Shown one piece after another: positions 1 through 64,000 of a stretch of DNA of 64,000 bases. Below the pieces are notes generated by a model, which saw nothing but the letters and a program-made list of their open reading frames with translations, was not told the origin of the DNA and ran no database searches. Source of the DNA: Planctomycetota bacterium (GTDB lineage Bacteria; Planctomycetota; UBA1135; UBA2386); contig OZ245006.1 in assembly GCA_965223545.1 (NCBI GenBank), forward strand, positions 5,664,001 through 5,728,000. Reading direction: 5' to 3'. The translations under genes were made by a program, and so were the position numbers. Each line of letters starts with the position of its first letter. Position 1 is the first letter of the stretch.

Positions 1-1
1 C

Positions 2-82
2 CTGTTCGCCATGACCTTCTTCATCAACACGTTGGCGGAGGCGGTGCGGCTGCGCTTTCGCAAGCGGGCGTTCGAGCTGTGA
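2..82 (+). CDS. pstC: phosphate ABC transporter permease PstC, 3' end only (partial)
   Basis: Frame 2 reads [26 protein letters not shown], a typical PstC C-terminal helix; its TGA overlaps the pstA GTG (GTGA). Confidence 0.85.
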   Translation: MFAMTFFINTLAEAVRLRFRKRAFEL

Positions 83-2148
83 CCGCGCCCCTGCGAGACC
101 AGCTGGCGTCCGATCCAGCGCTGCGGCCGGGTCGGCCGGGCGTGGCTCGGCGCCGCTCGACGTCCACCATGCGGGCGCGCGGCGAGCCGATGCTTTGGCT
201 GACCGGCGGCGCGCTGGTGACGTGCTTTGCGATGGTGATCGGGTTCCTGCTCTGGGTCGCTGCGGTCGGCCTGGGGACGTTCTGGCCGTCGCCCATCGTG
301 CGGGTCGTGACCGGCGACGGTGCGGTGTACATGGGCGAGCTGGCCAAGCACGAGCGCTACCGAGTCGCGCAGGAGGTGATCGACGGGCTGCCCGCCGAGT
401 CGGCGGCGCGGGCCGCCGCCGAAGCCGCGGAGAACGAGGGTGAGATCGGCCGCGGTTTGCTGCGCAGCGGCAACTTCGATCTGACCGGCACCCATTTCCA
501 CTGGGTGGATGACTTTCGCGTCGTCGAGCGTGACGAGCCGCAGTGGGCGTTGGTGGTCGAGCGCCTCGAGTGGGGGCGCTTCTACGGTTTTCCCGAGGCC
601 TACGCCATCGTGACACCCCGGCGCGTCGCCCCTGGCGGGAGTGAGCCGGTCGCCCTCGAGCAGCAGCTCGCGGATCTGGAGCTCGCCGACGGGGCGGAGG
701 CGGGAGTGCTGGTGGAGCGCAGAGACGGAGGTGAGCGAACCGAGCGTTTGCTCACTGTCGCCGAGGTCTCACCGAGCGAGCGAGTGCTCGGCGTCGCGGC
801 AGTCTGGCGCGGTGCCGACGCGGCGTGGCGAGCGTTCCAGGAGCACCACGCGGCGGTCCGCGATCTGTGGCACTCCAAGCAGTCGTTGGCGAGCGGCGAG
901 GGTGGGGTGATCCAGCGCCGCTTGCGCGATGCGGCGATCGAGTTGCGCGCCGCCGAGCTGGAGCTGGAGCCACCGGCGCCATGGGTCGCGGCCTATCAGC
1001 GTCTGGACGATGCACGCCGCGAGCGCGATCCGCAGCTGATCGAGCAGTGCAGCCAGCGTCTGGCGGCTGTCGAGCAGGAGCTCGGTGCGCCGTCGCCCGA
1101 GTTCCTCGCTGTGCTGGAGCGGCTGGAGCGCGAACGCGCGGCGGCGGGGCGTGATCACGAGGACCTGCGCCAGCAGGTGCGAGACATCGAGGCCGAGATG
1201 GAGCGGCACCGGCTCCTGCTGACCACGGCGACGGCGGGGCAGGAGAAGCTGCTGAGTAGCTACGAGATCGTCCGGGCATACCCCGCCAACCAGCTGGGCC
1301 TGGGCGAATCGCTGGCCGTCTATGGCAGCCGGTGGTGGGAGTTCGTCAGCGACGAGCCGCGCGAATCGAACTTCGAGGGTGGCGTGTTCCCGGCGATCTT
1401 CGGCACCGTGCTGATGACGCTCATCATGTGCATCCTGGTGGTGCCGTTCGGCGTCTTGGCCGCGCTCTACTTGCGCGAGTACGCCAAGGCCGGTCCGGTG
1501 ATCTCGATGGTGCGCATCGCGGTCAACAACTTGGCCGGTGTGCCGAGCATCGTCTTCGGCGTCTTCGGGGTGGGGTTCTTCTGCTACATCGTCGGCAGCA
1601 GCATCGACGAGCTGTTGTTCGCCGCTCGACTGCCCGAGCCGACGTTCGGTACCGGGGGGTTGTTGTGGGCGTCGCTGACGCTGGCGCTGTTGACGCTGCC
1701 GGTGGTCATCGTGGCGACCGAAGAGGCCCTCGCCGCCGTGCCGAAGTCGATGCGGGAGGGCAGCTACGCCTGTGGTGCGAGCAAGTGGCAAACGATCCGC
1801 CGCATCGTGCTGCCGAGGGCGATGCCGGGGATCATGACCGGTGCCATCCTGGCCATGGCGCGTGGCGCGGGCGAGGTGGCGCCGTTGATGTTGGTCGGGG
1901 CGGTCAAGCTGGCACCGAAGCTGCCGCTGGACTTCGCCGATCTACCGACGTTCGGTGTCGATCGCAGCTTCATGCACCTCGGCTATCACATCTACGACCT
2001 CGGCTTCCAAAGCCAGAACTCCGAGGCCGCCAAGCCGATGGTCTACACCACGACTCTGCTGCTGATCGCCATCATCGCGTTGCTCAACCTGACCGCGATC
2101 TGGCTGCGGGGTCGCTTACACCGGCGTTTCGTCGCCAACCATTTCTGA
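79..2148 (+). CDS. pstA: phosphate ABC transporter permease PstA, long form with large extracytoplasmic insert
   Basis: [32 protein letters not shown] loop ([15 protein letters not shown]), [11 protein letters not shown]; followed by pstB. Confidence 0.95.
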
Positions 2149-2263
2149 TGTGTCGTTCGCGCTATCGTCCACGAGTCGGGTCTGTTCGACCCAGAGGTTG
2201 CCAACCGTGTCGACCGCTTCCGTTCCCGTCCCCAACCGACCGCGCCGCCGCGCCGAGTCCGCG

Positions 2264-3091
2264 ATGAGCGACAGTCGACTCGAGCCGATTTCCGGCGAGG
2301 CCGTGGCCGCCGACACGCACGTCGAGCTCGCTGCCGAAGAACACGTGCTGGAGATCGAGCGCTTCAATCTCTGGTACGGAGACAAGCAGGCGCTGCACGA
2401 GGTCGGAATGGGCGTGCCGCGCGGCAAGATCACCGCGTTGATCGGTCCGTCGGGCTGCGGCAAGTCGACGTTGCTGCGCTCGGTGAACCGCCTCAACGAT
2501 CTGATCGACAGCGTGCAGGTGAGCGGCGAGATGCGGCTCAACGGCGACTCGATCTACGGGTCACGGGTCGACGTCATCGAGCTGCGCAAACGGATGGGAA
2601 TGGTCTTTCAGAAGTCCAATCCGTTTCCATTGAGCATCTTCGAGAACGTGGTCTATCCCCTGCGCATCGATGGCGAGCGCGACAAGGCCGTGCTGCAGGA
2701 CGTTTGCGAGCGGGCGCTCCGCGGCGCGGCGCTGTGGGACGAGGCCAAGGACCGGCTCCACGATAGTGCGCTCGGCCTCAGCGGTGGCCAGCAGCAGCGA
2801 CTGTGCATCGCGCGGGCGATCGCCGGCGATCCCGAAGTGCTGTTGATGGACGAGCCGTGCTCCGCCCTCGATCCGATCGCGACCGGCAAGATCGAGGAGT
2901 TGATGGAGCAGCTCCGCGGGGACTACACCATCGTCATCGTCACCCACAACATGCAGCAGGCGTCGCGATGCAGTGACTTCACGGCGTTCATGTACCTCGG
3001 TCGGTTGATCGAGTACGGACCCACCGAGGCGATGTTTACGCGGCCTCACCTCACCGAGACGGAAGACTACATCAGTGGCCGATTTGGCTGA
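2264..3091 (+). CDS. pstB: phosphate ABC transporter ATPase PstB
   Basis: Walker [51 protein letters not shown]-terminal YISGRFG; start trimmed to ATG 2264. Confidence 0.96.
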
Positions 3092-3106
3092 TCCAACGAG
3101 AGCGAC

Positions 3107-3586
3107 ATGATCACGACCCTCCATGGCTCATTCTCCGGGGGCCTCTTGCTGGCCTGCTGTCTGTCGTTTGCCGCGTGCGAGACCGCCCGGGTCGGCGCCG
3201 CCGAAGCCAGCGCCGCCGAAGCCACCGCGGTCGATGCCGCGCTGTTCGCCGTGCCGGGGTTCGAGGTCGCCATCGAGGACGGTCGGCTGTGGGTCACCAA
3301 GCCGGGCCAGCAACGCAGCGACAAGGCGGTCACCCTGCCAGGAGCCGGTCCCGATGGTCGCACCGTGCGGGCCGTGGACCGAGAGACCGCTCTCGAGTAC
3401 CTGGCGTCGCGGTCGGGATTCGACGTCCGCATCGAGGACGGTCGGCTCTGGATCACGCGCGATGGCCAGCAGCGTTCCGACAAGCACGTCACCAAGGTCG
3501 GCGCCGGGCCGTTGCGGACGACGATCAAGGCCGTCGATCGCGAGACTCTCGACGCGTATCTCGAGGCGCTGGGCCGGGATCGCTGA
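3107..3586 (+). CDS. lipoprotein of unknown function with two tandem 53-aa repeats
   Basis: Lipobox FAAC; repeat GFxVxIEDGRLWxTxxGQQRSDKxVTxxGAGPxxxTxxAVDRET starts at 3257 and 3416; 15 nt after pstB. Confidence 0.8.
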   Translation: MITTLHGSFSGGLLLACCLSFAACETARVGAAEASAAEATAVDAALFAVPGFEVAIEDGRLWVTKPGQQRSDKAVTLPGAGPDGRTVRAVDRETALEYLASRSGFDVRIEDGRLWITRDGQQRSDKHVTKVGAGPLRTTIKAVDRETLDAYLEALGRDR

Positions 3587-3674
3587 GTGCGCGGCGGAAG
3601 CACGCGGCCGTTGCCACGGTGATGACGGCCCGGTGCTTGCCAGTCGCGTGGCGAGCGCGCACTCTACGCGCGTC

Positions 3675-4280
3675 ATGCCGCCGAGTTCCCGAGATCGCCG
3701 CACCGAGATCGACAGCGCTGTCGCCGGTGAGGCAGAGCTTCTCGAGCGGCTCCTGCGCGAGGCGGAGCCCGAGCTTCGCCGGGGGCTTCGCGTCGATCCG
3801 GTGTGGAGTCGCAGCCTGGACGTCGATGACGTGCTGCAGGTGACGTGGTTGGAGGCGTTCTTGCGCATCGGTGGTCTCGAGCAGCGCACGTGGCCCGGCT
3901 TCTGCGCCTGGCTGCGGCGCATCGCCGAGAACAACTTGGTCGATGCCGTGCGCGCGCTCGAGCGCGACAAGCGCCCCGACCCGCGCCGCCGCGACACGCG
4001 CGGACCACAGGGTGAGTCGACGCGGACATTGCTCATGGCAATCGCCGGCGAGCAAGCCACCGCCGGGAGCCAGGCCGCGTTGGCCGAGGAGGTCGCGCGC
4101 ATGCGCGCCGCGATCACCCGGCTCCCCAAGAGCTACCGCACCGTGATCGAAGAAATGGACCTCGCCGAAGTACCCGTGCGAGAGATGGCCGAGCGACTCG
4201 GCCGCAGCACCGGCGCCGTGCACATGCTGAGGTCCCGCGCACACGACCGCCTCCGCGAACTCCTCCTCCGCGGTGAGTGA
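3675..4280 (+). CDS. ECF RNA polymerase sigma factor
   Basis: Region 2 DVDDVLQVTWLEAF...WLRRIAENNLVD; region 4 LPKSYRTVI...REMAERLGRSTGAVHMLRSRA; start trimmed to ATG 3675. Confidence 0.9.
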   Translation: MPPSSRDRRTEIDSAVAGEAELLERLLREAEPELRRGLRVDPVWSRSLDVDDVLQVTWLEAFLRIGGLEQRTWPGFCAWLRRIAENNLVDAVRALERDKRPDPRRRDTRGPQGESTRTLLMAIAGEQATAGSQAALAEEVARMRAAITRLPKSYRTVIEEMDLAEVPVREMAERLGRSTGAVHMLRSRAHDRLRELLLRGE

Positions 4281-4286
4281 AGGTAG

Positions 4287-4347
4287 GGAGCCTGGCTCCG
4301 TACCATCACTTGGCTGCCGGGTGATGAATCGGAGCCTGGCTCCGTAC
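4287..4347. repeat. REP-like doublet: 17-bp direct repeat GGAGCCTGGCTCCGTAC x2, each with an internal palindrome
   Basis: Identical copies at 4287-4303 and 4331-4347; core GGAGCC-T-GGCTCC; the 27-bp spacer has its own inverted repeat CATCAC...GTGATG; first copy preceded by GTAG. Confidence 0.7.
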
Positions 4348-4361
4348 GTGCGCTTGCGAGT

Positions 4362-4745
4362 CTAGGTGTGGGTGGGGAGGTGGTCGACCAGGGCGGCGGC
4401 GATGCCTGCGCGGACGCGGTGCTCGAGATCGGAGGCGGCTCGGCGTTGGAGGGTGTCGAGCTCGTCGTCCAGGCCGGCGAGCGCCGCCTGGAGCTCGCTC
4501 AGGTCGCGCTCGAGGGCGGCAATGTCGTCGTCGATGCTCTGGCAGACGAGTCGCACGTCGCGCTCGGTGGTGGCGTGGCCCTCGAGCTGCAGGAGCCGCA
4601 GGGCGCCGTTCCAGTGCTCGCGGTCCTCCAGCGTCTGGGTCAGCCTCTGCTGCAATGCCTGCAGCTCGGCGTGGTAGCGCCGGCGCAGGTCGCGCAGGCG
4701 GGTCTTGCTGATCGGTGAGGGGGAAGGAGTCGGGATCCTGTTCAA
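4362..4745 (-). CDS. hypothetical coiled-coil protein
   Basis: Heptad-like helices (ELQALQQRL, IAALERDLSELQAALAGLDDELDTLQRR); start uncertain (TTG 4745). Confidence 0.5.
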   Translation of the reverse strand: MNRIPTPSPSPISKTRLRDLRRRYHAELQALQQRLTQTLEDREHWNGALRLLQLEGHATTERDVRLVCQSIDDDIAALERDLSELQAALAGLDDELDTLQRRAASDLEHRVRAGIAAALVDHLPTHT

Positions 4746-4885
4746 GGGTCTTCTCGGTTTCGGACGCGGCCGATGTGTGCGTCCAGGACGCTGGCAGATC
4801 GTCCGGTGGGTTGATGAAGTGAAGTGTGTCGGCCGGTTAAAGATTGGCGGTCCCGCCGCTGCGACCACTCCTTAGCCTTGGGTGA

Positions 4886-6664
4886 ATGCGAGATCGCGCG
4901 GCACGCACGGCGAGTTCCGCCCGGCTCCCGTCGCGTTGGCCCCGGCGGATCGCGTTGCTCGTCGCCGGCGTCTCCGTATTGCTCGTGGTGGGCTGGCTGG
5001 CGGCTCCGGCGGTGGTGGGATGGGTCGTGCGCTCGCAGCTGGCCGCCGCCGGTTGGCCGCGGGCGGCGATCGGCGAAGTGCGGCTGACCACGGCGAGCCT
5101 GGAGCTGCGGGATCTCGATCTCGGCCCCGACCTCGGCTGCCAGGTCGGAGCGGTCCGGGTCGAGTTCTCGCCGGCCCAGCTGTGGGCGCGGCGCGTGGGA
5201 CGGGTCGAGGTGCGCGGCTTGGCTCTGGTCGCCGCCCGCGGTGCCGATGGCTGGCAGCTGGCGGCGCTGTCGGGGCGCGAGGGCACGGCTTCCGAGCCCC
5301 CGCCGGCGAGCGGCACGCTGCCTCAGTGGCTGGTCGACGCGCCGCTGGATGCGTTGGAGATCGCCGGCGCCGCGCTCGAGCTGCGCGCCGACGAGGCCGT
5401 GCAGCGCGTGCGGTGGCACGGGGCGGTGACCGCGCCACAGGCCGGACGACTGACCGCCGACTTCGAACTCAGCGGGGTGGGCCTGACGTCGGAGCTGCGG
5501 CTCGGGTTGGAGGTCGCGCCGACCGCTGCCGAGGGCGAGTGGTCGGTCGCGGTGCGCGCCGCCGAAGATGCGCCTCGCCGGGTCGCGGGCCGGCTGCAGG
5601 GTGATCTCTCCCTGCGCGCGGCACCGGGCGGAATGCAGGTCGAAGTCGGCGGCAAGGGCCGGGATCTCTCGGTGGCGCGGACCACGGCGACCCCCGTGGC
5701 CGTCGATGGGGTGTCGCTCGAGTTCACCGCCCGCGCAGAGCACGGGCTCGCCGAGGCGGAGGTGCGGCTGCAGACGGATGCCGGCGGCGCGCGGCTCCCC
5801 ACCGGCCACACCGCGCACGGCGACCTGCGCATCTCCTATCGCAGTGCCGGCTCCGCGGGTGGCCCTGCGCCACCGTTGCAGCTGTGGCTGGCGGCCGGCG
5901 AGGTCCGCGACGCCGGCGGAGAGACGGTGGCCGACGCCATCGAGGGCGAGGTCGCGTTCTCCTCGCTCCAGCCGCTGCGCTCGGCGCCGGCGACGTTCAC
6001 GTGGGCGGCGCTCTCGATGGGGGAGCTGCGCACCGTCGACGGCGAGCTGTCGATCGAGGTCGAAGGCGCGGACCGGTTGGCCGTGCGCTCGCTGCTGTGC
6101 GGGCTGGCGCCACACGGGGTGATTGTGCTGACGCCGTTCGAGCTGCGGTTGCCCTCGCCGACGATCGCCACCCGCGTCGAACTCGAGGAGGTGCCGCTCG
6201 ACGGCTGGCTGCAGCTCCTCAGCCGCGGCAAGGTGCGCGGTGAAGGCACGCTCACCGGCGGCATCGACGTCGAGGTGCGCACCGAGCCTCGCTTGGCGCT
6301 GGCGTTGGGCGACGGGCGCTTCGAGGCGCGCGGTGGTGGTTCGTTCGAGGTCGACGACTTGGCGGCGGCGCGCGATGTGCTCACCCAGCAGCTGGCCGCC
6401 TCCGGCGAGCAGGTCGACGACGCCGTGCGCCGTGCGATTCTGGACAGCCTGGCCGAGTTCGACTTCGACCGGCTGAGCTTCGAGATCGTGCCGGATGCGC
6501 CCGAACGCGTGTTGCGCGTGCAGACCGCGGGCCGCGGCCGTACAGTGGGCCGCGAGCTGGATCTGACCGTGAACTTCCGGGGCTTCGAAGCACTGGTCGA
6601 TCTGCTCTTGGAGTTGAAGCTCGGCTGGGATCGCATGACCACGCTCACCGGCCCCAACAAGTGA
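4886..6664 (+). CDS. ydbH: YdbH-family (AsmA-like) intermembrane lipid transport protein
   Basis: N-terminal TM, long beta-rich body, C-terminal GEGTLTGGI...GRFEARGGG...LAEFDFDRL...LTVNFRG; first gene of a ydbH-ynbE-ydbL-like triplet. Confidence 0.8.
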   Translation: MRDRAARTASSARLPSRWPRRIALLVAGVSVLLVVGWLAAPAVVGWVVRSQLAAAGWPRAAIGEVRLTTASLELRDLDLGPDLGCQVGAVRVEFSPAQLWARRVGRVEVRGLALVAARGADGWQLAALSGREGTASEPPPASGTLPQWLVDAPLDALEIAGAALELRADEAVQRVRWHGAVTAPQAGRLTADFELSGVGLTSELRLGLEVAPTAAEGEWSVAVRAAEDAPRRVAGRLQGDLSLRAAPGGMQVEVGGKGRDLSVARTTATPVAVDGVSLEFTARAEHGLAEAEVRLQTDAGGARLPTGHTAHGDLRISYRSAGSAGGPAPPLQLWLAAGEVRDAGGETVADAIEGEVAFSSLQPLRSAPATFTWAALSMGELRTVDGELSIEVEGADRLAVRSLLCGLAPHGVIVLTPFELRLPSPTIATRVELEEVPLDGWLQLLSRGKVRGEGTLTGGIDVEVRTEPRLALALGDGRFEARGGGSFEVDDLAAARDVLTQQLAASGEQVDDAVRRAILDSLAEFDFDRLSFEIVPDAPERVLRVQTAGRGRTVGRELDLTVNFRGFEALVDLLLELKLGWDRMTTLTGPNK

Positions 6665-6684
6665 ACACGGAGTGTCCCTTGCGA

Positions 6685-6885
6685 ATGTTGTCGCCGCTCA
6701 GCACAGCGCTCTTGGGAATCGGGTTGCTCGCCGGCGCGTGCACGTCGCACGAGGTCGAGTTCAAGCCGATCCATCTGACCATCGACATCAACCTGCGCAT
6801 CCAGCAAGAGCTGGACGACTTCTTCGACTTCGAAGAGGAGCTGGATTTGCCCGAACCCACCGGCACCGAAGGAGGTCGGTCATGA
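6685..6885 (+). CDS. ynbE: YnbE-family lipoprotein
   Basis: Lipobox LAGAC followed by KPIHLTIDINLRIQQELDDFF, the YnbE-like motif. Confidence 0.8.
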   Translation: MLSPLSTALLGIGLLAGACTSHEVEFKPIHLTIDINLRIQQELDDFFDFEEELDLPEPTGTEGGRS

Positions 6886-7352
6886 CCCGGATCGCCACAC
6901 GACTCGCGCTGTTCATGTTGCTGGCGTCGGTTGCGGTCCCCGCCGCAGCGCAGAGCCCCGAGCGCACGCCGGACCAAATCCTCGCCGAGCTCAAGGACAC
7001 CATGGCGGAGCGCTACCCCGTGCTCGCCAAGCTGAAGGCCGCGGCCAAGGTCGGCGAGACCTACGAGGGTTTGGTGGGCGTCGTCAAGCCCGAGTTCGCC
7101 AAGCAGTCGACCAAGCCCGGCACCGAGGGGGCGCCGACCATCGGCCAGGTCGTCGACGCCGAGAACAAGGACCGGCGCGCGCTGTTCGCGGCACTGGCCA
7201 AGAAGACCGAAGTCGCCGTCGCCGAAGTCGCCAAGCAGAACGTGCTGCGGAACTTCAAGCGGGCGAAGCCAACAGAGTATCTGTTGGTGCGCAAGGGCAC
7301 GTGGATGCGAAAGCAAGACTTCGACGCCGCGCGCAAACGCAAGAAGAAGTGA
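6882..7352 (+). CDS. ydbL: YdbL family protein (DUF1318)
   Basis: Signal peptide; LKAAAKVGETYEGLV, VVDAENKDRRALFAALA, GTW; ATGA overlap with ynbE. Confidence 0.8.
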   Translation: MTRIATRLALFMLLASVAVPAAAQSPERTPDQILAELKDTMAERYPVLAKLKAAAKVGETYEGLVGVVKPEFAKQSTKPGTEGAPTIGQVVDAENKDRRALFAALAKKTEVAVAEVAKQNVLRNFKRAKPTEYLLVRKGTWMRKQDFDAARKRKKK

Positions 7353-7376
7353 GCGCGGCGCGCGCGGCGCTCCGCC

Positions 7377-8090
7377 TCAGGAGCCCGCGTCGAGCGTGCG
7401 CGCGCGCACCCGCAGGGCGCTGACGCGCGGCGCCGGCCGCGCCGCGCGCGGCCACGAACGCGGCACGGGCGTCGTGCCGGTCGACCGACTGTCCACGCAT
7501 CGCCAGAGCCACCGCGCGGCTTCGTTGCGGCCGAGGCCGATGCGGGGCGTCCAATGGGCGGCGCGGACCCGCGGCGCGGACTCGATCCAGATTCCGGCGG
7601 GCACGCAGAGCCGGGTACCGTCTCGGTCGAGGTCGATGCCCATGGCGGCGCACAGCTTGCCCGGACCGTTGGCGAGCTCGCGATCGAGGGCGCCGGCGCG
7701 CAGCAGTCGGCTGCGCTGGGAGGACGGTGTCGAGTCGGCGCGCGCTGCGCGCATCTGCGCCAGTCCGGAGACTGGCTCGATCGCGCGCAGCAGCACCGCG
7801 GTCCCCTCCGGGCCAGCGGTGACGTTGGCGCAGTGGTGGTTGCCGTAGGTGAAGTAGACGTAAATGTGGCCGGCGGGACCGAACATCGTGGCGCACCGCG
7901 CGGTCGGGCCACGGTATCCGTGCGCGGCCGGGTCGAGCCGGCCGGCGTAGGCCTCGGTCTCGACGATGCGTCCCGCCAGCCGCTGCTCCCCCTGCTGCAC
8001 GACGAGGTGCTGGCCGAGGAGGGCACGCGCCAGCCGCAGCACCGGCTGCTCGAAGAAGTCGGGCGCGAGGCTGCGCGCGGAGTTCGGCAT
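7377..8090 (-). CDS. DNA-3-methyladenine glycosylase (MPG/AAG family)
   Basis: ARALLG, GRIVETEAY, GHIYVYFTYGNHHCANV, VLLRAIEP, NGPGKLC, TPRIG. Confidence 0.93.
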   Translation of the reverse strand: MPNSARSLAPDFFEQPVLRLARALLGQHLVVQQGEQRLAGRIVETEAYAGRLDPAAHGYRGPTARCATMFGPAGHIYVYFTYGNHHCANVTAGPEGTAVLLRAIEPVSGLAQMRAARADSTPSSQRSRLLRAGALDRELANGPGKLCAAMGIDLDRDGTRLCVPAGIWIESAPRVRAAHWTPRIGLGRNEAARWLWRCVDSRSTGTTPVPRSWPRAARPAPRVSALRVRARTLDAGS

Positions 8091-8135
8091 GCGCCACACG
8101 ATACGGCGTCGCGCGGCGTCGCCGGGAGAGGGCCG

Positions 8136-8258
8136 TCAGCCGAGGTCGAGGGCGAAGCCGACGACCAATGCCAGCGCGAGCGCGCCGACCAAGAGGGCTC
8201 CGGGGCCGGCGGGTGCCGGCGCGAGGCGCGCGCGCAGGGAGAAATAGTGGTGCAGCAT
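8136..8258 (-). CDS. putative 40-aa single-TM small protein
   Basis: MLHHYFSLRARLAPAPAGPGALLVGALALALVVGFALDLG; hydrophobic C-terminal half; ECF-like promoter directly upstream. Confidence 0.4.
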   Translation of the reverse strand: MLHHYFSLRARLAPAPAGPGALLVGALALALVVGFALDLG

Positions 8259-8269
8259 GTCGTTGCCCG

Positions 8270-8296
8270 TAGACGAACGACGGGGCTCGGCATTCC
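8270..8296 (-). promoter_or_regulatory. candidate ECF-sigma promoter GGAAT-N16-CGTCTA
   Basis: On the minus strand, -35 GGAAT (8296-8292), 16-nt spacer, -10 CGTCTA (8275-8270), 11 nt before ATG 8258. Confidence 0.45.
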
Positions 8297-8382
8297 CGAT
8301 TCGGCAAAAAGGGAGCCGGCTGGGACCGGCGCGGGTGGTCGGCTTGCCGGCGCCGGAGGCGCCCGAATAGAGTACGAGGCGC

Positions 8383-11300
8383 ATGCCAAGCTCCCTGCCG
8401 CGGTCGGTTCCGTTCGCGGTGTTGCTGTTCGCGACACCGGCATTCGCTCAGTTGTCCGAGTTGCTCGAACCGGTGCGATGGCGCGAGGTCGGGCCGTACC
8501 GAGGCGGGCGCGTCGCCGCGGTCTGCGGTCTGCCGGACGATCCTCAGACGTACTACTTCGGCGGCTGTGGGGGCGGCGTGTGGAAGACCACCGACGCCGG
8601 CCGCAATTGGCGCTGCGTGTCCGATGGCTTCTTCGGTGGTTCGATCGGCGCGGTCGCCGTGGCGCCGTCCGATCCCAACGTGGTCTACGTCGGCGGCGGC
8701 GAGAAGACCGTGCGCGGCAACGTGTCGCACGGCGACGGTGCGTGGCGCTCGGACGACGCCGGCCGCACGTGGCGGTCGATCGGGTTGGCCGACAGCCGGC
8801 ACATCTGCCGGATTCGCGTGCACCCGAGCGATCCCGACGTGGCCTATGCGGCGGTGTTGGGGCATCTGTTCGGCGACAACGCGGAGCGCGGCGTGTTCCG
8901 CACCAAGGATGGCGGCGCCAGCTGGCAGCGCGTGCTGCACGTCAACGACCAAGCCGGAGCGGTGGATCTCTGCATGGACCCGACCAATCCGCGCGTGCTC
9001 TACGCGTGCATGTGGCGCGTGCTGCGGACGCCGTACTCGCTGGAGAGCGGCGGCGAGGGCTCGGGGATCTGGAAGAGCACCGATGGCGGCGACGAGTGGG
9101 TCGAGATCGGCGGCAACCCGGGCTTGCCGACGGGCACGACCGGTATCAGTGGCATCTGTGTCTCGCCGACCGACCCCGACAACGTGTACGCCATCGTCGA
9201 AGCCGAGAAGGGGGGCGTCTTTCGCTCACGGGACGCGGGCGAAACGTGGACGCGAGTCAACGACGACCGGTCCCTGCGTCAACGCGCGTGGTACTACACC
9301 CGGATCTACGCCGATCCGGCCGACGCGGAGGCCGTCTACGTTCTCAACGTGGGCTTCCACCGCTCGGTCGACGGCGGCCGGACCTTCCGGCGCATCCGCA
9401 CACCGCACGGCGACAACCACGACCTGTGGATCGCGCCGGACGATCCGCGGCGGATGGTGCAGAGCAACGACGGCGGCGCCAATGTGAGCGAGGACGGCGG
9501 TGCGTCGTGGACTGCTCAGGACAACCAGCCGACCGCGCAGGTGTACCGCATCTCGGTCGACAACTCGTTTCCCTATCGCATCCTCGGCGCGCAGCAGGAC
9601 AACTCCGCGTTCCGGATTCGATCGCGCGGCGCCAGCGGCGGCGGCGTTGGAGTGCGCGATTGGGAGCCGACGGCGGGCGGCGAGAGCGGGCACATCGTGG
9701 CCAAGCCCGACGACAACGACATCGTGGTCGGCGGCAGCTACGGGGGGTTCTTGACCTGGCTCGACCACCGCACGCGGGAGCGCCGGGCGGTCAACGTCTG
9801 GCCCGACAACCCGATGGGTTGGGGCGCCGCGGACCTGCGCTACCGCTTCCAGTGGAACTTCCCGCTGTTCTTCTCGCCGCACGATCCCGACGTCCTCTAC
9901 GCCGCCGGCAACGTCCTCTTCGTCAGCCGTGACCTGGGCGCCAGCTGGCAGCCGATCAGTCCCGACCTGACCCGCGACGACAGCAGCCGCTTGGGGCCGT
10001 CGGGTGGGCCGATCACCAAGGACAACACCGGCGTCGAGTACTACTGCACGATCTTTGCCGCCGCCGAGTCCGCGCTCGAGCCGGGCCTGCTGTGGGCGGG
10101 ATCCGACGACGGCCTGCTGCACGTCTCCCGCGATGGCGGCGAACGGTGGCAGAACGTGACGCCGCCCGGCCTGCCGGAGTGGGCGCAGATCAACAGCATC
10201 GACGTCGACCCCTGGCGGCCAGGCGGTCTCTACGTCGCGGCGACGCGCTACAAGTCGGACGACTTCCGTCCGTACCTGTTCGCGACCGCCGACTACGGAG
10301 CGAGCTGGCGCGAGATCGTCGCGGGGATCGAGCCCGATCACTTCACCCGCGTCATCCGTGCCGATCCGGCGCGCGAGGGCTTGCTCTACGCCGGTACCGA
10401 ACGCGGGGTCTACGTGTCCTTCGATGACGGCGGCGTCTGGCAGTCGCTGCAGCTCGACTTGCCGGTGGCGCCGGTCACCGATCTGCAGGTCGCGCACGGC
10501 GACCTGATCGTCGCCACCCAGGGTCGCGGGATCTGGGTGCTGGACGACTTGGCGGTGGTGCACCAAGTGTCGCCGCGTGGGATCGCCGAACCGGTCGCTC
10601 TGCTGCAGCCCGAGCCCTGCTTCCGCCTGGTCACCGGCAGCCGTCGTCCGGCGCGCGGCGACGTCGAGCGGGCTTCGCCGGCGTCCGGCGCGGTGTTGTA
10701 CTACTGGTTGGCGGAGGAGCTCGAAGCCGACGCCGCGCTGACCCTGGAGATCCGCACCGCGGGTGGCGAGATCGTGCGGACGCTGCGGCGCGCGCGCGAT
10801 GAGTCCGAGACCGAGGACACCGAAGCCCGCGGCGCGGCGCGGCGGGATGCCGTGTTGGCGGCCGGCGCCGGATTGCACCGGGTCGAATGGGACCTGCGCT
10901 ACGGGGATGCGGAGGGGTTTCCGGGCATGGTGCTCTGGAACCGCCGCCTCACCGGACCCATGGCAGTGCCCGGTATGTACACGGTCCACTTGACGGCCGG
11001 CGAGCACCGCGCCGAGGCGGAGCTCGAAGTGCGCGCCGACCCGCGCTCTGGGTCGACGCCGGAGCACAGGGCAGCCCAGCTGCAGTTCTCGCTCGAGGTG
11101 CGCGACAAGCTCACCGAGACCCATCGGGCGATTGCGCGGTTGCGCACTGTGCGCAAGGGCATCGCGGCGTTGCTCGCGCGCGCGGATGGCATCGCCGACG
11201 GCGACGGCGTGCGCGACGCGGCGACCGCGCTGCGGGACGCGCTCACCGGGGTCGAGGAAGCGCTCTACCAGACCCAGAGCAAGAGCGCGCAAGACCCGCT

Positions 11301-11535
11301 CAACTTCCCGATCCGTCTCAACGACAAGCTGGCGGGTCTACTCTCGCTGGTGTCGACCGGCGATCGGGCGCCCACTCGGCAGGCGCTGCAGGTGCGCGAC
11401 GAGCTCGTCGAGGCGATCGATGCCCAGCTGGTGGTGCTCGACGGGCTGTTGTCGGAGCGCCTGCCCGAGCTCAACCGCCAAGCGGGGGCGGCGGGAGTGC
11501 CGGCAGTCGATCCGGCGGCGCCCGAGTCGAAGTAG
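8383..11535 (+). CDS. secreted VPS10/BNR-repeat beta-propeller protein (glycosyl hydrolase-like)
   Basis: Signal peptide; WREVGPYRGGRV; many Asp-boxes (KTTDAGRNW, RSDDAGRTW, KSTDGGDEW, VSRDGGERW); C-terminal helical domain QDPLNFPIRLNDKL. Confidence 0.9.
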   Translation: MPSSLPRSVPFAVLLFATPAFAQLSELLEPVRWREVGPYRGGRVAAVCGLPDDPQTYYFGGCGGGVWKTTDAGRNWRCVSDGFFGGSIGAVAVAPSDPNVVYVGGGEKTVRGNVSHGDGAWRSDDAGRTWRSIGLADSRHICRIRVHPSDPDVAYAAVLGHLFGDNAERGVFRTKDGGASWQRVLHVNDQAGAVDLCMDPTNPRVLYACMWRVLRTPYSLESGGEGSGIWKSTDGGDEWVEIGGNPGLPTGTTGISGICVSPTDPDNVYAIVEAEKGGVFRSRDAGETWTRVNDDRSLRQRAWYYTRIYADPADAEAVYVLNVGFHRSVDGGRTFRRIRTPHGDNHDLWIAPDDPRRMVQSNDGGANVSEDGGASWTAQDNQPTAQVYRISVDNSFPYRILGAQQDNSAFRIRSRGASGGGVGVRDWEPTAGGESGHIVAKPDDNDIVVGGSYGGFLTWLDHRTRERRAVNVWPDNPMGWGAADLRYRFQWNFPLFFSPHDPDVLYAAGNVLFVSRDLGASWQPISPDLTRDDSSRLGPSGGPITKDNTGVEYYCTIFAAAESALEPGLLWAGSDDGLLHVSRDGGERWQNVTPPGLPEWAQINSIDVDPWRPGGLYVAATRYKSDDFRPYLFATADYGASWREIVAGIEPDHFTRVIRADPAREGLLYAGTERGVYVSFDDGGVWQSLQLDLPVAPVTDLQVAHGDLIVATQGRGIWVLDDLAVVHQVSPRGIAEPVALLQPEPCFRLVTGSRRPARGDVERASPASGAVLYYWLAEELEADAALTLEIRTAGGEIVRTLRRARDESETEDTEARGAARRDAVLAAGAGLHRVEWDLRYGDAEGFPGMVLWNRRLTGPMAVPGMYTVHLTAGEHRAEAELEVRADPRSGSTPEHRAAQLQFSLEVRDKLTETHRAIARLRTVRKGIAALLARADGIADGDGVRDAATALRDALTGVEEALYQTQSKSAQDPLNFPIRLNDKLAGLLSLVSTGDRAPTRQALQVRDELVEAIDAQLVVLDGLLSERLPELNRQAGAAGVPAVDPAAPESK

Positions 11536-11557
11536 ACCGCCGGCCCGCGCAGACCGA

Positions 11558-12091
11558 CTACCGGGCTTTGGATGCATCACCCAGGGGCGCCGCGTGCCAG
11601 TGGAACACGCGCATGCCGGGTTCCGCATCGCCCCCATCGGTCCACCGCAGCAGCGCCGTCGCCCGCAGCGCGACGCGCTTCGCGTCGGCGCCGCGGCCGT
11701 AGTGCCGCTCGAGCTCGACCACGGCAAACGACAGGTCGCCGCTGGGGCACGCGGCGCGGATCGAGCGCACCTCGGTGCGCAGCGGCTCTCGTGCGCGTCC
11801 ATCGCCCGCCGTCGCCATGGCGGCGATCGCGTCATCGAACAACGCGGGCTGCGGATCTTCGATGCTGGCCAAGGCACCGTCGTCGTCCAGGGTGAACGCG
11901 TCCCCCGGCGCGGGCGCGAGCCGCGCCGCCAGCGCTTCCGCGTCGCCGCGATCGATGGCCGCGAGCCAGTCGCGCACCGCCTCGATCACGGTACCGGGCC
12001 CCGGCGGCGGCGCCGTGCGAGCGGGCGGCAACAACGTGACGGAAGAACCCAACAGGGCGAGAGCAGACAGCAGGCAGTGTGACTTGCGCAT
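11558..12091 (-). CDS. secreted NTF2/SnoaL-like protein
   Basis: Signal peptide; VRDWLAAIDRGDAEAL and LRATALLR...MRVFHWHA, typical of the NTF2-like fold. Confidence 0.65.
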   Translation of the reverse strand: MRKSHCLLSALALLGSSVTLLPPARTAPPPGPGTVIEAVRDWLAAIDRGDAEALAARLAPAPGDAFTLDDDGALASIEDPQPALFDDAIAAMATAGDGRAREPLRTEVRSIRAACPSGDLSFAVVELERHYGRGADAKRVALRATALLRWTDGGDAEPGMRVFHWHAAPLGDASKAR

Positions 12092-12124
12092 ACCACGCGT
12101 CAGTCGTTCCCACCCCCGCACCCG

Positions 12125-13639
12125 TTAGCGCTTCACCGAGCGCCGCACGAACACATCGTGGTGCGGGTGGCGAGCGGCGAGCGCGTAGGAGCCCCATTCG
12201 GCGGCGAGAACGGCGTCGCGGTGCAGCCAGTCGAGTACGTCGAAGCGCGGGTCGTCGACGAAGCCGAGCGGCGGGCGGCGGACCAGGACCACGCCGGGGG
12301 GCGCGTGCTGCCAGTCGGCGCGCAGTGCCTGGCGCAGCGCGCGATGCGGCCAAGGCTCGGTGCCGTCGGCCGCGGCCTGGCCTGCGGTGCCGGCGAGGGG
12401 CCACAGGCAGCCGAAGCGGCCGGCGAGGGGGATGCCGGCCAGGGTCAGCGCGGGAAACGCCGGCGTGAGCTCGGTGTCGAGTGGCAGAACGGAGCGGCCC
12501 CGCGCCACTGCTGCGATGGCGTTGGCTTCGAGCGCCGCGTGGCGCCACGGCTTCTGCCAACGCAGGCCGATCCCGTTCGGTTGTCGCTCCAGCGCCGCCA
12601 ACCCGCAAGCGCCCGCGATCGCGATCGCGGCCGCGCGCGCGGCGCGAGGCGAGAGCGCCCGTGCCAGCTGTCTTGCCGCCGCCAGCCAAGCCACGCCGAG
12701 GGCAGGCAAGTAGTGGTAGGCAAATCCTTTGTGCTGGACCATCGCAGCGGCCAACAGCAGGCCGGCGAAGCCCGCCAGGGTCCGGCTGCCGGGGCTGCGG
12801 TGGCGCTGCGGCCAGCCGGCAGCCGCCAGCGCCAGGGCTGCGGCCGTCCAGGCGCGCGGGTGGCCGACCACCTCGGCCCAGCCGGCGTCGTATCCACCGT
12901 AGGAGTGCCAGGCCAGCGCCGCGGTCTCCCACAGGCCGGCGCGCATCTCGGCCGGCAGCAGGAGAACGTGCCCCGCGTACGCCGCGAGAACGCCGGCCGC
13001 GGCCGCGTGCTCGGCACGGCAGGGCACGGCCCCTGCCCACCGCCGGACCGCCCAGGCAACGCCGAAGGCGGCGACCAAGATCGGCTTGAGCGCGACGCCG
13101 AGACCGGCGAGGGCACCGATCGCGATCCGTTGCGGCAGCGGAATGCGCGGCGATGCCACGGTCCAGCGCAGCGCCAGGGGCACGACTGCGATCAGCGTCA
13201 AGTGCTCGCGCTGGGCGAAGTCGGCTCCCGGCAGAGCGGTGACGATGGCGGCCACCGCTACCATCACCGCGCACCGGCGCCACGCACCAGGCTCGGCGCG
13301 GCGCAGGATCGAACCAGCGAGCAGCAGCGAGACCAGTCCCGCGGCCAGAACCGCTGCGTGGACGACCGCCGCCACCGGCAGGCCGCTGGCCGCGGCAAGC
13401 CACGCCGGCAGCGCGGACAGGTAGACGATCAGCGGCGGATTGACGTCGACCACGTCGACGTAGAGCGTCGCGCCGTCGAGCCAGCGGCCGGCGACGTGCG
13501 CGAACCAGGCCGCGTCGTGGTTCAGGGTCCACGGCGGCGCCAGCCGAGGCGCCGCGCCGATGACCCAGACCGCCCACGGAAGGGCCGCAGCAAGCGCGGC
13601 CCCCGCTCGTTCAGTTGCCGGAGCCTTCGCCGCCGCCAC
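12125..13639 (-). CDS. multi-pass membrane protein, probable GT-C glycosyltransferase
   Basis: First loop NHDAAWF...GATLYVDVVDVNPP, FAQREH, GVALKP, QHKGFAYH; many TM segments. Confidence 0.65.
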   Translation of the reverse strand: MAAAKAPATERAGAALAAALPWAVWVIGAAPRLAPPWTLNHDAAWFAHVAGRWLDGATLYVDVVDVNPPLIVYLSALPAWLAAASGLPVAAVVHAAVLAAGLVSLLLAGSILRRAEPGAWRRCAVMVAVAAIVTALPGADFAQREHLTLIAVVPLALRWTVASPRIPLPQRIAIGALAGLGVALKPILVAAFGVAWAVRRWAGAVPCRAEHAAAAGVLAAYAGHVLLLPAEMRAGLWETAALAWHSYGGYDAGWAEVVGHPRAWTAAALALAAAGWPQRHRSPGSRTLAGFAGLLLAAAMVQHKGFAYHYLPALGVAWLAAARQLARALSPRAARAAAIAIAGACGLAALERQPNGIGLRWQKPWRHAALEANAIAAVARGRSVLPLDTELTPAFPALTLAGIPLAGRFGCLWPLAGTAGQAAADGTEPWPHRALRQALRADWQHAPPGVVLVRRPPLGFVDDPRFDVLDWLHRDAVLAAEWGSYALAARHPHHDVFVRRSVKR

Positions 13640-14177
13640 TCTCGCCTTCCGCCGGCGCCGGCTTCAGCGGGACGTGGACGCCCATGTTGCCGAATGCGAT
13701 GGTCAGCAGAGCCTCGTTCGCCTCGGCAGCCGCTCCGAGCGCGATGTGCATGCGCGTGTGCTTGTGCTCGGTCTCCTTCAGTGCCAACCGCCAGACGATC
13801 GGGTCGCCACCATCGTCGCCCTTCGGCTTGAGGTTCAGCAGCCACGCGCCGCGCTCGTGCAGGGTGAAGTACATGTCGTACTCGCCCGCCGGCACTTTGC
13901 GGCCGGCCGCCACCAGCGGGATGCTGGTGTGGACCGAGCCCATCGGGCGCCGCTGGGCGGCTCCGTTGATGCGCTCGCGCAGCTGCTCGTTCTCGGTGGC
14001 GTTCATCCACTGGCCTTCGCCGAAGTGGATCGCGGTGTAGCTCAGTGCCAGCTTCGACTCGTCACTGAACTCGATCGATTGGCTCACGGTGGGCGCGTTG
14101 CTGTTGATGCTGCCGCCGACTTGCGCGGTCAGAGGAAACGCGAGCAGCAAGGTCGTCGCGAGGGGGAGGATTCGCAT
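13611..14177 (-). CDS. DUF2911 domain secreted protein
   Basis: Signal peptide; TVSQSI...LSY, GRKVPAGEYDMYF...WLLNL pattern. Confidence 0.65.
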   Translation of the reverse strand: MRILPLATTLLLAFPLTAQVGGSINSNAPTVSQSIEFSDESKLALSYTAIHFGEGQWMNATENEQLRERINGAAQRRPMGSVHTSIPLVAAGRKVPAGEYDMYFTLHERGAWLLNLKPKGDDGGDPIVWRLALKETEHKHTRMHIALGAAAEANEALLTIAFGNMGVHVPLKPAPAEGESGGGEGSGN

Positions 14178-14383
14178 TGGTGGTTCCTTCGGTTCTATTG
14201 GAGGGTCGAGACTCTGTCAGCGCCCACGAGGGGCAGTCGCGCCAGAGTACGCCGCGCGCACGGAGTGTCCACTGGACAATCGCCGTGAGGCACCACGGCG
14301 GCGCGAGCAACTCGGGAACCTGTCCCAGTAGCACCCCCAATGCCGTGCGCTGCCTTCCCGCGGCCCTCTGTTACGATGGCACC

Positions 14384-15730
14384 ATGGTGCTTCCCCGGTC
14401 GATGCTCGCCCTGGCGGCTCCCACGCTGCTCCTCGCCTGTGGCGAGGCCTGGATCACGGGCGATCACTCCTACATCAACGACAACGGTGCCCGGATCACC
14501 ATCTCGCAGCGCCGGGGAGAACGCACGCGCCGCGCCGAGCTGCTGCGGCTGCCGGGGGCGGAGGACCGGCTGCGCATCGAGCAGCTGACCGTCGAGGGTG
14601 GCACCCTCGACGAGCGCCTCGCCTGGCTGTGGGAGATCCTCGACGGCGACACCGTGCTGGTCACCGGGGCCGGCGAAGAATGGCCGCACCCCGACCGGGT
14701 GTTGCTCGACAGCTGGCAGCTGCGATTGCAGAGCGGTGACGCGGCGCCGGCGGACGTATTGGCGGGCTGTGGCGCGATGATCCGCGTCGACAGCCGGGCC
14801 GCGCTGTTCGCCGCGGCGGTGGCGGCCGCGCCCGACGCCGAGAGCACGCAGCGGCTCGCCCTCGGCTGTCAGTCGGCGTTGTGGGCGCCGCGCCAGGGCG
14901 GCCTGGAGCCCGCTGGGTCGGCGGCGCGCGCCGTGGTCCGCTGTGCGCAGGAGCTGGCGGCCTCGCCGCACGTCAACCGTGAGATCGGCGACGTCGCGGC
15001 GCGGTGGGTCTCCTTCGTCGACAGCTCGAGCCGGCAGCGCGAGCTGTTGACGGCGCTGGTCGGCGTCGCCTCGCCGGCGGCGATCGCCGCGGCGACGACC
15101 TCGATCTCGAGCAGCAACAACCAGCGAGAAGTGCTGCTCGAGCTCGCGCGGCAGCCGACCTTGGACGGAGACGCGGTGGCAGCGATCACCGCGGCCATTG
15201 CCGAGATCGACTCGTCATCGGCGCAGCGGGATGTGCTGCTCGCCCTCGTCGGCCGCGCATCCGCACAGCAACTGCTGTCGGCCGCGACCGAGATCGACAG
15301 CGGCAACAGGCGCGCGGACGTACTGCGGGCTCTGGCCGCGCAAGACCCCCTGCCGAAGGCGGACGCCGACGCATTGGCGGCGGCGAGCGCGACCCTGTCC
15401 TCTTCCAGCGCTCGTCGTGAGCTGCTGCTCGGGCTGATCGGCACCGCCGACCCGGCCGCGGTGCTCGCGGCGGCGCGTGAGATCGACAGCAGCCACCGCC
15501 GTGGCGAGGTGCTGCGCGCTCTGGCCGCGACGCCGGATCTGTCGGTCGACGTCGCCGATGATCTGGTGCGCGCCAGCGGCGGGCTGACGTCCGCGGAGGA
15601 GACCGCGGTGCTGCGTGCGCTGATCGGCCGGGCGTCGACGGATGTGTTGATCGAAGCCGCCGCCGAAGTCTCGTCGAGCCGAGACCGCGCATCGTTGATG
15701 GAGGCGATCGCGCGGCGCGGCCAGCGCTGA
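14384..15730 (+). CDS. lipoprotein with C-terminal alpha-helical solenoid repeats
   Basis: Lipobox LLLAC; eight I/V/L-[DS]-S-S-x-x-x-R-x-[VL]-L-like units from 15017. Confidence 0.75.
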   Translation: MVLPRSMLALAAPTLLLACGEAWITGDHSYINDNGARITISQRRGERTRRAELLRLPGAEDRLRIEQLTVEGGTLDERLAWLWEILDGDTVLVTGAGEEWPHPDRVLLDSWQLRLQSGDAAPADVLAGCGAMIRVDSRAALFAAAVAAAPDAESTQRLALGCQSALWAPRQGGLEPAGSAARAVVRCAQELAASPHVNREIGDVAARWVSFVDSSSRQRELLTALVGVASPAAIAAATTSISSSNNQREVLLELARQPTLDGDAVAAITAAIAEIDSSSAQRDVLLALVGRASAQQLLSAATEIDSGNRRADVLRALAAQDPLPKADADALAAASATLSSSSARRELLLGLIGTADPAAVLAAAREIDSSHRRGEVLRALAATPDLSVDVADDLVRASGGLTSAEETAVLRALIGRASTDVLIEAAAEVSSSRDRASLMEAIARRGQR

Positions 15731-15893
15731 GTTCGGCCGCACGACGCCGTACTTCGCCCCTCTGGCGGGAAGCGCTTCACCCGGCACTGGCGGCGCGTCG
15801 ATGTAGCCAAGGCGTCCCTCGGTGGTTGTGGCGTGGCACGCCCGGTCTGCCATCGCTACGCTGCGCCACCCTGCTGTCCAAACCCACAGTCCC

Positions 15894-18314
15894 TTGAGCC
15901 AAGATCGAGCGGCGCCGCTGGCGGTCTACGCGGGCTTGTTCCTGACCGCGTTGTCCACGCTGATGTTCGAGATCCTGTTGACCAGGATCTTCAGCGCGAC
16001 GACCTGGTACCATTTCGCGTTCATGGCGGTGTCGGTCGCCATGTTCGGCATGACCGTCGGCGCTCTCGTGGTCTACCTGCGGCCGCAGCTCTACACGGTC
16101 GAGCGCGCGCCGGCGCAGCTGGCGACCTCGACGCTGGCGTTCGCGCTGGCGATCCCGCTGAGCTTCCTGGCGCTGCTGTGCATTCCGTTCGAGGAGTCGA
16201 TCACCGTGGTCGGCATCTTCTCGTTCGCGTTGACGTATGCGGTGATCGCGGTGCCGTTCTTGTTCAGCGGCATCGCGGTGTGCATCGCGCTGACGAAGTT
16301 CCCCCGCCAGGTGAGCTCGCTGTACGCCGCCGACCTCGCCGGCGCGGGCATCGGTTGCATCGCGCTGTTCCAGACGCTGGAGAGCACGGATGGCCGCACC
16401 GCGGTGTTGGTGGTCGCCGCGTTGGCCGCGCTCGGCGCCGCGGTCTTCGCCATCGGCGCGCGGCGGCCCGTGCTCGCGGTGGTCACCGCGCTGATCTGCG
16501 CGGGCTTGGGCTGGCTCTCCTACGACCACCACCAGCGCACGCTGCGCGGCGAGCCGCCGATCCAGTTCGTCTGGGCGAAGGGCGGCAAGACCGCACCGGT
16601 GGATTTCGAGCGCTGGAACTCGTTCTCCCGCATCACCGTGCAGAAGGTCGCCGGCCTCGAGCCGTCGCCGCCGCTCGGGTGGGGGATGAGTCCGGCGCTG
16701 CCCGACGACTACCGCATTCGGCAGTACGGACTGCTGATCGATGGCGTGGCCGGCACGCCGATCACGGAGTTCGACGGTGAAGACACCGCCCCGCTCGAGT
16801 TCCTCAAGTGGGACGTCACCAACGTCGCGCACTACCTGCGCGACGACGCGGTGGTCCTGGTGGTCGGCGTGGGCGGCGGGCGCGACCTCTTGTCGGCGCT
16901 GGTCTTCGACCAGAAGGAGGTGATCGGCGTCGAGCTCAACGACAACATCCGCTCGGTGTTGGTCGACGAATTCGGCGACTTCGCCGGCCACCTCGACCAG
17001 CACCCCAAGGTGCGCTTGGTGTCGGACGAGGCGCGCAGCTACATCGCGCGGCACGACGAGCGCTACGATTTGCTGCAGATCTCGCTGATCGACACTTGGG
17101 CCGCCACCGCTGCCGGCGCGTTCGTGTTGGCCGAGAACGCGCTCTACACGATGGAGGGCTGGGGGATCTTCCTCGATCACCTCGAGCCACAGGGGCTGCT
17201 GACGGTCTCTCGTTGGTACGGCAACTGGCCGGGCGAGCTGTACCGCATGGCCGCGCTGGCGGTGGCCGCGCTGCGCGCGCGCGGCGTCGCCGAGCCGCAC
17301 CGCCACCTGGCCGTGGTCAAGAGCGCCACCGTCGGCAACCTGATCGTCGGCCGGGATCCGCTCAGCGACGAGGATCTCGCCACCCTGGCGCGCGAGGCCG
17401 AACGCATGCAGTTCACCCTGCAGCTGCAGCGCGGCGAGAGCCCGGATCCGATCCTGCAGCAGATCGCCGTCGGCGAGGAGGTCACCGACTTCGGCACCGG
17501 GCTGCGGCTCGACCTGTCGCCGCCGACCGATGACCGGCCGTTCTTCTTCAACATGCTGCGGCTGGACGACGCCATCGAGATGTTGCGGCCGGAGGCGATC
17601 CTGGAGCGCGCGCGGCAGCCCAAACGCGCCTTGGAGGCGAACCTCAAGGCGGTGTTGATGCTGGCCGTGCTGCTCGGCGTGGTGGTGGTGCTGACTTTGC
17701 TCTGCGTCGGTCTGCCGCTGCTGCTGACGATCCGCCAAGTGCCGTGGCTGCGCGCCGGTCCGTTGTTCCTGTTCTTCGCCGCGATCGGCTTCGGCTTCAT
17801 GCTGGTGGAGCTGTCGCAGATGCACCGGCTGATTCTGTTCTTGGGGCATCCGACCTACGGTTTGACAGTGGTGCTGTTTGCGCTGCTGCTGTCGAGCGGC
17901 ATCGGCAGCCTGCTGTCGCGCCGCTTCGACGACGTCGCGCGGGCGGGGCCGCGCGTGCTGCTCGCGCTCCTCGTCCTGCTGGCCGCGTTCGGCTTCGGCA
18001 CGCCGGTGCTGGCCACGCATCTCGAGTCGGCGATCAACCCGGTGCGGATCGGCGTCGCCATCGCGCTGCTGTTTCCGCTCGGCCTGTTGATGGGCATGGC
18101 GTTCCCGCTCGGGCTGCGCCTGGCGTCGCGCCGGGCGGAGTCGCTGACGCCCTGGCTGTGGGGCGTCAACGGGGCGACCTCGGTCTGCGCCACCGTGCTC
18201 AGCACCGCGATCGCGATGATGGCCAGCATCTCGGCGGCGTTCTGGGCCGGCGTCGCGTGCTACGTCGTCGCCTTGCTGGCGTTCATTTGGGCGCGGGCTA
18301 TGGCTCCCCGATGA
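15894..18314 (+). CDS. membrane protein with central spermidine-synthase-like SAM-binding domain
   Basis: TM block (FEILLTRIFS, LYAADLAGAG), RWNSFSRI, VLVVGVGGGRD, GVELN, DEARS, TDDRPFF, second TM block (WLWGVNG); start uncertain. Confidence 0.85.
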   Translation: MSQDRAAPLAVYAGLFLTALSTLMFEILLTRIFSATTWYHFAFMAVSVAMFGMTVGALVVYLRPQLYTVERAPAQLATSTLAFALAIPLSFLALLCIPFEESITVVGIFSFALTYAVIAVPFLFSGIAVCIALTKFPRQVSSLYAADLAGAGIGCIALFQTLESTDGRTAVLVVAALAALGAAVFAIGARRPVLAVVTALICAGLGWLSYDHHQRTLRGEPPIQFVWAKGGKTAPVDFERWNSFSRITVQKVAGLEPSPPLGWGMSPALPDDYRIRQYGLLIDGVAGTPITEFDGEDTAPLEFLKWDVTNVAHYLRDDAVVLVVGVGGGRDLLSALVFDQKEVIGVELNDNIRSVLVDEFGDFAGHLDQHPKVRLVSDEARSYIARHDERYDLLQISLIDTWAATAAGAFVLAENALYTMEGWGIFLDHLEPQGLLTVSRWYGNWPGELYRMAALAVAALRARGVAEPHRHLAVVKSATVGNLIVGRDPLSDEDLATLAREAERMQFTLQLQRGESPDPILQQIAVGEEVTDFGTGLRLDLSPPTDDRPFFFNMLRLDDAIEMLRPEAILERARQPKRALEANLKAVLMLAVLLGVVVVLTLLCVGLPLLLTIRQVPWLRAGPLFLFFAAIGFGFMLVELSQMHRLILFLGHPTYGLTVVLFALLLSSGIGSLLSRRFDDVARAGPRVLLALLVLLAAFGFGTPVLATHLESAINPVRIGVAIALLFPLGLLMGMAFPLGLRLASRRAESLTPWLWGVNGATSVCATVLSTAIAMMASISAAFWAGVACYVVALLAFIWARAMAPR

Positions 18315-20217
18315 ACGTCGCGTAGTCCTCGCCCAGCTCGAGCCAGACCCAGTCCGCTGCGTGGTGCGTGGCGGCAAACGCGGGCGGCAAGCCGGCGCGT
18401 TCGGTGACCAGCGTGCCGCCCTCGATCAGCACCGGCATGCGCAGGCTCAGATCGATGGCGGCCGGCAGCACGAGGTCGGTGGCCACGAACCGGTTCTCGC
18501 CGGTCTCCGCGCGCAGCCAGTCCGCGATCGCCACGCGGCCGCCGTCGGTCTCGGCATCGGCGCCGTTGTCGCAGATCGCGGTCACGTAGCCGCCGGCCGA
18601 GAACAGACTGATGCGGTAGCTCGGCGCGCGCGGCGCGCCCAGCACGAACGCCGGCGCCACTGCGCCGCCGTGGATCGCGGTCAGGGCGTTCGCGTCCAGT
18701 ACCATGGCCTGCTCGAGCCGCGCCTCGAAGGTCGGCCGGCGCTCCGGTGGCAGCAGGCCGACGCCGGTGCCGCCGCGCAGCAGGCTCAGGGTGGCGCCGA
18801 ACGGCAAGCCGCGGCGTTCGCCGTAGGCGAGCTGGTTTGCGCGCGCGCTCGGATCGAGGGGCCGCAGTGCGTAGGTCGCGTGGCGTCCGTCGCCGAACGG
18901 TGGCTGCAGCAGCCGGTCGACGCCGACGTGGAACAGCACGGTCGTGTTCTTCTCGTTGCCGCGCGGCAGGCCCCAGATCAGCACCGGTCCGGGGTCGAGC
19001 GTGGCCGCCTCGGCGGAGATGAAGCGGTGCGTGCGTTCGGCCGCGGTGAACGACTCCGCGTAGTCCGCGCGCAGCTCGAGGTGCGCGGCCGCGGTGAGTG
19101 CCAGCGCCGGCAGTGCCGTCCACCAACCGCCGCCGGCCAGCACCACGGCGACCGGCGCCAACGGCAGGCTGAACAGCCGTGCGTTGTGGGCGTAGTCGGC
19201 GCCGGACCACAGCGTCGCCGAGGGGGCCACGCTGCAGAGATACAGCGCGAGCAGTCCCGGCAGCGACCAGGCACCGAAGCGTCGCAGCAGCAAGAAGGCG
19301 CCGATCACCGCGGGGGCCGCCCCGAGCCACCACCAGTCGAGGGTCTCGGGCGGGATCCCCAGCTGGGCGGTCGCGTCCTCGGTGCACAGAGCAGCTGGGT
19401 TGAGCAAGCGGCCGGTCCAACGCGCCAACCCCCACACGGCGTCGACGGGCTGCCAGCTCGCCGCGGTGTAGCCGCCGACGAAGCGGTCGAACAGGGCGAG
19501 CCGTAGGGCGAAGTAGGCGCCGACCACCAGTGCCAGCGGAACCGCGGCGATGAGACCCGCCCGCCAGCGCCGCGCTTCGGCTGCCGAAAACGCCAGCAGA
19601 GCCGCGGCGGCCGGGGCGACCACGGCGATTTCCTTGCAGCACAGCGCCAGCGCCAGCGCCAGCGGCGCGATCCAATGACCCCGTCGCGCGCCGTCCGCGG
19701 CGCGGACCACGCACCACAGACACAGCAACAGCCACGGCTCGCAGAAGCCGGCCGTGCGGCCCGAGGCCCACAGCACGACGCCGGCGTGGATCGCCGAGGT
19801 GCCCCACAAGAGGCCGGCGGCGAAACCGACCGCACTGCCGAAGAAGCGCGCCGCCAGCTTGCCGAGCAGCATTGCCGAGAGCCCGCAGCACACCGCGTTG
19901 GTGAAGTGCGACAGCCACGGGTTGGCGCCAGCGGCCAGCTGCTCCAGCGCGAAGCCCAAGCTGACCAGCGGCCGGTAGAACCAGACCGCGCCGCGCGCGT
20001 CACACCAGTTGTCGGCGAAGTCGCCGGCGGCGCGGCCCAGCTCCGTGCTGTGGTGGAGGATGACCCAGTCGTCGGACAGCCAATAGGTCGAGAGTGGCCA
20101 CCACGCCGCGGTGACCAGCACCATGAGCAGCCACGGCCAGCGCAGCCGCGGCGGCTCGCTCGGCTCGCGGTCGAAGCCGTACGACGGGGGCGGGTAGAGC
20201 GGCGAGGTCCAGCTCAA
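18298..20217 (-). CDS. membrane protein, probable GT-C (ArnT/PMT-like) glycosyltransferase
   Basis: YWLSDDWV, FYRPL, HAGVVLWASGR, ALCCKEIA motifs; start uncertain (TTG 20217). Confidence 0.7.
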   Translation of the reverse strand: MSWTSPLYPPPSYGFDREPSEPPRLRWPWLLMVLVTAAWWPLSTYWLSDDWVILHHSTELGRAAGDFADNWCDARGAVWFYRPLVSLGFALEQLAAGANPWLSHFTNAVCCGLSAMLLGKLAARFFGSAVGFAAGLLWGTSAIHAGVVLWASGRTAGFCEPWLLLCLWCVVRAADGARRGHWIAPLALALALCCKEIAVVAPAAAALLAFSAAEARRWRAGLIAAVPLALVVGAYFALRLALFDRFVGGYTAASWQPVDAVWGLARWTGRLLNPAALCTEDATAQLGIPPETLDWWWLGAAPAVIGAFLLLRRFGAWSLPGLLALYLCSVAPSATLWSGADYAHNARLFSLPLAPVAVVLAGGGWWTALPALALTAAAHLELRADYAESFTAAERTHRFISAEAATLDPGPVLIWGLPRGNEKNTTVLFHVGVDRLLQPPFGDGRHATYALRPLDPSARANQLAYGERRGLPFGATLSLLRGGTGVGLLPPERRPTFEARLEQAMVLDANALTAIHGGAVAPAFVLGAPRAPSYRISLFSAGGYVTAICDNGADAETDGGRVAIADWLRAETGENRFVATDLVLPAAIDLSLRMPVLIEGGTLVTERAGLPPAFAATHHAADWVWLELGEDYATFIGEP

Positions 20218-20240
20218 GGTGTCATGCCATGCCTGCGCCC

Positions 20241-20720
20241 TCAGATCGGGACGCCCATCAGCTCCATCTCGAACACCATCTTGTTGTCGACGAACGCCTG
20301 CGCCGGATAGCGCGCGATCCGATTGTTCTGCAGCCCGATCTTGGCGACGAAGTGGACGCGGCACGGCGGCGTCACCACTCCGCGGAAGCGGGCACCATCG
20401 ACGCCCGCCAGACCGATGAAGCGCTCGGGCGGCCAACCGCCGTGCTTGCGCTTCATCAGCAGCGCCGACACCTGCGCGCAGCCCTCGATCATCAGGACGC
20501 CGGGCATGATCGGGCGGCCCGGGATGTGGCCGCGGCCCCACCAGGGGTTGGCGTCCCAGTCCTTGTAGCCGACGACGATCTCCTCCTCGAGGTCGAGGAA
20601 GCAGATGCCGTCGATCAGCTTGAACTCGTGATCGTGCGGCAACTGAACGCGCAGCTCCTCCTCGGTGACCAAGTCCTCGGTGAGATTGAGCTGGCTGAGG
20701 TCGACGAGCGGACGCTGCAT
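20241..20720 (-). CDS. fabZ: 3-hydroxyacyl-ACP dehydratase (FabZ/FabA hotdog family)
   Basis: LPHDHEFKLID, WWGRGHIPGRPIMPGVLMIEGCAQ, ARFRGVVTP. Confidence 0.85.
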   Translation of the reverse strand: MQRPLVDLSQLNLTEDLVTEEELRVQLPHDHEFKLIDGICFLDLEEEIVVGYKDWDANPWWGRGHIPGRPIMPGVLMIEGCAQVSALLMKRKHGGWPPERFIGLAGVDGARFRGVVTPPCRVHFVAKIGLQNNRIARYPAQAFVDNKMVFEMELMGVPI

Positions 20721-20815
20721 TTGGGCCAAGAGCTTAGCCGCGCAGCCCCGCGCCCTCCAGCCGCCGCTGCCGGCGAAGCGCTTCTCGCCGCCCCCGCGCG
20801 CGGGCCGCGGCGCGG

Positions 20816-21895
20816 TCAGCGGGTCGGCCGCAGGATGATGTGCACCGGCTCGGGCAGCTTGCCCTCGGCGATCGTCACCCGGCGCGTCACCGGGCCGAAG
20901 CGGTCGGCGCGCACGTCGAGCTGGTACGAGCCGTCGAGGACGTTGTCGAGGTGGCACACGCCGCCCCAGTTGGTGGTGCCCTCGTACTCGCGCAGCTGGA
21001 GCGAATCGGTGGCGAGCAGCTTGACCGAGGCGCCCTCGATGCCGCGCAGGCCGAACTCGACCCGCACCTCCAGCTGCTTGCCGGTGTGCACTTCGACCGT
21101 GGTGCTGCGCACGCCGGCGTGCATCTGCACGTGGACGCGCTGCGGGTCGTTCATCGGCGCGTTGAGGCTGCCCACGCGCACGTCGTAATCGCCGCTGAGC
21201 ACGGTCTCGAATACGGCGGAGCCGAAGCCATCGGTCTGCTCCCGCAGTGTGCGCCGCCCGCGCGGCTCGCCGACCGGCACCAGGAACACAGGCCGCTCGG
21301 TCACCGGCAGCCGGCGCTGATCGCGGAGCAGCACGCTGAACGGAATGCCCTCGGTGATCGCCAAGGTGACGTCGGCGATCGGCTGCTCGGGCGTTGGCCG
21401 GGCGAACTGGCGGCTGCCGTTCACACCCTCCGCCCACGCGCGCACCATGTAGCCATACTCCGAGAATGGAATGTCGCCGTACGTGAACTCGGGCGTGCGC
21501 CGGCCGAGCTCGAGCACGTGGGTGCGGGCGTAGGCGGCTTCCGGCGGATCCCCCGGGCCGGCGATCGCTTCCTCGATGGTGACGTAGATCGACCGCAGCT
21601 TGCCGACCACCTCGGCGGACAGGGCGACGTGTCCCCGAATGGTGGCGCTGGTCGCGTCCGCGGCCTGTTGGCGCAGCGGTTCTGGCGTCGTCTCCTCGGC
21701 GGCAAGGGCTGCCGGCGCGGTGCGGTCATCGCTGAGCGGAGTGCTCTCCTCCGCCGGCTCCGCCGCCGCCACCGGCCCCATCGCGACCGGCAGCGGCTCG
21801 CGCTGGCTGCTGCCGAACGCGTCGGCGCCGACCCAGGCCGCGGCGGCGCAGAGGGCTGCGCCCGCGCCGAGCAGGATGAGGTGCTTGGGGTTCAC
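20816..21895 (-). CDS. carboxypeptidase-regulatory-like (Ig/beta-sandwich) domain protein
   Basis: N-terminal anchor; repeated TDGFGSAVF...GDYDVRV and TNWGGVCHL...GSYQLDVRA units. Confidence 0.7.
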   Translation of the reverse strand: MNPKHLILLGAGAALCAAAAWVGADAFGSSQREPLPVAMGPVAAAEPAEESTPLSDDRTAPAALAAEETTPEPLRQQAADATSATIRGHVALSAEVVGKLRSIYVTIEEAIAGPGDPPEAAYARTHVLELGRRTPEFTYGDIPFSEYGYMVRAWAEGVNGSRQFARPTPEQPIADVTLAITEGIPFSVLLRDQRRLPVTERPVFLVPVGEPRGRRTLREQTDGFGSAVFETVLSGDYDVRVGSLNAPMNDPQRVHVQMHAGVRSTTVEVHTGKQLEVRVEFGLRGIEGASVKLLATDSLQLREYEGTTNWGGVCHLDNVLDGSYQLDVRADRFGPVTRRVTIAEGKLPEPVHIILRPTR

Positions 21896-22086
21896 GATCG
21901 TGATCTCGCGGAGAGGGGGACTGGGGAATAGTAACCCGCCGGTGCCGAGTCACCGCCGCGGTCGGCGGTGCCGCGGCGCGGACCCCTCGGTGCCATTGCG
22001 TGCTTCGCCGCCCGTGATGGGCAAAACCGACCCGCGCGCGGGAACTGCCGTCCGAGCGCGCTACAATTCTCCCGCTCCCCGCTCCC

Positions 22087-22590
22087 ATGGCCGCCGCCGA
22101 TCCGCTCCCGCCAGATCCCTCCGCGCCCCGGCCCCGTCTCGAGCCGTCCGGTGGGGGATTGCCCGGGGACGACGAGCTGGCGCGGATCCGTGAGATCCTG
22201 GTCGGGGCGGCGCTGCGCCAGGTGAACGCGCGCTGCACGGTCTTGGCCGACCAGCTCGACGCCGGCCTGCGCGCGCTACGCGAGGACGTCGACCAGCGGT
22301 TGCGCCGCCTGGAGACGTCCGTCGAGCAGCGCTTGACGCAGCGCGACCGGGATCGGCAGGCCGTCGACGAGCGCGTGCGCGGTGAGCTGGCCGATCTGCG
22401 CGCCGCCTGGCGGCGCGAGCTCGAGGCCACGACCGAGCGCCTCGGCCGAGACGCGGCCTCCGCGATCGACGGGCTCCGGTCGCAAACGCTGGGGCGCGCC
22501 GATCTCGCCGCATTGCTGGCCGAGCTCGGCCAGCGGCTGGGCGACCGCGGCGACGAGGCCTCCGCCCGTGGAGAGCCCGGTGAGCGCTGA
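22087..22590 (+). CDS. coiled-coil protein, first gene of the Rab-like GTPase operon
   Basis: ELARIREILVG start, long helical body, RADLAALLAELGQRL end; overlaps the next gene; TACAAT -10-like element at 22062. Confidence 0.8.
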   Translation: MAAADPLPPDPSAPRPRLEPSGGGLPGDDELARIREILVGAALRQVNARCTVLADQLDAGLRALREDVDQRLRRLETSVEQRLTQRDRDRQAVDERVRGELADLRAAWRRELEATTERLGRDAASAIDGLRSQTLGRADLAALLAELGQRLGDRGDEASARGEPGER

Positions 22591-24274
22591 ACGCAACGGG
22601 GCGGGTGGGGTCCCGCCGGCCGAGCTGGCCGAGCTCCGCCGCCTTCTCTTCGGCAAGGAGCACGAGGGGCTCGATGAGCTGCGCGCGCGGTTCGGCGATC
22701 GGGAGCGGTTCGCGGAGGAGTTGGCGGGGCTCTTGCCGGAGCTGTTGGCGCGCCGCGAGCAGCCCGACGCGCGCCTCGGTCGCGCCCTGTCGCCGACCTT
22801 CGAGATGCTGCTGCGGGAGTCCGCCCGCCGCCATCCGGAGGTGATGCGCGACGCGGTGTTCCCGATTCTCGGGCCCGCGATCCGCAAGGCGGTCAGCGCG
22901 GCGATCGCCGGGTTGGCGCAATCGATCAATCGCACCCTCGAGGAGACGGTGTCGGTGCGCTCGATGCGGTGGCGCTTCCAGGCGTGGCGCACCGGCCGGT
23001 CGTTCTCCGACATCGTGCTGCTGCACAGCCTGCTCTACCGGGTCGAGCAGGTGTTCTTGGTTCACCGCGAGAGCGGTCTACTGCTGGCGCACGTGTCCGC
23101 GCAGGACGCGCCGCCGACCGCCCCCGACTTGGTCTCGGGAATGGTGACGGCGATCGGCGACTTCGCGCGCGACTCGCTTGGCTCCGGCGATGGCGAGCTG
23201 TCCAGCTTCCGCGTCGGCGACTTGACCATGCTCGTCGAGGGCGGGCCGCATGCCGTCGTCTGCGTCGCGGTGCGCGGCGTGCCGCCGGGCGACCTGCAGG
23301 CGCTGTTGGTGGAGACCGTCGAAGACGTGCACCGCGAGCTCGCCTCACCCCTGGCGGCCTTCGACGGCGACGCCACGGCGTTTCGCCGTGCCGAGCCGCT
23401 GCTCGAGCGATGCCTGCGCCAGCAACGCCGCCCGACGCGGCGCAGCCCGGTGGGTTGGGTGCTGATGGGCTCCGCCGCCGCGGCGCTCGTGGTGGGAGCG
23501 GTTTGGTGGTGGAGCCAGCGCTCCGCGCGCGACGCGCTGTGGCAGTCCTACCTGGAGCGGGTCGCGCAGGAGCCTGGCCTCCTGGTGGTCGACCAGCAGC
23601 GCGACGCCGGTGTCTATCGCTTGGTCGGGCTGGCCGATCCGCTGGCCGCCGATCCCGCGCAGCTGCTCGCCGACGCCGGTCTCGACCCGGCGCGGGTGTC
23701 GATGCGTTGGGAGCCGTACGCGGCGGCGGCATTCTTGTCGGCGCGGGCTCGCCGATTGCTCGAGGTGCCCGACAGCGTGCGGCTCGACGTGCGCGGCCAG
23801 ACCCTGGTGCTCACCGGCCACGCCGCGCCGCAGTGGGTCGCGGAGGCCGAGCGGCGCGCCCCGCTGCTCGGTGCGACCGACGTCGACAGCAGTGGTCTGG
23901 TGAGCGTCGATCTCGACGAGCTGCGCGTCTACCAAAAACGCGCCAACGCCCTGGTGCCCGCGTTCGGCGACGGCGTGACGGTTCTCGACTACGAGCGGCT
24001 ACGGCCGGTGGCCGATCTGTTGGCAGCCGCCGAGCGCTTGGCTCGTCAGGCCGGTGGCGGGCTCGCCGTAACTGTGTCGGGCTATGGCGACACCGGTGAC
24101 GCCGAGGCCGTCGCGTTGGTCACCGCGCGGCGGCGGGCAAACTTCGTGCGGCGCACCTTGGAGGAGTTGGTCGAATGGTCGGCAACCGTCTTCGAAGCGG
24201 AGGCGCGCGGCGATTTCGGCGGCGCGGGCAGCGTGCGGTTCGAGCTGCAATGGCGAGCGGAGGCCGGGCGGTGA
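22580..24274 (+). CDS. membrane protein with cytoplasmic helical + longin/roadblock-like domain, TM, and BON/OmpA-like periplasmic region
   Basis: ELRRLLFG; FPILGPAIRKAV; YRVEQVFLVHRESGLLL...DLVSGMVTAIGDFARDS; TM WVLMGSAAAALVVGAVWWW; OmpA-like VTVSGYGD...RRRANFV. Confidence 0.8.
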   Translation: MSAERNGAGGVPPAELAELRRLLFGKEHEGLDELRARFGDRERFAEELAGLLPELLARREQPDARLGRALSPTFEMLLRESARRHPEVMRDAVFPILGPAIRKAVSAAIAGLAQSINRTLEETVSVRSMRWRFQAWRTGRSFSDIVLLHSLLYRVEQVFLVHRESGLLLAHVSAQDAPPTAPDLVSGMVTAIGDFARDSLGSGDGELSSFRVGDLTMLVEGGPHAVVCVAVRGVPPGDLQALLVETVEDVHRELASPLAAFDGDATAFRRAEPLLERCLRQQRRPTRRSPVGWVLMGSAAAALVVGAVWWWSQRSARDALWQSYLERVAQEPGLLVVDQQRDAGVYRLVGLADPLAADPAQLLADAGLDPARVSMRWEPYAAAAFLSARARRLLEVPDSVRLDVRGQTLVLTGHAAPQWVAEAERRAPLLGATDVDSSGLVSVDLDELRVYQKRANALVPAFGDGVTVLDYERLRPVADLLAAAERLARQAGGGLAVTVSGYGDTGDAEAVALVTARRRANFVRRTLEELVEWSATVFEAEARGDFGGAGSVRFELQWRAEAGR

Positions 24275-24771
24275 AGCAGCTGAAAGTGTGCATGCTCGGC
24301 GCATACGCCGTCGGCAAGACCAGTCTCGTCTCTCGCTTCGTGGCCGGCGTGTTCTCCGAGCGCTACATCACCACGATCGGCGTCAAGATCGACCGCAAGG
24401 ACGTCGTCGTCGCCGATCACCACGTGCGGCTCGTGCTCTGGGACATCAACGGCGAGGATCGCTTCATCAAAGTGCAGCCGTCCTATGTCAAGGGCGCCAG
24501 TGCCTGTCTGCTGGTGGCGGACCCGACCCGCGGGGTGACGCTCGACGTGGTCGAGGACCTGCGCCGCCGTGCCCGCGATCACGCCGGCGACGTTCCCATG
24601 CAGGTCGTGCTCAACAAGCACGACCTGCTCGATGCCTGGGCCTTCGACGAGGATGCGGCGCGGGCCCGGTTCGGCGACCTCGAGGTGTGCACCACCAGCG
24701 CCAAGACCGGCGCCGGGGTCGAGGACATGTTCTGCGGGCTCGCGCGGCACTGCGTCGGCGGCGTGGGCTGA
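24271..24771 (+). CDS. Rab-like small GTPase (Ras superfamily)
   Basis: G1 GAYAVGKT, G2 YITTIG, G3 WDING, G4 NKHD, G5 TSAK; 166 aa; GTGA overlap with the upstream gene. Confidence 0.92.
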   Translation: MKQLKVCMLGAYAVGKTSLVSRFVAGVFSERYITTIGVKIDRKDVVVADHHVRLVLWDINGEDRFIKVQPSYVKGASACLLVADPTRGVTLDVVEDLRRRARDHAGDVPMQVVLNKHDLLDAWAFDEDAARARFGDLEVCTTSAKTGAGVEDMFCGLARHCVGGVG

Positions 24772-24889
24772 AGCGAATGCGGCGGTCGCGGCGCCGCGAA
24801 TCGCCCGCTCAATCGGATTGGTACTGGCCGGCGCGGCCGATGGGCCGTAGGCACGGCGTCCCCTTCTCTTTTCCGAGGCGTACTGGTCC

Positions 24890-26812
24890 ATGCGTACCCA
24901 CCCAGTCCTGTCGCTCGTGCTGGCACTGCCGCTCGGCGCCCAGCCGCAGCTCGAGCGGCCGATTCCCTATCCGCTGCCACGAGATGCCGCTTGGGCCGCC
25001 GCGGTCGAAGCCGGAACCCGCACCGATCACGGTTCGCCGGGTGCCGCCTACTGGACCAACCGCGCGCACTACCGCTTGCGCGCCAGTCTGGATCCGGCGA
25101 CCGCGCAGGTGCGCGGCGAGGCCGAGATCACCTACCAGAACCGGTCGCCGCATCCGATCCGCACTCTCGTCGTGCACCTTCGCCAGAACGCACACAAGGA
25201 GGGCGCGCTCCGCAATCGCTACCTCGAGGTCACCGGCGGCGTGCAAGTCGAGGACGTGCGCGTCGGCGGTCAAGAGGTGCGGGACGGAGCGGCGCGCGGC
25301 GCGCGCGTCGAGCGGGGTGACGCCTCGATGCGCACGCGCGGCACCCTGATGTCGATCCGGCTCGCCGAGCCGCTGCCGCCGGGCGGCGAGACGCAGCTGT
25401 CGATGCGCTGGCAGTACCGCGTGCCGCGTCGCGGCGCGCCGCGCAACGGTCACGACGACCACCACACCTATTACCTCGGCTACTGGTATCCGCAGCTGGC
25501 CGTGTTCGAGGACGTCGCCGACGACTGGGTGGCGGAGCAGTACTTCAGCAACGCCGAGTTCTACATGGGCTACGGCAGCTACGACGTCGAGTTCAGCGTG
25601 CCCGCCGGGTGGCTCGTGCGGGCCACGGGGACGCTGCAGAACGCGGACGACGTGCTCACCGAAACCGCGCTCGAGCGCTTGGCCCAAGCGCGGGCCGGGC
25701 GCGACATCGTGCGCGTCATCGACGAAGACGATCTGGAGAACGGGCGAGTGACGCGCATGGATCGCGGCGACACGCTCACCTGGCACTTCAAGGCGGAGGA
25801 TGTGCGCGATTGCGCGGTGAGCATCTCCAACCGCTACGTCTGGGACGCGACCCACGCCGTGGTCGAGGCGGGTGCCGACGGCACGGCGCCGCGGAAGGCG
25901 ATGATCCACGCGGTCTACCGGCTCGACTCCGACTCGTTCGCCAAGGCGGCGGAGTACGGGCGCCACACCATCGAGTACATGTCGAAGCTGCTCACGCCGT
26001 ATCCGTGGCCGCACATGACGGTGTGCGGTGGCGTCATCGGCGGTGGCATGGAGTTCCCCATGATGACCATTTGCGGCAGTGGCAGTGCCGGCCTGGTCGC
26101 CCACGAGCTGATCCACATGTGGTTTCCGATGCTGGTCGGCACCAACGAGAAGGCGCGCGCGTGGCAGGACGAGGGCTTCACCAGCTTCTTCACCACTCTC
26201 TGCACGGCGGCACTCCGCGAGCGGCCGGAGTCGGCGTCAGGTGCGCTGCGCGGCTACCTGCGCGGAGCGGCCCGCGGCGAAGCCGCGCCGTTGATGCGTC
26301 ACGGCGACCGCTACCCCAACCGTGGGGTCTACGGGTTCGCCTCCTACTCGAAGAGCGCCGCGGTGCTGCACCAGCTGCGCGACCTCGTCGGTGATGACGT
26401 GTTCTTCGCGGTGTTCCGCCGCTATGTCGAGGAGTGGACGCACAAGCACCCCTATCCCGCCGACTTCTTCAACGCGTTCTCGCACGGCGCCGGCCGGGAC
26501 TTGAGCTGGTACTTCCGCACTTGGTACTACGAAACCTGGCAGCTGGACCAGGCGATCGAGTCGGTCGAGCAGAGCGGCGACGCCACGGTGGTGCGCGTCG
26601 CCGACATGCGGCGTGCCACCTACCCCACGATCGTCGAGGCCCGGTTTGCCGACGGCCGCGTGGAAACCGCCGAGATCGCCGTCGAGCACTGGTTGTCGGG
26701 GAAGCGCACGGCCGAGGTGCGGTTCGGTCCCGGGGTCGAGCGGGTCGAGCTCAACCCCGACCGGGCCACGCTGGACTTGTCGGCGGAAAACAACGCCTGG
26801 CCGCGGGAGTGA
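24890..26812 (+). CDS. secreted M1-family metallo-aminopeptidase
   Basis: Signal peptide; GGMEFP, HELIH followed 18 residues later by E (WQDEG), YSKSA. Confidence 0.92.
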   Translation: MRTHPVLSLVLALPLGAQPQLERPIPYPLPRDAAWAAAVEAGTRTDHGSPGAAYWTNRAHYRLRASLDPATAQVRGEAEITYQNRSPHPIRTLVVHLRQNAHKEGALRNRYLEVTGGVQVEDVRVGGQEVRDGAARGARVERGDASMRTRGTLMSIRLAEPLPPGGETQLSMRWQYRVPRRGAPRNGHDDHHTYYLGYWYPQLAVFEDVADDWVAEQYFSNAEFYMGYGSYDVEFSVPAGWLVRATGTLQNADDVLTETALERLAQARAGRDIVRVIDEDDLENGRVTRMDRGDTLTWHFKAEDVRDCAVSISNRYVWDATHAVVEAGADGTAPRKAMIHAVYRLDSDSFAKAAEYGRHTIEYMSKLLTPYPWPHMTVCGGVIGGGMEFPMMTICGSGSAGLVAHELIHMWFPMLVGTNEKARAWQDEGFTSFFTTLCTAALRERPESASGALRGYLRGAARGEAAPLMRHGDRYPNRGVYGFASYSKSAAVLHQLRDLVGDDVFFAVFRRYVEEWTHKHPYPADFFNAFSHGAGRDLSWYFRTWYYETWQLDQAIESVEQSGDATVVRVADMRRATYPTIVEARFADGRVETAEIAVEHWLSGKRTAEVRFGPGVERVELNPDRATLDLSAENNAWPRE

Positions 26813-26837
26813 CCGCAGTCGTAGCAATCGACGGGCT

Positions 26838-27536
26838 CTACGCCGGCCGCTCGCGGAAGTCCAACCGCCCCCGCGATCGCCGCCACCCGCCCTTCAGCAG
26901 CCAAGTCCGCGCCCGCACCGTCGGCCGCGCCACCGGCTCCGACAGCTCCACCTCCTCACGCCACCCGTCGAACCAAGGCCCCGACGAGTAGACGTCGATC
27001 GCCTGCCGCGGCCGCTGCCGGTGGTGCCAAGCATTCTGCAGCACATACACCAACGCCCGCCGCACCTCCGTCGGCGAGCGCAGCACCCGCTCGTGAAACC
27101 GCTCGGCGAACACCCGCCCCGAGCGCCCCCAGAGCTTGTTCAACCCCCGCGCCATCCGCACCAACAGCCCGGTCATCCCCCGCGTCAACGCCTCCCGGTC
27201 CTTCGCCTCCACCAGCAAATGCAAGTGATCGCGCTGCACCGAGAACTCCACCAACCGAAACCCGAACCGCCCACACCCCGCCCGGATCCGCTCCACCAAC
27301 ATCCAGTACGTCCGCGCATTCCGCAGACTGGGCAACCCCCGACACAACCGCACCGTCAAGTGTAGGGGATACCGCGCCACCAACGCCCCCCGCGCCAAGT
27401 GCGGCACCGTCTCATCACTCACCTTGGGCCGCCCAGCCCCCTCCCGAGCCCCACCCCACTGCCGAAACGGCAGCTCGCCCTGCGCCACCCGACGGCGCCG
27501 TCCACCGCGCCGCGCTTGAACAGTCTTGTTCGTCAT
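26838..27536 (-). mobile_element. Y1/HUH tyrosine transposase (IS200/RAYT-like)
   Basis: PLHLTVR, HUH motif DHLHLLVE, GRVFAERFHERVL, catalytic Tyr in YVLQN; strong G/C strand skew unlike neighbouring genes. Confidence 0.85.
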
Positions 27537-27858
27537 TTGAATTAGCGACCTTATGAAACAGGAAGTGAACATGCAAGAACGCGACAAGAAAACCGGTCGG
27601 GAGGGCCGCCGACCGTGGCGGAGCTGAGGCGAATGCGCACGACTCCGCGACAAACGCCCCGTCTTGATTCCGCGACCTTCAGTTCAAGCCACGCACCCAA
27701 GCACGGCCCAGGACGACCCGCCGCCCGCAGGTCTGGATCCGGAGGCCGAGGGAGCGCGCACGCAGCACGCCCCAGGGCTTCCACCACCCCCAGCTCCAGA
27801 GCTGAAGGCTCGCCTTGGCACGCGAGCGCCGGAGGTTTGGAGAGACAGTGTCTCCTGG

Positions 27859-29064
27859 CTAGCGGCGTCCGTCGCCGACGAGCGCGCGCTCGATCTTGGT
27901 GAGTTCGCGTGCGAAGATGCGCTTGAACGTGCTGGCTTGGCCGCGGCCGGCTAGCGCGTCGCGCAGATACTGGGTGAAGCGGTCGCGGTAGGTGCCGCCG
28001 GCGCCGGTGAGCATGTGGTGGAACAGGGCGTAGCTCTGCGCGTATTTCAAGCGCTGTTTGGATGATGCGCCGTAGTCCGAGCTGTTGAAGTTGAGGACGC
28101 GTTGCAGGCTGTAGGGATCGCGACTCTCCGCCACCAGCGCCAGGTGGCCGCGATGGACGCGATCGGGGCGCAGGGTGGCGATGCCCGGCCGCACCGGCAC
28201 GATGACCGTTTCCATGTGCTCGGCGAGGGCTTCATCGAGCCACGGGGGCAGGCGGCCGCGGCCCGACCGGGAGCCGCCGGCCAGGTTGTAGAGCACTGCG
28301 TGGGTGGCCTCGTGGAACAGCGCAAACGGTCGCCCGTCGCCTTGCATCCAGGTGTAGAGCACGTTCTCGGATTGCGAGAACCAAGCGCCGACGTTGTTGC
28401 TGGCGCTGGGGAACTGCTCGCGGTCGCCGTACACGTAGCAGGTCGCCGGCGTCAGTAGCTCGTCGAGTTCGAGCTCACGCTGCCAGAGCTCGTAGAACCC
28501 GGCGTAGAAGTACTCGAGCTCGAACAGCACGCGGATCGTCGTCGCCAGCCCGCGATCGCAGCGCACTTCGAAGTGTTCCGAGCGCAGCTGCCAGGCGTCG
28601 TTCCAACGCATCCGGCGCTCCTCGACGACGGCGAGGGGCAGCCAGCGGCCGGCGACCGGCAGGCGCCAGCCGTTGCCGGTGTCCCGGTGGCCGAGGCGCT
28701 CGTTGGCTTCTGGATGGTCGGGGTCGAGCAGCAGGATGCGGTAGCAGAGCAGCCGGGCCTCGTGCTCGAGCCGGCCGGTATCGCACTGCTCGACCAGCTC
28801 CAGCAGCTGCGCGGCCGAGGCCTGGTCGGTGCGACGCAAGGCGGTGAGAAGCTGTCGATGGTGTTGCGCGACGCTGTCGATGGACTGGATACGGTCACGC
28901 GGAATCGTTCGCACGCGGGACCCCACCTGTACCCGCACGGCGTCGGCTTCGACGCGCAGGACCCGGCCCTCGACCGCGCTTCCCCGGGTCAGAGTCACCG
29001 TGTCGCGCTGGTCGCCAGCCTGCGCCACGAGAGCCGCGCAGCACAACAGAGAGATCGGGGTCAT
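27859..29064 (-). CDS. DUF1570-like secreted zinc-peptidase protein
   Basis: Signal peptide; DTVTLTRGSAVEGRV; SEHFEV; HEATH zinc motif; PPWLDEALAEH; YAQSYAL. Confidence 0.8.
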   Translation of the reverse strand: MTPISLLCCAALVAQAGDQRDTVTLTRGSAVEGRVLRVEADAVRVQVGSRVRTIPRDRIQSIDSVAQHHRQLLTALRRTDQASAAQLLELVEQCDTGRLEHEARLLCYRILLLDPDHPEANERLGHRDTGNGWRLPVAGRWLPLAVVEERRMRWNDAWQLRSEHFEVRCDRGLATTIRVLFELEYFYAGFYELWQRELELDELLTPATCYVYGDREQFPSASNNVGAWFSQSENVLYTWMQGDGRPFALFHEATHAVLYNLAGGSRSGRGRLPPWLDEALAEHMETVIVPVRPGIATLRPDRVHRGHLALVAESRDPYSLQRVLNFNSSDYGASSKQRLKYAQSYALFHHMLTGAGGTYRDRFTQYLRDALAGRGQASTFKRIFARELTKIERALVGDGRR

Positions 29065-29153
29065 CGGTGGGTTGCGAAGCGCTTGCTTCGCTGTCACGGG
29101 GATTCTAGCGTGGCAGCGGGTTCCTCAGGTGACGGTCCAGCCCCAGGAGTGCG

Positions 29154-29543
29154 ATGGGTTTCATCCAAGAGTTCAAAGAGTTTGCGGTCAAAGGAAACAT
29201 GGTCGACATGGCGGTCGGCATCATCATCGGAGGTGCTTTCGGCACGGTGGTGAAGTCGCTGGTCGACGACCTCCTCATGCCCCCGCTCGGCTACCTGACC
29301 GGTGGAGTCGACTTCTCCGATGAGAAGCTGACCCTCGGCACCGACGAGCCGGTGGACATCACCTGGGGCAACTTCGTCAACAACCTGATCGCGTTCCTGA
29401 TCGTCGCGTTTGCGGTGTTCCTGCTGGTGAAGGGCATCAACGCGCTGCGTCGGGAAGAGGAAGAGAAGCCGGCGGCGCCGCCGGAGCCGAGCGACGAGGT
29501 CAAGCTGCTGACCGAGATTCGCGACGCGCTGCAGAAGGGCTGA
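29154..29543 (+). CDS. mscL: large-conductance mechanosensitive channel
   Basis: [41 protein letters not shown]. Confidence 0.97.
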
Positions 29544-29625
29544 GGCCTGCTGCGCCCCTTTGGCGGTGAGGGCAACCACCGCGGAATCGAGCGCCGGCGC
29601 GGGCAAGGCCGCGCGCGCTGAAGAA

Positions 29626-29772
29626 TGCCGAGTGGACGGCCCGCCGGTTGCGGCTTTGGGAGAACCTGTCCGCCGTTCAGGTGAGGGAACGACGAACGAT
29701 CGGGGCTCCCAAGACTGTCAGAAAAGATCTGGTTCACCCTCGGCCGCAGCCCGGTGAACCGCCCACTCAGCA
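29626..29772 (-). ncRNA. ssrS: probable 6S RNA
   Basis: Rod-like fold on the minus strand: UGCUGAGUGGGCGG/CCGUCCACUCGGCA, UGCGGC/GCCGCA, UUGGGAG/CUCCCAA, CGUCGUUC/GAACGGCG; three mismatches become G-U pairs only on the minus strand; central unpaired UGAACCAGAUCUUUUCUGACA; 6S-like GUUC, UGAACC, GGGAGC and GCGGGC motifs. Confidence 0.6.
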
Positions 29773-29905
29773 AAGCTCTCTGATCGACGCACCGAGGTGC
29801 TGCCGATGTGAGTGCAGACATCTAAGCCCGCCGTGCGAGGGGCGACCATCGGGCATGCTGCGCATTCCCGGCTCAGGGATCTCCGGATTCCGTCCCGAGC
29901 GACAT

Positions 29906-30556
29906 TCAGTCGAGCGTGGTGAGTCCCACGCGAATGGCGAACTTCGTCAGCTCCGCGACGCTGCGGATCTCGAGCTTGTTCATGATGTTCTGCCGGTGGG
30001 TCTCGATGGTCTTGGCGCTGACGTGCAGGGTGGCGGCGATCTGCTTGGTGGACTTGCCCTCCGCCAGTAGCTGCAGCACTTCGCGCTCTTTGGGCGTCAG
30101 AATCGACGCTGGCCCGTCATCGGCGGTCTTCTGTAGCTTGCGCACGTAGTCATCGACGACGACTCCGGTGATTCCAGGGCTCAGGTAGACACCACCGCGC
30201 ATCACCTCGGTGACCGCGGTGGCGAGCTCGTCGAAGGCGCAGTCCTTGAGCAGGTAGCCGGTGGCCCCGGCCTCGAGCGCGCGGCCGACGAAGCTGGCGT
30301 CGGAATGCATCGACAGGGCGATCACGCGCGTGCGGTCGTGATCGCGGCGTAGCTGCCGCGTGGCTTCGATGCCGTTGAGCTCGGGCATCGCCACGTCCAT
30401 CACGACGAGGTCGGGCGTCAGCTTCTTCGCCAGCGCGACCGCTTCGCGGCCGTTGGTCGCTTGACCGACGACTTCGTGCCCGGCACTCGTCAGCAGGGTG
30501 CGCAGGCCGTCGCGCAGGATCTGGTGGTCGTCCGCCAGCAGGATGCGAATCGTCAT
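29906..30556 (-). CDS. NarL/FixJ-family response regulator
   Basis: ILLADDH, VVMDVAMPELNG, GYLLK, LuxR HTH LTPKEREVLQLLAEGKSTKQIA...KTIETHRQNIMNKL. Confidence 0.95.
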   Translation of the reverse strand: MTIRILLADDHQILRDGLRTLLTSAGHEVVGQATNGREAVALAKKLTPDLVVMDVAMPELNGIEATRQLRRDHDRTRVIALSMHSDASFVGRALEAGATGYLLKDCAFDELATAVTEVMRGGVYLSPGITGVVVDDYVRKLQKTADDGPASILTPKEREVLQLLAEGKSTKQIAATLHVSAKTIETHRQNIMNKLEIRSVAELTKFAIRVGLTTLD

Positions 30557-30584
30557 CGGGGCTCCTTTTGGTGCACAGTACAGT

Positions 30585-31724
30585 TCAATCGGAAAGTGGA
30601 ACGTGAATCGTGATGCGGGTGCCGGCGCCGGGCTGCGAATCGATCTCGAGCTGGCCGCCTGCGGTCTCGATGCGCTCGCGGACGCTGAACAGGCCGAAGC
30701 CGCCGCGCCGCGGCGCATCCGGGTCGAAGCCCTCGCCGTCGTCCTCGACCGTGACCCAGAGGCGCTCGTCGGCGCGCCAGGTGCGCACGCCCGCGCGGCT
30801 GGCGCCGGCGTGCTTGACCACGTTGTGCAGCACCTCGCGCACCGCTTGGAACACCAGCGAGCGGGTCGCCGGCTGTAGCGGTTTGGCGGTGCCGTCGTCG
30901 CCGTAGTCGGTGTGGATGCGGTCGCGCGCGCCGACCCGCTCGACCAGGCTCTGTAGTGCGGCCTCGAGGCCGAGCTCGTGCAACAGCGGTGGTGCCAGCT
31001 CGGCAGTCAGGTCGCGCGTCAAGGCGATGGTCTCGTCGAGCAGATCGCGCACCGTGGCGAGGCGATCGCCTTGCTCGGCACCGGCTGCCGATTGCCCGAG
31101 CCAGCCGATCTGCAGCTTGGCCAACGCCAGGTTCTGGCCGATGCCGTCGTGCAGCAGGGCTGCCAGTCGGTTGCGCTCGCGATGCTCGGCGCGGGTGACC
31201 GCTTCAGTGAGCTGGCGCAACTCGTCCTGGTAGGCGACGAGCCGTGCGTGCACGCGCCGGCGCTCGGCGATCTCTGCCTGCAGCCGCGCGTTGGTCTCGA
31301 TCAGCGCGGCGGTGTGCTCCCGCTCGGACTGCTCGAACTCGAGGCTGCTCTCGCGCGCCGTCTGCAGGATGGCGTGCAGCTGCTCGTGCGCGCGGTCGGC
31401 CAGCGCCAGCAGCACTAGCCGCCGCTCTGGAGTGCGGACCGCGATCGCTTCGAGGTGGCACGGCCGCTGCTCTCGGTCGTCCTGCGTCCACTCCCCGGAG
31501 CGGACGGAGCGGACTTCACCGCCGCTCCAGACGGCTTTCGCCTCACCGAGAAACTGCGCCAAGTAGGGCAGCTCCGCCGCCAGGTCGACGCGGTCGCCGT
31601 CCAGCTGGGGCATGCGCGCGAGCAACGCTTCCGGCAGGGGGCGGACGGGCCGGTACCATGGGCCACCCAGCGGCGCGAAGGCCGCCAGCCCCAGCGCGGA
31701 GATCAGCTGGTCTTGGGAGTGCAT
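30585..31724 (-). CDS. cytoplasmic sensor histidine kinase (HisKA_3/NarX-type) with unusual N-terminal domain
   Basis: ERNRLAALLHDGIGQNL, EVLHNVVKHAGA, DDGEGF, GFGLFSVRER, PGAGT; no TM segment. Confidence 0.92.
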   Translation of the reverse strand: MHSQDQLISALGLAAFAPLGGPWYRPVRPLPEALLARMPQLDGDRVDLAAELPYLAQFLGEAKAVWSGGEVRSVRSGEWTQDDREQRPCHLEAIAVRTPERRLVLLALADRAHEQLHAILQTARESSLEFEQSEREHTAALIETNARLQAEIAERRRVHARLVAYQDELRQLTEAVTRAEHRERNRLAALLHDGIGQNLALAKLQIGWLGQSAAGAEQGDRLATVRDLLDETIALTRDLTAELAPPLLHELGLEAALQSLVERVGARDRIHTDYGDDGTAKPLQPATRSLVFQAVREVLHNVVKHAGASRAGVRTWRADERLWVTVEDDGEGFDPDAPRRGGFGLFSVRERIETAGGQLEIDSQPGAGTRITIHVPLSD

Positions 31725-31914
31725 CGGTCGTTGCTTCGGTGAGCCGGCGCGCTAACCGGCGGCGGGCGTAGTGTTCAGGGGGCGAGGGCGTTTCCGGCAA
31801 GATCGGGAATCGCGAAGCCGGGTTTCCAGAGCTCTGCGGATGCGCCCGAAATGTCGGGGATCTTATCAGTGGGTCATGCTCGTAACCCCGCTCCAACCCG
31901 GGGACCCAAGACCC

Positions 31915-32337
31915 ATGACAGCAACCGAAGTCGTGTGTGGCGTGTGTGGAGGGCAGCACCAAGTGCCCTTGACCACCGGGTCCTACACTTGTCCGCGCCG
32001 GAACCGGCCGTATCGCTTGGTATTCGGCACCGTGGAGGAGCTGCAGGTGCGGTCGATGCGCGGCAGCGAGCAGATCGTCGAGGTGCGGCTGGACAGCGAG
32101 GACGGCGAGCAGCTGTTCGAATGGGGGATCGGCGCCGGCAAGCGCCTCACCGCCGAGCGCGGCGATTTCGTCGCGCTGGCGTTCTACCTGCAACGCGTCA
32201 CCGCGCTGCACAACTTGACCGTCGGCCGGGTGCACGTGTTTCGCGTGCCGCGGCTGCCGTGGGTGACTGGTTTGTTCTTGGCGCCGGGGCTGGCGATCGC
32301 CTACGGCTTGGCCCGCGTCGTCGGCACGGCGTTGTAG
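31915..32337 (+). CDS. hypothetical protein with N-terminal Cys cluster and C-terminal TM
   Basis: CGVCGGQH...YTCP; hydrophobic C-terminus; GC3-rich codons. Confidence 0.55.
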   Translation: MTATEVVCGVCGGQHQVPLTTGSYTCPRRNRPYRLVFGTVEELQVRSMRGSEQIVEVRLDSEDGEQLFEWGIGAGKRLTAERGDFVALAFYLQRVTALHNLTVGRVHVFRVPRLPWVTGLFLAPGLAIAYGLARVVGTAL

Positions 32338-32473
32338 CGCCGACAGGCCTGCGCCTCGTTGGCGCGGACGAGTTCTGTCACTACGATGTCGGCCCCGTGC
32401 GGCCGCTTCCCGTCGCCATGATCTTGCTCGACGCCGCCGTCTCCCGCGCTGTCATCGCGGCGGAGCCGCCGCG

Positions 32474-33274
<801 letters not shown>

Positions 33275-33289
33275 GGCCGCGCTCGCGGT

Positions 33290-34174
33290 TCAGCGCCCGC
33301 TTCCGGTCAGCGTCGGTTTGCGGCGGAAGGTGCGCTTGGCCTTGTTGAGCCACTCGTGGGCGAACACCTGTAGGCCCGGCTGTGGGAATGTGTAGCGCCT
33401 GGCGGTCGAGCGCCAGAAGAACGTGACGTTGAACTGGAAGCCCTCACACGTGGTGAGGTGCCACCACTGCACCGGGATCAGCAGGATCTCGCCCGGCGCC
33501 AGGTTGACGATGGTCGGCACGGCCTTCTTGAACTTGGGAAACCCGTCCGACGGCGGGGCGTCGAGCTTCAAGTAGTCCGTGTCGCGGGTGAACTGGGCGA
33601 TCTGCTGGGGGCCGTCCACCTGGCTGAACATCCACGCGTTGGACTGCCAGGGATGCGCGTAGAGCAGCGGGAACTGCTCGGGCGAGTAGAGCAGGATCTC
33701 CTTGTGCCCCTGGAGCTGACACAGGATCGCTTCGGTCGTGGCGTGGTAGTGCAGCGGCATGCACGTGTTGCGACCGAGAAAGATGCGGGGCTCACCATCG
33801 GCGTAACGGCTGCCGTCGACGTCCTCGCACAGCCGTTGTGAGATCAGGCTGAGGTCGTGCTCCGTCATGTAGAACCGCCGGTCCGGCGGCTCCGCGGTGA
33901 GGATGTCGACGAACTCGCGCAGCGTCAGGGTGCGGTCGTCGCGCCCGCTGGGCGTGTACCACCGCTGGAAGTCCCCGCGCTCGTCGTAGTGGACGGTGAC
34001 TTCGGCGTCGCCGGCGACCTCGCGAAAGTAGTCGGGTCCCCACTTGTGGAACGCCGGCCATTGGTCGGCGACCCCGGTGATCACGACGGGGTGGTTGCGA
34101 TCGACCCATCGCATCAGCTCTTCGCGCGATGGGGCGTGGATGCGCTCGATGTCGGTGCTGCTGGGTCGGGTCAT
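33290..34174 (-). CDS. JmjC/cupin-like (Cupin_8) 2-oxoglutarate oxygenase family protein
   Basis: PVVITG...WPAFHKW, PLHYH, QLQGHKEILLYSP, LAPGEILLIPVQWWH. Confidence 0.85.
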   Translation of the reverse strand: MTRPSSTDIERIHAPSREELMRWVDRNHPVVITGVADQWPAFHKWGPDYFREVAGDAEVTVHYDERGDFQRWYTPSGRDDRTLTLREFVDILTAEPPDRRFYMTEHDLSLISQRLCEDVDGSRYADGEPRIFLGRNTCMPLHYHATTEAILCQLQGHKEILLYSPEQFPLLYAHPWQSNAWMFSQVDGPQQIAQFTRDTDYLKLDAPPSDGFPKFKKAVPTIVNLAPGEILLIPVQWWHLTTCEGFQFNVTFFWRSTARRYTFPQPGLQVFAHEWLNKAKRTFRRKPTLTGSGR

Positions 34175-34267
34175 CGTCGATGCTTGCTACCGGGTGCTCC
34201 TCCGCCAAAGCATAGCATCCCACCTCCGCGGGCCGGCAAGGGAGCCGTGCCCGCGGGGGCAGCCGGG

Positions 34268-37200
34268 TCAGCGCGAGCTTCCGCCCGAATGGCCGCTGCC
34301 ACCGGAGGCTTCGCCCGCGCCGGTCGCCGCGGGTTCGGTGGTCTCCGGCGAAGGTTCGGCACCGGCCTCGGTCGACGAGGCGGCCTCGGTGGTGGCCGGC
34401 TCGGCGGGTGTCCCCGTGGCCGCGGCCTCGGCGGTGGTCGCCTCGGCGGCGGCTTCCTCGGCCTTCTCAGCGGCCGCCAGCTTCTCCTCGGCCTCGATCT
34501 TGGCCTCCATCGCCAGCACCTCGTGGTAGCTGGCGGCGTGCTCCAGCTTCTCGGTCGCCCGGTCTTCGTAGTCGACGCCGTCGGTCATCCACGCGGGCGC
34601 CGGTGCCCCCTTCAGGTGGTGGTCGAAGTACTCCTGCATGCGCCGGGTCCAGTCCTTCTGGTTCTGCCGCTTGCGCAGGCCGTGACCCGCGCCGACGTAG
34701 TTGAACAGGTAGGCCTCCTTGCCGAGGCGGCGCAGCGCCATGAAGTACTCGATGCCGTTGGTCCACGGCACCGCGCCGTCTTCGTCGTTGTGCAGGATCA
34801 GCACCGGCGTCTGCACCTTGTCGGCGAAGAAGATCGGCGAGTTCTCCCAGTAGCGCATGGGGTACTGCCACAGCGAGCCGCCGATGCGACTCTGCGTCAT
34901 CTCGTACTGGAACTGGCGCGACATGCCGCTGCCGTAGCGAATGCCGCCGTACGCCGAGACCATGTTGGACACCGGGGCCCCCGACTCCACCGCCTTGAAG
35001 ATGTTGGTGCGCGTCACCAGATATGCGGTCTGGTAGCCGCCCCAGCTGTGGCCGGCGGCGCCGATCGCGTTCTCGTCGACGAAGCCCTGGTTGATCAGGT
35101 GTTGCACGCCGGAGACGACGCACTTGACCGCCGACGGGCCGGGGTAGCCGACGTCGTAGTGGATGTCGGGCACGAACCACAGGTAGCCGTTGCTGACGTA
35201 GTAGGCGGCGTTGGGCGAGGTGCCGGGTGACGGCCGCGTGTGGCGGTGCACCTGCGAGCTCATGCGCTCGTAGAAGTAGACCATCATCGGCCACTTCTTG
35301 TTCGGGTCGAAGCCGTCTGGCTTGATCAGGTAGCCCTTGAGCGGCTTGCCGTCGAGCGAGGCCCAGGTCACCAGCTCGGCGTCGCCCCAACGGATGCCGT
35401 CCAGCTGCGCGCCGACGTCGGTCAGCTTGACGCGGTTGCCGAACGCCATGTCGGCGGTCCAGATGTCGGGGAACTCGCGAAAGCTCTCCAGCGTGAAGAA
35501 GAAGCGGTCCGCCTTGTCGGCCTTGGTCAGGCCACCGAGCGCGCGGTCGAACCAGACCACGCGGCGCGGCTTGCCGACCTCGCGCAGCGAGTCGGTGTAG
35601 ATGCCCCGCGCCATGGTCTGGGTGTTGGTGGCGTTCAGCCACAGCTCCTCGGGCAGGTGGTCCTCGTCGCGGTCCAGCCGCTGCACGCGGAAGCGGATCT
35701 CGTTGGCTCGGCCGAGGCCGTCGGTGATGCACACCGCGTCGCCGGTGGCCGGTGCGATGCGCCACAGATCGAACTCGTCGTGCAGCACCACCTCGGCGTC
35801 GTCGGCGGTCCAGCCGGCGACTCCGTGGGCCGGGTCGGGATGCGGGTGGTCGTCGTCGCTGCGGTGGAACTCGACGCCCAGGCCGCTGGTGAGATCACGC
35901 GTCTCCAGCGTCATGACGTCCACCGCGTGCCACCGGTACTCGGTGTCGAAGTAGATCAGATAGCGTCCCTGTGGCGACGTGCTCGGTCGGCCGCGCAGCT
36001 CGGTCAGCACCTTGCGGCGGGTGCCGTCGATGGTGTTGACCAGGTAGATGTCGCTGTAGCTCGAGTCCCACTGCACGCGCTGTTCGTAGGGCTTGTTGTC
36101 GCTGGCGAGCGCGCGCGACCCATCGGGGGTGATCAGGCGCATCGACGGGATCTGCTCGTCGCCCAGCACCACGATGCGGTCGTCGTCACGGTGGTAGGCG
36201 CAGGTCCAGCTGTCGCTGCTCCGCCGCTTGGCCTGCATCGGCTGGATCATGCCGTCGCGCCAGTGCCACAGGTCGAGCTTGACCTCGTCCTCGGGCAGGA
36301 TCTTGGGGTCTTCTTCCTCCGGATCGTCGATGGAGAACGTCAGGACGCTACCGTCCTTGCTGAAGGAAACGCCCGAACGCGCGAGCTTCTTGTTCTCGGG
36401 CATGCTCGCGGTGCCTTGGTGCACGATGCGTCGGGCCGCCGCGTCACTGAAGTCCCAGAGGTAGAGGTCCCAGAGGGGCTTCTCGGCGGCGAAGTCCTCC
36501 TTGTTGGACAGGAACGCGAAGCCGGTGGCTTCCTCGTCGACGGTGTAGCCGGAGAACTCCGCGGCACCCGCGACCAGGGTGACCGTGCGGTCGGTGCCGA
36601 GCTGCAGCGCGTGCAGGCCGTAGGGCACGGCGTCGTCGAGCTCCTTCTTGGAGCAGTGGTAGTAGAGCCACTTGCCCTCGGCGGTCAGGCCGTAGCCGAC
36701 CACGTGGTCGATGGTCCGCGAAGTGCCCGCGCCGAGGTCGCGGACCACCAGCTGGGTGCCGTCCTTGCGCTTCTTCTTCAGCGGATCCTCGTCGTCATCC
36801 TCCTTCTCGGCGCCCTTGCGCCCACCGCGGCGTCCGCGCCGGCGTTCGCCGCTGGAGCTCTCGCCTGGCTCCGCCTTCTTCTCGGCGGTCTTCTTTTCCG
36901 CGGTCTTCTCTTCGGTGGCCTTCGCTTCGGCGGGCTTCTTCTCCTCCGCACCGGCCTCCTTCGACTCTTCGCTTTCGCCGGAGGCTTCGCCTTCCTCGCC
37001 GTCCTTCTCTTCGTCGTCCTTCTCAGGCTCGTCGAAGTGGTAGACCAGCATCGAGCTGTCCTCGGGGACGCGGAACCCCTTGACGTTCTCGACGATCTCG
37101 ACCTGGCCCGTCGTCAGATCGAGGATGCCGAGATCGCCCTTGCCGCCACTGCCGCCGCGGCGCGCTCCGCCGCCGCCGCCGAACCGCCGCCGCATTTCCT

Positions 37201-37582
37201 CGGCGCGGCTGGAGCCGCCACCGCTGCTCTGGCTCTTGACCTTGCCCTTCTCGGCCAGCTCGCGGATCCGCTTCTCGCGCTCCTCGACCACCGACTCGCC
37301 GATCGAGAACACCACGTAGCGGGCATCGGCGGTGAAGGTCGCGCTGGTGCCGCGCGGATGCTCGTAGCGCGTGCCGTTCTCGACGTGGCGCACGCGGAGC
37401 TCGCCGTCACCCCACGCCGGCGCAACGGTGTAGGCGATCCACTTTCCGTCGGCCGAGTAGGCGGTGCCGCGGATCGACTTCCAGGAGTCGTAGTCGTCGT
37501 GCGTCAGCGGGCGCAGCCCGTCCTGGGCGGTTGCGGCGATCGGTACGGCGAGGGTCAGAAACAGTGCGAGGGTGGCGCGCAT
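34268..37582 (-). CDS. secreted S9-family (prolyl oligopeptidase-like) peptidase
   Basis: Signal peptide; beta-propeller; GHSWGG nucleophile, HNDEDGAVP, GHGL. Confidence 0.93.
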   Translation of the reverse strand: MRATLALFLTLAVPIAATAQDGLRPLTHDDYDSWKSIRGTAYSADGKWIAYTVAPAWGDGELRVRHVENGTRYEHPRGTSATFTADARYVVFSIGESVVEEREKRIRELAEKGKVKSQSSGGGSSRAEEMRRRFGGGGGARRGGSGGKGDLGILDLTTGQVEIVENVKGFRVPEDSSMLVYHFDEPEKDDEEKDGEEGEASGESEESKEAGAEEKKPAEAKATEEKTAEKKTAEKKAEPGESSSGERRRGRRGGRKGAEKEDDDEDPLKKKRKDGTQLVVRDLGAGTSRTIDHVVGYGLTAEGKWLYYHCSKKELDDAVPYGLHALQLGTDRTVTLVAGAAEFSGYTVDEEATGFAFLSNKEDFAAEKPLWDLYLWDFSDAAARRIVHQGTASMPENKKLARSGVSFSKDGSVLTFSIDDPEEEDPKILPEDEVKLDLWHWRDGMIQPMQAKRRSSDSWTCAYHRDDDRIVVLGDEQIPSMRLITPDGSRALASDNKPYEQRVQWDSSYSDIYLVNTIDGTRRKVLTELRGRPSTSPQGRYLIYFDTEYRWHAVDVMTLETRDLTSGLGVEFHRSDDDHPHPDPAHGVAGWTADDAEVVLHDEFDLWRIAPATGDAVCITDGLGRANEIRFRVQRLDRDEDHLPEELWLNATNTQTMARGIYTDSLREVGKPRRVVWFDRALGGLTKADKADRFFFTLESFREFPDIWTADMAFGNRVKLTDVGAQLDGIRWGDAELVTWASLDGKPLKGYLIKPDGFDPNKKWPMMVYFYERMSSQVHRHTRPSPGTSPNAAYYVSNGYLWFVPDIHYDVGYPGPSAVKCVVSGVQHLINQGFVDENAIGAAGHSWGGYQTAYLVTRTNIFKAVESGAPVSNMVSAYGGIRYGSGMSRQFQYEMTQSRIGGSLWQYPMRYWENSPIFFADKVQTPVLILHNDEDGAVPWTNGIEYFMALRRLGKEAYLFNYVGAGHGLRKRQNQKDWTRRMQEYFDHHLKGAPAPAWMTDGVDYEDRATEKLEHAASYHEVLAMEAKIEAEEKLAAAEKAEEAAAEATTAEAAATGTPAEPATTEAASSTEAGAEPSPETTEPAATGAGEASGGSGHSGGSSR

Positions 37583-37803
37583 GGGGTCTTTCAGGTCTCT
37601 CTCGGAGGAGCCGGTTGGGGGGGCGGGCGGCGCGTGCCGCCGAGGACCGCCATCTTACGAACCTCGGCGCCGCGCCGCGGGCGGCCATCGGGGCAAATCG
37701 CCAGGTCCGGCTGGCGGTGGCGCCCGGGCCGGGATCCGGCGCAGCGTTACATCCGTGCGACGCCCGACCGGTCGTCGGCAACGGTCGGTTAGCATCCCCG
37801 CCG

Positions 37804-38820
37804 ATGGTGCATCGCTCTCGCCTCCGCCGGACTCGCCGCGCGCCCGCCGCGGGCGCCTGTTTCGCCCTGTTGGTCGCGGCCTGCGCAGCGCCGCCACCGG
37901 CTGTCGACAGCCATCGCATCGGCCGGCCGGCCGGCCATGGTCCCCGCGTCCTGGCGGTGATCGCCCATCCGGACGACGAGATCGCCTTCGCCGCCGCCGT
38001 TTATCTCAACTCGGTGGCGCTCGGCGGCACTTGTGACCTCCTGGTGATCACCAACGGCGAGGGTGGCTACAAGTACTCGACGCTGGCCGAGCCCATCTAC
38101 GGCCTCGAGCTCACCGATCCGGACGTGGGCCGCCGGCACCTGCCGGACATCCGCCGCGCGGAGCTGATCGAGGGCTGCGCGCTGCTCGGCTTCCACGAGC
38201 TGGTGATGCTGCGCGAGACCGACCACCGCTACACCCTCGACGCCGGCGAAGTGCTGGCGGCGGACGCCGCGGTCTGGGATCTGGCGCGGGTCGCGGCGGT
38301 GTTGGACGAGCGGCTGCAGGCAGGCCACTACGACTTCGTGCTGACCCACTTGCCCGTGCCGGCCACGCACGGGCACCACAAGGCGGCGACCATCCTGGCG
38401 CTCGATGCGGTCGGCCGGCTGCCCGCCGGCCGCCGCCCGGTCGTGCTCGGCTCGGGCCGCCGCCCGCGGGCCGCGACGGAAGATCGGCCCGAGGTGCCGC
38501 GCTTCGCGCAGCTCGAGGGCCATCCCATCACGCGCGTCGATCCGACCGCGCTGTTCGCCGTCGACCGCACCGCCAAGTTCGGCCACCGGCACCAGCTCGA
38601 CTACCGCATCGTCGCCAACTGGGCGATCGCCGCGCACAAGTCGCAGGGCACCATGCAGACCTTCGTCAACGGGCGCGGCGAAGAGGTCTACTACCTGTTC
38701 GAGCTCTCCGGCACCGGTGCGCGGGAGCGGGCGGAGGGGTGGTTCGCGGCGCTCGCCGCGGCCCAGCAGCGCGCCGCGGCAGTGCACGCGCACACCGTCG
38801 AGCCCGAGGCCGGCTCTTGA
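37804..38820 (+). CDS. PIG-L/LmbE-family deacetylase, lipoprotein
   Basis: Lipobox LVAAC; AHPDDE, TNGEGG, IRRAE, HGHH, AHKSQ. Confidence 0.9.
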   Translation: MVHRSRLRRTRRAPAAGACFALLVAACAAPPPAVDSHRIGRPAGHGPRVLAVIAHPDDEIAFAAAVYLNSVALGGTCDLLVITNGEGGYKYSTLAEPIYGLELTDPDVGRRHLPDIRRAELIEGCALLGFHELVMLRETDHRYTLDAGEVLAADAAVWDLARVAAVLDERLQAGHYDFVLTHLPVPATHGHHKAATILALDAVGRLPAGRRPVVLGSGRRPRAATEDRPEVPRFAQLEGHPITRVDPTALFAVDRTAKFGHRHQLDYRIVANWAIAAHKSQGTMQTFVNGRGEEVYYLFELSGTGARERAEGWFAALAAAQQRAAAVHAHTVEPEAGS

Positions 38821-40037
38821 AGGGCGCGCGGGTCGTGGCGGGGCTCGCTGGTTTGCTCGGTCTCGCGGTCAGCGTGGCGGCTCAGGACGGCTCGGTCTCG
38901 CTGCAGTGGCAGACCGCGCGCGGGGCCATGGCGCCGGCGGTGGCCGCGGGTCCGCGGGGAGTTTGGCTGAGTTGGCTCGAGCCCCACGTCACCGAGGAAG
39001 GCGGCCGGGGGCACCGCCTGCGGGTGGCGAAGATCGCCGGCAATGCGGTGGGGAAGGCGACGACCGTCCGCGCGGGCAACGACTTCTTCGCCAACTGGGC
39101 CGATCTGCCCGGCGTGACCGCCGCGGGCGATGGCCGCCTGCTGGCGCACTGGCTGCAGCGCGGCGGTGCATCGACCTACGCCTACGAGGTCCACCTCGCC
39201 GAGTCGGCGGACGGGGGCGAGAGCTGGCAGGCGCGTGGCCGGCTGCACGGCGGCGACGCACCGGTCCAGCACGGCTTCGTCTCGATGGTCGCCGCGGGGG
39301 ATGGGCTGCGCGCGTTCTGGTTGGACGGCAGGGTGACGGAGCAGGACGCCGCCGCGACCGGCGCGAAGATGACGCTGCGCACCGCCATGGTCGGTGACCC
39401 GGACAGCGAGGAGATCGTCGACGGCGACGTCTGCAGCTGTTGCCCGACGGCGGCGGTCGCGGTGGGAGACGGTGTGCTCGTCGCCTACCGCGACCGGACC
39501 CGCGGCGAGGTGCGGGACATCGCGTTGGTGCGGCACGCGGCGGACGGCTTCGACGGGCCGCGGCCGGTGGCGGGCGAGGGCTGGCACATGCCGGCGTGTC
39601 CGGTCAATGGGCCGTCGGTGGCGGCGGCGGCGGACGAGGTCGTCGTCGCGTGGTACACCGGCGCCGGCGGCGGCCGTGTGCTGGCGTGCCGGTCGACCGA
39701 CGCGGGCAAGAGCTTTGCCGCGCCCGTCGTCGTCGACGACGGTGACCCGGTCGGCCGGGTATCGATGGCGTTTGCCGCAGGTGTGCCGGTGGTCTGCTGG
39801 CTCGGCCGCGACGGTGACCGGGCGGCGCTGCGCTTGGCGCGGCTCGGTGACACCGGCGTCGCCCCGCCGCTGACCCTGGCGCACGTGGCGCCGTCGCGGC
39901 GGAGCGGCACGCCGCGTATGGTGGCGCGGGAAGGCGCGCTGTTCGTCGTTTGGCGGCAGCCGTCGGCCACCGAGGGCGGGCTGCGTGCGGCGCGCGTGCC
40001 GCTGGCCGCGCTGCCGCCGATCTCCGCTCGCGATTGA
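38817..40037 (+). CDS. secreted BNR/sialidase-fold protein with CxCC and CPxxGP motifs
   Basis: NWADLP, SADGGESW, DVCSCCPT, YRDRT...RDI, WHMPACPVNGP, STDAGKSF; TTGA overlap with the PIG-L gene. Confidence 0.8.
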   Translation: MKGARVVAGLAGLLGLAVSVAAQDGSVSLQWQTARGAMAPAVAAGPRGVWLSWLEPHVTEEGGRGHRLRVAKIAGNAVGKATTVRAGNDFFANWADLPGVTAAGDGRLLAHWLQRGGASTYAYEVHLAESADGGESWQARGRLHGGDAPVQHGFVSMVAAGDGLRAFWLDGRVTEQDAAATGAKMTLRTAMVGDPDSEEIVDGDVCSCCPTAAVAVGDGVLVAYRDRTRGEVRDIALVRHAADGFDGPRPVAGEGWHMPACPVNGPSVAAAADEVVVAWYTGAGGGRVLACRSTDAGKSFAAPVVVDDGDPVGRVSMAFAAGVPVVCWLGRDGDRAALRLARLGDTGVAPPLTLAHVAPSRRSGTPRMVAREGALFVVWRQPSATEGGLRAARVPLAALPPISARD

Positions 40038-40112
40038 CCCCTGGCCGACGCCGACGTGGTGATGCCGACGTGGTATCGTCGTCGGCGGGTCTCCGCGAAG
40101 GGTCAAGTCGCC

Positions 40113-41888
40113 ATGACGCGTTCCAGTCCGCCGTCGCTCCGCGCGATCGCTCTCGTACTCGGCATCGGGGCGTTGCTCGCCTGGCTGCTCTGCCAGACGA
40201 TCTCGTTCGGCGCGCAGCCACACCCGCGCCTACCCCTGCTCCAGCTGTTGGTCGTCCTGGTTGCGACCGGCTCGATGGCGATCGCGATCGCGTTCCGCCA
40301 CGCGATCGCGCCGCTGATCGTGCTGGCGCTCTACTCCGCCGCGCTCGCGGTCTGCGCGTCCGCTCTGTTCGACGGTGGGCCGTTCGCGTTGAACGGGCTG
40401 CAGGGCGATGCGTGGTTCTGCGTGACCGCGGCCGCGCGGTTCGCGGACACGTGGGCGTATCAGGACTTCTGCTACAAGGACCTGCCGTCGTACTACGCTC
40501 CGTTCTTCTTCTGGTTGGCGGGACGCGTGGGGCAGGTGCTGGGTGCCGCACCGATGGAGATTTGGAAGTACGCGGTGATCGTCGCCGCGTTCGTAGCGCC
40601 GGTGTTCGCCTACAGCGTGACGTGGCGCACGTGCCGGCGCTGCCCTTGGACCGCGCTCACCGCGGCCGTCTTGCTGACGGTCGTGTGGGGCGACGAATTG
40701 CTGTACAAGCCGCACTCGTTCTTCGCCAACGTCGGCTTCGCGGCCTGGGCGATCGCGTTCGTCGGGTCGCCGCCGAAGACGTGGCCCGGCCTGCTGAAGG
40801 GGGCCGTGCTCGGTGGGCTCCTCTTCCAGACCTACTACTACCCGTTCTTCGTCCTGCTCCCGCTGCTGGCGCTGATGTCGGTGGCGCGGGCGAGCGGGCG
40901 CACGGCTTGGCAGTTCTCGCTGGGGTGGCGCAGTGGCGTACTGCTGGCGGGCGCGGCGGTCTGCGCCATGCCGTTCTGGGCCCCGCTCGCGCTCAGCCTG
41001 GGGGAGGGATCGGAGTCGGTGTCGAACCGCTGGTTCCAGGACCGACACCTCGCGTTCTGGACTCCCGTGGGGCCGCAGATCACGGTCGCAGCGGTGGTCG
41101 GGTTTCTCGGTCTGGCGGTCGTCTCGCTGCGCAACGGCCGCCGCGCCCGCTGCGCGCGGCTGCTGTTCGTCGCGGCGCTGGCGTGGTATGCGATCTGCTT
41201 CGCCAGTGCCGTCGTGTTCGACGTGCCATTGCTGCACTTCCGCACGGAGGGAGTGGTCGAGGCGACGCTGGCGCCGTTTGCCGCGATCGGCCTGGCCGAG
41301 CTCGCCGCGGCCGCCGCGCGCAGGGCGCGGTCCGGGGCGGCGGTACGTAGGGTCACGGCTGTCCTCGGCCTGATCGGCCTGGCAGCCCTGACCCAGTCGC
41401 GGCTGATGCGCACCTACGGGTCCGAGCTGTACGAAAACACGCGCCGCGACGCGCAGGGGCCACCAGCGCTTGCCCCGAACCTGTCCCAGCAGCTGCGGTC
41501 GCGGGTGGTGCTCGGTGGGCTCGCTGCGCGGCCGTTGGCGGCGGCCAAGCAGAGCTTCTGCTTCCTCGCTCCGAACGCGTACTTCAGCCATCCGGCGGCA
41601 CGCTTCAGCCAGCGCCTCGAGTTCGTCCGGTCGCTGGCGAAGGCGGAGTCCCAGGCCGCGTTCGTCCAGATGCTCCGGCAGAACCCGTTCGAGCCGATCG
41701 ACTTCCTCCTGCTGACGCGCGTGGCGCGAGGCTCCGGTCAGGGGGCGTTCCTCGAGGTGTACGAGGATCACTACCCGAAGCCCGCGAGCAAAACCCGGGT
41801 CCACTTTCCGGCCCGTCTGCTCCGCGGGCAGCTGCTGTCGGTCGAGGAAACGCCGCTCGGGCCGTTGTTCGAAGTCCGCGCGGGGTAG
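40113..41888 (+). CDS. AftA-like arabinofuranosyltransferase (GT-C)
   Basis: LNGLQGDAWF...DFCYKDLPSYYAPFFFWLAGR...MEIWK resembles the AftA N-domain; YFSHPAARFSQR...FVQMLRQNPFEPID resembles the AftA C-domain; many TMs between. Confidence 0.75.
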   Translation: MTRSSPPSLRAIALVLGIGALLAWLLCQTISFGAQPHPRLPLLQLLVVLVATGSMAIAIAFRHAIAPLIVLALYSAALAVCASALFDGGPFALNGLQGDAWFCVTAAARFADTWAYQDFCYKDLPSYYAPFFFWLAGRVGQVLGAAPMEIWKYAVIVAAFVAPVFAYSVTWRTCRRCPWTALTAAVLLTVVWGDELLYKPHSFFANVGFAAWAIAFVGSPPKTWPGLLKGAVLGGLLFQTYYYPFFVLLPLLALMSVARASGRTAWQFSLGWRSGVLLAGAAVCAMPFWAPLALSLGEGSESVSNRWFQDRHLAFWTPVGPQITVAAVVGFLGLAVVSLRNGRRARCARLLFVAALAWYAICFASAVVFDVPLLHFRTEGVVEATLAPFAAIGLAELAAAAARRARSGAAVRRVTAVLGLIGLAALTQSRLMRTYGSELYENTRRDAQGPPALAPNLSQQLRSRVVLGGLAARPLAAAKQSFCFLAPNAYFSHPAARFSQRLEFVRSLAKAESQAAFVQMLRQNPFEPIDFLLLTRVARGSGQGAFLEVYEDHYPKPASKTRVHFPARLLRGQLLSVEETPLGPLFEVRAG

Positions 41889-42022
41889 TCCGTGGTTGGG
41901 GGGGGCGTCGTCTTCGCGGTCGGGACGGGGCCTTGCTGTTACGGTGGCGTCACAGTGGGCCCCTCGCCGCTCCTGCCGGAGCTTGCGCAGCGACTGGTCC
42001 GCCGTTTGCGACCCACGCCAGC

Positions 42023-44023
42023 ATGGGCAGATGCACGGTGCGCGTTTCCGTGGTGGGTTTGGCGATCGGGCTCGTGGCTGCCCAAGTGGCGCCACATGGC
42101 GGCAGCTACCGCGGCCCCGGCAACGCGGCCCCGCCGACCAACAACAACAACTCGGGCTCGTCGTCGAGCACGTCGGCACCATCGGGCCCCGGGCCGACCT
42201 CGCCCGGCGGTGGATCCGGCGGCTCCAGCGGCCCGGGACCATCGGCCCCGTCGGCACCGGTGGGCGCCGGAGCCGCCGGTGGTGGCCGCGGCGTCGGTCG
42301 CGGCGTGCCGGTCGGCGACGACCTGACCCGCTGGCAGTACTGGTGGGAGTGGAACAAGGACCCCTACCTGCGGTTGAAGGACGCAGTGCATCAGGGCGTG
42401 CAGCGCGGCTCCGACGACGAGTTCTTCGCGCCGACGCGTTCGGTGTTCAGCGTCGACACCCTGCGGCCGACGCGCGCCGACATCGAGGAGCGGGTGATGC
42501 CGGCGCTGATCCGCGCGCTGCGCGGCACCGACCAGCGGGACTTGGTCTCGTCCTGTCTGGTCGCGCTGGCGAAGATCGACCGGGGTGGTGGGGTTGCCGA
42601 CTGGCTCGAGCTGGTCCGCGCCCGGCTCAGCAGCCGTGATCAAGAGATCCGCGAGACCGCCGCACTGGCGCTCGGCATCTCCGGCCGGCAGGAGGCGATC
42701 GGCGATCTGATCGCCCTGCTCACCGACAGCGAAGCGGGGCGGCGGCTGTGCGACCGGGTCGAGGTCGATGTGCGCACGCGTTCCTTCGCGGCCTTTGCGC
42801 TCGGCCTCGCCGGCCGCGGCGTGCCGGTGACGCGCCGCCGGGCGCTGATCGCGCCGTTCGTGCACGTCCTCGAGCAGAACCACAGCAGCCGGGATCTGCC
42901 GGTCGCCGCGATCCATGGCCTGCGGCTGCTGGGCAGCGCCGGTGGCGAGCTCGATCGCGAACTGGAACGGCCGATCCTGGACGCGCTGTGGTCGTACTTC
43001 GAGCGGGAGCGCGACTCCGGCGCCTACCTGGTGCGCGCCCACGTGCTGACGGCCGTCGCCGAGCTGGTGGGGCCGGGGCGGGACCGCGGCGCCGTGCAGC
43101 GCCAGCGCCTGGCCGGCTTGCTGACCGGCGGTGAGGGCAGCAGTGCCGAGGTCAGCCAGGCGGCGGCGCTGGCCCTGGGGGTGCTCTGCCGGGCGCCGGA
43201 AGAGGAGAGCGAGAGCGCGCCGTTCGTCACAGCGCTGCAGTCGGCGTTCGAACGCGCGAAGGACGCGCAGACGCGCTACTTCGCCCTGGTCGCCCTCGGC
43301 GAGATCGGTGGTGCCGGCTGTGCGCGCTATCTGACCGGAGTGCTCGAGGCCGGCAACAAGGCGCTCGAGCGGCCGTGGGCGGCAGTCGCGCTCGGCATCG
43401 CCGCGTTCCGCGATCCGGCGCTGCGCGATGGCGCCGGGCGCGCGCTGATGCGCCAGCTGGTCGAAGTGCGCAACGAGGAGACCCGGAGCGCGGTGTCGGT
43501 GGCGCTCGGCCTGTGCGGCGACCAGCGCGCCGCCGGCGCGTTGCGGCTGCAGCTGGAGGACAACCGGCACCGCGACGAGCTCGCCGGCTACTCCTGCATC
43601 GGCCTCGCGCTGATGGGCGCGCGCCCGGCGACGGACGAGATCCGCGCGGTCGTCGTGGACTCGGTGCGGCGCCCCGGTCTGCTGCGCCAGGCCGCGGTCG
43701 CGCTCGGCAAGATCGGCGACAAGAGCGCCGGCGAGCTGCTGGTCGGCCTGCTGGGGCAGGGCGACCACAACCTCGCCAAGCTGGCGGCGGTGTCGATCGC
43801 CCTGGGCCAGATCGGCGACCGGCGCTCGATCGAGCCGCTGCTGGAGCTGCTCGAGGACGAGGCGCAGCCGGCGCTGTCGCGCGCGTTCGCCGCGGTCGCG
43901 CTGGGCAGCGTCGCCGACCGGGCCGCGCTGCCGTGGAACTCGGGCGTGGCGTTCGGCGTCAACTACCGGGCGGCGGTGGGGGTGCTCACCAACGGCATTT
44001 CCGGGGTGCTCGACATCTTGTGA
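42023..44023 (+). CDS. secreted HEAT-repeat protein
   Basis: Signal peptide, HGGSYRGPG, Gly/Pro/Ser linker, WQYWWEWNKDPYL, many AALALGxxG HEAT units. Confidence 0.85.
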   Translation: MGRCTVRVSVVGLAIGLVAAQVAPHGGSYRGPGNAAPPTNNNNSGSSSSTSAPSGPGPTSPGGGSGGSSGPGPSAPSAPVGAGAAGGGRGVGRGVPVGDDLTRWQYWWEWNKDPYLRLKDAVHQGVQRGSDDEFFAPTRSVFSVDTLRPTRADIEERVMPALIRALRGTDQRDLVSSCLVALAKIDRGGGVADWLELVRARLSSRDQEIRETAALALGISGRQEAIGDLIALLTDSEAGRRLCDRVEVDVRTRSFAAFALGLAGRGVPVTRRRALIAPFVHVLEQNHSSRDLPVAAIHGLRLLGSAGGELDRELERPILDALWSYFERERDSGAYLVRAHVLTAVAELVGPGRDRGAVQRQRLAGLLTGGEGSSAEVSQAAALALGVLCRAPEEESESAPFVTALQSAFERAKDAQTRYFALVALGEIGGAGCARYLTGVLEAGNKALERPWAAVALGIAAFRDPALRDGAGRALMRQLVEVRNEETRSAVSVALGLCGDQRAAGALRLQLEDNRHRDELAGYSCIGLALMGARPATDEIRAVVVDSVRRPGLLRQAAVALGKIGDKSAGELLVGLLGQGDHNLAKLAAVSIALGQIGDRRSIEPLLELLEDEAQPALSRAFAAVALGSVADRAALPWNSGVAFGVNYRAAVGVLTNGISGVLDIL

Positions 44024-44048
44024 CGCACGCAGCAGCTATCGTCCCGGC

Positions 44049-45296
44049 GTGACGACGACCAGCCACCCCACGCCGGGTCACTCCGCGAGCTCGCCGACAC
44101 CGGTTGCCGTCGGCGAGCGCATTCGCTCGCTCGACGTGCTGCGGGGATTCGCGCTGCTCGGCGTGTTGCTGATGAACATGCAGGCGTTCGCCGAAGTGTT
44201 CGCGGTTTACATGCACCCGTTCGCGGTCGGCGACATCGGCGCGGTGGAGTATGGGCTGTGGTGCCTGCAGCGCGTGTTCGCGGACGGTAAGGCGATGACG
44301 ATCTTCTCGATGCTGTTCGGCGCTGGGATCGTGTTGATGTCGCAGCGTTCCATCGAACGGACCGGGCGCGCTGCTGGACTGCATTACCGGCGGATGTTCT
44401 GGCTGCTGCTGTTCGGCTTCGCGCACGCGACGCTGCTGTGGACCGGTGACATCCTGTTCTTCTACGGCGCCGTCGGGATGCTCGCGTTCGTGCTGCGACG
44501 GGTCTGGCTGTGGCTCCTGCTCGTGCTCGCCCTGCTGTTCTTTGCCGTGCCGATGGTGATGTTCTCGTTCTTGGGCGAGATGCCCGCGGACGAGCTCGCG
44601 GAGCTGGCGGAGATGTGGGCGCCTACGGCCGAGTACGTGCAGACCACGCGCGCGACGATGCGGGGCGATTGGGTCGCGCAAGTCGCGTTCCGGTTCGAGG
44701 AGTGGACCGGGATGATGGGCTTCCTCGTCATCTTCGGTTGGCGCATCTTGGCCAACATGCTGTTCGGTATCGCGCTGTTCCGCCTCGGCGTGTTGTCGGG
44801 AGCCCGGTCCGATGGCTTCTACTGGCGGCTGCTGATCGTCGGCTTCGCCATCGGCCTGCCGCTGTCGGCATGGAGCATCGTCGATCACGAGATGCACGAC
44901 TGGGAGATGGTGCGCTCGATGGGGGTCGGCTCGCTCTTCAACTACGCCGGCAGCCTGTTTGCGGCGCTCGGCTGGATCGGCGTGGTGATGCTCGTCTGTC
45001 GCCGCGGTGCGCTGCCGGCCCTGCGGGAGCGGTTTGCAGCGGTCGGGCAGATGGCGTTCACCAACTACATCATGCACAGCGTGGTCTGCGTGACGATCTA
45101 CAACGGTCATGCCAGCGGTCTCGGCCTGTTCGGCAGCGTGAACCGGGTCTGGCAAGTCCTGATCGTGCTCGGCATCTTCGCGGTGCAGCTCTGGTACTCG
45201 CCGCTGTGGTTGCGCCGCTTCCGCTTCGGGCCGCTCGAGTGGCTGTGGCGCGCGCTGTCGTACTGGCAGCTGCCACCGATGCGCCGGGTGGCGTAG
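44049..45296 (+). CDS. DUF418 (YeiB-like) membrane protein
   Basis: RIRSLDVLRGFALLG, FSMLFGAG, GDILFFYG, VGQMAFTNYI, GPLEWLWR. Confidence 0.92.
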   Translation: MTTTSHPTPGHSASSPTPVAVGERIRSLDVLRGFALLGVLLMNMQAFAEVFAVYMHPFAVGDIGAVEYGLWCLQRVFADGKAMTIFSMLFGAGIVLMSQRSIERTGRAAGLHYRRMFWLLLFGFAHATLLWTGDILFFYGAVGMLAFVLRRVWLWLLLVLALLFFAVPMVMFSFLGEMPADELAELAEMWAPTAEYVQTTRATMRGDWVAQVAFRFEEWTGMMGFLVIFGWRILANMLFGIALFRLGVLSGARSDGFYWRLLIVGFAIGLPLSAWSIVDHEMHDWEMVRSMGVGSLFNYAGSLFAALGWIGVVMLVCRRGALPALRERFAAVGQMAFTNYIMHSVVCVTIYNGHASGLGLFGSVNRVWQVLIVLGIFAVQLWYSPLWLRRFRFGPLEWLWRALSYWQLPPMRRVA

Positions 45297-45313
45297 CGAG
45301 TCGATGCCCCTGG

Positions 45314-46402
45314 TCACCGCGCAGGCCGCGTCGTCGCCGCCAGGCCGATCAGCGCGAGCGGCGTGGCGACCAGCGGATCGTCCTCCTTCATCGTGTCGTT
45401 GAGGCCGGCGAAGGCGCCGTCCTCGCGCTGGTGCGCCAGCAGCGCGTCGCGTACCGGCGTGCGCCAGCCATGTTCGCCGGCGCGCTGCAGCGCGCGGGCC
45501 AGCGTGGTCAAGTAGTAGATGCGCATCCCATCGGCGGTGCGTTGCGCGTCCGGCGCAAAGCCCGGCACCGTGTCCACCGAGAAGTGCGCGCGCAGCCAGT
45601 CCAACGCCGCGTCAGCGACCGCTGGATCGCCGCCGCAGAGCAGCCAGGCGCGCAAGCCGTCGGCGGTGGCGCTGCCGTAGCTGCGCGGCGCTCCCGCGTC
45701 GGCGCCGGCCTTGCTGCGGGCGTGCGGTGGGGTTGGCGTGAAGTGGAAGCCGCCGTCGGCACCGCGGCAGCGCAGTACAAAGCGGCGCGCTCGGCGCAGA
45801 GTGGGGTCCTCCGGTGGCACGCCGGCAGCGCGCAGGGCGGCGACGGCCCAGGCGCTCACCGCGACGCTCAAGAGCTCGGTGTCCAGTGGCTTGTCGGGGT
45901 TGCGGCCGCCAAAGGCGAAGCCGCCGTACTCGACATCGTCGGGCTGCCAGCCGCGGTGTTCGGCGAGCTGTGCTGTGCGCAAGTACGCGACCTGCGCGGC
46001 GCTCTTGGCAGCGGCGTTCTCCGGCTGCAGTGCGCTCAGCGCCAACAGGTAGAACGCGGCGGTGTAGTTGGGGTAATCGAGCCCGGGCCCGGCCAGCCCG
46101 ATCGCGCCATCGTCGCCGGTGTGCGCGGCGAGCCACGAAAGCCCCCGGTGCACGGTCGTTGCATGGGCGCGGCGCATCGGCGGCGGCGCCAGCGCGAACG
46201 CGTACACCGCGATCGCGGTCAGTGAGTGGCCCGGCCGCAGCACGCCGTAGGCCTCCGAGTGCCACGCGCCGTCTTCTCCTTGCGCCGCCGCCAGGTAGGC
46301 CAGCCCCCGCTGCCAGGCCCGTTCGACCGCGCGGTCCACCGTGCTGCCGCAGCCGGCGAGCAGCACCAGGCATGCCAGTTGCGCGGCGTGCCGGCGCCTC
46401 AC
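45314..46402 (-). CDS. prenyltransferase/squalene-oxidase repeat lipoprotein
   Basis: Lipobox LAGC; QW-type repeats YLAAAQGEDGAW, CRGADGGF, HQREDGAF; GTGA coupling to the upstream paralog. Confidence 0.8.
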   Translation of the reverse strand: MRRRHAAQLACLVLLAGCGSTVDRAVERAWQRGLAYLAAAQGEDGAWHSEAYGVLRPGHSLTAIAVYAFALAPPPMRRAHATTVHRGLSWLAAHTGDDGAIGLAGPGLDYPNYTAAFYLLALSALQPENAAAKSAAQVAYLRTAQLAEHRGWQPDDVEYGGFAFGGRNPDKPLDTELLSVAVSAWAVAALRAAGVPPEDPTLRRARRFVLRCRGADGGFHFTPTPPHARSKAGADAGAPRSYGSATADGLRAWLLCGGDPAVADAALDWLRAHFSVDTVPGFAPDAQRTADGMRIYYLTTLARALQRAGEHGWRTPVRDALLAHQREDGAFAGLNDTMKEDDPLVATPLALIGLAATTRPAR

Positions 46403-47481
46403 CGCTCGATCATCGGCAGCATCTTCAGCGGCGTGGTCATCGTGATGATCGAGCACGCAGTGCAGAACACGCGACCGGTGATGCAGTGGTGGCCGGTCCA
46501 GCTGCCGTCGCCGTTCTGGCACCGCCGCAGCGCGTCGATGATCCGGCCGTACCACACCTCCCACGCCGGCTCGTCGGTCTCGTGGTGCAGCGCCTGGGTG
46601 GCGAACACCGCGCCCAGGAACTCCTCGCCGCCCGAGCGGCCGCCGACGTCCTGGTCGAACTCCATGCCCAAGACCACTTGCGTCGCCAGCCGGCCTTCTG
46701 CCGACAGTCCTTCGCCCATTCCGTACAGCACGCGCAGCCCTCCGGCCTGGGTGACGAAGCGCTCCTGCCGGCCCCACTTGTCCTCGCGAAAGATTCCGGT
46801 GCCGGGCTCGAGGCAGTCTTCTTTGAGGTAGCGCACCACGCGTTGTGGTGAGCCGTGCGCGATGGGAACGCCGGCGTCGGCGATGCAGCGCAGCGCCAGC
46901 CACGCGCAGATCGTGGTCAACATCGGCTCGTAGCTGACCTCCCACGCGCCGTTTTCCTTCTGCAGCGCCGAGATCCGCGCCGCCGCGCGCTGCAGCTCGT
47001 CGAGAATGCGTTGGTCGTCGGGCAGCTGGATCGCCTGCCCGGCGATCTGGCTGTAGAGCAGCGACGTCAGGTAGAGATCGATGTTGCGGCCGAGCTTGCC
47101 CTGCAGGAGCGTGTGCTGGTCCATCGTCGCGCCGGAGCCGAAGCCCCGCGTGCGCGGCCGCAGCCAGTCGAGAGCGCGCTGGATCGCGCGCCAGTGCTTG
47201 CCGCGCGTCGGCATCGAGCCGGTCGACAGCAGCGCCACCGTCGCGATGCAGGTGTTGCCGACCTCGCCCGCCGAGCCGGCGTTGTCGCCCCAGGAGCCGT
47301 CGCGGTTCTGCGCGCGCAGCAGCCAGGTGACCGCGCGATCGAGGCTTTCGCGCGCCCGCGGCGGGATCGGGTCGTCGGCTGGGGGGTGCGCGATGGGGGC
47401 GGTGAGCAGGGCGCAGCACAGCAGTGCAGCCGGCGCGTGGCTGCGCCGCGGCGATGGACACCGAGACTCTGACCTTGCCAT
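46399..47481 (-). CDS. secreted prenyltransferase/squalene-oxidase repeat protein
   Basis: Signal peptide; WLLRAQNRDGSW, LQKENGAW, CQNGDGSW repeats. Confidence 0.82.
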   Translation of the reverse strand: MARSESRCPSPRRSHAPAALLCCALLTAPIAHPPADDPIPPRARESLDRAVTWLLRAQNRDGSWGDNAGSAGEVGNTCIATVALLSTGSMPTRGKHWRAIQRALDWLRPRTRGFGSGATMDQHTLLQGKLGRNIDLYLTSLLYSQIAGQAIQLPDDQRILDELQRAAARISALQKENGAWEVSYEPMLTTICAWLALRCIADAGVPIAHGSPQRVVRYLKEDCLEPGTGIFREDKWGRQERFVTQAGGLRVLYGMGEGLSAEGRLATQVVLGMEFDQDVGGRSGGEEFLGAVFATQALHHETDEPAWEVWYGRIIDALRRCQNGDGSWTGHHCITGRVFCTACSIITMTTPLKMLPMIER

Positions 47482-47582
47482 CATCCAACCATCGTCGATC
47501 ATCGCCGTGCCGAGCCGACGCCGATTCTGCCGTAAGGCAGCACGCGCCGTGTCGACTCTACCAGAATTGCAGATTGCCCGTC

Positions 47583-48344
47583 CTAGGACTGGTCGGGATC
47601 AGCGCCTGGTCCATCGGGCTCCGTGCCGAGCACCCGACGCACCATCGCGTCGGGGTTCTGCAAAAAGGCACGGGTCACGATGAAGTGCTCGGTTTCCTCG
47701 AAGCGCACGTCCTCGAGGCCGTGCTCGTCGAGCAGAACCATGCGCGCATCGGGATACGCCATCAGGATCGGGGAGTGGGTCGCGATCACGAACTGGCTGC
47801 CGCGCTCAACGAGGTCGTGCATGCACGCCAAGAACGCCAGCTGCTTCTGCGGCGACAGCGCCGCTTCGGGCTCGTCGAGGATGTAGAGGCCTTGATCGCG
47901 AAAGCGGTTGCGGACCACCCAGAGGAAGGCCTCGCCGTGCGATTTCGTGTGTAGGTTTTCCCAGCCGTAGCTCGCGTAGCCCTCGGCCTCGGTGGAGAGG
48001 TTGAACATCGTCTCGGCGCGCAGGAAGAAGCCGGACTTCTCGCGCTTCGCCCCGCGCGCGAGGCGGATGGAGTCGATCAGCGAGGACTCGCTGGGTCGAT
48101 GCGACGCCCTGAAGTTCTTGGTTCCACCTTCCGCGTTGAACCCCGCCGCGACGGCAATGGCCTCGATGAACGTGGACTTTCCGCAACCGTTCTCGCCGAC
48201 GAGATACGTGACCTTCGGGTGGAACTCCAGCCGCTCGAGCTGCGCCACGGCCGGGATGTTGAAGGGGTGCTGATCCCAGTCAGGGACTTCGTCGCGACAC
48301 AGCTCCAGGTGTCGGAGGAAGCTGTTCAGGCGATCGGCGTTCAT
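47583..48344 (-). CDS. stand-alone ABC/AAA ATPase (COG3910-like)
   Basis: GENGCGKST, GFNAEGG, FFLRAE, SHGE, YILDEPEAALSP, ATHSPIL. Confidence 0.9.
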   Translation of the reverse strand: MNADRLNSFLRHLELCRDEVPDWDQHPFNIPAVAQLERLEFHPKVTYLVGENGCGKSTFIEAIAVAAGFNAEGGTKNFRASHRPSESSLIDSIRLARGAKREKSGFFLRAETMFNLSTEAEGYASYGWENLHTKSHGEAFLWVVRNRFRDQGLYILDEPEAALSPQKQLAFLACMHDLVERGSQFVIATHSPILMAYPDARMVLLDEHGLEDVRFEETEHFIVTRAFLQNPDAMVRRVLGTEPDGPGADPDQS

Positions 48345-48410
48345 GAGTCCTGCGTTCGCGGTCCTGCTGCTACGCTACTCAGGTCGTAGCCCATGGACTA
48401 GGCACCCCAG

Positions 48411-49313
48411 ATGCAGCGAATCCGGTCGGCAACTCTCTTCACTCTCGTCGCAAGTTCGAGCGTCGCGCTGGCCACCGGCGCGCTCTCGGCGCAGGACGAC
48501 GGCTTGCGCGCGCTGGACGGCGAGTGGACCTACCTCGAAGACCGCACCGAGGGCCGCGCCCTCGAGCGGATGGGGCCTCCGATGAGCGCGAAGTTCTCGC
48601 TGCGCGTCGAGGAGGACGCGGTCATCCTGGTGCGCGGCCATGGCTCCGGGCACCGCGATGTGCGCGTCGCGCTCGACGGTTCGATCACCGAAGTCGTCGA
48701 TGCGGGCAAGACCTCGCGCTACCGCGGCGCGTGGAAGGACGGCGCCTTCACCTACGAGGTCGACTTCGCGCGGGGGGAGGACAGTGCGCCCACGGGGCTG
48801 ATCCGGCGAGAGTTCCGCCACACCGCCGACGGTCTGCTCGTGCGCGCCGTGCGGTCGTCCGAGTCCGTCGGCCTCTACCGCCACGCGGAGGACATCCCGA
48901 TGCCGGCGCCGACCGAGGCCGCGATCGGTGACCTGGGGTGGCTGGCCGGCGCGTGGGTCGGGACGCGGAGCTCTGGCAGCTCGATCGAGGAGCGGTGGAG
49001 TCCGCCGCTCGGCGGCGCGATGCTCGGCGTGTCGCGCACGGTCTCCCGCGGCAGGATGTTCGCGTTCGAGTTCCTGCGCATCGTCGAGCGCGACGGCGGG
49101 CTGGTGTACTTCGCGCAGCCCCGCGGCAATCCGCCGACCGAGTTCGTGCTCACCGAGCTGACCGAGACGCGCGCGGTGTTCGACAACCCGCGCCACGACT
49201 ACCCGAAGCGGATCGTGTACGAGCTCTCGGCGGGGAATGGGCTGACTGCGACGGTCGGCTTCATGAAGGGTGGTACCCCCCGGCGCTTCGAATACCGGCG
49301 CGAAGAGGAGTAG
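48411..49313 (+). CDS. secreted protein with C-terminal DUF6265-like domain
   Basis: Signal peptide; LGWLAGAW...EERW...MLG...FEFLRI...FDNPRHDYPKRIVY. Confidence 0.75.
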   Translation: MQRIRSATLFTLVASSSVALATGALSAQDDGLRALDGEWTYLEDRTEGRALERMGPPMSAKFSLRVEEDAVILVRGHGSGHRDVRVALDGSITEVVDAGKTSRYRGAWKDGAFTYEVDFARGEDSAPTGLIRREFRHTADGLLVRAVRSSESVGLYRHAEDIPMPAPTEAAIGDLGWLAGAWVGTRSSGSSIEERWSPPLGGAMLGVSRTVSRGRMFAFEFLRIVERDGGLVYFAQPRGNPPTEFVLTELTETRAVFDNPRHDYPKRIVYELSAGNGLTATVGFMKGGTPRRFEYRREEE

Positions 49314-49385
49314 GGACTCGGCCTCCTCGTCGCCGAGCGGACACGCTCGCACGGGGGTGTGCGACGCTAGACTTGCACGAACGCC

Positions 49386-49646
49386 GTGAGCCACCGTTTG
49401 CAGTCTCGGGACACGACCCCCAGCGCCGAGCGCGAGCAGTTCGCAATCCTGCGCGCGATGCGGCCCGACGAGAAGCTCCGCCTGATGGGCGAGCTGTGCG
49501 CGAGTGCCCGCTACTGGACTACGCTGGGGCTCCGGCGGCGCTACCCGAACGCGGACGACTCCGAGATTCGCATGCGCCTGTTCTCGACGTGGCTGCCCCG
49601 CGAGACCATGCTCCGTTGCTACGCATGGGATCCCGGTGAACACTGA
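49386..49646 (+). CDS. small helical protein, putative antitoxin or partner of the downstream nucleotidyltransferase
   Basis: SRDTTPSAEREQFAILRAMRPDEKL...GLRRRYPNA; overlaps the next gene by 11 nt. Confidence 0.7.
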   Translation: MSHRLQSRDTTPSAEREQFAILRAMRPDEKLRLMGELCASARYWTTLGLRRRYPNADDSEIRMRLFSTWLPRETMLRCYAWDPGEH

Positions 49647-50223
49647 TCACGTCCCGCCGCACGTAGAGGTCGCGCTCACCGTCGGCGCAGCGCTCGATGC
49701 GCTGGGGCTTCCGCACATGGTGTGCGGTTCGGTGGCGAGTTCGGTCCATGGCGAGCCCCGCTCCACACACGACATCGACTTCGTGGTCGACTTCTCGGAG
49801 CAGGACGAAGAGCGGCTCGCCGCAGCGCTTGCCGATGAGTTCTTCGTCGATCCCGAGGCGCTGCGCTACGCGGCGCGGAGTCGCTCGAGTTGCAACGTGC
49901 TGCATCGGGCGACCGGCATCAAAGTCGACCTGATCGTGCTGCGCGACCGCGCGTTCAGCCGCGAAGAGCTGGCGCGCAGGATCCGGGTGACCGCCGGGGC
50001 AGGCCGGCAGCTCAGCGTTACCACGGCGGAGGACATGGTGCTCAGCAAGCTCGAGTGGTTTGCCAAGGGTGGCGAATCGAGCGAGAACCAATGGCGTGAT
50101 GTCTGTGGGCTGCTCAAACACCAGGGCGACGGCCTCGATGATGCTTACCTGGACACCTGGGCACCTCGAATCGGTGTTCAGAGTCTGCTTGCCCGCGCCC
50201 GGAGCGAGACCCGCTCGACGTGA
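49636..50223 (+). CDS. Pol-beta-superfamily nucleotidyltransferase (DUF6036/AbiEii-like)
   Basis: CGSVAS...GEPRSTHDIDFVV (GS...DxD), KVDL, TAEDMVLSKLEW, QWRDV. Confidence 0.8.
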   Translation: MNTDHVPPHVEVALTVGAALDALGLPHMVCGSVASSVHGEPRSTHDIDFVVDFSEQDEERLAAALADEFFVDPEALRYAARSRSSCNVLHRATGIKVDLIVLRDRAFSREELARRIRVTAGAGRQLSVTTAEDMVLSKLEWFAKGGESSENQWRDVCGLLKHQGDGLDDAYLDTWAPRIGVQSLLARARSETRST

Positions 50224-50293
50224 GCCCAGCGACGGCATCCAGCGTGTCGGAGTCGCCGAGCGGTGATTGCACGAAGCTGATTGGGCAAACCGC

Positions 50294-51148
50294 ATGGTGA
50301 CCCGCGTACTCTGCGTGCGGCGCGGCGGGTTGGGCGACACCGTGCTGATGGTGCCGGTGCTCCGCGCCCTGCGCACGGCGGTCGGCCCCGCGCGGCTCGA
50401 GTTGGCCGGCGCCGCCGAGCATGCGGGCGTCTTGGAGCACTTCGGTGTCGTCGATCGCGTGTTTTCGAGCGAGTTGTTGGCGGGCTTGCGCGATTACTAC
50501 GACTGGGTCGTCTCCGACGGCAGCGGCGGGCGGGGCGCAGGGAGGAACGCGCCGCGACACACCGCGTTCGACCCGGTGCTCGGGCCGGACGACGAGCGGC
50601 CGGCGTCGCTGCAGCTGCTGGCGCGCATCGGATTGCCGGCGCCGGCGGGTGGGCTGGCCGCCGCGACGGCCTTCGGGCCTGGCTGGCAGCCGGCGGTGGG
50701 TGCTGCGGTGTGCCTGCACGCGGGTAGCGGCGGGCGGCACAAGTGCTGGCCGGTCGAGCACTACGCCGCGCTTGCGGCGGCGCTCGCGGCCGACGGGGTG
50801 CCGGTGGTGGCGCTGGAAGGGCCGGTCGAGCGCGAGCGGGGGGTGGCGTTGTGTGCCGAAGACCGAGTTGCGCCCGAGGGCGTGGTCGCGCTGGCCCAGC
50901 TGCTCCTCGGGGCGCGCGCGTTCGTCGGCAACGACGCCGGGCCGACGCACCTTGCCGCGGCCCTCGGCGTGCCGACGGTGGCGATCTTCGGTCCCACCGA
51001 CCCACGCGTGTGGGCGCCGCCGGGGGCGCGCGTCGTGCATTCACCCACCGCGGGCGGGCCGCCGGACGCGACCGTGGCCGAGGTGCTGCGGACGGTGCGC
51101 GCGGTGCTCGCCGATACATCGCCGGGCTGCGGGCCGACGCGGGCTTGA
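50294..51148 (+). CDS. glycosyltransferase family 9 (LPS heptosyltransferase-like)
   Basis: GGLGDTVL, HAGSGGRHKCWP, FVGNDAGPTHLAAALGVPTVAIFGPT. Confidence 0.9.
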   Translation: MVTRVLCVRRGGLGDTVLMVPVLRALRTAVGPARLELAGAAEHAGVLEHFGVVDRVFSSELLAGLRDYYDWVVSDGSGGRGAGRNAPRHTAFDPVLGPDDERPASLQLLARIGLPAPAGGLAAATAFGPGWQPAVGAAVCLHAGSGGRHKCWPVEHYAALAAALAADGVPVVALEGPVERERGVALCAEDRVAPEGVVALAQLLLGARAFVGNDAGPTHLAAALGVPTVAIFGPTDPRVWAPPGARVVHSPTAGGPPDATVAEVLRTVRAVLADTSPGCGPTRA

Positions 51149-51169
51149 GGTTTGAGGGTGGCGTCGCCG

Positions 51170-51832
51170 ATGATCCGCGTCGTGATCAACGCGCGCAGTC
51201 TTGTCGGTCCAGTCCGAGGCGTCGTGGCGCTGGCCGGAGTCGTCGTCGCCAGCTCCTGCGTCAACCTCCACGAAGTCGAGGAAGGACGCGTCTACCGCGT
51301 CTCACAGCCCGACAGCCAGCAGCTGCGCTCGTGGATCTGGCGCTACGGGATCGAGACCGTGGTGCGGTTGCGCGGCGGCGACCCCGGCCGCTCGGGCTTC
51401 GACGACAGCTTCGAGCCGACGTTGGATGCCGGCATCGACTTCGTCCAGCTGCCGATGTCCGCCAATCGGTTTCCGGAACGGCACGAATTGCTCGCGCTGT
51501 GCGAGCTGTTCGAGCGTGCCCGCTACCCCATTCTGCTGCATTGCCGCGCTGGCGCGGACCGCACCGGCCTGGCGAGCGCGGTGTACACCCTGCACGCGAC
51601 CGGCGACCTCGAGCGGGCGCGGAGTCAGCTGTCGCTGCGCTATCTGCACACCGGGTGGCCGTCGACGCACTGCCTCGATGAGGTGCTGGATCTGTACGAG
51701 CCCTGGCAGGAGCAGATGACGTTCGCCGAGTGGGTGCGCCGCGGCTACACGCGGCCGCACCACGACACGGTGACCGAGGAGTATCTCGAGCGCCAGCGGC
51801 AGCGCCTCGCCGCCGCGTCCCCGGCGCCGTGA
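51170..51832 (+). CDS. dual-specificity/tyrosine phosphatase family protein, probable lipoprotein
   Basis: Possible lipobox ASSC; NLHEV...YRVSQP; catalytic HCRAGADRTG. Confidence 0.88.
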   Translation: MIRVVINARSLVGPVRGVVALAGVVVASSCVNLHEVEEGRVYRVSQPDSQQLRSWIWRYGIETVVRLRGGDPGRSGFDDSFEPTLDAGIDFVQLPMSANRFPERHELLALCELFERARYPILLHCRAGADRTGLASAVYTLHATGDLERARSQLSLRYLHTGWPSTHCLDEVLDLYEPWQEQMTFAEWVRRGYTRPHHDTVTEEYLERQRQRLAAASPAP

Positions 51833-51842
51833 CGGCCGCCGG

Positions 51843-54722
51843 TCACGCCAAGAGCGCCTGCAGGTCGGCGCGGCTCAGCGTGCGCAGCACCGCATCGTCC
51901 GCCGGCACCAGCGCCGACGCCAGCCGGCGCTTGTGGTCCTGCAGGGCCAGCACCTTCTCCTCGACGGTGTCGGCGGCGACTAGCCGGTAGGCGAACACGG
52001 GGCGGCGCTGCCCGATGCGATGGCAGCGGTCGATCGCCTGCGCCTCCGCGGCGGGATTCCACCACGGGTCGAGCAAGAAGACGTAGTCGGCGGCGGTCAG
52101 GTTGAGGCCGAAGCCGCCGGCCTTGAGGCTGACGGCGAACACCTGGCAGTCGTCGTGCTCGGTGAAGCGCTGCACCGCGGCGCGGCGGTCCCGCGTCGAG
52201 CCGTCGAGCCGGCTGTGGCGGATGCCGGCGGCATCCAGGCGCGGCTCAAGCAGATCGAGCATGCCGGTGAACTGGGAGAACACCACCGCCTTGTGGCGCT
52301 CGGCGCAGAGCTCGGCCAGGCGCGCCATCAGCACGTCGAGCTTGGCGCTCGCCGCGTGCCGCTGGCCGGGGTCGATCAGGCCCGGGTGACACGCGGCCTG
52401 TCGGAGCCGCAGCAGCGCCTCGAGCATGGTCGCCTGGCGCTCGGTCTGGCCGCCGCTGCGTGACAGCCGCACCAGCTCCTCGCGGTAGTGATCGCGCAGA
52501 CTGTCGTAGCAGTGGCGCTGCGCCGGACCCAGCTCGCAGCGCAGCAGCTGCTCGGTCTTCGGCGGCAGGTCACGCACCACCTGCTGCTTGGTGCGGCGCA
52601 GGAAGAACGGCCGCAGCCCGCGGTTGATCAGCGCCAGCCCCTCGTCGTCGGCGGCCCCGCTGCGCGCCGCCTCGAAGGCGCTCGCACGGCCGAGCAGGCC
52701 GGGGTTGAGGAACTCGAACAGCGACCACAGGTCGCCGGCGTGGTTCTCGACCGGCGTGCCGGTGAGCGCCAGCCGGTGGTGGGCGCGCAGCAGGCGGGTC
52801 GCCTTCGCCACCTGGCTGCTCGGGTTCTTGATCAGATGCGCCTCGTCGAGCACGACGTAGTCGAACGCCACGTCCGCCAGCGCGGCGGCGTCGAGGCGCA
52901 GCACGCCGTAGGTGGCCAGCAGCAGATCGCCGGGGCGCAGGGTGGCGAGCAGCGCTTGGCGGTTGGGGCCGCGGTACTCGAGCACGCGCAGCCCCGGCGC
53001 GAACGCGCGCGCCGCATCGGCCCAGTGAAAAAGAACCGCGCTCGGCATCACCACCAGACTGGCGCCGGCGTGCCGCGCCTGCCGTTCGGCGAGCAGCGCC
53101 AACACCTGCACGGTCTTGCCCAAACCCATGTCGTCGGCGAGACAGCCGCCGAAGCCGAACTCGCGCAGGTAGTCAAACCAGCCCAGCGCCTGGCGCTGGT
53201 AGTGCCGGAGCGTGCCGCAGAAGCTCGCGGGGGCGTCGCGCGGCGGGATCCCGTCGAAGCGGCGCAGGCGCGCGCGCACGCGGGCGAACGCGTCGTCGAC
53301 GGCGACCTCGGGCTGCGCCAGCAGCAGTGCGTCGAGCAGGCCGGCCTGGCGGTGGCGGAAGCGCACGACGTCGCGTTCTTGCTCGCCGAGCTCGAGCAGC
53401 GAGCGGATGCGCTGCATCCACTCCGGCGGGACCAGGCCGAGGCCACCGTCCGCCAGCGGCACCGTGCCGCGGCGGCGGCGTGCCGCGGCGAGCACCGCGG
53501 GCAGCGGCACGATCTCGTTGCCATAGCGCAGGCCGCCGCGCAGCTCGAGCCAGTCCGGCCGGCTGTCGACCGACAGCGCCGCGCGCAGGGGCAACACGAC
53601 CGGCCGTTCGTCGACCGTCACCGCCCATCCCTCGCCGGTCAGCCGCCGGGCGAGGTCGGCCAGCTGGTCGACGCCGGCGGCCAGCGGGGGGCGGTCTGCC
53701 AGCACGTTGGCGACCGGCTGCAGGCCCGCGGCGAGGGCGCGCCGCGCGGCGGCGAGCTCGAAGCGCAGGTCGCGCTGCACGAACGCGCCATCGGCGGCGG
53801 CGCGCACCGCCCGTCCCGGCGCGCCGGCCTCGACGAGCGCGGTGCCGTAGTCGAAGCGCACCCGGCACAGCAGCCGGCTCGGATCGGCGGGATCGCGGGC
53901 TGCATGCAGGCATGCGAGCGGTGGCACCGGCGGCGCACCGGGGGTCATCGAGGCGGGCAGCTCGAGGTGCGCGTCGCCGGGCAGCGCGAGGATCGACTCC
54001 AGCAGGGCGTCCCGCCGCGTCGCCGGCACCGCGATCGGCGCGCGCCGCAGGAGAGCCGCCGCCGCCGCCGCGCCGCGGAAGTCGGCGCGTGCCAGCTGGC
54101 CGCCCCGCAGCGCGAAGGCGCCCAGCAGCAGCGCGTCGAACTCGGCGAGCGGAGCGCGCGCGCCCGCCCGCGACAAGAAGCCCTGCACGGTCAGGCGCGG
54201 CCGGCGGCTGGCGTGCTCGACGCGGATGCCGAACTCCCAAGCCGCACCGTCGTCCCACTCGAGCCGCTGGGTGGCGGCCGCGGCGCGCACCGCGTGCAGG
54301 CGGCCCGTGCGGCACATGGCCTCGACCACCGCGGTCGCCCCCGCCTCCGCCAGCACGAACCGCGCACTGCGCACCGGCCGCGCGCCCGAGCACGGCTGCT
54401 CGGCGCCGCGCAGCGTGCCGACGATCTCGCGATCGCGCGCGTCCGCCAGCTGGGCTGGCTCGAGTTGGCTCGCGGGCAGGGGTGCCAGGCACTCGCCGGC
54501 GCCGTCGCGGCGCGGTGCGCGCACGCGCAGCTCGACCGCCAACAACCCGGTGTCGTCGGCGTGGTCCAAGTCGACCACGTAGTGCAGCCGCCGCTCGGCG
54601 CGCAACAGCCGGGTCCAGTGATCGCGGGCGGTGCCTTGCGCCAGCCGGCGCAGCGCGTCCAGATCCGCCGCGTCGGGATCCACCGCACTGGGCAGTGCAA
54701 GCCTGTCGTCGGATTCCGCCAT
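51843..54722 (-). CDS. SNF2/SWI2-family helicase-like ATPase
   Basis: LRHYQ, LADDMGLGKT, DEAH, LTGTPVEN, VFSQF, GLNLTAAD, QAIDRCHRIGQ. Confidence 0.95.
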   Translation of the reverse strand: MAESDDRLALPSAVDPDAADLDALRRLAQGTARDHWTRLLRAERRLHYVVDLDHADDTGLLAVELRVRAPRRDGAGECLAPLPASQLEPAQLADARDREIVGTLRGAEQPCSGARPVRSARFVLAEAGATAVVEAMCRTGRLHAVRAAAATQRLEWDDGAAWEFGIRVEHASRRPRLTVQGFLSRAGARAPLAEFDALLLGAFALRGGQLARADFRGAAAAAALLRRAPIAVPATRRDALLESILALPGDAHLELPASMTPGAPPVPPLACLHAARDPADPSRLLCRVRFDYGTALVEAGAPGRAVRAAADGAFVQRDLRFELAAARRALAAGLQPVANVLADRPPLAAGVDQLADLARRLTGEGWAVTVDERPVVLPLRAALSVDSRPDWLELRGGLRYGNEIVPLPAVLAAARRRRGTVPLADGGLGLVPPEWMQRIRSLLELGEQERDVVRFRHRQAGLLDALLLAQPEVAVDDAFARVRARLRRFDGIPPRDAPASFCGTLRHYQRQALGWFDYLREFGFGGCLADDMGLGKTVQVLALLAERQARHAGASLVVMPSAVLFHWADAARAFAPGLRVLEYRGPNRQALLATLRPGDLLLATYGVLRLDAAALADVAFDYVVLDEAHLIKNPSSQVAKATRLLRAHHRLALTGTPVENHAGDLWSLFEFLNPGLLGRASAFEAARSGAADDEGLALINRGLRPFFLRRTKQQVVRDLPPKTEQLLRCELGPAQRHCYDSLRDHYREELVRLSRSGGQTERQATMLEALLRLRQAACHPGLIDPGQRHAASAKLDVLMARLAELCAERHKAVVFSQFTGMLDLLEPRLDAAGIRHSRLDGSTRDRRAAVQRFTEHDDCQVFAVSLKAGGFGLNLTAADYVFLLDPWWNPAAEAQAIDRCHRIGQRRPVFAYRLVAADTVEEKVLALQDHKRRLASALVPADDAVLRTLSRADLQALLA

Positions 54723-54750
54723 CGATCGCCAACCGCCGCGGCAGAGGCTA

Positions 54751-56463
54751 TCACGCCGGGAGTCGGAGCGCGAAGCAAGCGCCGCGCGCACTTGGCTTCA
54801 GCTGTAGGTCGCCGCCGAGATCGCGGGCCAGCGCGCGCGACAGCGAGAGACCGAGGCCGATGCCCGGCGCCTCGTCGTCGAAGCGCTCGAACGGCGCGAA
54901 GACACGCGGTGCCCGTTGGCTTGGAATCCCCGGACCCTCGTCGGTGACGGTGATCTCGACCCCACCGCCGTCACTCCTGCCGGCGAACGAAAGCGTGATG
55001 TCGGGGTGCTGTGCGCTGGCGCCGTATTTGCACGCGTTGTCGATCAAATTGAACAGCACTTGGGCAACCGCGTCCGGATCGGTCGCCAGCGGCGTGTCGC
55101 CGCCGTCCACCGCGATCCGCAGCGAGAAGCCCGCCTCCTGCACGCGACGGCGCAGCTCGGGCAGCGTGCGCTCGGCCAGGGCCGTGAGGGTCAGCGCGGT
55201 GCGTCGCACGCGAAACCGACCGTCCTCGACGCGGGCGTAGCACAGGACGTTCTCGACCAGCCGCGTGAGCCGGTCGGCTTCGTGGCGCAGGGTCTCCAAG
55301 TACTGCTGCCGCTGCGCTGCGTCGCGCACCATGCCGTCGGCCAGCATCTCGCTGTACATGCGAAACGTCGTCAGGGGCGTGCGCAGCTCGTGCGTCACTG
55401 TCGAGGCGAACCGCGCCCGCCGCTCGCCGAGCGCCAGGGTGGAGTGCAGCGTGTAGCCCACCGCCAGCGCCGCCAGCAGCGTCGCCAGCCACGCGCCGGC
55501 GAGCGCGGTGTGGGCGGCGCCCCAGCCGGACGCGACGGGGGACGGGGGCGGCAAGTGCAGCTTGGCCGGCAACATCGCCAGCGACTCGCCCGGCGCGCGG
55601 TCGCCGAATCCCGGCAATGGCTCCAGCGTGGCGCCACGGGTTGGGTCGAGGTCGGAAACCTGCGCCAGCAGATCGGCGCGCAGCCGCGGCCAGTCGGCGA
55701 GGACTCCCTGGTGTGTAAGGTCGCCGCCGTCGCTGCGCACTTCGCGCACGAACGCGAGCTGCGGGGGTGACTCCGGGAGCCAGACCGCCACCAGCGGGCC
55801 GGGCGAGCCGGCGGTCCAGGCCGGTGCCGGCGCCATGGCGTGTTGCTGGGCCATGTTGGAGACCAACGCGCGGTTTTGAAAATCGAGGTCGTAGCCCGGA
55901 GCCGAGGAGCCCACCGGCAGCGTGTTGGTGGTGGCGAGAAGTGCCGCCACCTCCGCGCACGCCGACGCCAGCGACTGCCGATCGATCACCGCCCGCAGGT
56001 GTGCCAGCTGCCGCGCCCGGTCGTCGATGTCCCGCAGACCCGGCACCGTCTCCTCCGCCAGGCGGCGCCAATCGTCGGCCGGGACCTGCGGCGACGTCAC
56101 CCCGCCGTCGGCGTCGACTTCGAAGTGCAGCGGCAACAGCGCCGAACGAAACACCAGCAGCGGCGACGGTGCCACCACCTCGTCGGGGGCGAGCTGGTGG
56201 CGCACGTTGGTGTAGGCCTGGCGCTGCGGCACGAAGCTGCGCCAGTGCTGCACCGGCCGCGCCGCCTCGCGCGCCAGCAGCGGTGCCAGCCACGAGTCCA
56301 TCCGCCACAGCGCCAGCCGCTGCACGGCCTCGTGATCCCCGTGCCGGCGCGCCGCAGCGCGATCGCGCTCGAGTTGCAGCACCAGGCCCGAGACGAACAC
56401 CAGCGCGCCGCCGATCGCGGCGCAGCCCGCGGCAAACGCCCACCACGCCCGCCGCTGCCTCAC
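54751..56463 (-). CDS. membrane-bound sensor histidine kinase (HisKA)
   Basis: Two TMs flanking a periplasmic domain; THELRTPL, NLIDNACKY, DEGPG, GIGLGL; GTGA coupling to the regulator. Confidence 0.92.
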   Translation of the reverse strand: MRQRRAWWAFAAGCAAIGGALVFVSGLVLQLERDRAAARRHGDHEAVQRLALWRMDSWLAPLLAREAARPVQHWRSFVPQRQAYTNVRHQLAPDEVVAPSPLLVFRSALLPLHFEVDADGGVTSPQVPADDWRRLAEETVPGLRDIDDRARQLAHLRAVIDRQSLASACAEVAALLATTNTLPVGSSAPGYDLDFQNRALVSNMAQQHAMAPAPAWTAGSPGPLVAVWLPESPPQLAFVREVRSDGGDLTHQGVLADWPRLRADLLAQVSDLDPTRGATLEPLPGFGDRAPGESLAMLPAKLHLPPPSPVASGWGAAHTALAGAWLATLLAALAVGYTLHSTLALGERRARFASTVTHELRTPLTTFRMYSEMLADGMVRDAAQRQQYLETLRHEADRLTRLVENVLCYARVEDGRFRVRRTALTLTALAERTLPELRRRVQEAGFSLRIAVDGGDTPLATDPDAVAQVLFNLIDNACKYGASAQHPDITLSFAGRSDGGGVEITVTDEGPGIPSQRAPRVFAPFERFDDEAPGIGLGLSLSRALARDLGGDLQLKPSARGACFALRLPA

Positions 56464-57158
56464 CGCGCCTTCTCCCCGCCGCCGGCCAGCATGTAGCCGG
56501 TGCCGCGCACCGTGACGATCGCGTCGTCGGCCTTGGCGTCCAGCTTCTCGCGCAAGCGCGCGATGTGCATGTCGACGGTGCGCGTCTGCACGCTCTTGGG
56601 GTCGAGGCCCCACAGGCTCTGCAGCAGCTCGTCGCGCGGCACGGCGCGGTCGGGGTTGCAGGCCAGGTAGCGCAGGATCTCGGTCTCGCGTTCCGACAGC
56701 GCGCGCGCGGTGCCGTCGGGCAGCACGACCTCGCGCCGGGCCAGGTCGATCCGGCGGCCGGCCAGCTCGAGCTCCCGCACGTCGAGGGGCCGGGCGGCGG
56801 AGCGGCGCAGCACGGCCTCGACGCGAGCCAGCAGCTCGCGCGCCGAGAACGGCTTGACCACGTAGTCGTCGGCGCCGTGCTCGAGGCCGTGGACGCGGTC
56901 GGCCTCGGCGCCGCGGGCGGTGACCATGATCACCGGCAGGGTCGGCCGGCAGCGGCGCACGTCGGCGAGGATGTCGAAGCCCGACGCGCCCGGCAGCACG
57001 ACGTCGAGGATCACCAGATCGAGGTCTGCGGCGCGGGCGATGCCGCCGCCCTCGGTGCCGTCGCCGCTCTCGATGGTGTCGTAGCCGGCGTAGCGCAGGG
57101 CGTCGACGATGCCGCGGCGGATGGCGGCGTCGTCTTCGACCACCAGAATGCGTCTCAT
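56460..57158 (-). CDS. OmpR/PhoB-family response regulator
   Basis: ILVVEDD, ILDVVLP, GADDYVVKPF, winged helix RTVDMHIARLREKL...TVRGTGY. Confidence 0.96.
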   Translation of the reverse strand: MRRILVVEDDAAIRRGIVDALRYAGYDTIESGDGTEGGGIARAADLDLVILDVVLPGASGFDILADVRRCRPTLPVIMVTARGAEADRVHGLEHGADDYVVKPFSARELLARVEAVLRRSAARPLDVRELELAGRRIDLARREVVLPDGTARALSERETEILRYLACNPDRAVPRDELLQSLWGLDPKSVQTRTVDMHIARLREKLDAKADDAIVTVRGTGYMLAGGGEKAR

Positions 57159-57220
57159 CGGCAGGGCCTCGGCTCGAACGGCATCATGCGACAGTAGACG
57201 GCGGCGGCGCCGCCGCCGCC

Positions 57221-57240
57221 GTCACCGCTGTGTAACCGCT
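57221..57240. promoter_or_regulatory. candidate OmpR/PhoB-type operator (direct repeat, 11-bp period)
   Basis: GTCACCGCT-GT-GTAACCGCT, about 60 nt upstream of the response regulator, in a divergent intergenic region. Confidence 0.45.
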
Positions 57241-57408
57241 CGCCGCGGCCGCCGGAACCCCGGCCGCGGAAGCCCCGCTGCCACCGCGCGCTGCGCCCGC
57301 CGCCGATTCTGCGAAGATTGTTCCGGCCGTCGGCCCCGCCGCCGGCAATCACGCTGCAGCCCAGCTCCGCGCCGCCGGTGCGGCGCCCGTCACGGGACGC
57401 CACCAGCC

Positions 57409-58032
57409 TTGTCTTCGCCAGAGGATGCCCGATCCAAGAGGGTCCAGCCGCCGGCCGCCGACGCCGGCACCGGGCCCGAGGACCTGCTGCTGGTCCGGCG
57501 GGTGTTGCGCTCCGCCGACGAACAGGCGGTCGGCGCGTTGCTCGGGCGGCTGTCGTGCGTGCCACGCTTCGTCTATCGGTTGAATCGGTCGCTGGGCTAC
57601 GGCTTGGGCGCATCGCAGCTCGAAGACGTGGTCCAGCAGGTCTACTTGGCGATCTGGCCGCGGCTCGGCGATTTCGACGGCAGCGCGTCCCTGAGCAGCT
57701 GGGTCTACGGCTTCTGCCGCAACTGCACCCGCGCCGCGGCGCGGCGGCGGGCGGCCGCGCCGGCAGCGGTGCATGGCATCGAGGTGAGCACCGGCGAGGA
57801 CGGCATGCCCGAGCGGGGCGTCGTGCGGCGCGAGCGGGCCGACGCGGTCTGCGACGAGTTGTCCCGGCTGCCGCAGGCCGAGCGCGAGGTCGTGCTGCTG
57901 CGGCACCTCGAGGAATGGAGCTTCGAGCGGATCGCGCGGCACCAGAGCGTGGCGGCCAGCACGGTCAAGGATCGCTGCTACCGAGCCGTGCAGAAGCTGA
58001 GAGGAAGATTGGAGCGACGTGATGTCCAGTGA
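57409..58032 (+). CDS. ECF RNA polymerase sigma factor
   Basis: LEDVVQQVYLAIW...FDGSASLSSWVYGFCRN; LPQAEREVVLLRH...SFERIA...TVKDRCYRA; start uncertain. Confidence 0.88.
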   Translation: MSSPEDARSKRVQPPAADAGTGPEDLLLVRRVLRSADEQAVGALLGRLSCVPRFVYRLNRSLGYGLGASQLEDVVQQVYLAIWPRLGDFDGSASLSSWVYGFCRNCTRAAARRRAAAPAAVHGIEVSTGEDGMPERGVVRRERADAVCDELSRLPQAEREVVLLRHLEEWSFERIARHQSVAASTVKDRCYRAVQKLRGRLERRDVQ

Positions 58033-58651
58033 AGGCGAGCGTTTCGAGGGGCTCTTGGCCTCCGTGTTCGAGGACGAGCGGCAGCTGCGCGCCGCGGTGA
58101 TGGAGCCGCCGGATCCCCGCGAGGATGCCGATCCCGTGCTCCAGCAGCTGCAGCGGGCCGGTGCGCGTGCCGAGCTCGGTCTGCGCGCGCTGCGGCAGCC
58201 GCCGCCGGTCGTCGCGGTGGGGCCGCGGCGTGCGGTGCGCGGCCGGCGGCTCGGGTGGATGGCCGCGGCCGCCGCCGTGGTGGTGCTGGCGCTGGCGTGG
58301 GCGCTGTGGCCACCGCGCCGTCCCGCGGATGCGACCCTGGGCGGGGGCCTCGGCGGCACGCCGGTGATGAACATCCTGCTGACGCAGACCGTGTCGGATC
58401 AAGCGCGTTCGATCACTTGGCATGCGGTGCCCAACGCGCGCTCCTATGATGTGGTCATCGTCGATGAAGAGCAGCAGCCAGTGCTGGCGCGGCCGGAGCG
58501 GTGGGCGCGGAGCGTGACCTGGGAGCTGAGCCCGGGCGACGTCGAGCGCTTGCGCGCGCACCCGGGCCCGTTGTTCCTGCGGGTCGTGGCGCGCGATGGG
58601 ATCGGCTTGGAGGTGGCCACCACCGGCGACCGCGCGCTGGTGGTGCGGTAG
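58022..58651 (+). CDS. putative single-TM anti-sigma factor
   Basis: Overlaps the sigma gene; short cytoplasmic part, TM WMAAAAAVVVLALAWALW, periplasmic beta domain (ITWHAVPNARSYDVVI). Confidence 0.7.
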   Translation: MSSEGERFEGLLASVFEDERQLRAAVMEPPDPREDADPVLQQLQRAGARAELGLRALRQPPPVVAVGPRRAVRGRRLGWMAAAAAVVVLALAWALWPPRRPADATLGGGLGGTPVMNILLTQTVSDQARSITWHAVPNARSYDVVIVDEEQQPVLARPERWARSVTWELSPGDVERLRAHPGPLFLRVVARDGIGLEVATTGDRALVVR

Positions 58652-61320
58652 TGCCCGGCTGGCGGGGCGCGCTCCGCATCGGCGCGCTGCTGATTGGCTT
58701 CGGCCTCGGTGCGCAGCAGCCGGCGCCGATGGAGGCGTTCGGGCGGCATTTTCGCGAAGCGTGCGCGGCCCTGGCCGCGGGGGACCTGTCGCGCGCCGCG
58801 GCGGAGTTCGCCGCGGCCGACGAGTGGATCGATCGGCTGCCGGTCGAGCGCCGCGCCCAGGCCGCATTCTTCGGCGGCGTGCGGCGCGGCGAGCTGGCGC
58901 TGCGCGGCGGCGACCCGGCGGCGGCGCGCGCGCAGCTGCTGGCGACGCGAGACGCGGCGCGCAGCGCCCCCGCGGTGCGGGACAAGCCGGTCTACGGCGG
59001 CATCTACCGGGTCTTGCTGTGGACTCTGCTGTGGAGCTGCATGCCCGAGCACGAGGTGCTCGAGCTGCTCGACGAAGACGACGAGGCCGCGTTCCTGCTC
59101 GACCCGGCGACCGCGCGCGAGGTCGACCAGCGCATGGCGGCGTATGCCGTGCCGCTGCAGCTGCTGGCGGCGGAGCTGTTGCTGTGGCGTGGGCAGGAGG
59201 TCGAAGCGGTCGCCCGTTTGCAGGAGTTGGCGGACGTGGTGCGCGCGGATGCCGGCGTCGCCGCCGATTGGCGCGACCGCTGCTTGGTGCGGCTGGCGTT
59301 CTACTTCGCCGTGCGCGCCGACTACGACCGCGCCGAGCTCTACCTGGAGCAGGTGTCGGCCGCCGGCGCGCGCGAGCCGCGGGCGGTGATCGCGCTGCGG
59401 CGCGGCGACGTCGAGGGGGCGCTTGCCGTGGCCCGCGAGCTGGCGGCGGCGGATCCCGCCAAAGCGGCGCTGGCCGGCGAGGCGCTCGAGCAGCTCGGCC
59501 GCCACGCCGAGGCGCTGGAGCAGCACCGCATCGCCCTGCGCCACACGCCGCCGGCGCGCGATCTGGTGCAGCACGCGGTTGCGCGCGCCAACATCGCCGA
59601 GTGTCTGCTCGAGCTCGGGCAGCTCGACCAGGCGGGTGCCGCGCTGGCGGAGGCGTTTGCGGCGCTGGATTCCGCGCCGCCCAGCCGGCGGGCCGATGCC
59701 GAGCGGGCGCAGATGCTCACCGACGCTGGCCTGCTCGCCGAGCGCCGCGGTCAGCCGGATCAGGCGCTGGTGCGCTACCAGCAGGCGCTGGAGCGGCTCG
59801 ACGACGCGCGCCGGCGGTTGCCCTTCGACCCGCTGGGTTCGTCGTGGCTGCGCACGCACCTGGGCAGCGCGCTCGAGCCGGCGATCGAAGGCGTGGTGCG
59901 CACCGCGGCCGACAACTGGGTTGCGCTGGCGGCGGTCGAGTTCGGCAAGGCGCGTTCGCTGTTGGACCTGCTGACGGCGCCGTCGATCGCGGCGCCCGAC
60001 GACGCATTGCGGCGCGCGATGCAGGCGCTGGCGGTGGCCGGCGATGCCGCCGAGACCGCGGCGCTGCGGCAGGAGGTCGAGCGGTTGCGGGCGGCGGCGC
60101 GGCGGACGGCACCGCGGGCCGAAGCGCCGTCCGCCGACGCGCTGCGCAGCCAGTTGGCGGCGGCGCGCGGGGGTGTCTTCTTGTCGTATTGGCTGGGCCG
60201 CAAGCGCGCCTGGTTGCTCGCCGTGACCGGCGCCGGCGCGGAGCTCGCCTGCGCGCGCTACGACCTCGGTGCGCGCGATGCCGTGTTGCAGGACGTCGTC
60301 GCCGCGTTCCGCGCGGTGGCGCTTCGCGCCGCGGACCCCGATCCCGCGCTGCAGGCCGCCGCCGAGCGCCTGCTGCCGGCGGCGGTGCGCGGCGCGCTGG
60401 TCGAGGGTGCGGTGATCGTGTTCTGCCCGGATCCGGTGTTCGAGCGCGTGCCGTTCGAAGCGCTGCCGCTCGGCGGTGCGCCGCTCGGAGTTCGTCACGA
60501 CGTCGAGTGGGCGCCGTCGCTGGCGGTGCGCGACGCGCTGCGCGCCCGCCCTGCGCGCGGCCGCGCCATCGTGTGCGTCGACGGGGTCGAGGTCACCCCG
60601 ACCCTGCGGCGCGAGTTCGGCGTCGACCCCCTCGTGCACGGCGCGCTCGAGGGCGACTTGGTGGTCGCCGCCTACGCCGGCGCGTTGCCGCCGTTGCCGA
60701 TCGAGCGGCTGACGGGCGCGGCCGCCAGTCTCGAGGCGTTGTCGGCCACCCTGAAGCGCGCCGCGACCGACGTGTTGCACATCAACGCGCACGCCGTCGT
60801 GCGCCCGTTCGTGCCGTCGTCGTCCGCCCTGTTGCTCGCCAGCGGCCCCGAGTTCATGCCCTCGTTCGCGCACCAGCCGCTCGACGGCGCCATCGTCGTG
60901 CTCAGCGCGTGCGCTTCGGCGACCGGCGAGGCGCGCGGTGGCGAGGGGGTCGCTGGCCTGTTGTGGGGACCGCTCGGAGCCGGCGCGCGCGGCGTCGTGG
61001 CCTCGCGCTGGCAGGTCAACCAGGAATCCACCGCGCGGCTGATGGGGGGGTTCCACCGCGCGCGCGCGGCCGGCGCCGGCGAGGCGCGCGCCCTGCGGTT
61101 GGCGCGGCAGGAGCTGCTGCGCGACGCGGCGACCGCGCATCCTTATTACTGGGCGGGCTTCGTCAGCTACGGCGGACGTTCGGGAAACGTCGCACGCACG
61201 TTAGAATCTGTTCGTTACCGCCGAGACCAGTGGTTGTGGCCGGTCGGCGGAGCACTGATTGTAGCGGTCGGTATCAGTGCGGCGTTTGCCGTAGCCAGAC
61301 GCAAACGTCGCCGTCGCTAG
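58651..61320 (+). CDS. TPR + CHAT (caspase-like) domain protease, probably exported
   Basis: Signal-like N-terminus; TPR helices; KARSLLD, RVPFEAL, APSL, catalytic LHINAHA and VVLSAC, VVASRWQV, HPYYWAGF; C-terminal TM + RRKRRRR. Confidence 0.9.
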   Translation: MPGWRGALRIGALLIGFGLGAQQPAPMEAFGRHFREACAALAAGDLSRAAAEFAAADEWIDRLPVERRAQAAFFGGVRRGELALRGGDPAAARAQLLATRDAARSAPAVRDKPVYGGIYRVLLWTLLWSCMPEHEVLELLDEDDEAAFLLDPATAREVDQRMAAYAVPLQLLAAELLLWRGQEVEAVARLQELADVVRADAGVAADWRDRCLVRLAFYFAVRADYDRAELYLEQVSAAGAREPRAVIALRRGDVEGALAVARELAAADPAKAALAGEALEQLGRHAEALEQHRIALRHTPPARDLVQHAVARANIAECLLELGQLDQAGAALAEAFAALDSAPPSRRADAERAQMLTDAGLLAERRGQPDQALVRYQQALERLDDARRRLPFDPLGSSWLRTHLGSALEPAIEGVVRTAADNWVALAAVEFGKARSLLDLLTAPSIAAPDDALRRAMQALAVAGDAAETAALRQEVERLRAAARRTAPRAEAPSADALRSQLAAARGGVFLSYWLGRKRAWLLAVTGAGAELACARYDLGARDAVLQDVVAAFRAVALRAADPDPALQAAAERLLPAAVRGALVEGAVIVFCPDPVFERVPFEALPLGGAPLGVRHDVEWAPSLAVRDALRARPARGRAIVCVDGVEVTPTLRREFGVDPLVHGALEGDLVVAAYAGALPPLPIERLTGAAASLEALSATLKRAATDVLHINAHAVVRPFVPSSSALLLASGPEFMPSFAHQPLDGAIVVLSACASATGEARGGEGVAGLLWGPLGAGARGVVASRWQVNQESTARLMGGFHRARAAGAGEARALRLARQELLRDAATAHPYYWAGFVSYGGRSGNVARTLESVRYRRDQWLWPVGGALIVAVGISAAFAVARRKRRRR

Positions 61321-61378
61321 AGCGCAACAGGTGGAATCGTGCGCTGTGGCCCAGCTTGAATCGAGCTTCCGCTCATCG

Positions 61379-62959
61379 CTACAGCTGGTTGTTCGCAGAC
61401 TGACGTAGCCAGCGGAAGTCCTCTCGGGACAGGTAGCCGCCGATGAAGTAGTCTTCAATGACCGTTGCGCCATCGTTGAGTTTGTGGCGGGTCACCAACC
61501 CGCTGATACGTCGTGCCACGTGGGTTCGGAGAACGGAGATTAGCGACCAAGCTGTCTCTCGTAGAGTGCGGTAGTGCGTCGAAGTCAAACCCCCTGCCGA
61601 GTATGTTGCCCGGACCTCTTCCAGAAGAGCCATGAGTGCGCTGATGCCCTTGCTGAGTTCGTTCACGTAATCGGTTTGTTGCTCTTTTTCGGGGTCGATT
61701 ACCGGTCGCTCAAGCGGTGAGTCGCCGACTCGTCGAAGGTTTACGTTGGTTGGCAAGGCCCTAACGTATATGTCGGTGATGTTTTGCAGGAGCCGTGCAT
61801 TCTTCCATCCAGAAATGAACCACACGAGAAATGCCATGACCGCTGCGGAGGTGGCTGCAACCGATGTAAGAAACAGGACCCACGCGCGAACGCGATCGTG
61901 CCACTTGCCGCTGTGTTCTTTGTCGAAGGCTGCGAAGAAGGCGTGTTCATTCAGGTAATCCTTCTCGGGATCGGCCTTTCGGATTGCTTCGAGTTGTTCG
62001 AGGAACTCTCGTAGTGAAGCATCGGGAAGGTCGCGCGAGCAAATCAGATACGCGTAGCTGCCGAACGTTGTGGTGCTCTCCCACTCGGATCCGTAGCGGT
62101 CCTCAAATGTTGTTGGGCGGAGGCTGCGGCCGAACTCGCGATTGATCAGCTCAACCGTCGCGGGCCGAATGTTGATGAGTCCTAGTTCCGGCGATTTGTC
62201 GAGGGCATTCTTGACTCGGTCAACGGGTAGGCCCGCCATGTAAAACACGATGCCGCATGGCGACCCCGGTTGGGTGAGTGCATCGACCGCCTCCGGAAGA
62301 GGAAGGCCCAAGTCGTTTCTAGCGGAGATATCGAGCAGGTTGAAGAGAAAGCTCGAGAAGACCTGTGTGCCGCTGCCTGGTTGCCCGGAGCTAATGGTCG
62401 AGTGCGAGAAGATTTTGCGAAACTCCGGCATCTCGACTGAGACTTCGTTGTTCTCGATGGCGGCGAGAAGGACAGGTTTTTCGTCATCCGTTAGGGTCTC
62501 CGATTCTGCGGCATGAGCGAGCAGGCGCTGTCGGTTGTATATGATGTGCATTCGCTCCAGGTATAGTGGGACCACAAAGCGAACATTGCTGCGGATGATA
62601 TCGTCTTTCCTAAGTGTGTCTTCCTGAAGGAAGCCGACTGACTTGGCCGTGGCCATTACTTTGACGGCGTTCTCAAACCCTCCACTTGTTGCTCCGAACG
62701 GAGCATCGCCAACCGGCTCAAGGAGGTCTTCGGCGTCGCGTAGCACGGATGTGGCGAGTGCGTGATAGATTCCGTCCTTTTCTCCAGCAAATAGTCGGAC
62801 TTTGTCGGTTGCGAAGCGGGGCCACAGGTTTCGGCTGGGGTCATAGAACTCTGTGACGTAGTAGTAAAGTCCTACAGAGAGCGCGACGGCTAGCGTGTAG
62901 AGAGCGGTGCGGACAACGCGTGGGTGGCGTGCAAAGATGTCGACTGCGCCTGCCTGCAT
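61379..62959 (-). CDS. TAXI-family solute-binding-like protein with flanking TMs and C-terminal helical domain
   Basis: AGEKDGIYH, TSGGFENA, GFLQED, PLYLERMHI, GQPGSGT; visibly lower GC than the flanks. Confidence 0.7.
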   Translation of the reverse strand: MQAGAVDIFARHPRVVRTALYTLAVALSVGLYYYVTEFYDPSRNLWPRFATDKVRLFAGEKDGIYHALATSVLRDAEDLLEPVGDAPFGATSGGFENAVKVMATAKSVGFLQEDTLRKDDIIRSNVRFVVPLYLERMHIIYNRQRLLAHAAESETLTDDEKPVLLAAIENNEVSVEMPEFRKIFSHSTISSGQPGSGTQVFSSFLFNLLDISARNDLGLPLPEAVDALTQPGSPCGIVFYMAGLPVDRVKNALDKSPELGLINIRPATVELINREFGRSLRPTTFEDRYGSEWESTTTFGSYAYLICSRDLPDASLREFLEQLEAIRKADPEKDYLNEHAFFAAFDKEHSGKWHDRVRAWVLFLTSVAATSAAVMAFLVWFISGWKNARLLQNITDIYVRALPTNVNLRRVGDSPLERPVIDPEKEQQTDYVNELSKGISALMALLEEVRATYSAGGLTSTHYRTLRETAWSLISVLRTHVARRISGLVTRHKLNDGATVIEDYFIGGYLSREDFRWLRQSANNQL

Positions 62960-63047
62960 TGAGTTCTAGCTCCTCACGGGTCTCGAGGTCGTTCCGCCGT
63001 GGGTCGGCGACGGCACCTCACATCGCTCAGAACGTTGAGAGCGAGAC

Positions 63048-63087
63048 GGCCGGACGCAGAAACCAGGGGAAACTGGTTCCGCCGGCC
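63048..63087 (-). terminator. hairpin just after the FG-GAP gene stop
   Basis: On the minus strand, GGCCGG-CGGAACCAG-TTTCCC-CTGGTTTCTG-CGT-CCGGCC; no clear U-tract. Confidence 0.45.
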
Positions 63088-63089
63088 TC

Positions 63090-64000
63090 TCAGTTCCAGG
63101 GCAGCACGTCGTCGTCGATCGCCGGTGCCGGCGGTGTCGTGTGCACGCTCCAGCGCGCGCCGATCGCCGACTTGATCAAACCGCCGCCGCTCCAGTACAG
63201 GATCGCCGAGGCGTCGCGGCGGGCGCCGCCGTTCAGGGCGTTGGCGGGGTCCTTGTAGTGGGCGGAGAGCATGACTTCGCCGCCGAAGGTGAGGCCGCCG
63301 GGCATCCAGTGGGGGCCGCGGGCGATCAGCTGTGGGAGCTTGGTCGCCACCGTCTGCACGAAGGTGGTGAAGCGGACCATCGCGGTGCTGGGATCGATGG
63401 GGCGGACGTCGCGGCCCCAGTAGACGAACTCCGGCGATGGCAGGGTCACGTCCTCCTGAAACACCGCCAGCTCGACCTCGGTGGCGCCCGTTGGCGAGCG
63501 GGCGAACGGCATGGTGAGCTCGATCTCCCACTGGTGCAGGCCGGTCTCGCCGACCTTGCCGCGGTCGACGAGCTGCACGCCGACCGGGCGGCGGTCGATC
63601 TCGCGGTTGAGCAGGCGGAGCCAATGGGCGCGGTCGGCGAGCTGCACGAACACGTCCTCGTCGCCATCGCCGTCGGCATCGCCTCGCAGCAGGCTGACCG
63701 CCCCGCCGCGCGCGGGGCCGATGCCGGCGTACGCCGTGTCCGGCGGCGCGCGGTAGACCTGTGGGCGCCCGAAGCTGCCGGCTCCGAGCGCGGGAAACAG
63801 CGCGACGCCGCCGCCGTCCGCCGTGTAGGCCAGCACGGTGGCCGACTTGCCCAAGCGCTCACCGAACGCGGTCGCGGCGTGGAACGGCGCCAGCGCCCCG
63901 CCGGGGTGCGCGAGCCCGACCGCGTCCCAACCCGACGGCGTCGCGCGCAACAGCACCACGCCATTGGTCAGCACGATGCCGACCTCGTCGCGGCCGTCGC
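63090..64000 (-). CDS. FG-GAP/VCBS-repeat protein, C-terminal part (partial)
   Basis: DGRDEVGIV and GDADGDGDEDVFV Ca-binding-type motifs; ORF runs off the window end. Confidence 0.65.
   Translation of the reverse strand, partial: DGRDEVGIVLTNGVVLLRATPSGWDAVGLAHPGGALAPFHAATAFGERLGKSATVLAYTADGGGVALFPALGAGSFGRPQVYRAPPDTAYAGIGPARGGAVSLLRGDADGDGDEDVFVQLADRAHWLRLLNREIDRRPVGVQLVDRGKVGETGLHQWEIELTMPFARSPTGATEVELAVFQEDVTLPSPEFVYWGRDVRPIDPSTAMVRFTTFVQTVATKLPQLIARGPHWMPGGLTFGGEVMLSAHYKDPANALNGGARRDASAILYWSGGGLIKSAIGARWSVHTTPPAPAIDDDVLPWN

Follow-up and report, generated by a model that had tools for sequence, protein, structure and literature searches.

The closest described counterpart of the genes analysed here is a bacterial signalling module centred on the Group 1 Rups, small Rab-like GTPases that Wuichet and Sogaard-Andersen described computationally in 2014 (PMC4316618). 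They gave the gene neighbourhood as DUFY>DUFX:OmpA>Rup, listed in their Table S2, which includes no Planctomycetes, and proposed a role in membrane signalling. Group 1 Rups were also proposed as the nearest prokaryotic relatives of Rab, Ran, Ras and Rho, and none had been characterised at publication; in the literature that we searched, we found no later study of them. Other systems that bear on the locus are the eukaryotic Rab activators TRAPP (Bet5/Trs23-Ypt1) and Mon1-Ccz1 (with Ypt7), which use the alpha1 face of their longin domains (PMC5216073, PMC3747258), a face that passages of PMC3747258 present as general for longin and roadblock dimers; the MglA/MglB pair and the actinobacterial conservon (roadblock, small GTPase and kinase); and the longins and Rab-like GTPases of Asgard archaea (PMC10933270, PMC4915359). 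Longins were written up in 2013 as absent from prokaryotes, according to passages of PMC3747258, and the roadblock and longin families are now thought to be archaeal in origin.

The locus and its distribution

The window (the whole stretch of 64,000 nucleotides that was analysed) contains a Group 1 Rup neighbourhood, with the same three genes, in the order of Table S2 of PMC4316618, and the same domain layout. The earlier note on this DNA had placed the GTPase in the Rup family, which is right. It had also called the locus its best candidate for an uncharacterised system and the Rups stand-alone; the first is not borne out, as the neighbourhood is published, and the second is wrong for Group 1. 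The features are as follows.

22087-22590, + strand: gene A (DUFY), 167 aa, a cytoplasmic amphipathic helical protein, likely an adaptor
22580-24274, + strand: gene B (DUFX:OmpA), 564 aa from GTG; N-terminal helices, longin, transmembrane (TM) helix, BON-like repeats, OmpA-like domain
23027-23437, + strand: longin-fold domain of B, residues about 150-286, the predicted GTPase dock
23450-23506, + strand: single TM helix of B, residues 291-309, from hydropathy and a long helix in the model
23525-23905, + strand: two periplasmic alpha/beta repeats of B, probably BON-like, with boundaries taken from the model
23906-24250, + strand: OmpA-like C-terminal domain of B
24271-24771, + strand: gene C (Group 1 Rup), a Rab-like small GTPase, 166 aa from GTG
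29906-30556, - strand: NarL/LuxR-type response regulator, 216 aa (Pfam Response_reg and GerE)
30585-31724, - strand: fourth component, a PAS-like/HisKA_3 kinase, 379 aa (HMM, Pfam and fold)

Genes A, B and C overlap as had been claimed, all on the + strand, A and B by 11 nt and B and C by 4 nt (GTGA); a database record starts B four codons further upstream (568 aa). Positions 21500-26861 are covered without differences by contigs from three of four public runs (one sample, possibly the source). We found no sigma-70 promoter, and terminators were at chance level (6 versus 4.2).

The locus search gave no matches with a single sequence and worked with an alignment. The triplet is conserved: of 80 related loci, 65 have it intact and nine more are interrupted by contig ends, and the module is present in many unrelated phyla. 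Because the order is conserved across phyla, the triplet is not a chance arrangement. Among 251 genomes of the phylum, the longin domain is found in 13 and a full-length Rup in 13 (12 common to both), and the PAS-like domain of the output proteins is found in 12, every one of which has a Rup. In 41 relatives the longin domain occurs in five genomes and Rup in the same five, with the PAS-like domain in four of those. Homologs of B number 382 among 8000 scored candidates, most of them with a Pfam OmpA match, and the bacterial family with this predicted longin fold counts 5821 clusters when grouped at 50% identity (E up to 0.001). The window copy is an ordinary member of this family; its interest lies in the family-level reading.

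The three proteins

Gene C has all five of the G boxes attributed to it: GAYAVGKT (G1, position 10), Thr35 (G2), DING (G3, 58), NKHD (G4, 115) and SAK (G5, 143). It matches Pfam Ras (E = 5.7e-29) and is a single-domain protein whose length falls within the 150-240 aa criterion of Group 1 Rups. Its best PDB sequence matches are Rabs, the top one being Rab23 (E = 1e-24). Near-matches to the Rab family motifs had also been claimed, for five strings (IGVKI, RLVLWD, DRFIKV, SYVKGA and LLVAD); all five are present, but they match RabF1-F5 only in part–for example, IGVKI compares with IGVDF in Rab23, and YVKGA with YYRGA. A specific link to Rab23, as top sequence match, and to CPLANE, among the top folds, was dropped on the rule that matches within 1 Z are tied. 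The G3 motif reads DINGE, with Glu62 at the site of the catalytic Gln of Ras-family GTPases; Gln occupies this site in 5 of 69 relatives. Position 33, which corresponds to the lysine that Ypt7 uses for Mon1-driven exchange (PMC5216073, PMC3747258), is His in 36, Leu in 21 and Gln in 8 of the 69, so lysine is not conserved there. Eukaryotic Rabs end in a hypervariable tail and a C-terminal cysteine prenylation motif (PMC4915359). Gene C ends in ARHCVGGVG, with no prenylation-type Cys motif, and a two-Cys motif is absent from the printed C-termini of its 69 relatives. A quick tree of the Rup sequences gathered in this analysis (including Nostocaceae and Nitrospira copies, with no eukaryotic or Asgard rows) is poorly resolved and groups the window copy with G009.

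Gene A, present in one copy in the genome, is recognised (E = 6e-19) by an HMM made solely from genes upstream of B homologs. Its helical period is 3.6-3.67 (P = 0.0015 in a test with 2000 shuffles), the heptad (3.5) signal is small, and the protein is likely to be a cytoplasmic helical adaptor. The similarity between the N-termini of A and B (score -0.4 bits) is suggestive only.

Gene B has the topology that had been proposed for it, a cytoplasmic domain followed by one TM helix, BON-like repeats and an OmpA-like end. A single segment stands out clearly as hydrophobic (highest Kyte-Doolittle mean over 19 residues, 1.88), and the AF2 model of B has a mean pLDDT of 82.9 and a pTM of 0.39. Foldseek matches the repeats to Rv0899, DolP, OsmY and BonA (E = 2e-6 to 1e-3), and sub-cut-off Pfam BON stretches occur in 3 of 28 longer homologs. 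The C-terminal domain matches Pfam OmpA below the cut-off (E = 0.019) and OmpA-C in a fold search (Z = 12.1, rmsd 2.6, 106 residues aligned). It keeps Asp504 and Arg519, 15 residues apart, the same spacing as Asp271 and Arg286 of AbOmpA, which bind diaminopimelate. By fold and by this Asp/Arg pair, the end of B is probably an OmpA-like domain of the peptidoglycan-binding type. The wall-binding end that had been claimed keeps the fold and the pair, but the motif is eroded in this lineage: Asn512 is lost, in a column where all 75 relatives having a residue carry Asn.

The cytoplasmic domain of B is predicted to be a longin, in agreement with the suggestion that it is longin-like. The AF2 model has the order bb-a-bbb-aa (strands 155-166 and 172-177, helix 186-203, strands 213-216, 219-225 and 229-237, helices 241-263 and 270-280), which is the longin order, as against a-bb-a-bbb-a in roadblocks (passages of PMC3747258). 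Its best structural match is the longin of VAMP7 (Z = 13.3, rmsd 2.4, 118 residues aligned); CPLANE and Sec22 score 12.8 (with rmsd 2.8 and 123 aligned for a whole-domain match at this Z), a Lokiarchaeal longin 11.6, TRAPP 11.0 and MON1A 10.5. Matches to longins extend through alpha3, whereas those to roadblocks (MglB, Z = 11.3) end before it. Proof of homology to known longins at the sequence level failed: the profile of the domain had no PDB matches at E up to 10, Pfam found Fuz_longin_1 in 1 of 67 members (E = 0.016) and Robl_LC7 in 2 of 67 (E about 0.02), and Atlas leads stayed below 0.9. The word longin has no occurrences in the main text of PMC4316618, and we did not find this reading of DUFX in print, including in literature passages on longins and roadblocks; an earlier mention may exist. 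Two such passages count against novelty, one placing 48% of longin/roadblock ESPs in clusters spanning all four lineages and the other saying that profilin-longin-like domains often associate with GTPases across life.

A predicted dock and a fourth gene

Structure prediction of the GTPase with the cytoplasmic part of B, which the earlier note had suggested, predicts binding. In the model the GTPase lies against the alpha1 face of two paired longins, with a score of 0.72, against 0.00 for the best control, the mark for this score being reached by 116 of 157 solved pairs and 2 of 215 mismatched pairs. The runs had at least 96% of their contacts in common, and partner pLDDT was at least 78. Because like complexes have been solved (TRAPP-Ypt1, Mon1-Ccz1-Ypt7 and MglB-MglA), the score may reflect likeness to them. 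The dock would be formed by the beta1-beta2 hairpin (residues 164-168), alpha1 (181-198) and the alpha2-alpha3 loop (262-265). In a test that used the same alignments as those feeding the complex model, the predicted interface is more conserved on both sides (longin, 0.83 versus 0.62, P = 0.0005; Rup, 0.82 versus 0.59, 0 of 20000 permutations). It includes Phe28 and Tyr32 of Rup, which by spacing correspond to Phe33 and Tyr37 of Ypt7, the latter needed for exchange (PMC5216073, PMC3747258). The conserved Arg/Gln residues of the longin (132, 137, 154, 157 and 232) all lie outside it. Distances between longins and between Rups are correlated (Mantel 0.52), which we do not count as evidence because shared ancestry explains it. 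Taken as a model, the complex suggests that B docks its Rab-like GTPase on the longin domain as eukaryotic Rab activators do.

Like TRAPP and Mon1-Ccz1, the platform has the longin fold (Z = 10.5-11.0) and is predicted to hold the GTPase on paired alpha1 helices, with more contacts to one copy; its alpha1 carries small residues, and the alpha2-alpha3 loop is predicted to add a further contact. That loop would touch the N-terminus of the GTPase, not the alpha3-beta5 loop. In contrast to the eukaryotic complexes, the platform is a predicted homodimer and belongs to a membrane protein with one TM helix and a periplasmic portion; it has no detectable sequence similarity to them, lacks a partner lysine of the Ypt7 type, and its GEF activity is putative. 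Asgard archaea also have the longin fold and unprenylated Rab-like GTPases. In strain MK-D1, however, longins and GTPases as a rule do not share operons and are for that reason hard to pair; the bacterial longin and GTPase, by contrast, are encoded together in many phyla.

The module had been taken to consist of three genes. Those three are right, but a fourth was missed, a histidine kinase that is likely to be the output of the module here. An HMM of genes that lie downstream of Rups elsewhere has this kinase as its only strong match in the genome (E = 2e-28). The protein consists of a PAS-like N-terminal domain (best fold Z = 8.4), a helix with conserved Gln121 and Arg124, HisKA_3 and HATPase_c; Gln121 is present in 96% of 46 aligned relatives. 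The fourth gene of the published neighbourhood likewise has a conserved Gln in its N-terminal region, beside a GTPase without the G3 Gln. The NarL/LuxR-type regulator, which starts 28 nt past the kinase stop and has orthologs (61-74% identity) beside the module in three of four family relatives, is likely the final output. The kinase adjoins the module in three of the four, but here is 5.8 kb distant and on the opposite strand; a multicopy transposase, bridged by none of the listed contigs, stands between it and Rup. Elsewhere the outputs of Rup modules are kinases, HD-GYP proteins, SpoIIE proteins, sigma-54 activators, and PP2C or cyclase proteins, and 46 proteins with the PAS-like domain comprise 22 with HATPase_c, 7 with HD-GYP, 3 with SpoIIE, 3 sigma-54 activators and 11 without a Pfam match at 1e-6. 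The genome lacks the second type of output domain (D2). The M1 peptidase directly after Rup (24890-26812), the transposase, a DUF1570 gene and mscL were rejected as candidate members, having no match beside the module in any of the four family relatives.

A proposed trans-envelope relay and its alternatives

We propose, at a probability of roughly 60%, that the Group 1 Rup module is a trans-envelope relay that passes an envelope signal to the GTPase and on to the kinase. B, probably dimeric, would span the inner membrane, its BON-like and OmpA-like parts outside and its longin inside. The paired alpha1 helices of two longins would be the platform to which Rup binds through switch I, beta2-beta3 and the end of switch II, and this platform would most likely load GTP when the envelope signal changes, as TRAPP and Mon1-Ccz1 do. 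The GTPase would then act on the output protein at its module-specific PAS-like domain, and the HisKA_3 kinase would phosphorylate the NarL-type regulator and change transcription, steps suggested by co-occurrence and gene order. The Gln/Arg helix of the output may supply the missing catalytic Gln, an idea from PMC4316618, and A is likely to serve as a helical adaptor, probably on the N-terminal helices of B.

Whether the platform is a GEF is an even bet, with a GAP platform or a plain anchor making up the rest. In the reading that we consider somewhat unlikely, the longin dimer serves as a GAP platform in the manner of MglB, or is merely a membrane dock that replaces prenylation and keeps Rup from its output until released. 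MglB is a close structural neighbour and a non-catalytic GAP platform of the same geometry, and passages of PMC3747258 describe longin and roadblock platforms that also serve as GAP platforms or passive docks. A passive platform fits because the conserved longin Arg/Gln residues all lie outside the predicted interface, and a Rup lacking the G3 Gln, the C-terminal Cys motif and the Ypt7-type lysine is also consistent with it. On the other hand, GEF activity is typical of true longin dimers whose alpha1 helices bind Rab-type GTPases (PMC5216073, and passages of PMC3747258), and the predicted interface contains the Phe28/Tyr32 pair. The nature of the input is a separate matter, compatible with GEF or GAP. 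It is rather unlikely that in this lineage, through decay or replacement of its OmpA-like end, B senses another periplasmic or membrane cue, not peptidoglycan. Besides the loss of Asn512, the window copy matches the commonest residue of the family at 22% of positions in the OmpA region versus 52% in the longin region, the Asp/Arg pair occurs in 68 of 74 distant homologs but in one of four family relatives, and DUFX stands without OmpA in 10 of the 27 published Group 1 entries (PMC4316618). Yet the pair is kept here at the AbOmpA spacing, the fold is intact, and the genome has murE and two SEDS genes.

Two further readings concern the relatives of the GTPase. A polarity or motility switch like that of Myxococcus MglA/MglB, which the earlier note had raised, found no support and is improbable. 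OmpA/BON proteins can localise to poles or septa, and a small GTPase with a longin/roadblock-fold partner recalls MglA/MglB and the conservon, in which a bacterial small GTPase likewise sits on such a platform (here by prediction) with a link to histidine kinases. That analogy was already drawn in PMC4316618. The GTPase here is, however, Rab-like with a G3 Asp rather than MglA-like, its partner has the longin permutation and not the roadblock one, and the outputs that carry the PAS-like domain are signalling types. The genome also has its own MglA-like gene beside its two Robl_LC7 matches, about 400 kb away, so Rup is not coupled to an MglB gene. It is more improbable still that gene C is a true Rab with a trafficking role, either of eukaryotic origin or serving membrane traffic in a cell of the planctomycete type. 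Its Rab matches, its RabF-like strings and a host with planctomycete-type gene families would suit such a role, but the absence of the G3 Gln and a prenylation motif, the presence of the module in only 13 of the 251 genomes of the phylum yet in many unrelated phyla, and its wiring to bacterial two-component and second-messenger outputs argue against it.

Relative to the published neighbourhood, which gave DUFX no fold, what appears to be new is the predicted longin fold of DUFX, the predicted GTPase dock, and the fourth gene at this locus, with a HisKA_3 kinase and a NarL-type regulator as the output; the gene neighbourhood itself was already known. We put forward tentatively that the widespread bacterial pair of a true longin and a Rab-like GTPase is a GEF module that shares geometry and ancestry with TRAPP and Mon1-Ccz1, and is used as an envelope G-protein receptor driving interchangeable outputs through a PAS-like effector domain. 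The longin fold, the co-encoded GTPase and the residue-level predicted interface make the function of Rups, and the idea of a pre-eukaryotic bacterial longin-Rab exchange, testable with small soluble proteins. If true, the pair would represent longin-Rab exchange in its simplest natural form, found outside both eukaryotes and Asgard archaea.

A Group 1 Rup module

The three overlapping genes that the earlier note had described are present, each of them single-copy in the 8.1 Mb genome. A and B overlap by 11 nt, B and C by 4 nt.

Features in the region, in window coordinates
22087-22590, + strand, gene A (DUFY)
22580-24274, + strand, gene B (DUFX:OmpA membrane protein)
24271-24771, + strand, gene C (Rup, a Rab-like GTPase)
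24890-26812, + strand, M1 peptidase
26838-27653, - strand, IS200-like (Y1_Tnp) transposase
27859-29097, - strand, DUF1570 protein
29154-29543, + strand, mscL
30585-31724, - strand, HisKA_3/HATPase_c kinase with a D1 domain

Gene C codes for a Ras-family GTPase (166 aa; Pfam E = 5.7e-29) and the solved sequences closest to it come from Rabs, with Rab23 at E = 1e-24. All the G motifs and RabF-like strings quoted previously are present in it. The G3 Gln is absent from C, as it is from 64 of 69 relatives, and C has no Cys motif at its C-terminus. According to the accessible part of PMC4316618, Group 1 Rups are co-encoded with a coiled-coil DUFY and with DUFX, a domain left undefined that is often trailed by a TM helix and then OmpA; the fourth gene of the set is a kinase or c-di-GMP enzyme carrying an invariant Gln. 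That text lists 27 members and proposes conservon-like membrane signalling. The system in the window is this known one. Of the description "uncharacterised system", the part that stands is that we found no experimental tests of it in the literature searched; the triplet itself was already published.

Among the best 80 of at least 581 confirmed stretches, the triplet is conserved: B is flanked by both A and C in 65 loci; in 9 others a contig end interrupts the locus, and in 6 one or both neighbors are missing. In RefSeq, the genes of one copy, on a Mesorhizobium plasmid, carry the labels hypothetical, OmpA family, Rab family GTPase and adenylate/guanylate cyclase. Two Rup genes lie near a single longin gene in G118:C54:116249-121547 and L061, and in G118 a D1 domain (the PAS-like N-terminal domain of output proteins) follows each Rup. 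In G017, a family relative, two stretches are DUFY-like (L092:7250-7624 and 8285-8962), and the C-terminal region of its B is of another kind, lacking the OmpA motif. Similar helices open A (LARIREILVG, window 22171-22206) and B (LAELRRLLFG, 22625-22660), a likeness repeated in the family consensus lines with a non-significant HMM score; they may be a shared pairing motif. The host looks planctomycete-like in gene content, with 14 DUF1501 and 9 PSCyt1 matches, all over cut-off. Its genome contains murE and two SEDS genes, and a search of it for a class A transglycosylase found none.

DUFX and its predicted complex with Rup

We built an AF2 model of B from a 72-row alignment (mean pLDDT 82.9), in which the domain orientations are unreliable because pTM is 0.39. 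Residues 155-280 have the topology bb-a-bbb-aa, the longin order by the definition in the accessible part of PMC3747258. Among 48,161 chains, longins give the top structural matches: VAMP7 (Z 13.3, rmsd 2.4, 118 aligned), CPLANE and Sec22 (Z 12.8) and a Lokiarchaeal longin (11.6), with longins of Rab GEFs also matching (TRAPP Z 11.0, MON1A Z 10.5). MglB-type roadblocks reach Z 11.3, but their match stops short of alpha3. Foldseek agrees with the longin match. On the predicted structure, then, DUFX is a longin fold, as had been suggested for the cytoplasmic part of B. We found no sequence-level connection to known longins, and the case for common descent is therefore based on fold and context. 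The wider longin/roadblock/profilin superfamily was already known, from the accessible literature, to have GTPase-adjacent members in prokaryotes. Our literature searches found no naming of DUFX as a longin, with none in the accessible parts of PMC3521125, PMC10933270, PMC3747258, PMC4915359, PMC8382908, PMC13734099, PMC13408092, 10.1101/2020.10.19.343400 or 10.64898/2026.10.19.760177; supplements or subscription papers may contain one. One protein, P0124 (2171 aa), has three longin-profile matches plus DUF5915 and CARDB hits, an architecture unlike the membrane OmpA form.

The multimer model that the earlier note had called for, run as three chains (two copies of B120-288 and one Rup), scored 0.72, and the best control 0.00. 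Among solved pairs this mark is attained by 116 of 157, and among mismatched pairs by 2 of 215; these counts are only roughly valid for a three-chain job with its own alignments, and the existence of similar solved complexes is a caveat on the score. At least 96% of contacts were common to the runs, and partner pLDDT was at least 78. The predicted interface involves alpha1 of both longin copies, the beta1-beta2 hairpin and the alpha2-alpha3 loop, and on Rup residues 1-5, 27-42, 53-57 and 69-77. The predicted dock is the alpha1 face, which Mon1-Ccz1 and TRAPP also use (accessible part of PMC5216073), but the Ypt7-type lysine is not conserved in Rups. Conservation is higher at the interface than elsewhere in the longin (0.83 over 22 residues versus 0.62 over 108) and in Rup with G motifs excluded (0.82 over 26 versus 0.59 over 116), in a test fed by the same alignments as the model. 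Longin-Rup binding is supported by this prediction.

The fourth gene

A D1 profile made without the window has one strong match in the whole genome, the kinase at 30585-31724 (- strand, E = 2e-28), and a NarL-type regulator gene comes after it. By this profile match, the module's fourth gene is located inside the window. The model of D1 (pLDDT 91.8) shows a PAS-like domain together with a long helix; its best Z is a middling 8.4, with top rows almost all PAS, and the helix bears Gln121 (96%) and Arg124 (91%).

In related loci, the genes 3' of Rup belong mostly to a single cluster of 51, in which two N-terminal types, D1 and D2, occur. A second cluster of 8 (2 checked, both PP2C) comes from Gemmatimonadota loci L005, L008, L018, L023, L030, L040, L053 and L067, which have a PP2C-type gene after Rup and within whose stretches neither D1 nor D2 was found. 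D1 or D2 occurs in 63 of the 80 loci, from which the profiles were themselves derived. The outputs of 46 D1 proteins are HATPase_c (22), HD-GYP (7), SpoIIE (3) and sigma-54 activators (3), with 11 giving no hit. D2, which likewise terminates in a Gln-rich helix, is fused ahead of D1 (L032, L034, L046, L063, L075) or is a small separate gene before it (L033, L041, L066, L068). Stand-alone D1 proteins of ~150 aa without an output domain lie 5' of the triplet at L006:5710-6186 and L047:5879-6325.

We scored 14 candidates per genome across 251 phylum genomes, in which kin are not independent; two weak partial Rup matches in long frames were left out. Longin was found in 13, full-length Rup in 13 and D1 in 12, the last accompanied by Rup in 12/12 and by longin in 11/12. 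In the 11 other D1-bearing genomes, D1 is at most ~2 kb from Rup. Among 41 relatives, longin occurs in 5, Rup in the same 5 and D1 in 4 of these, the lone exception being a genome 69% complete. Kinase, regulator, Rup, A and B are all on one strand in G011 and G017, and the G009 kinase pair lies ~1 kb from the triplet, facing it. In the window, 5.1 kb of other genes lie between the two, including a transposase with 11 more copies in the genome (at least 750 nt, 88-94% identity). None of the contigs listed bridges this repeat, and read depth is alike on both sides of it in 3 of 4 runs. Next to the module of four family relatives, we found no M1 peptidase, DUF1570 or mscL gene.

A proposed route from envelope to output

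The C-terminal domain of B has an OmpA-like fold (Z 12.1), and BON-like repeats sit between it and the single TM, the arrangement that the first reading had proposed. B retains Asp504 and Arg519 at the spacing of the AbOmpA pair (accessible part of PMC12108004). Because Asn512 is missing from B and the Asp/Arg pair is absent in 3 of 4 family relatives, although it is kept here, the sequences point to the cell-wall link as the weakest step of the mechanism in this lineage. A polarity switch is unsupported, and the genome has a separate roadblock - MglA-like GTPase - roadblock (MglB-like) locus apart from the triplet (G000:C1:5282676-5284800).

The genes, motifs, linkage and co-occurrence are sequence evidence, and the folds and the longin-Rup interface are predicted. 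We infer that an envelope cue would alter the B dimer, and that the longin platform would then shift the nucleotide state of Rup, more likely as a GEF than as a GAP or dock. The target of Rup would be the PAS-like domain of the kinase, which would pass the signal to the NarL-type regulator.
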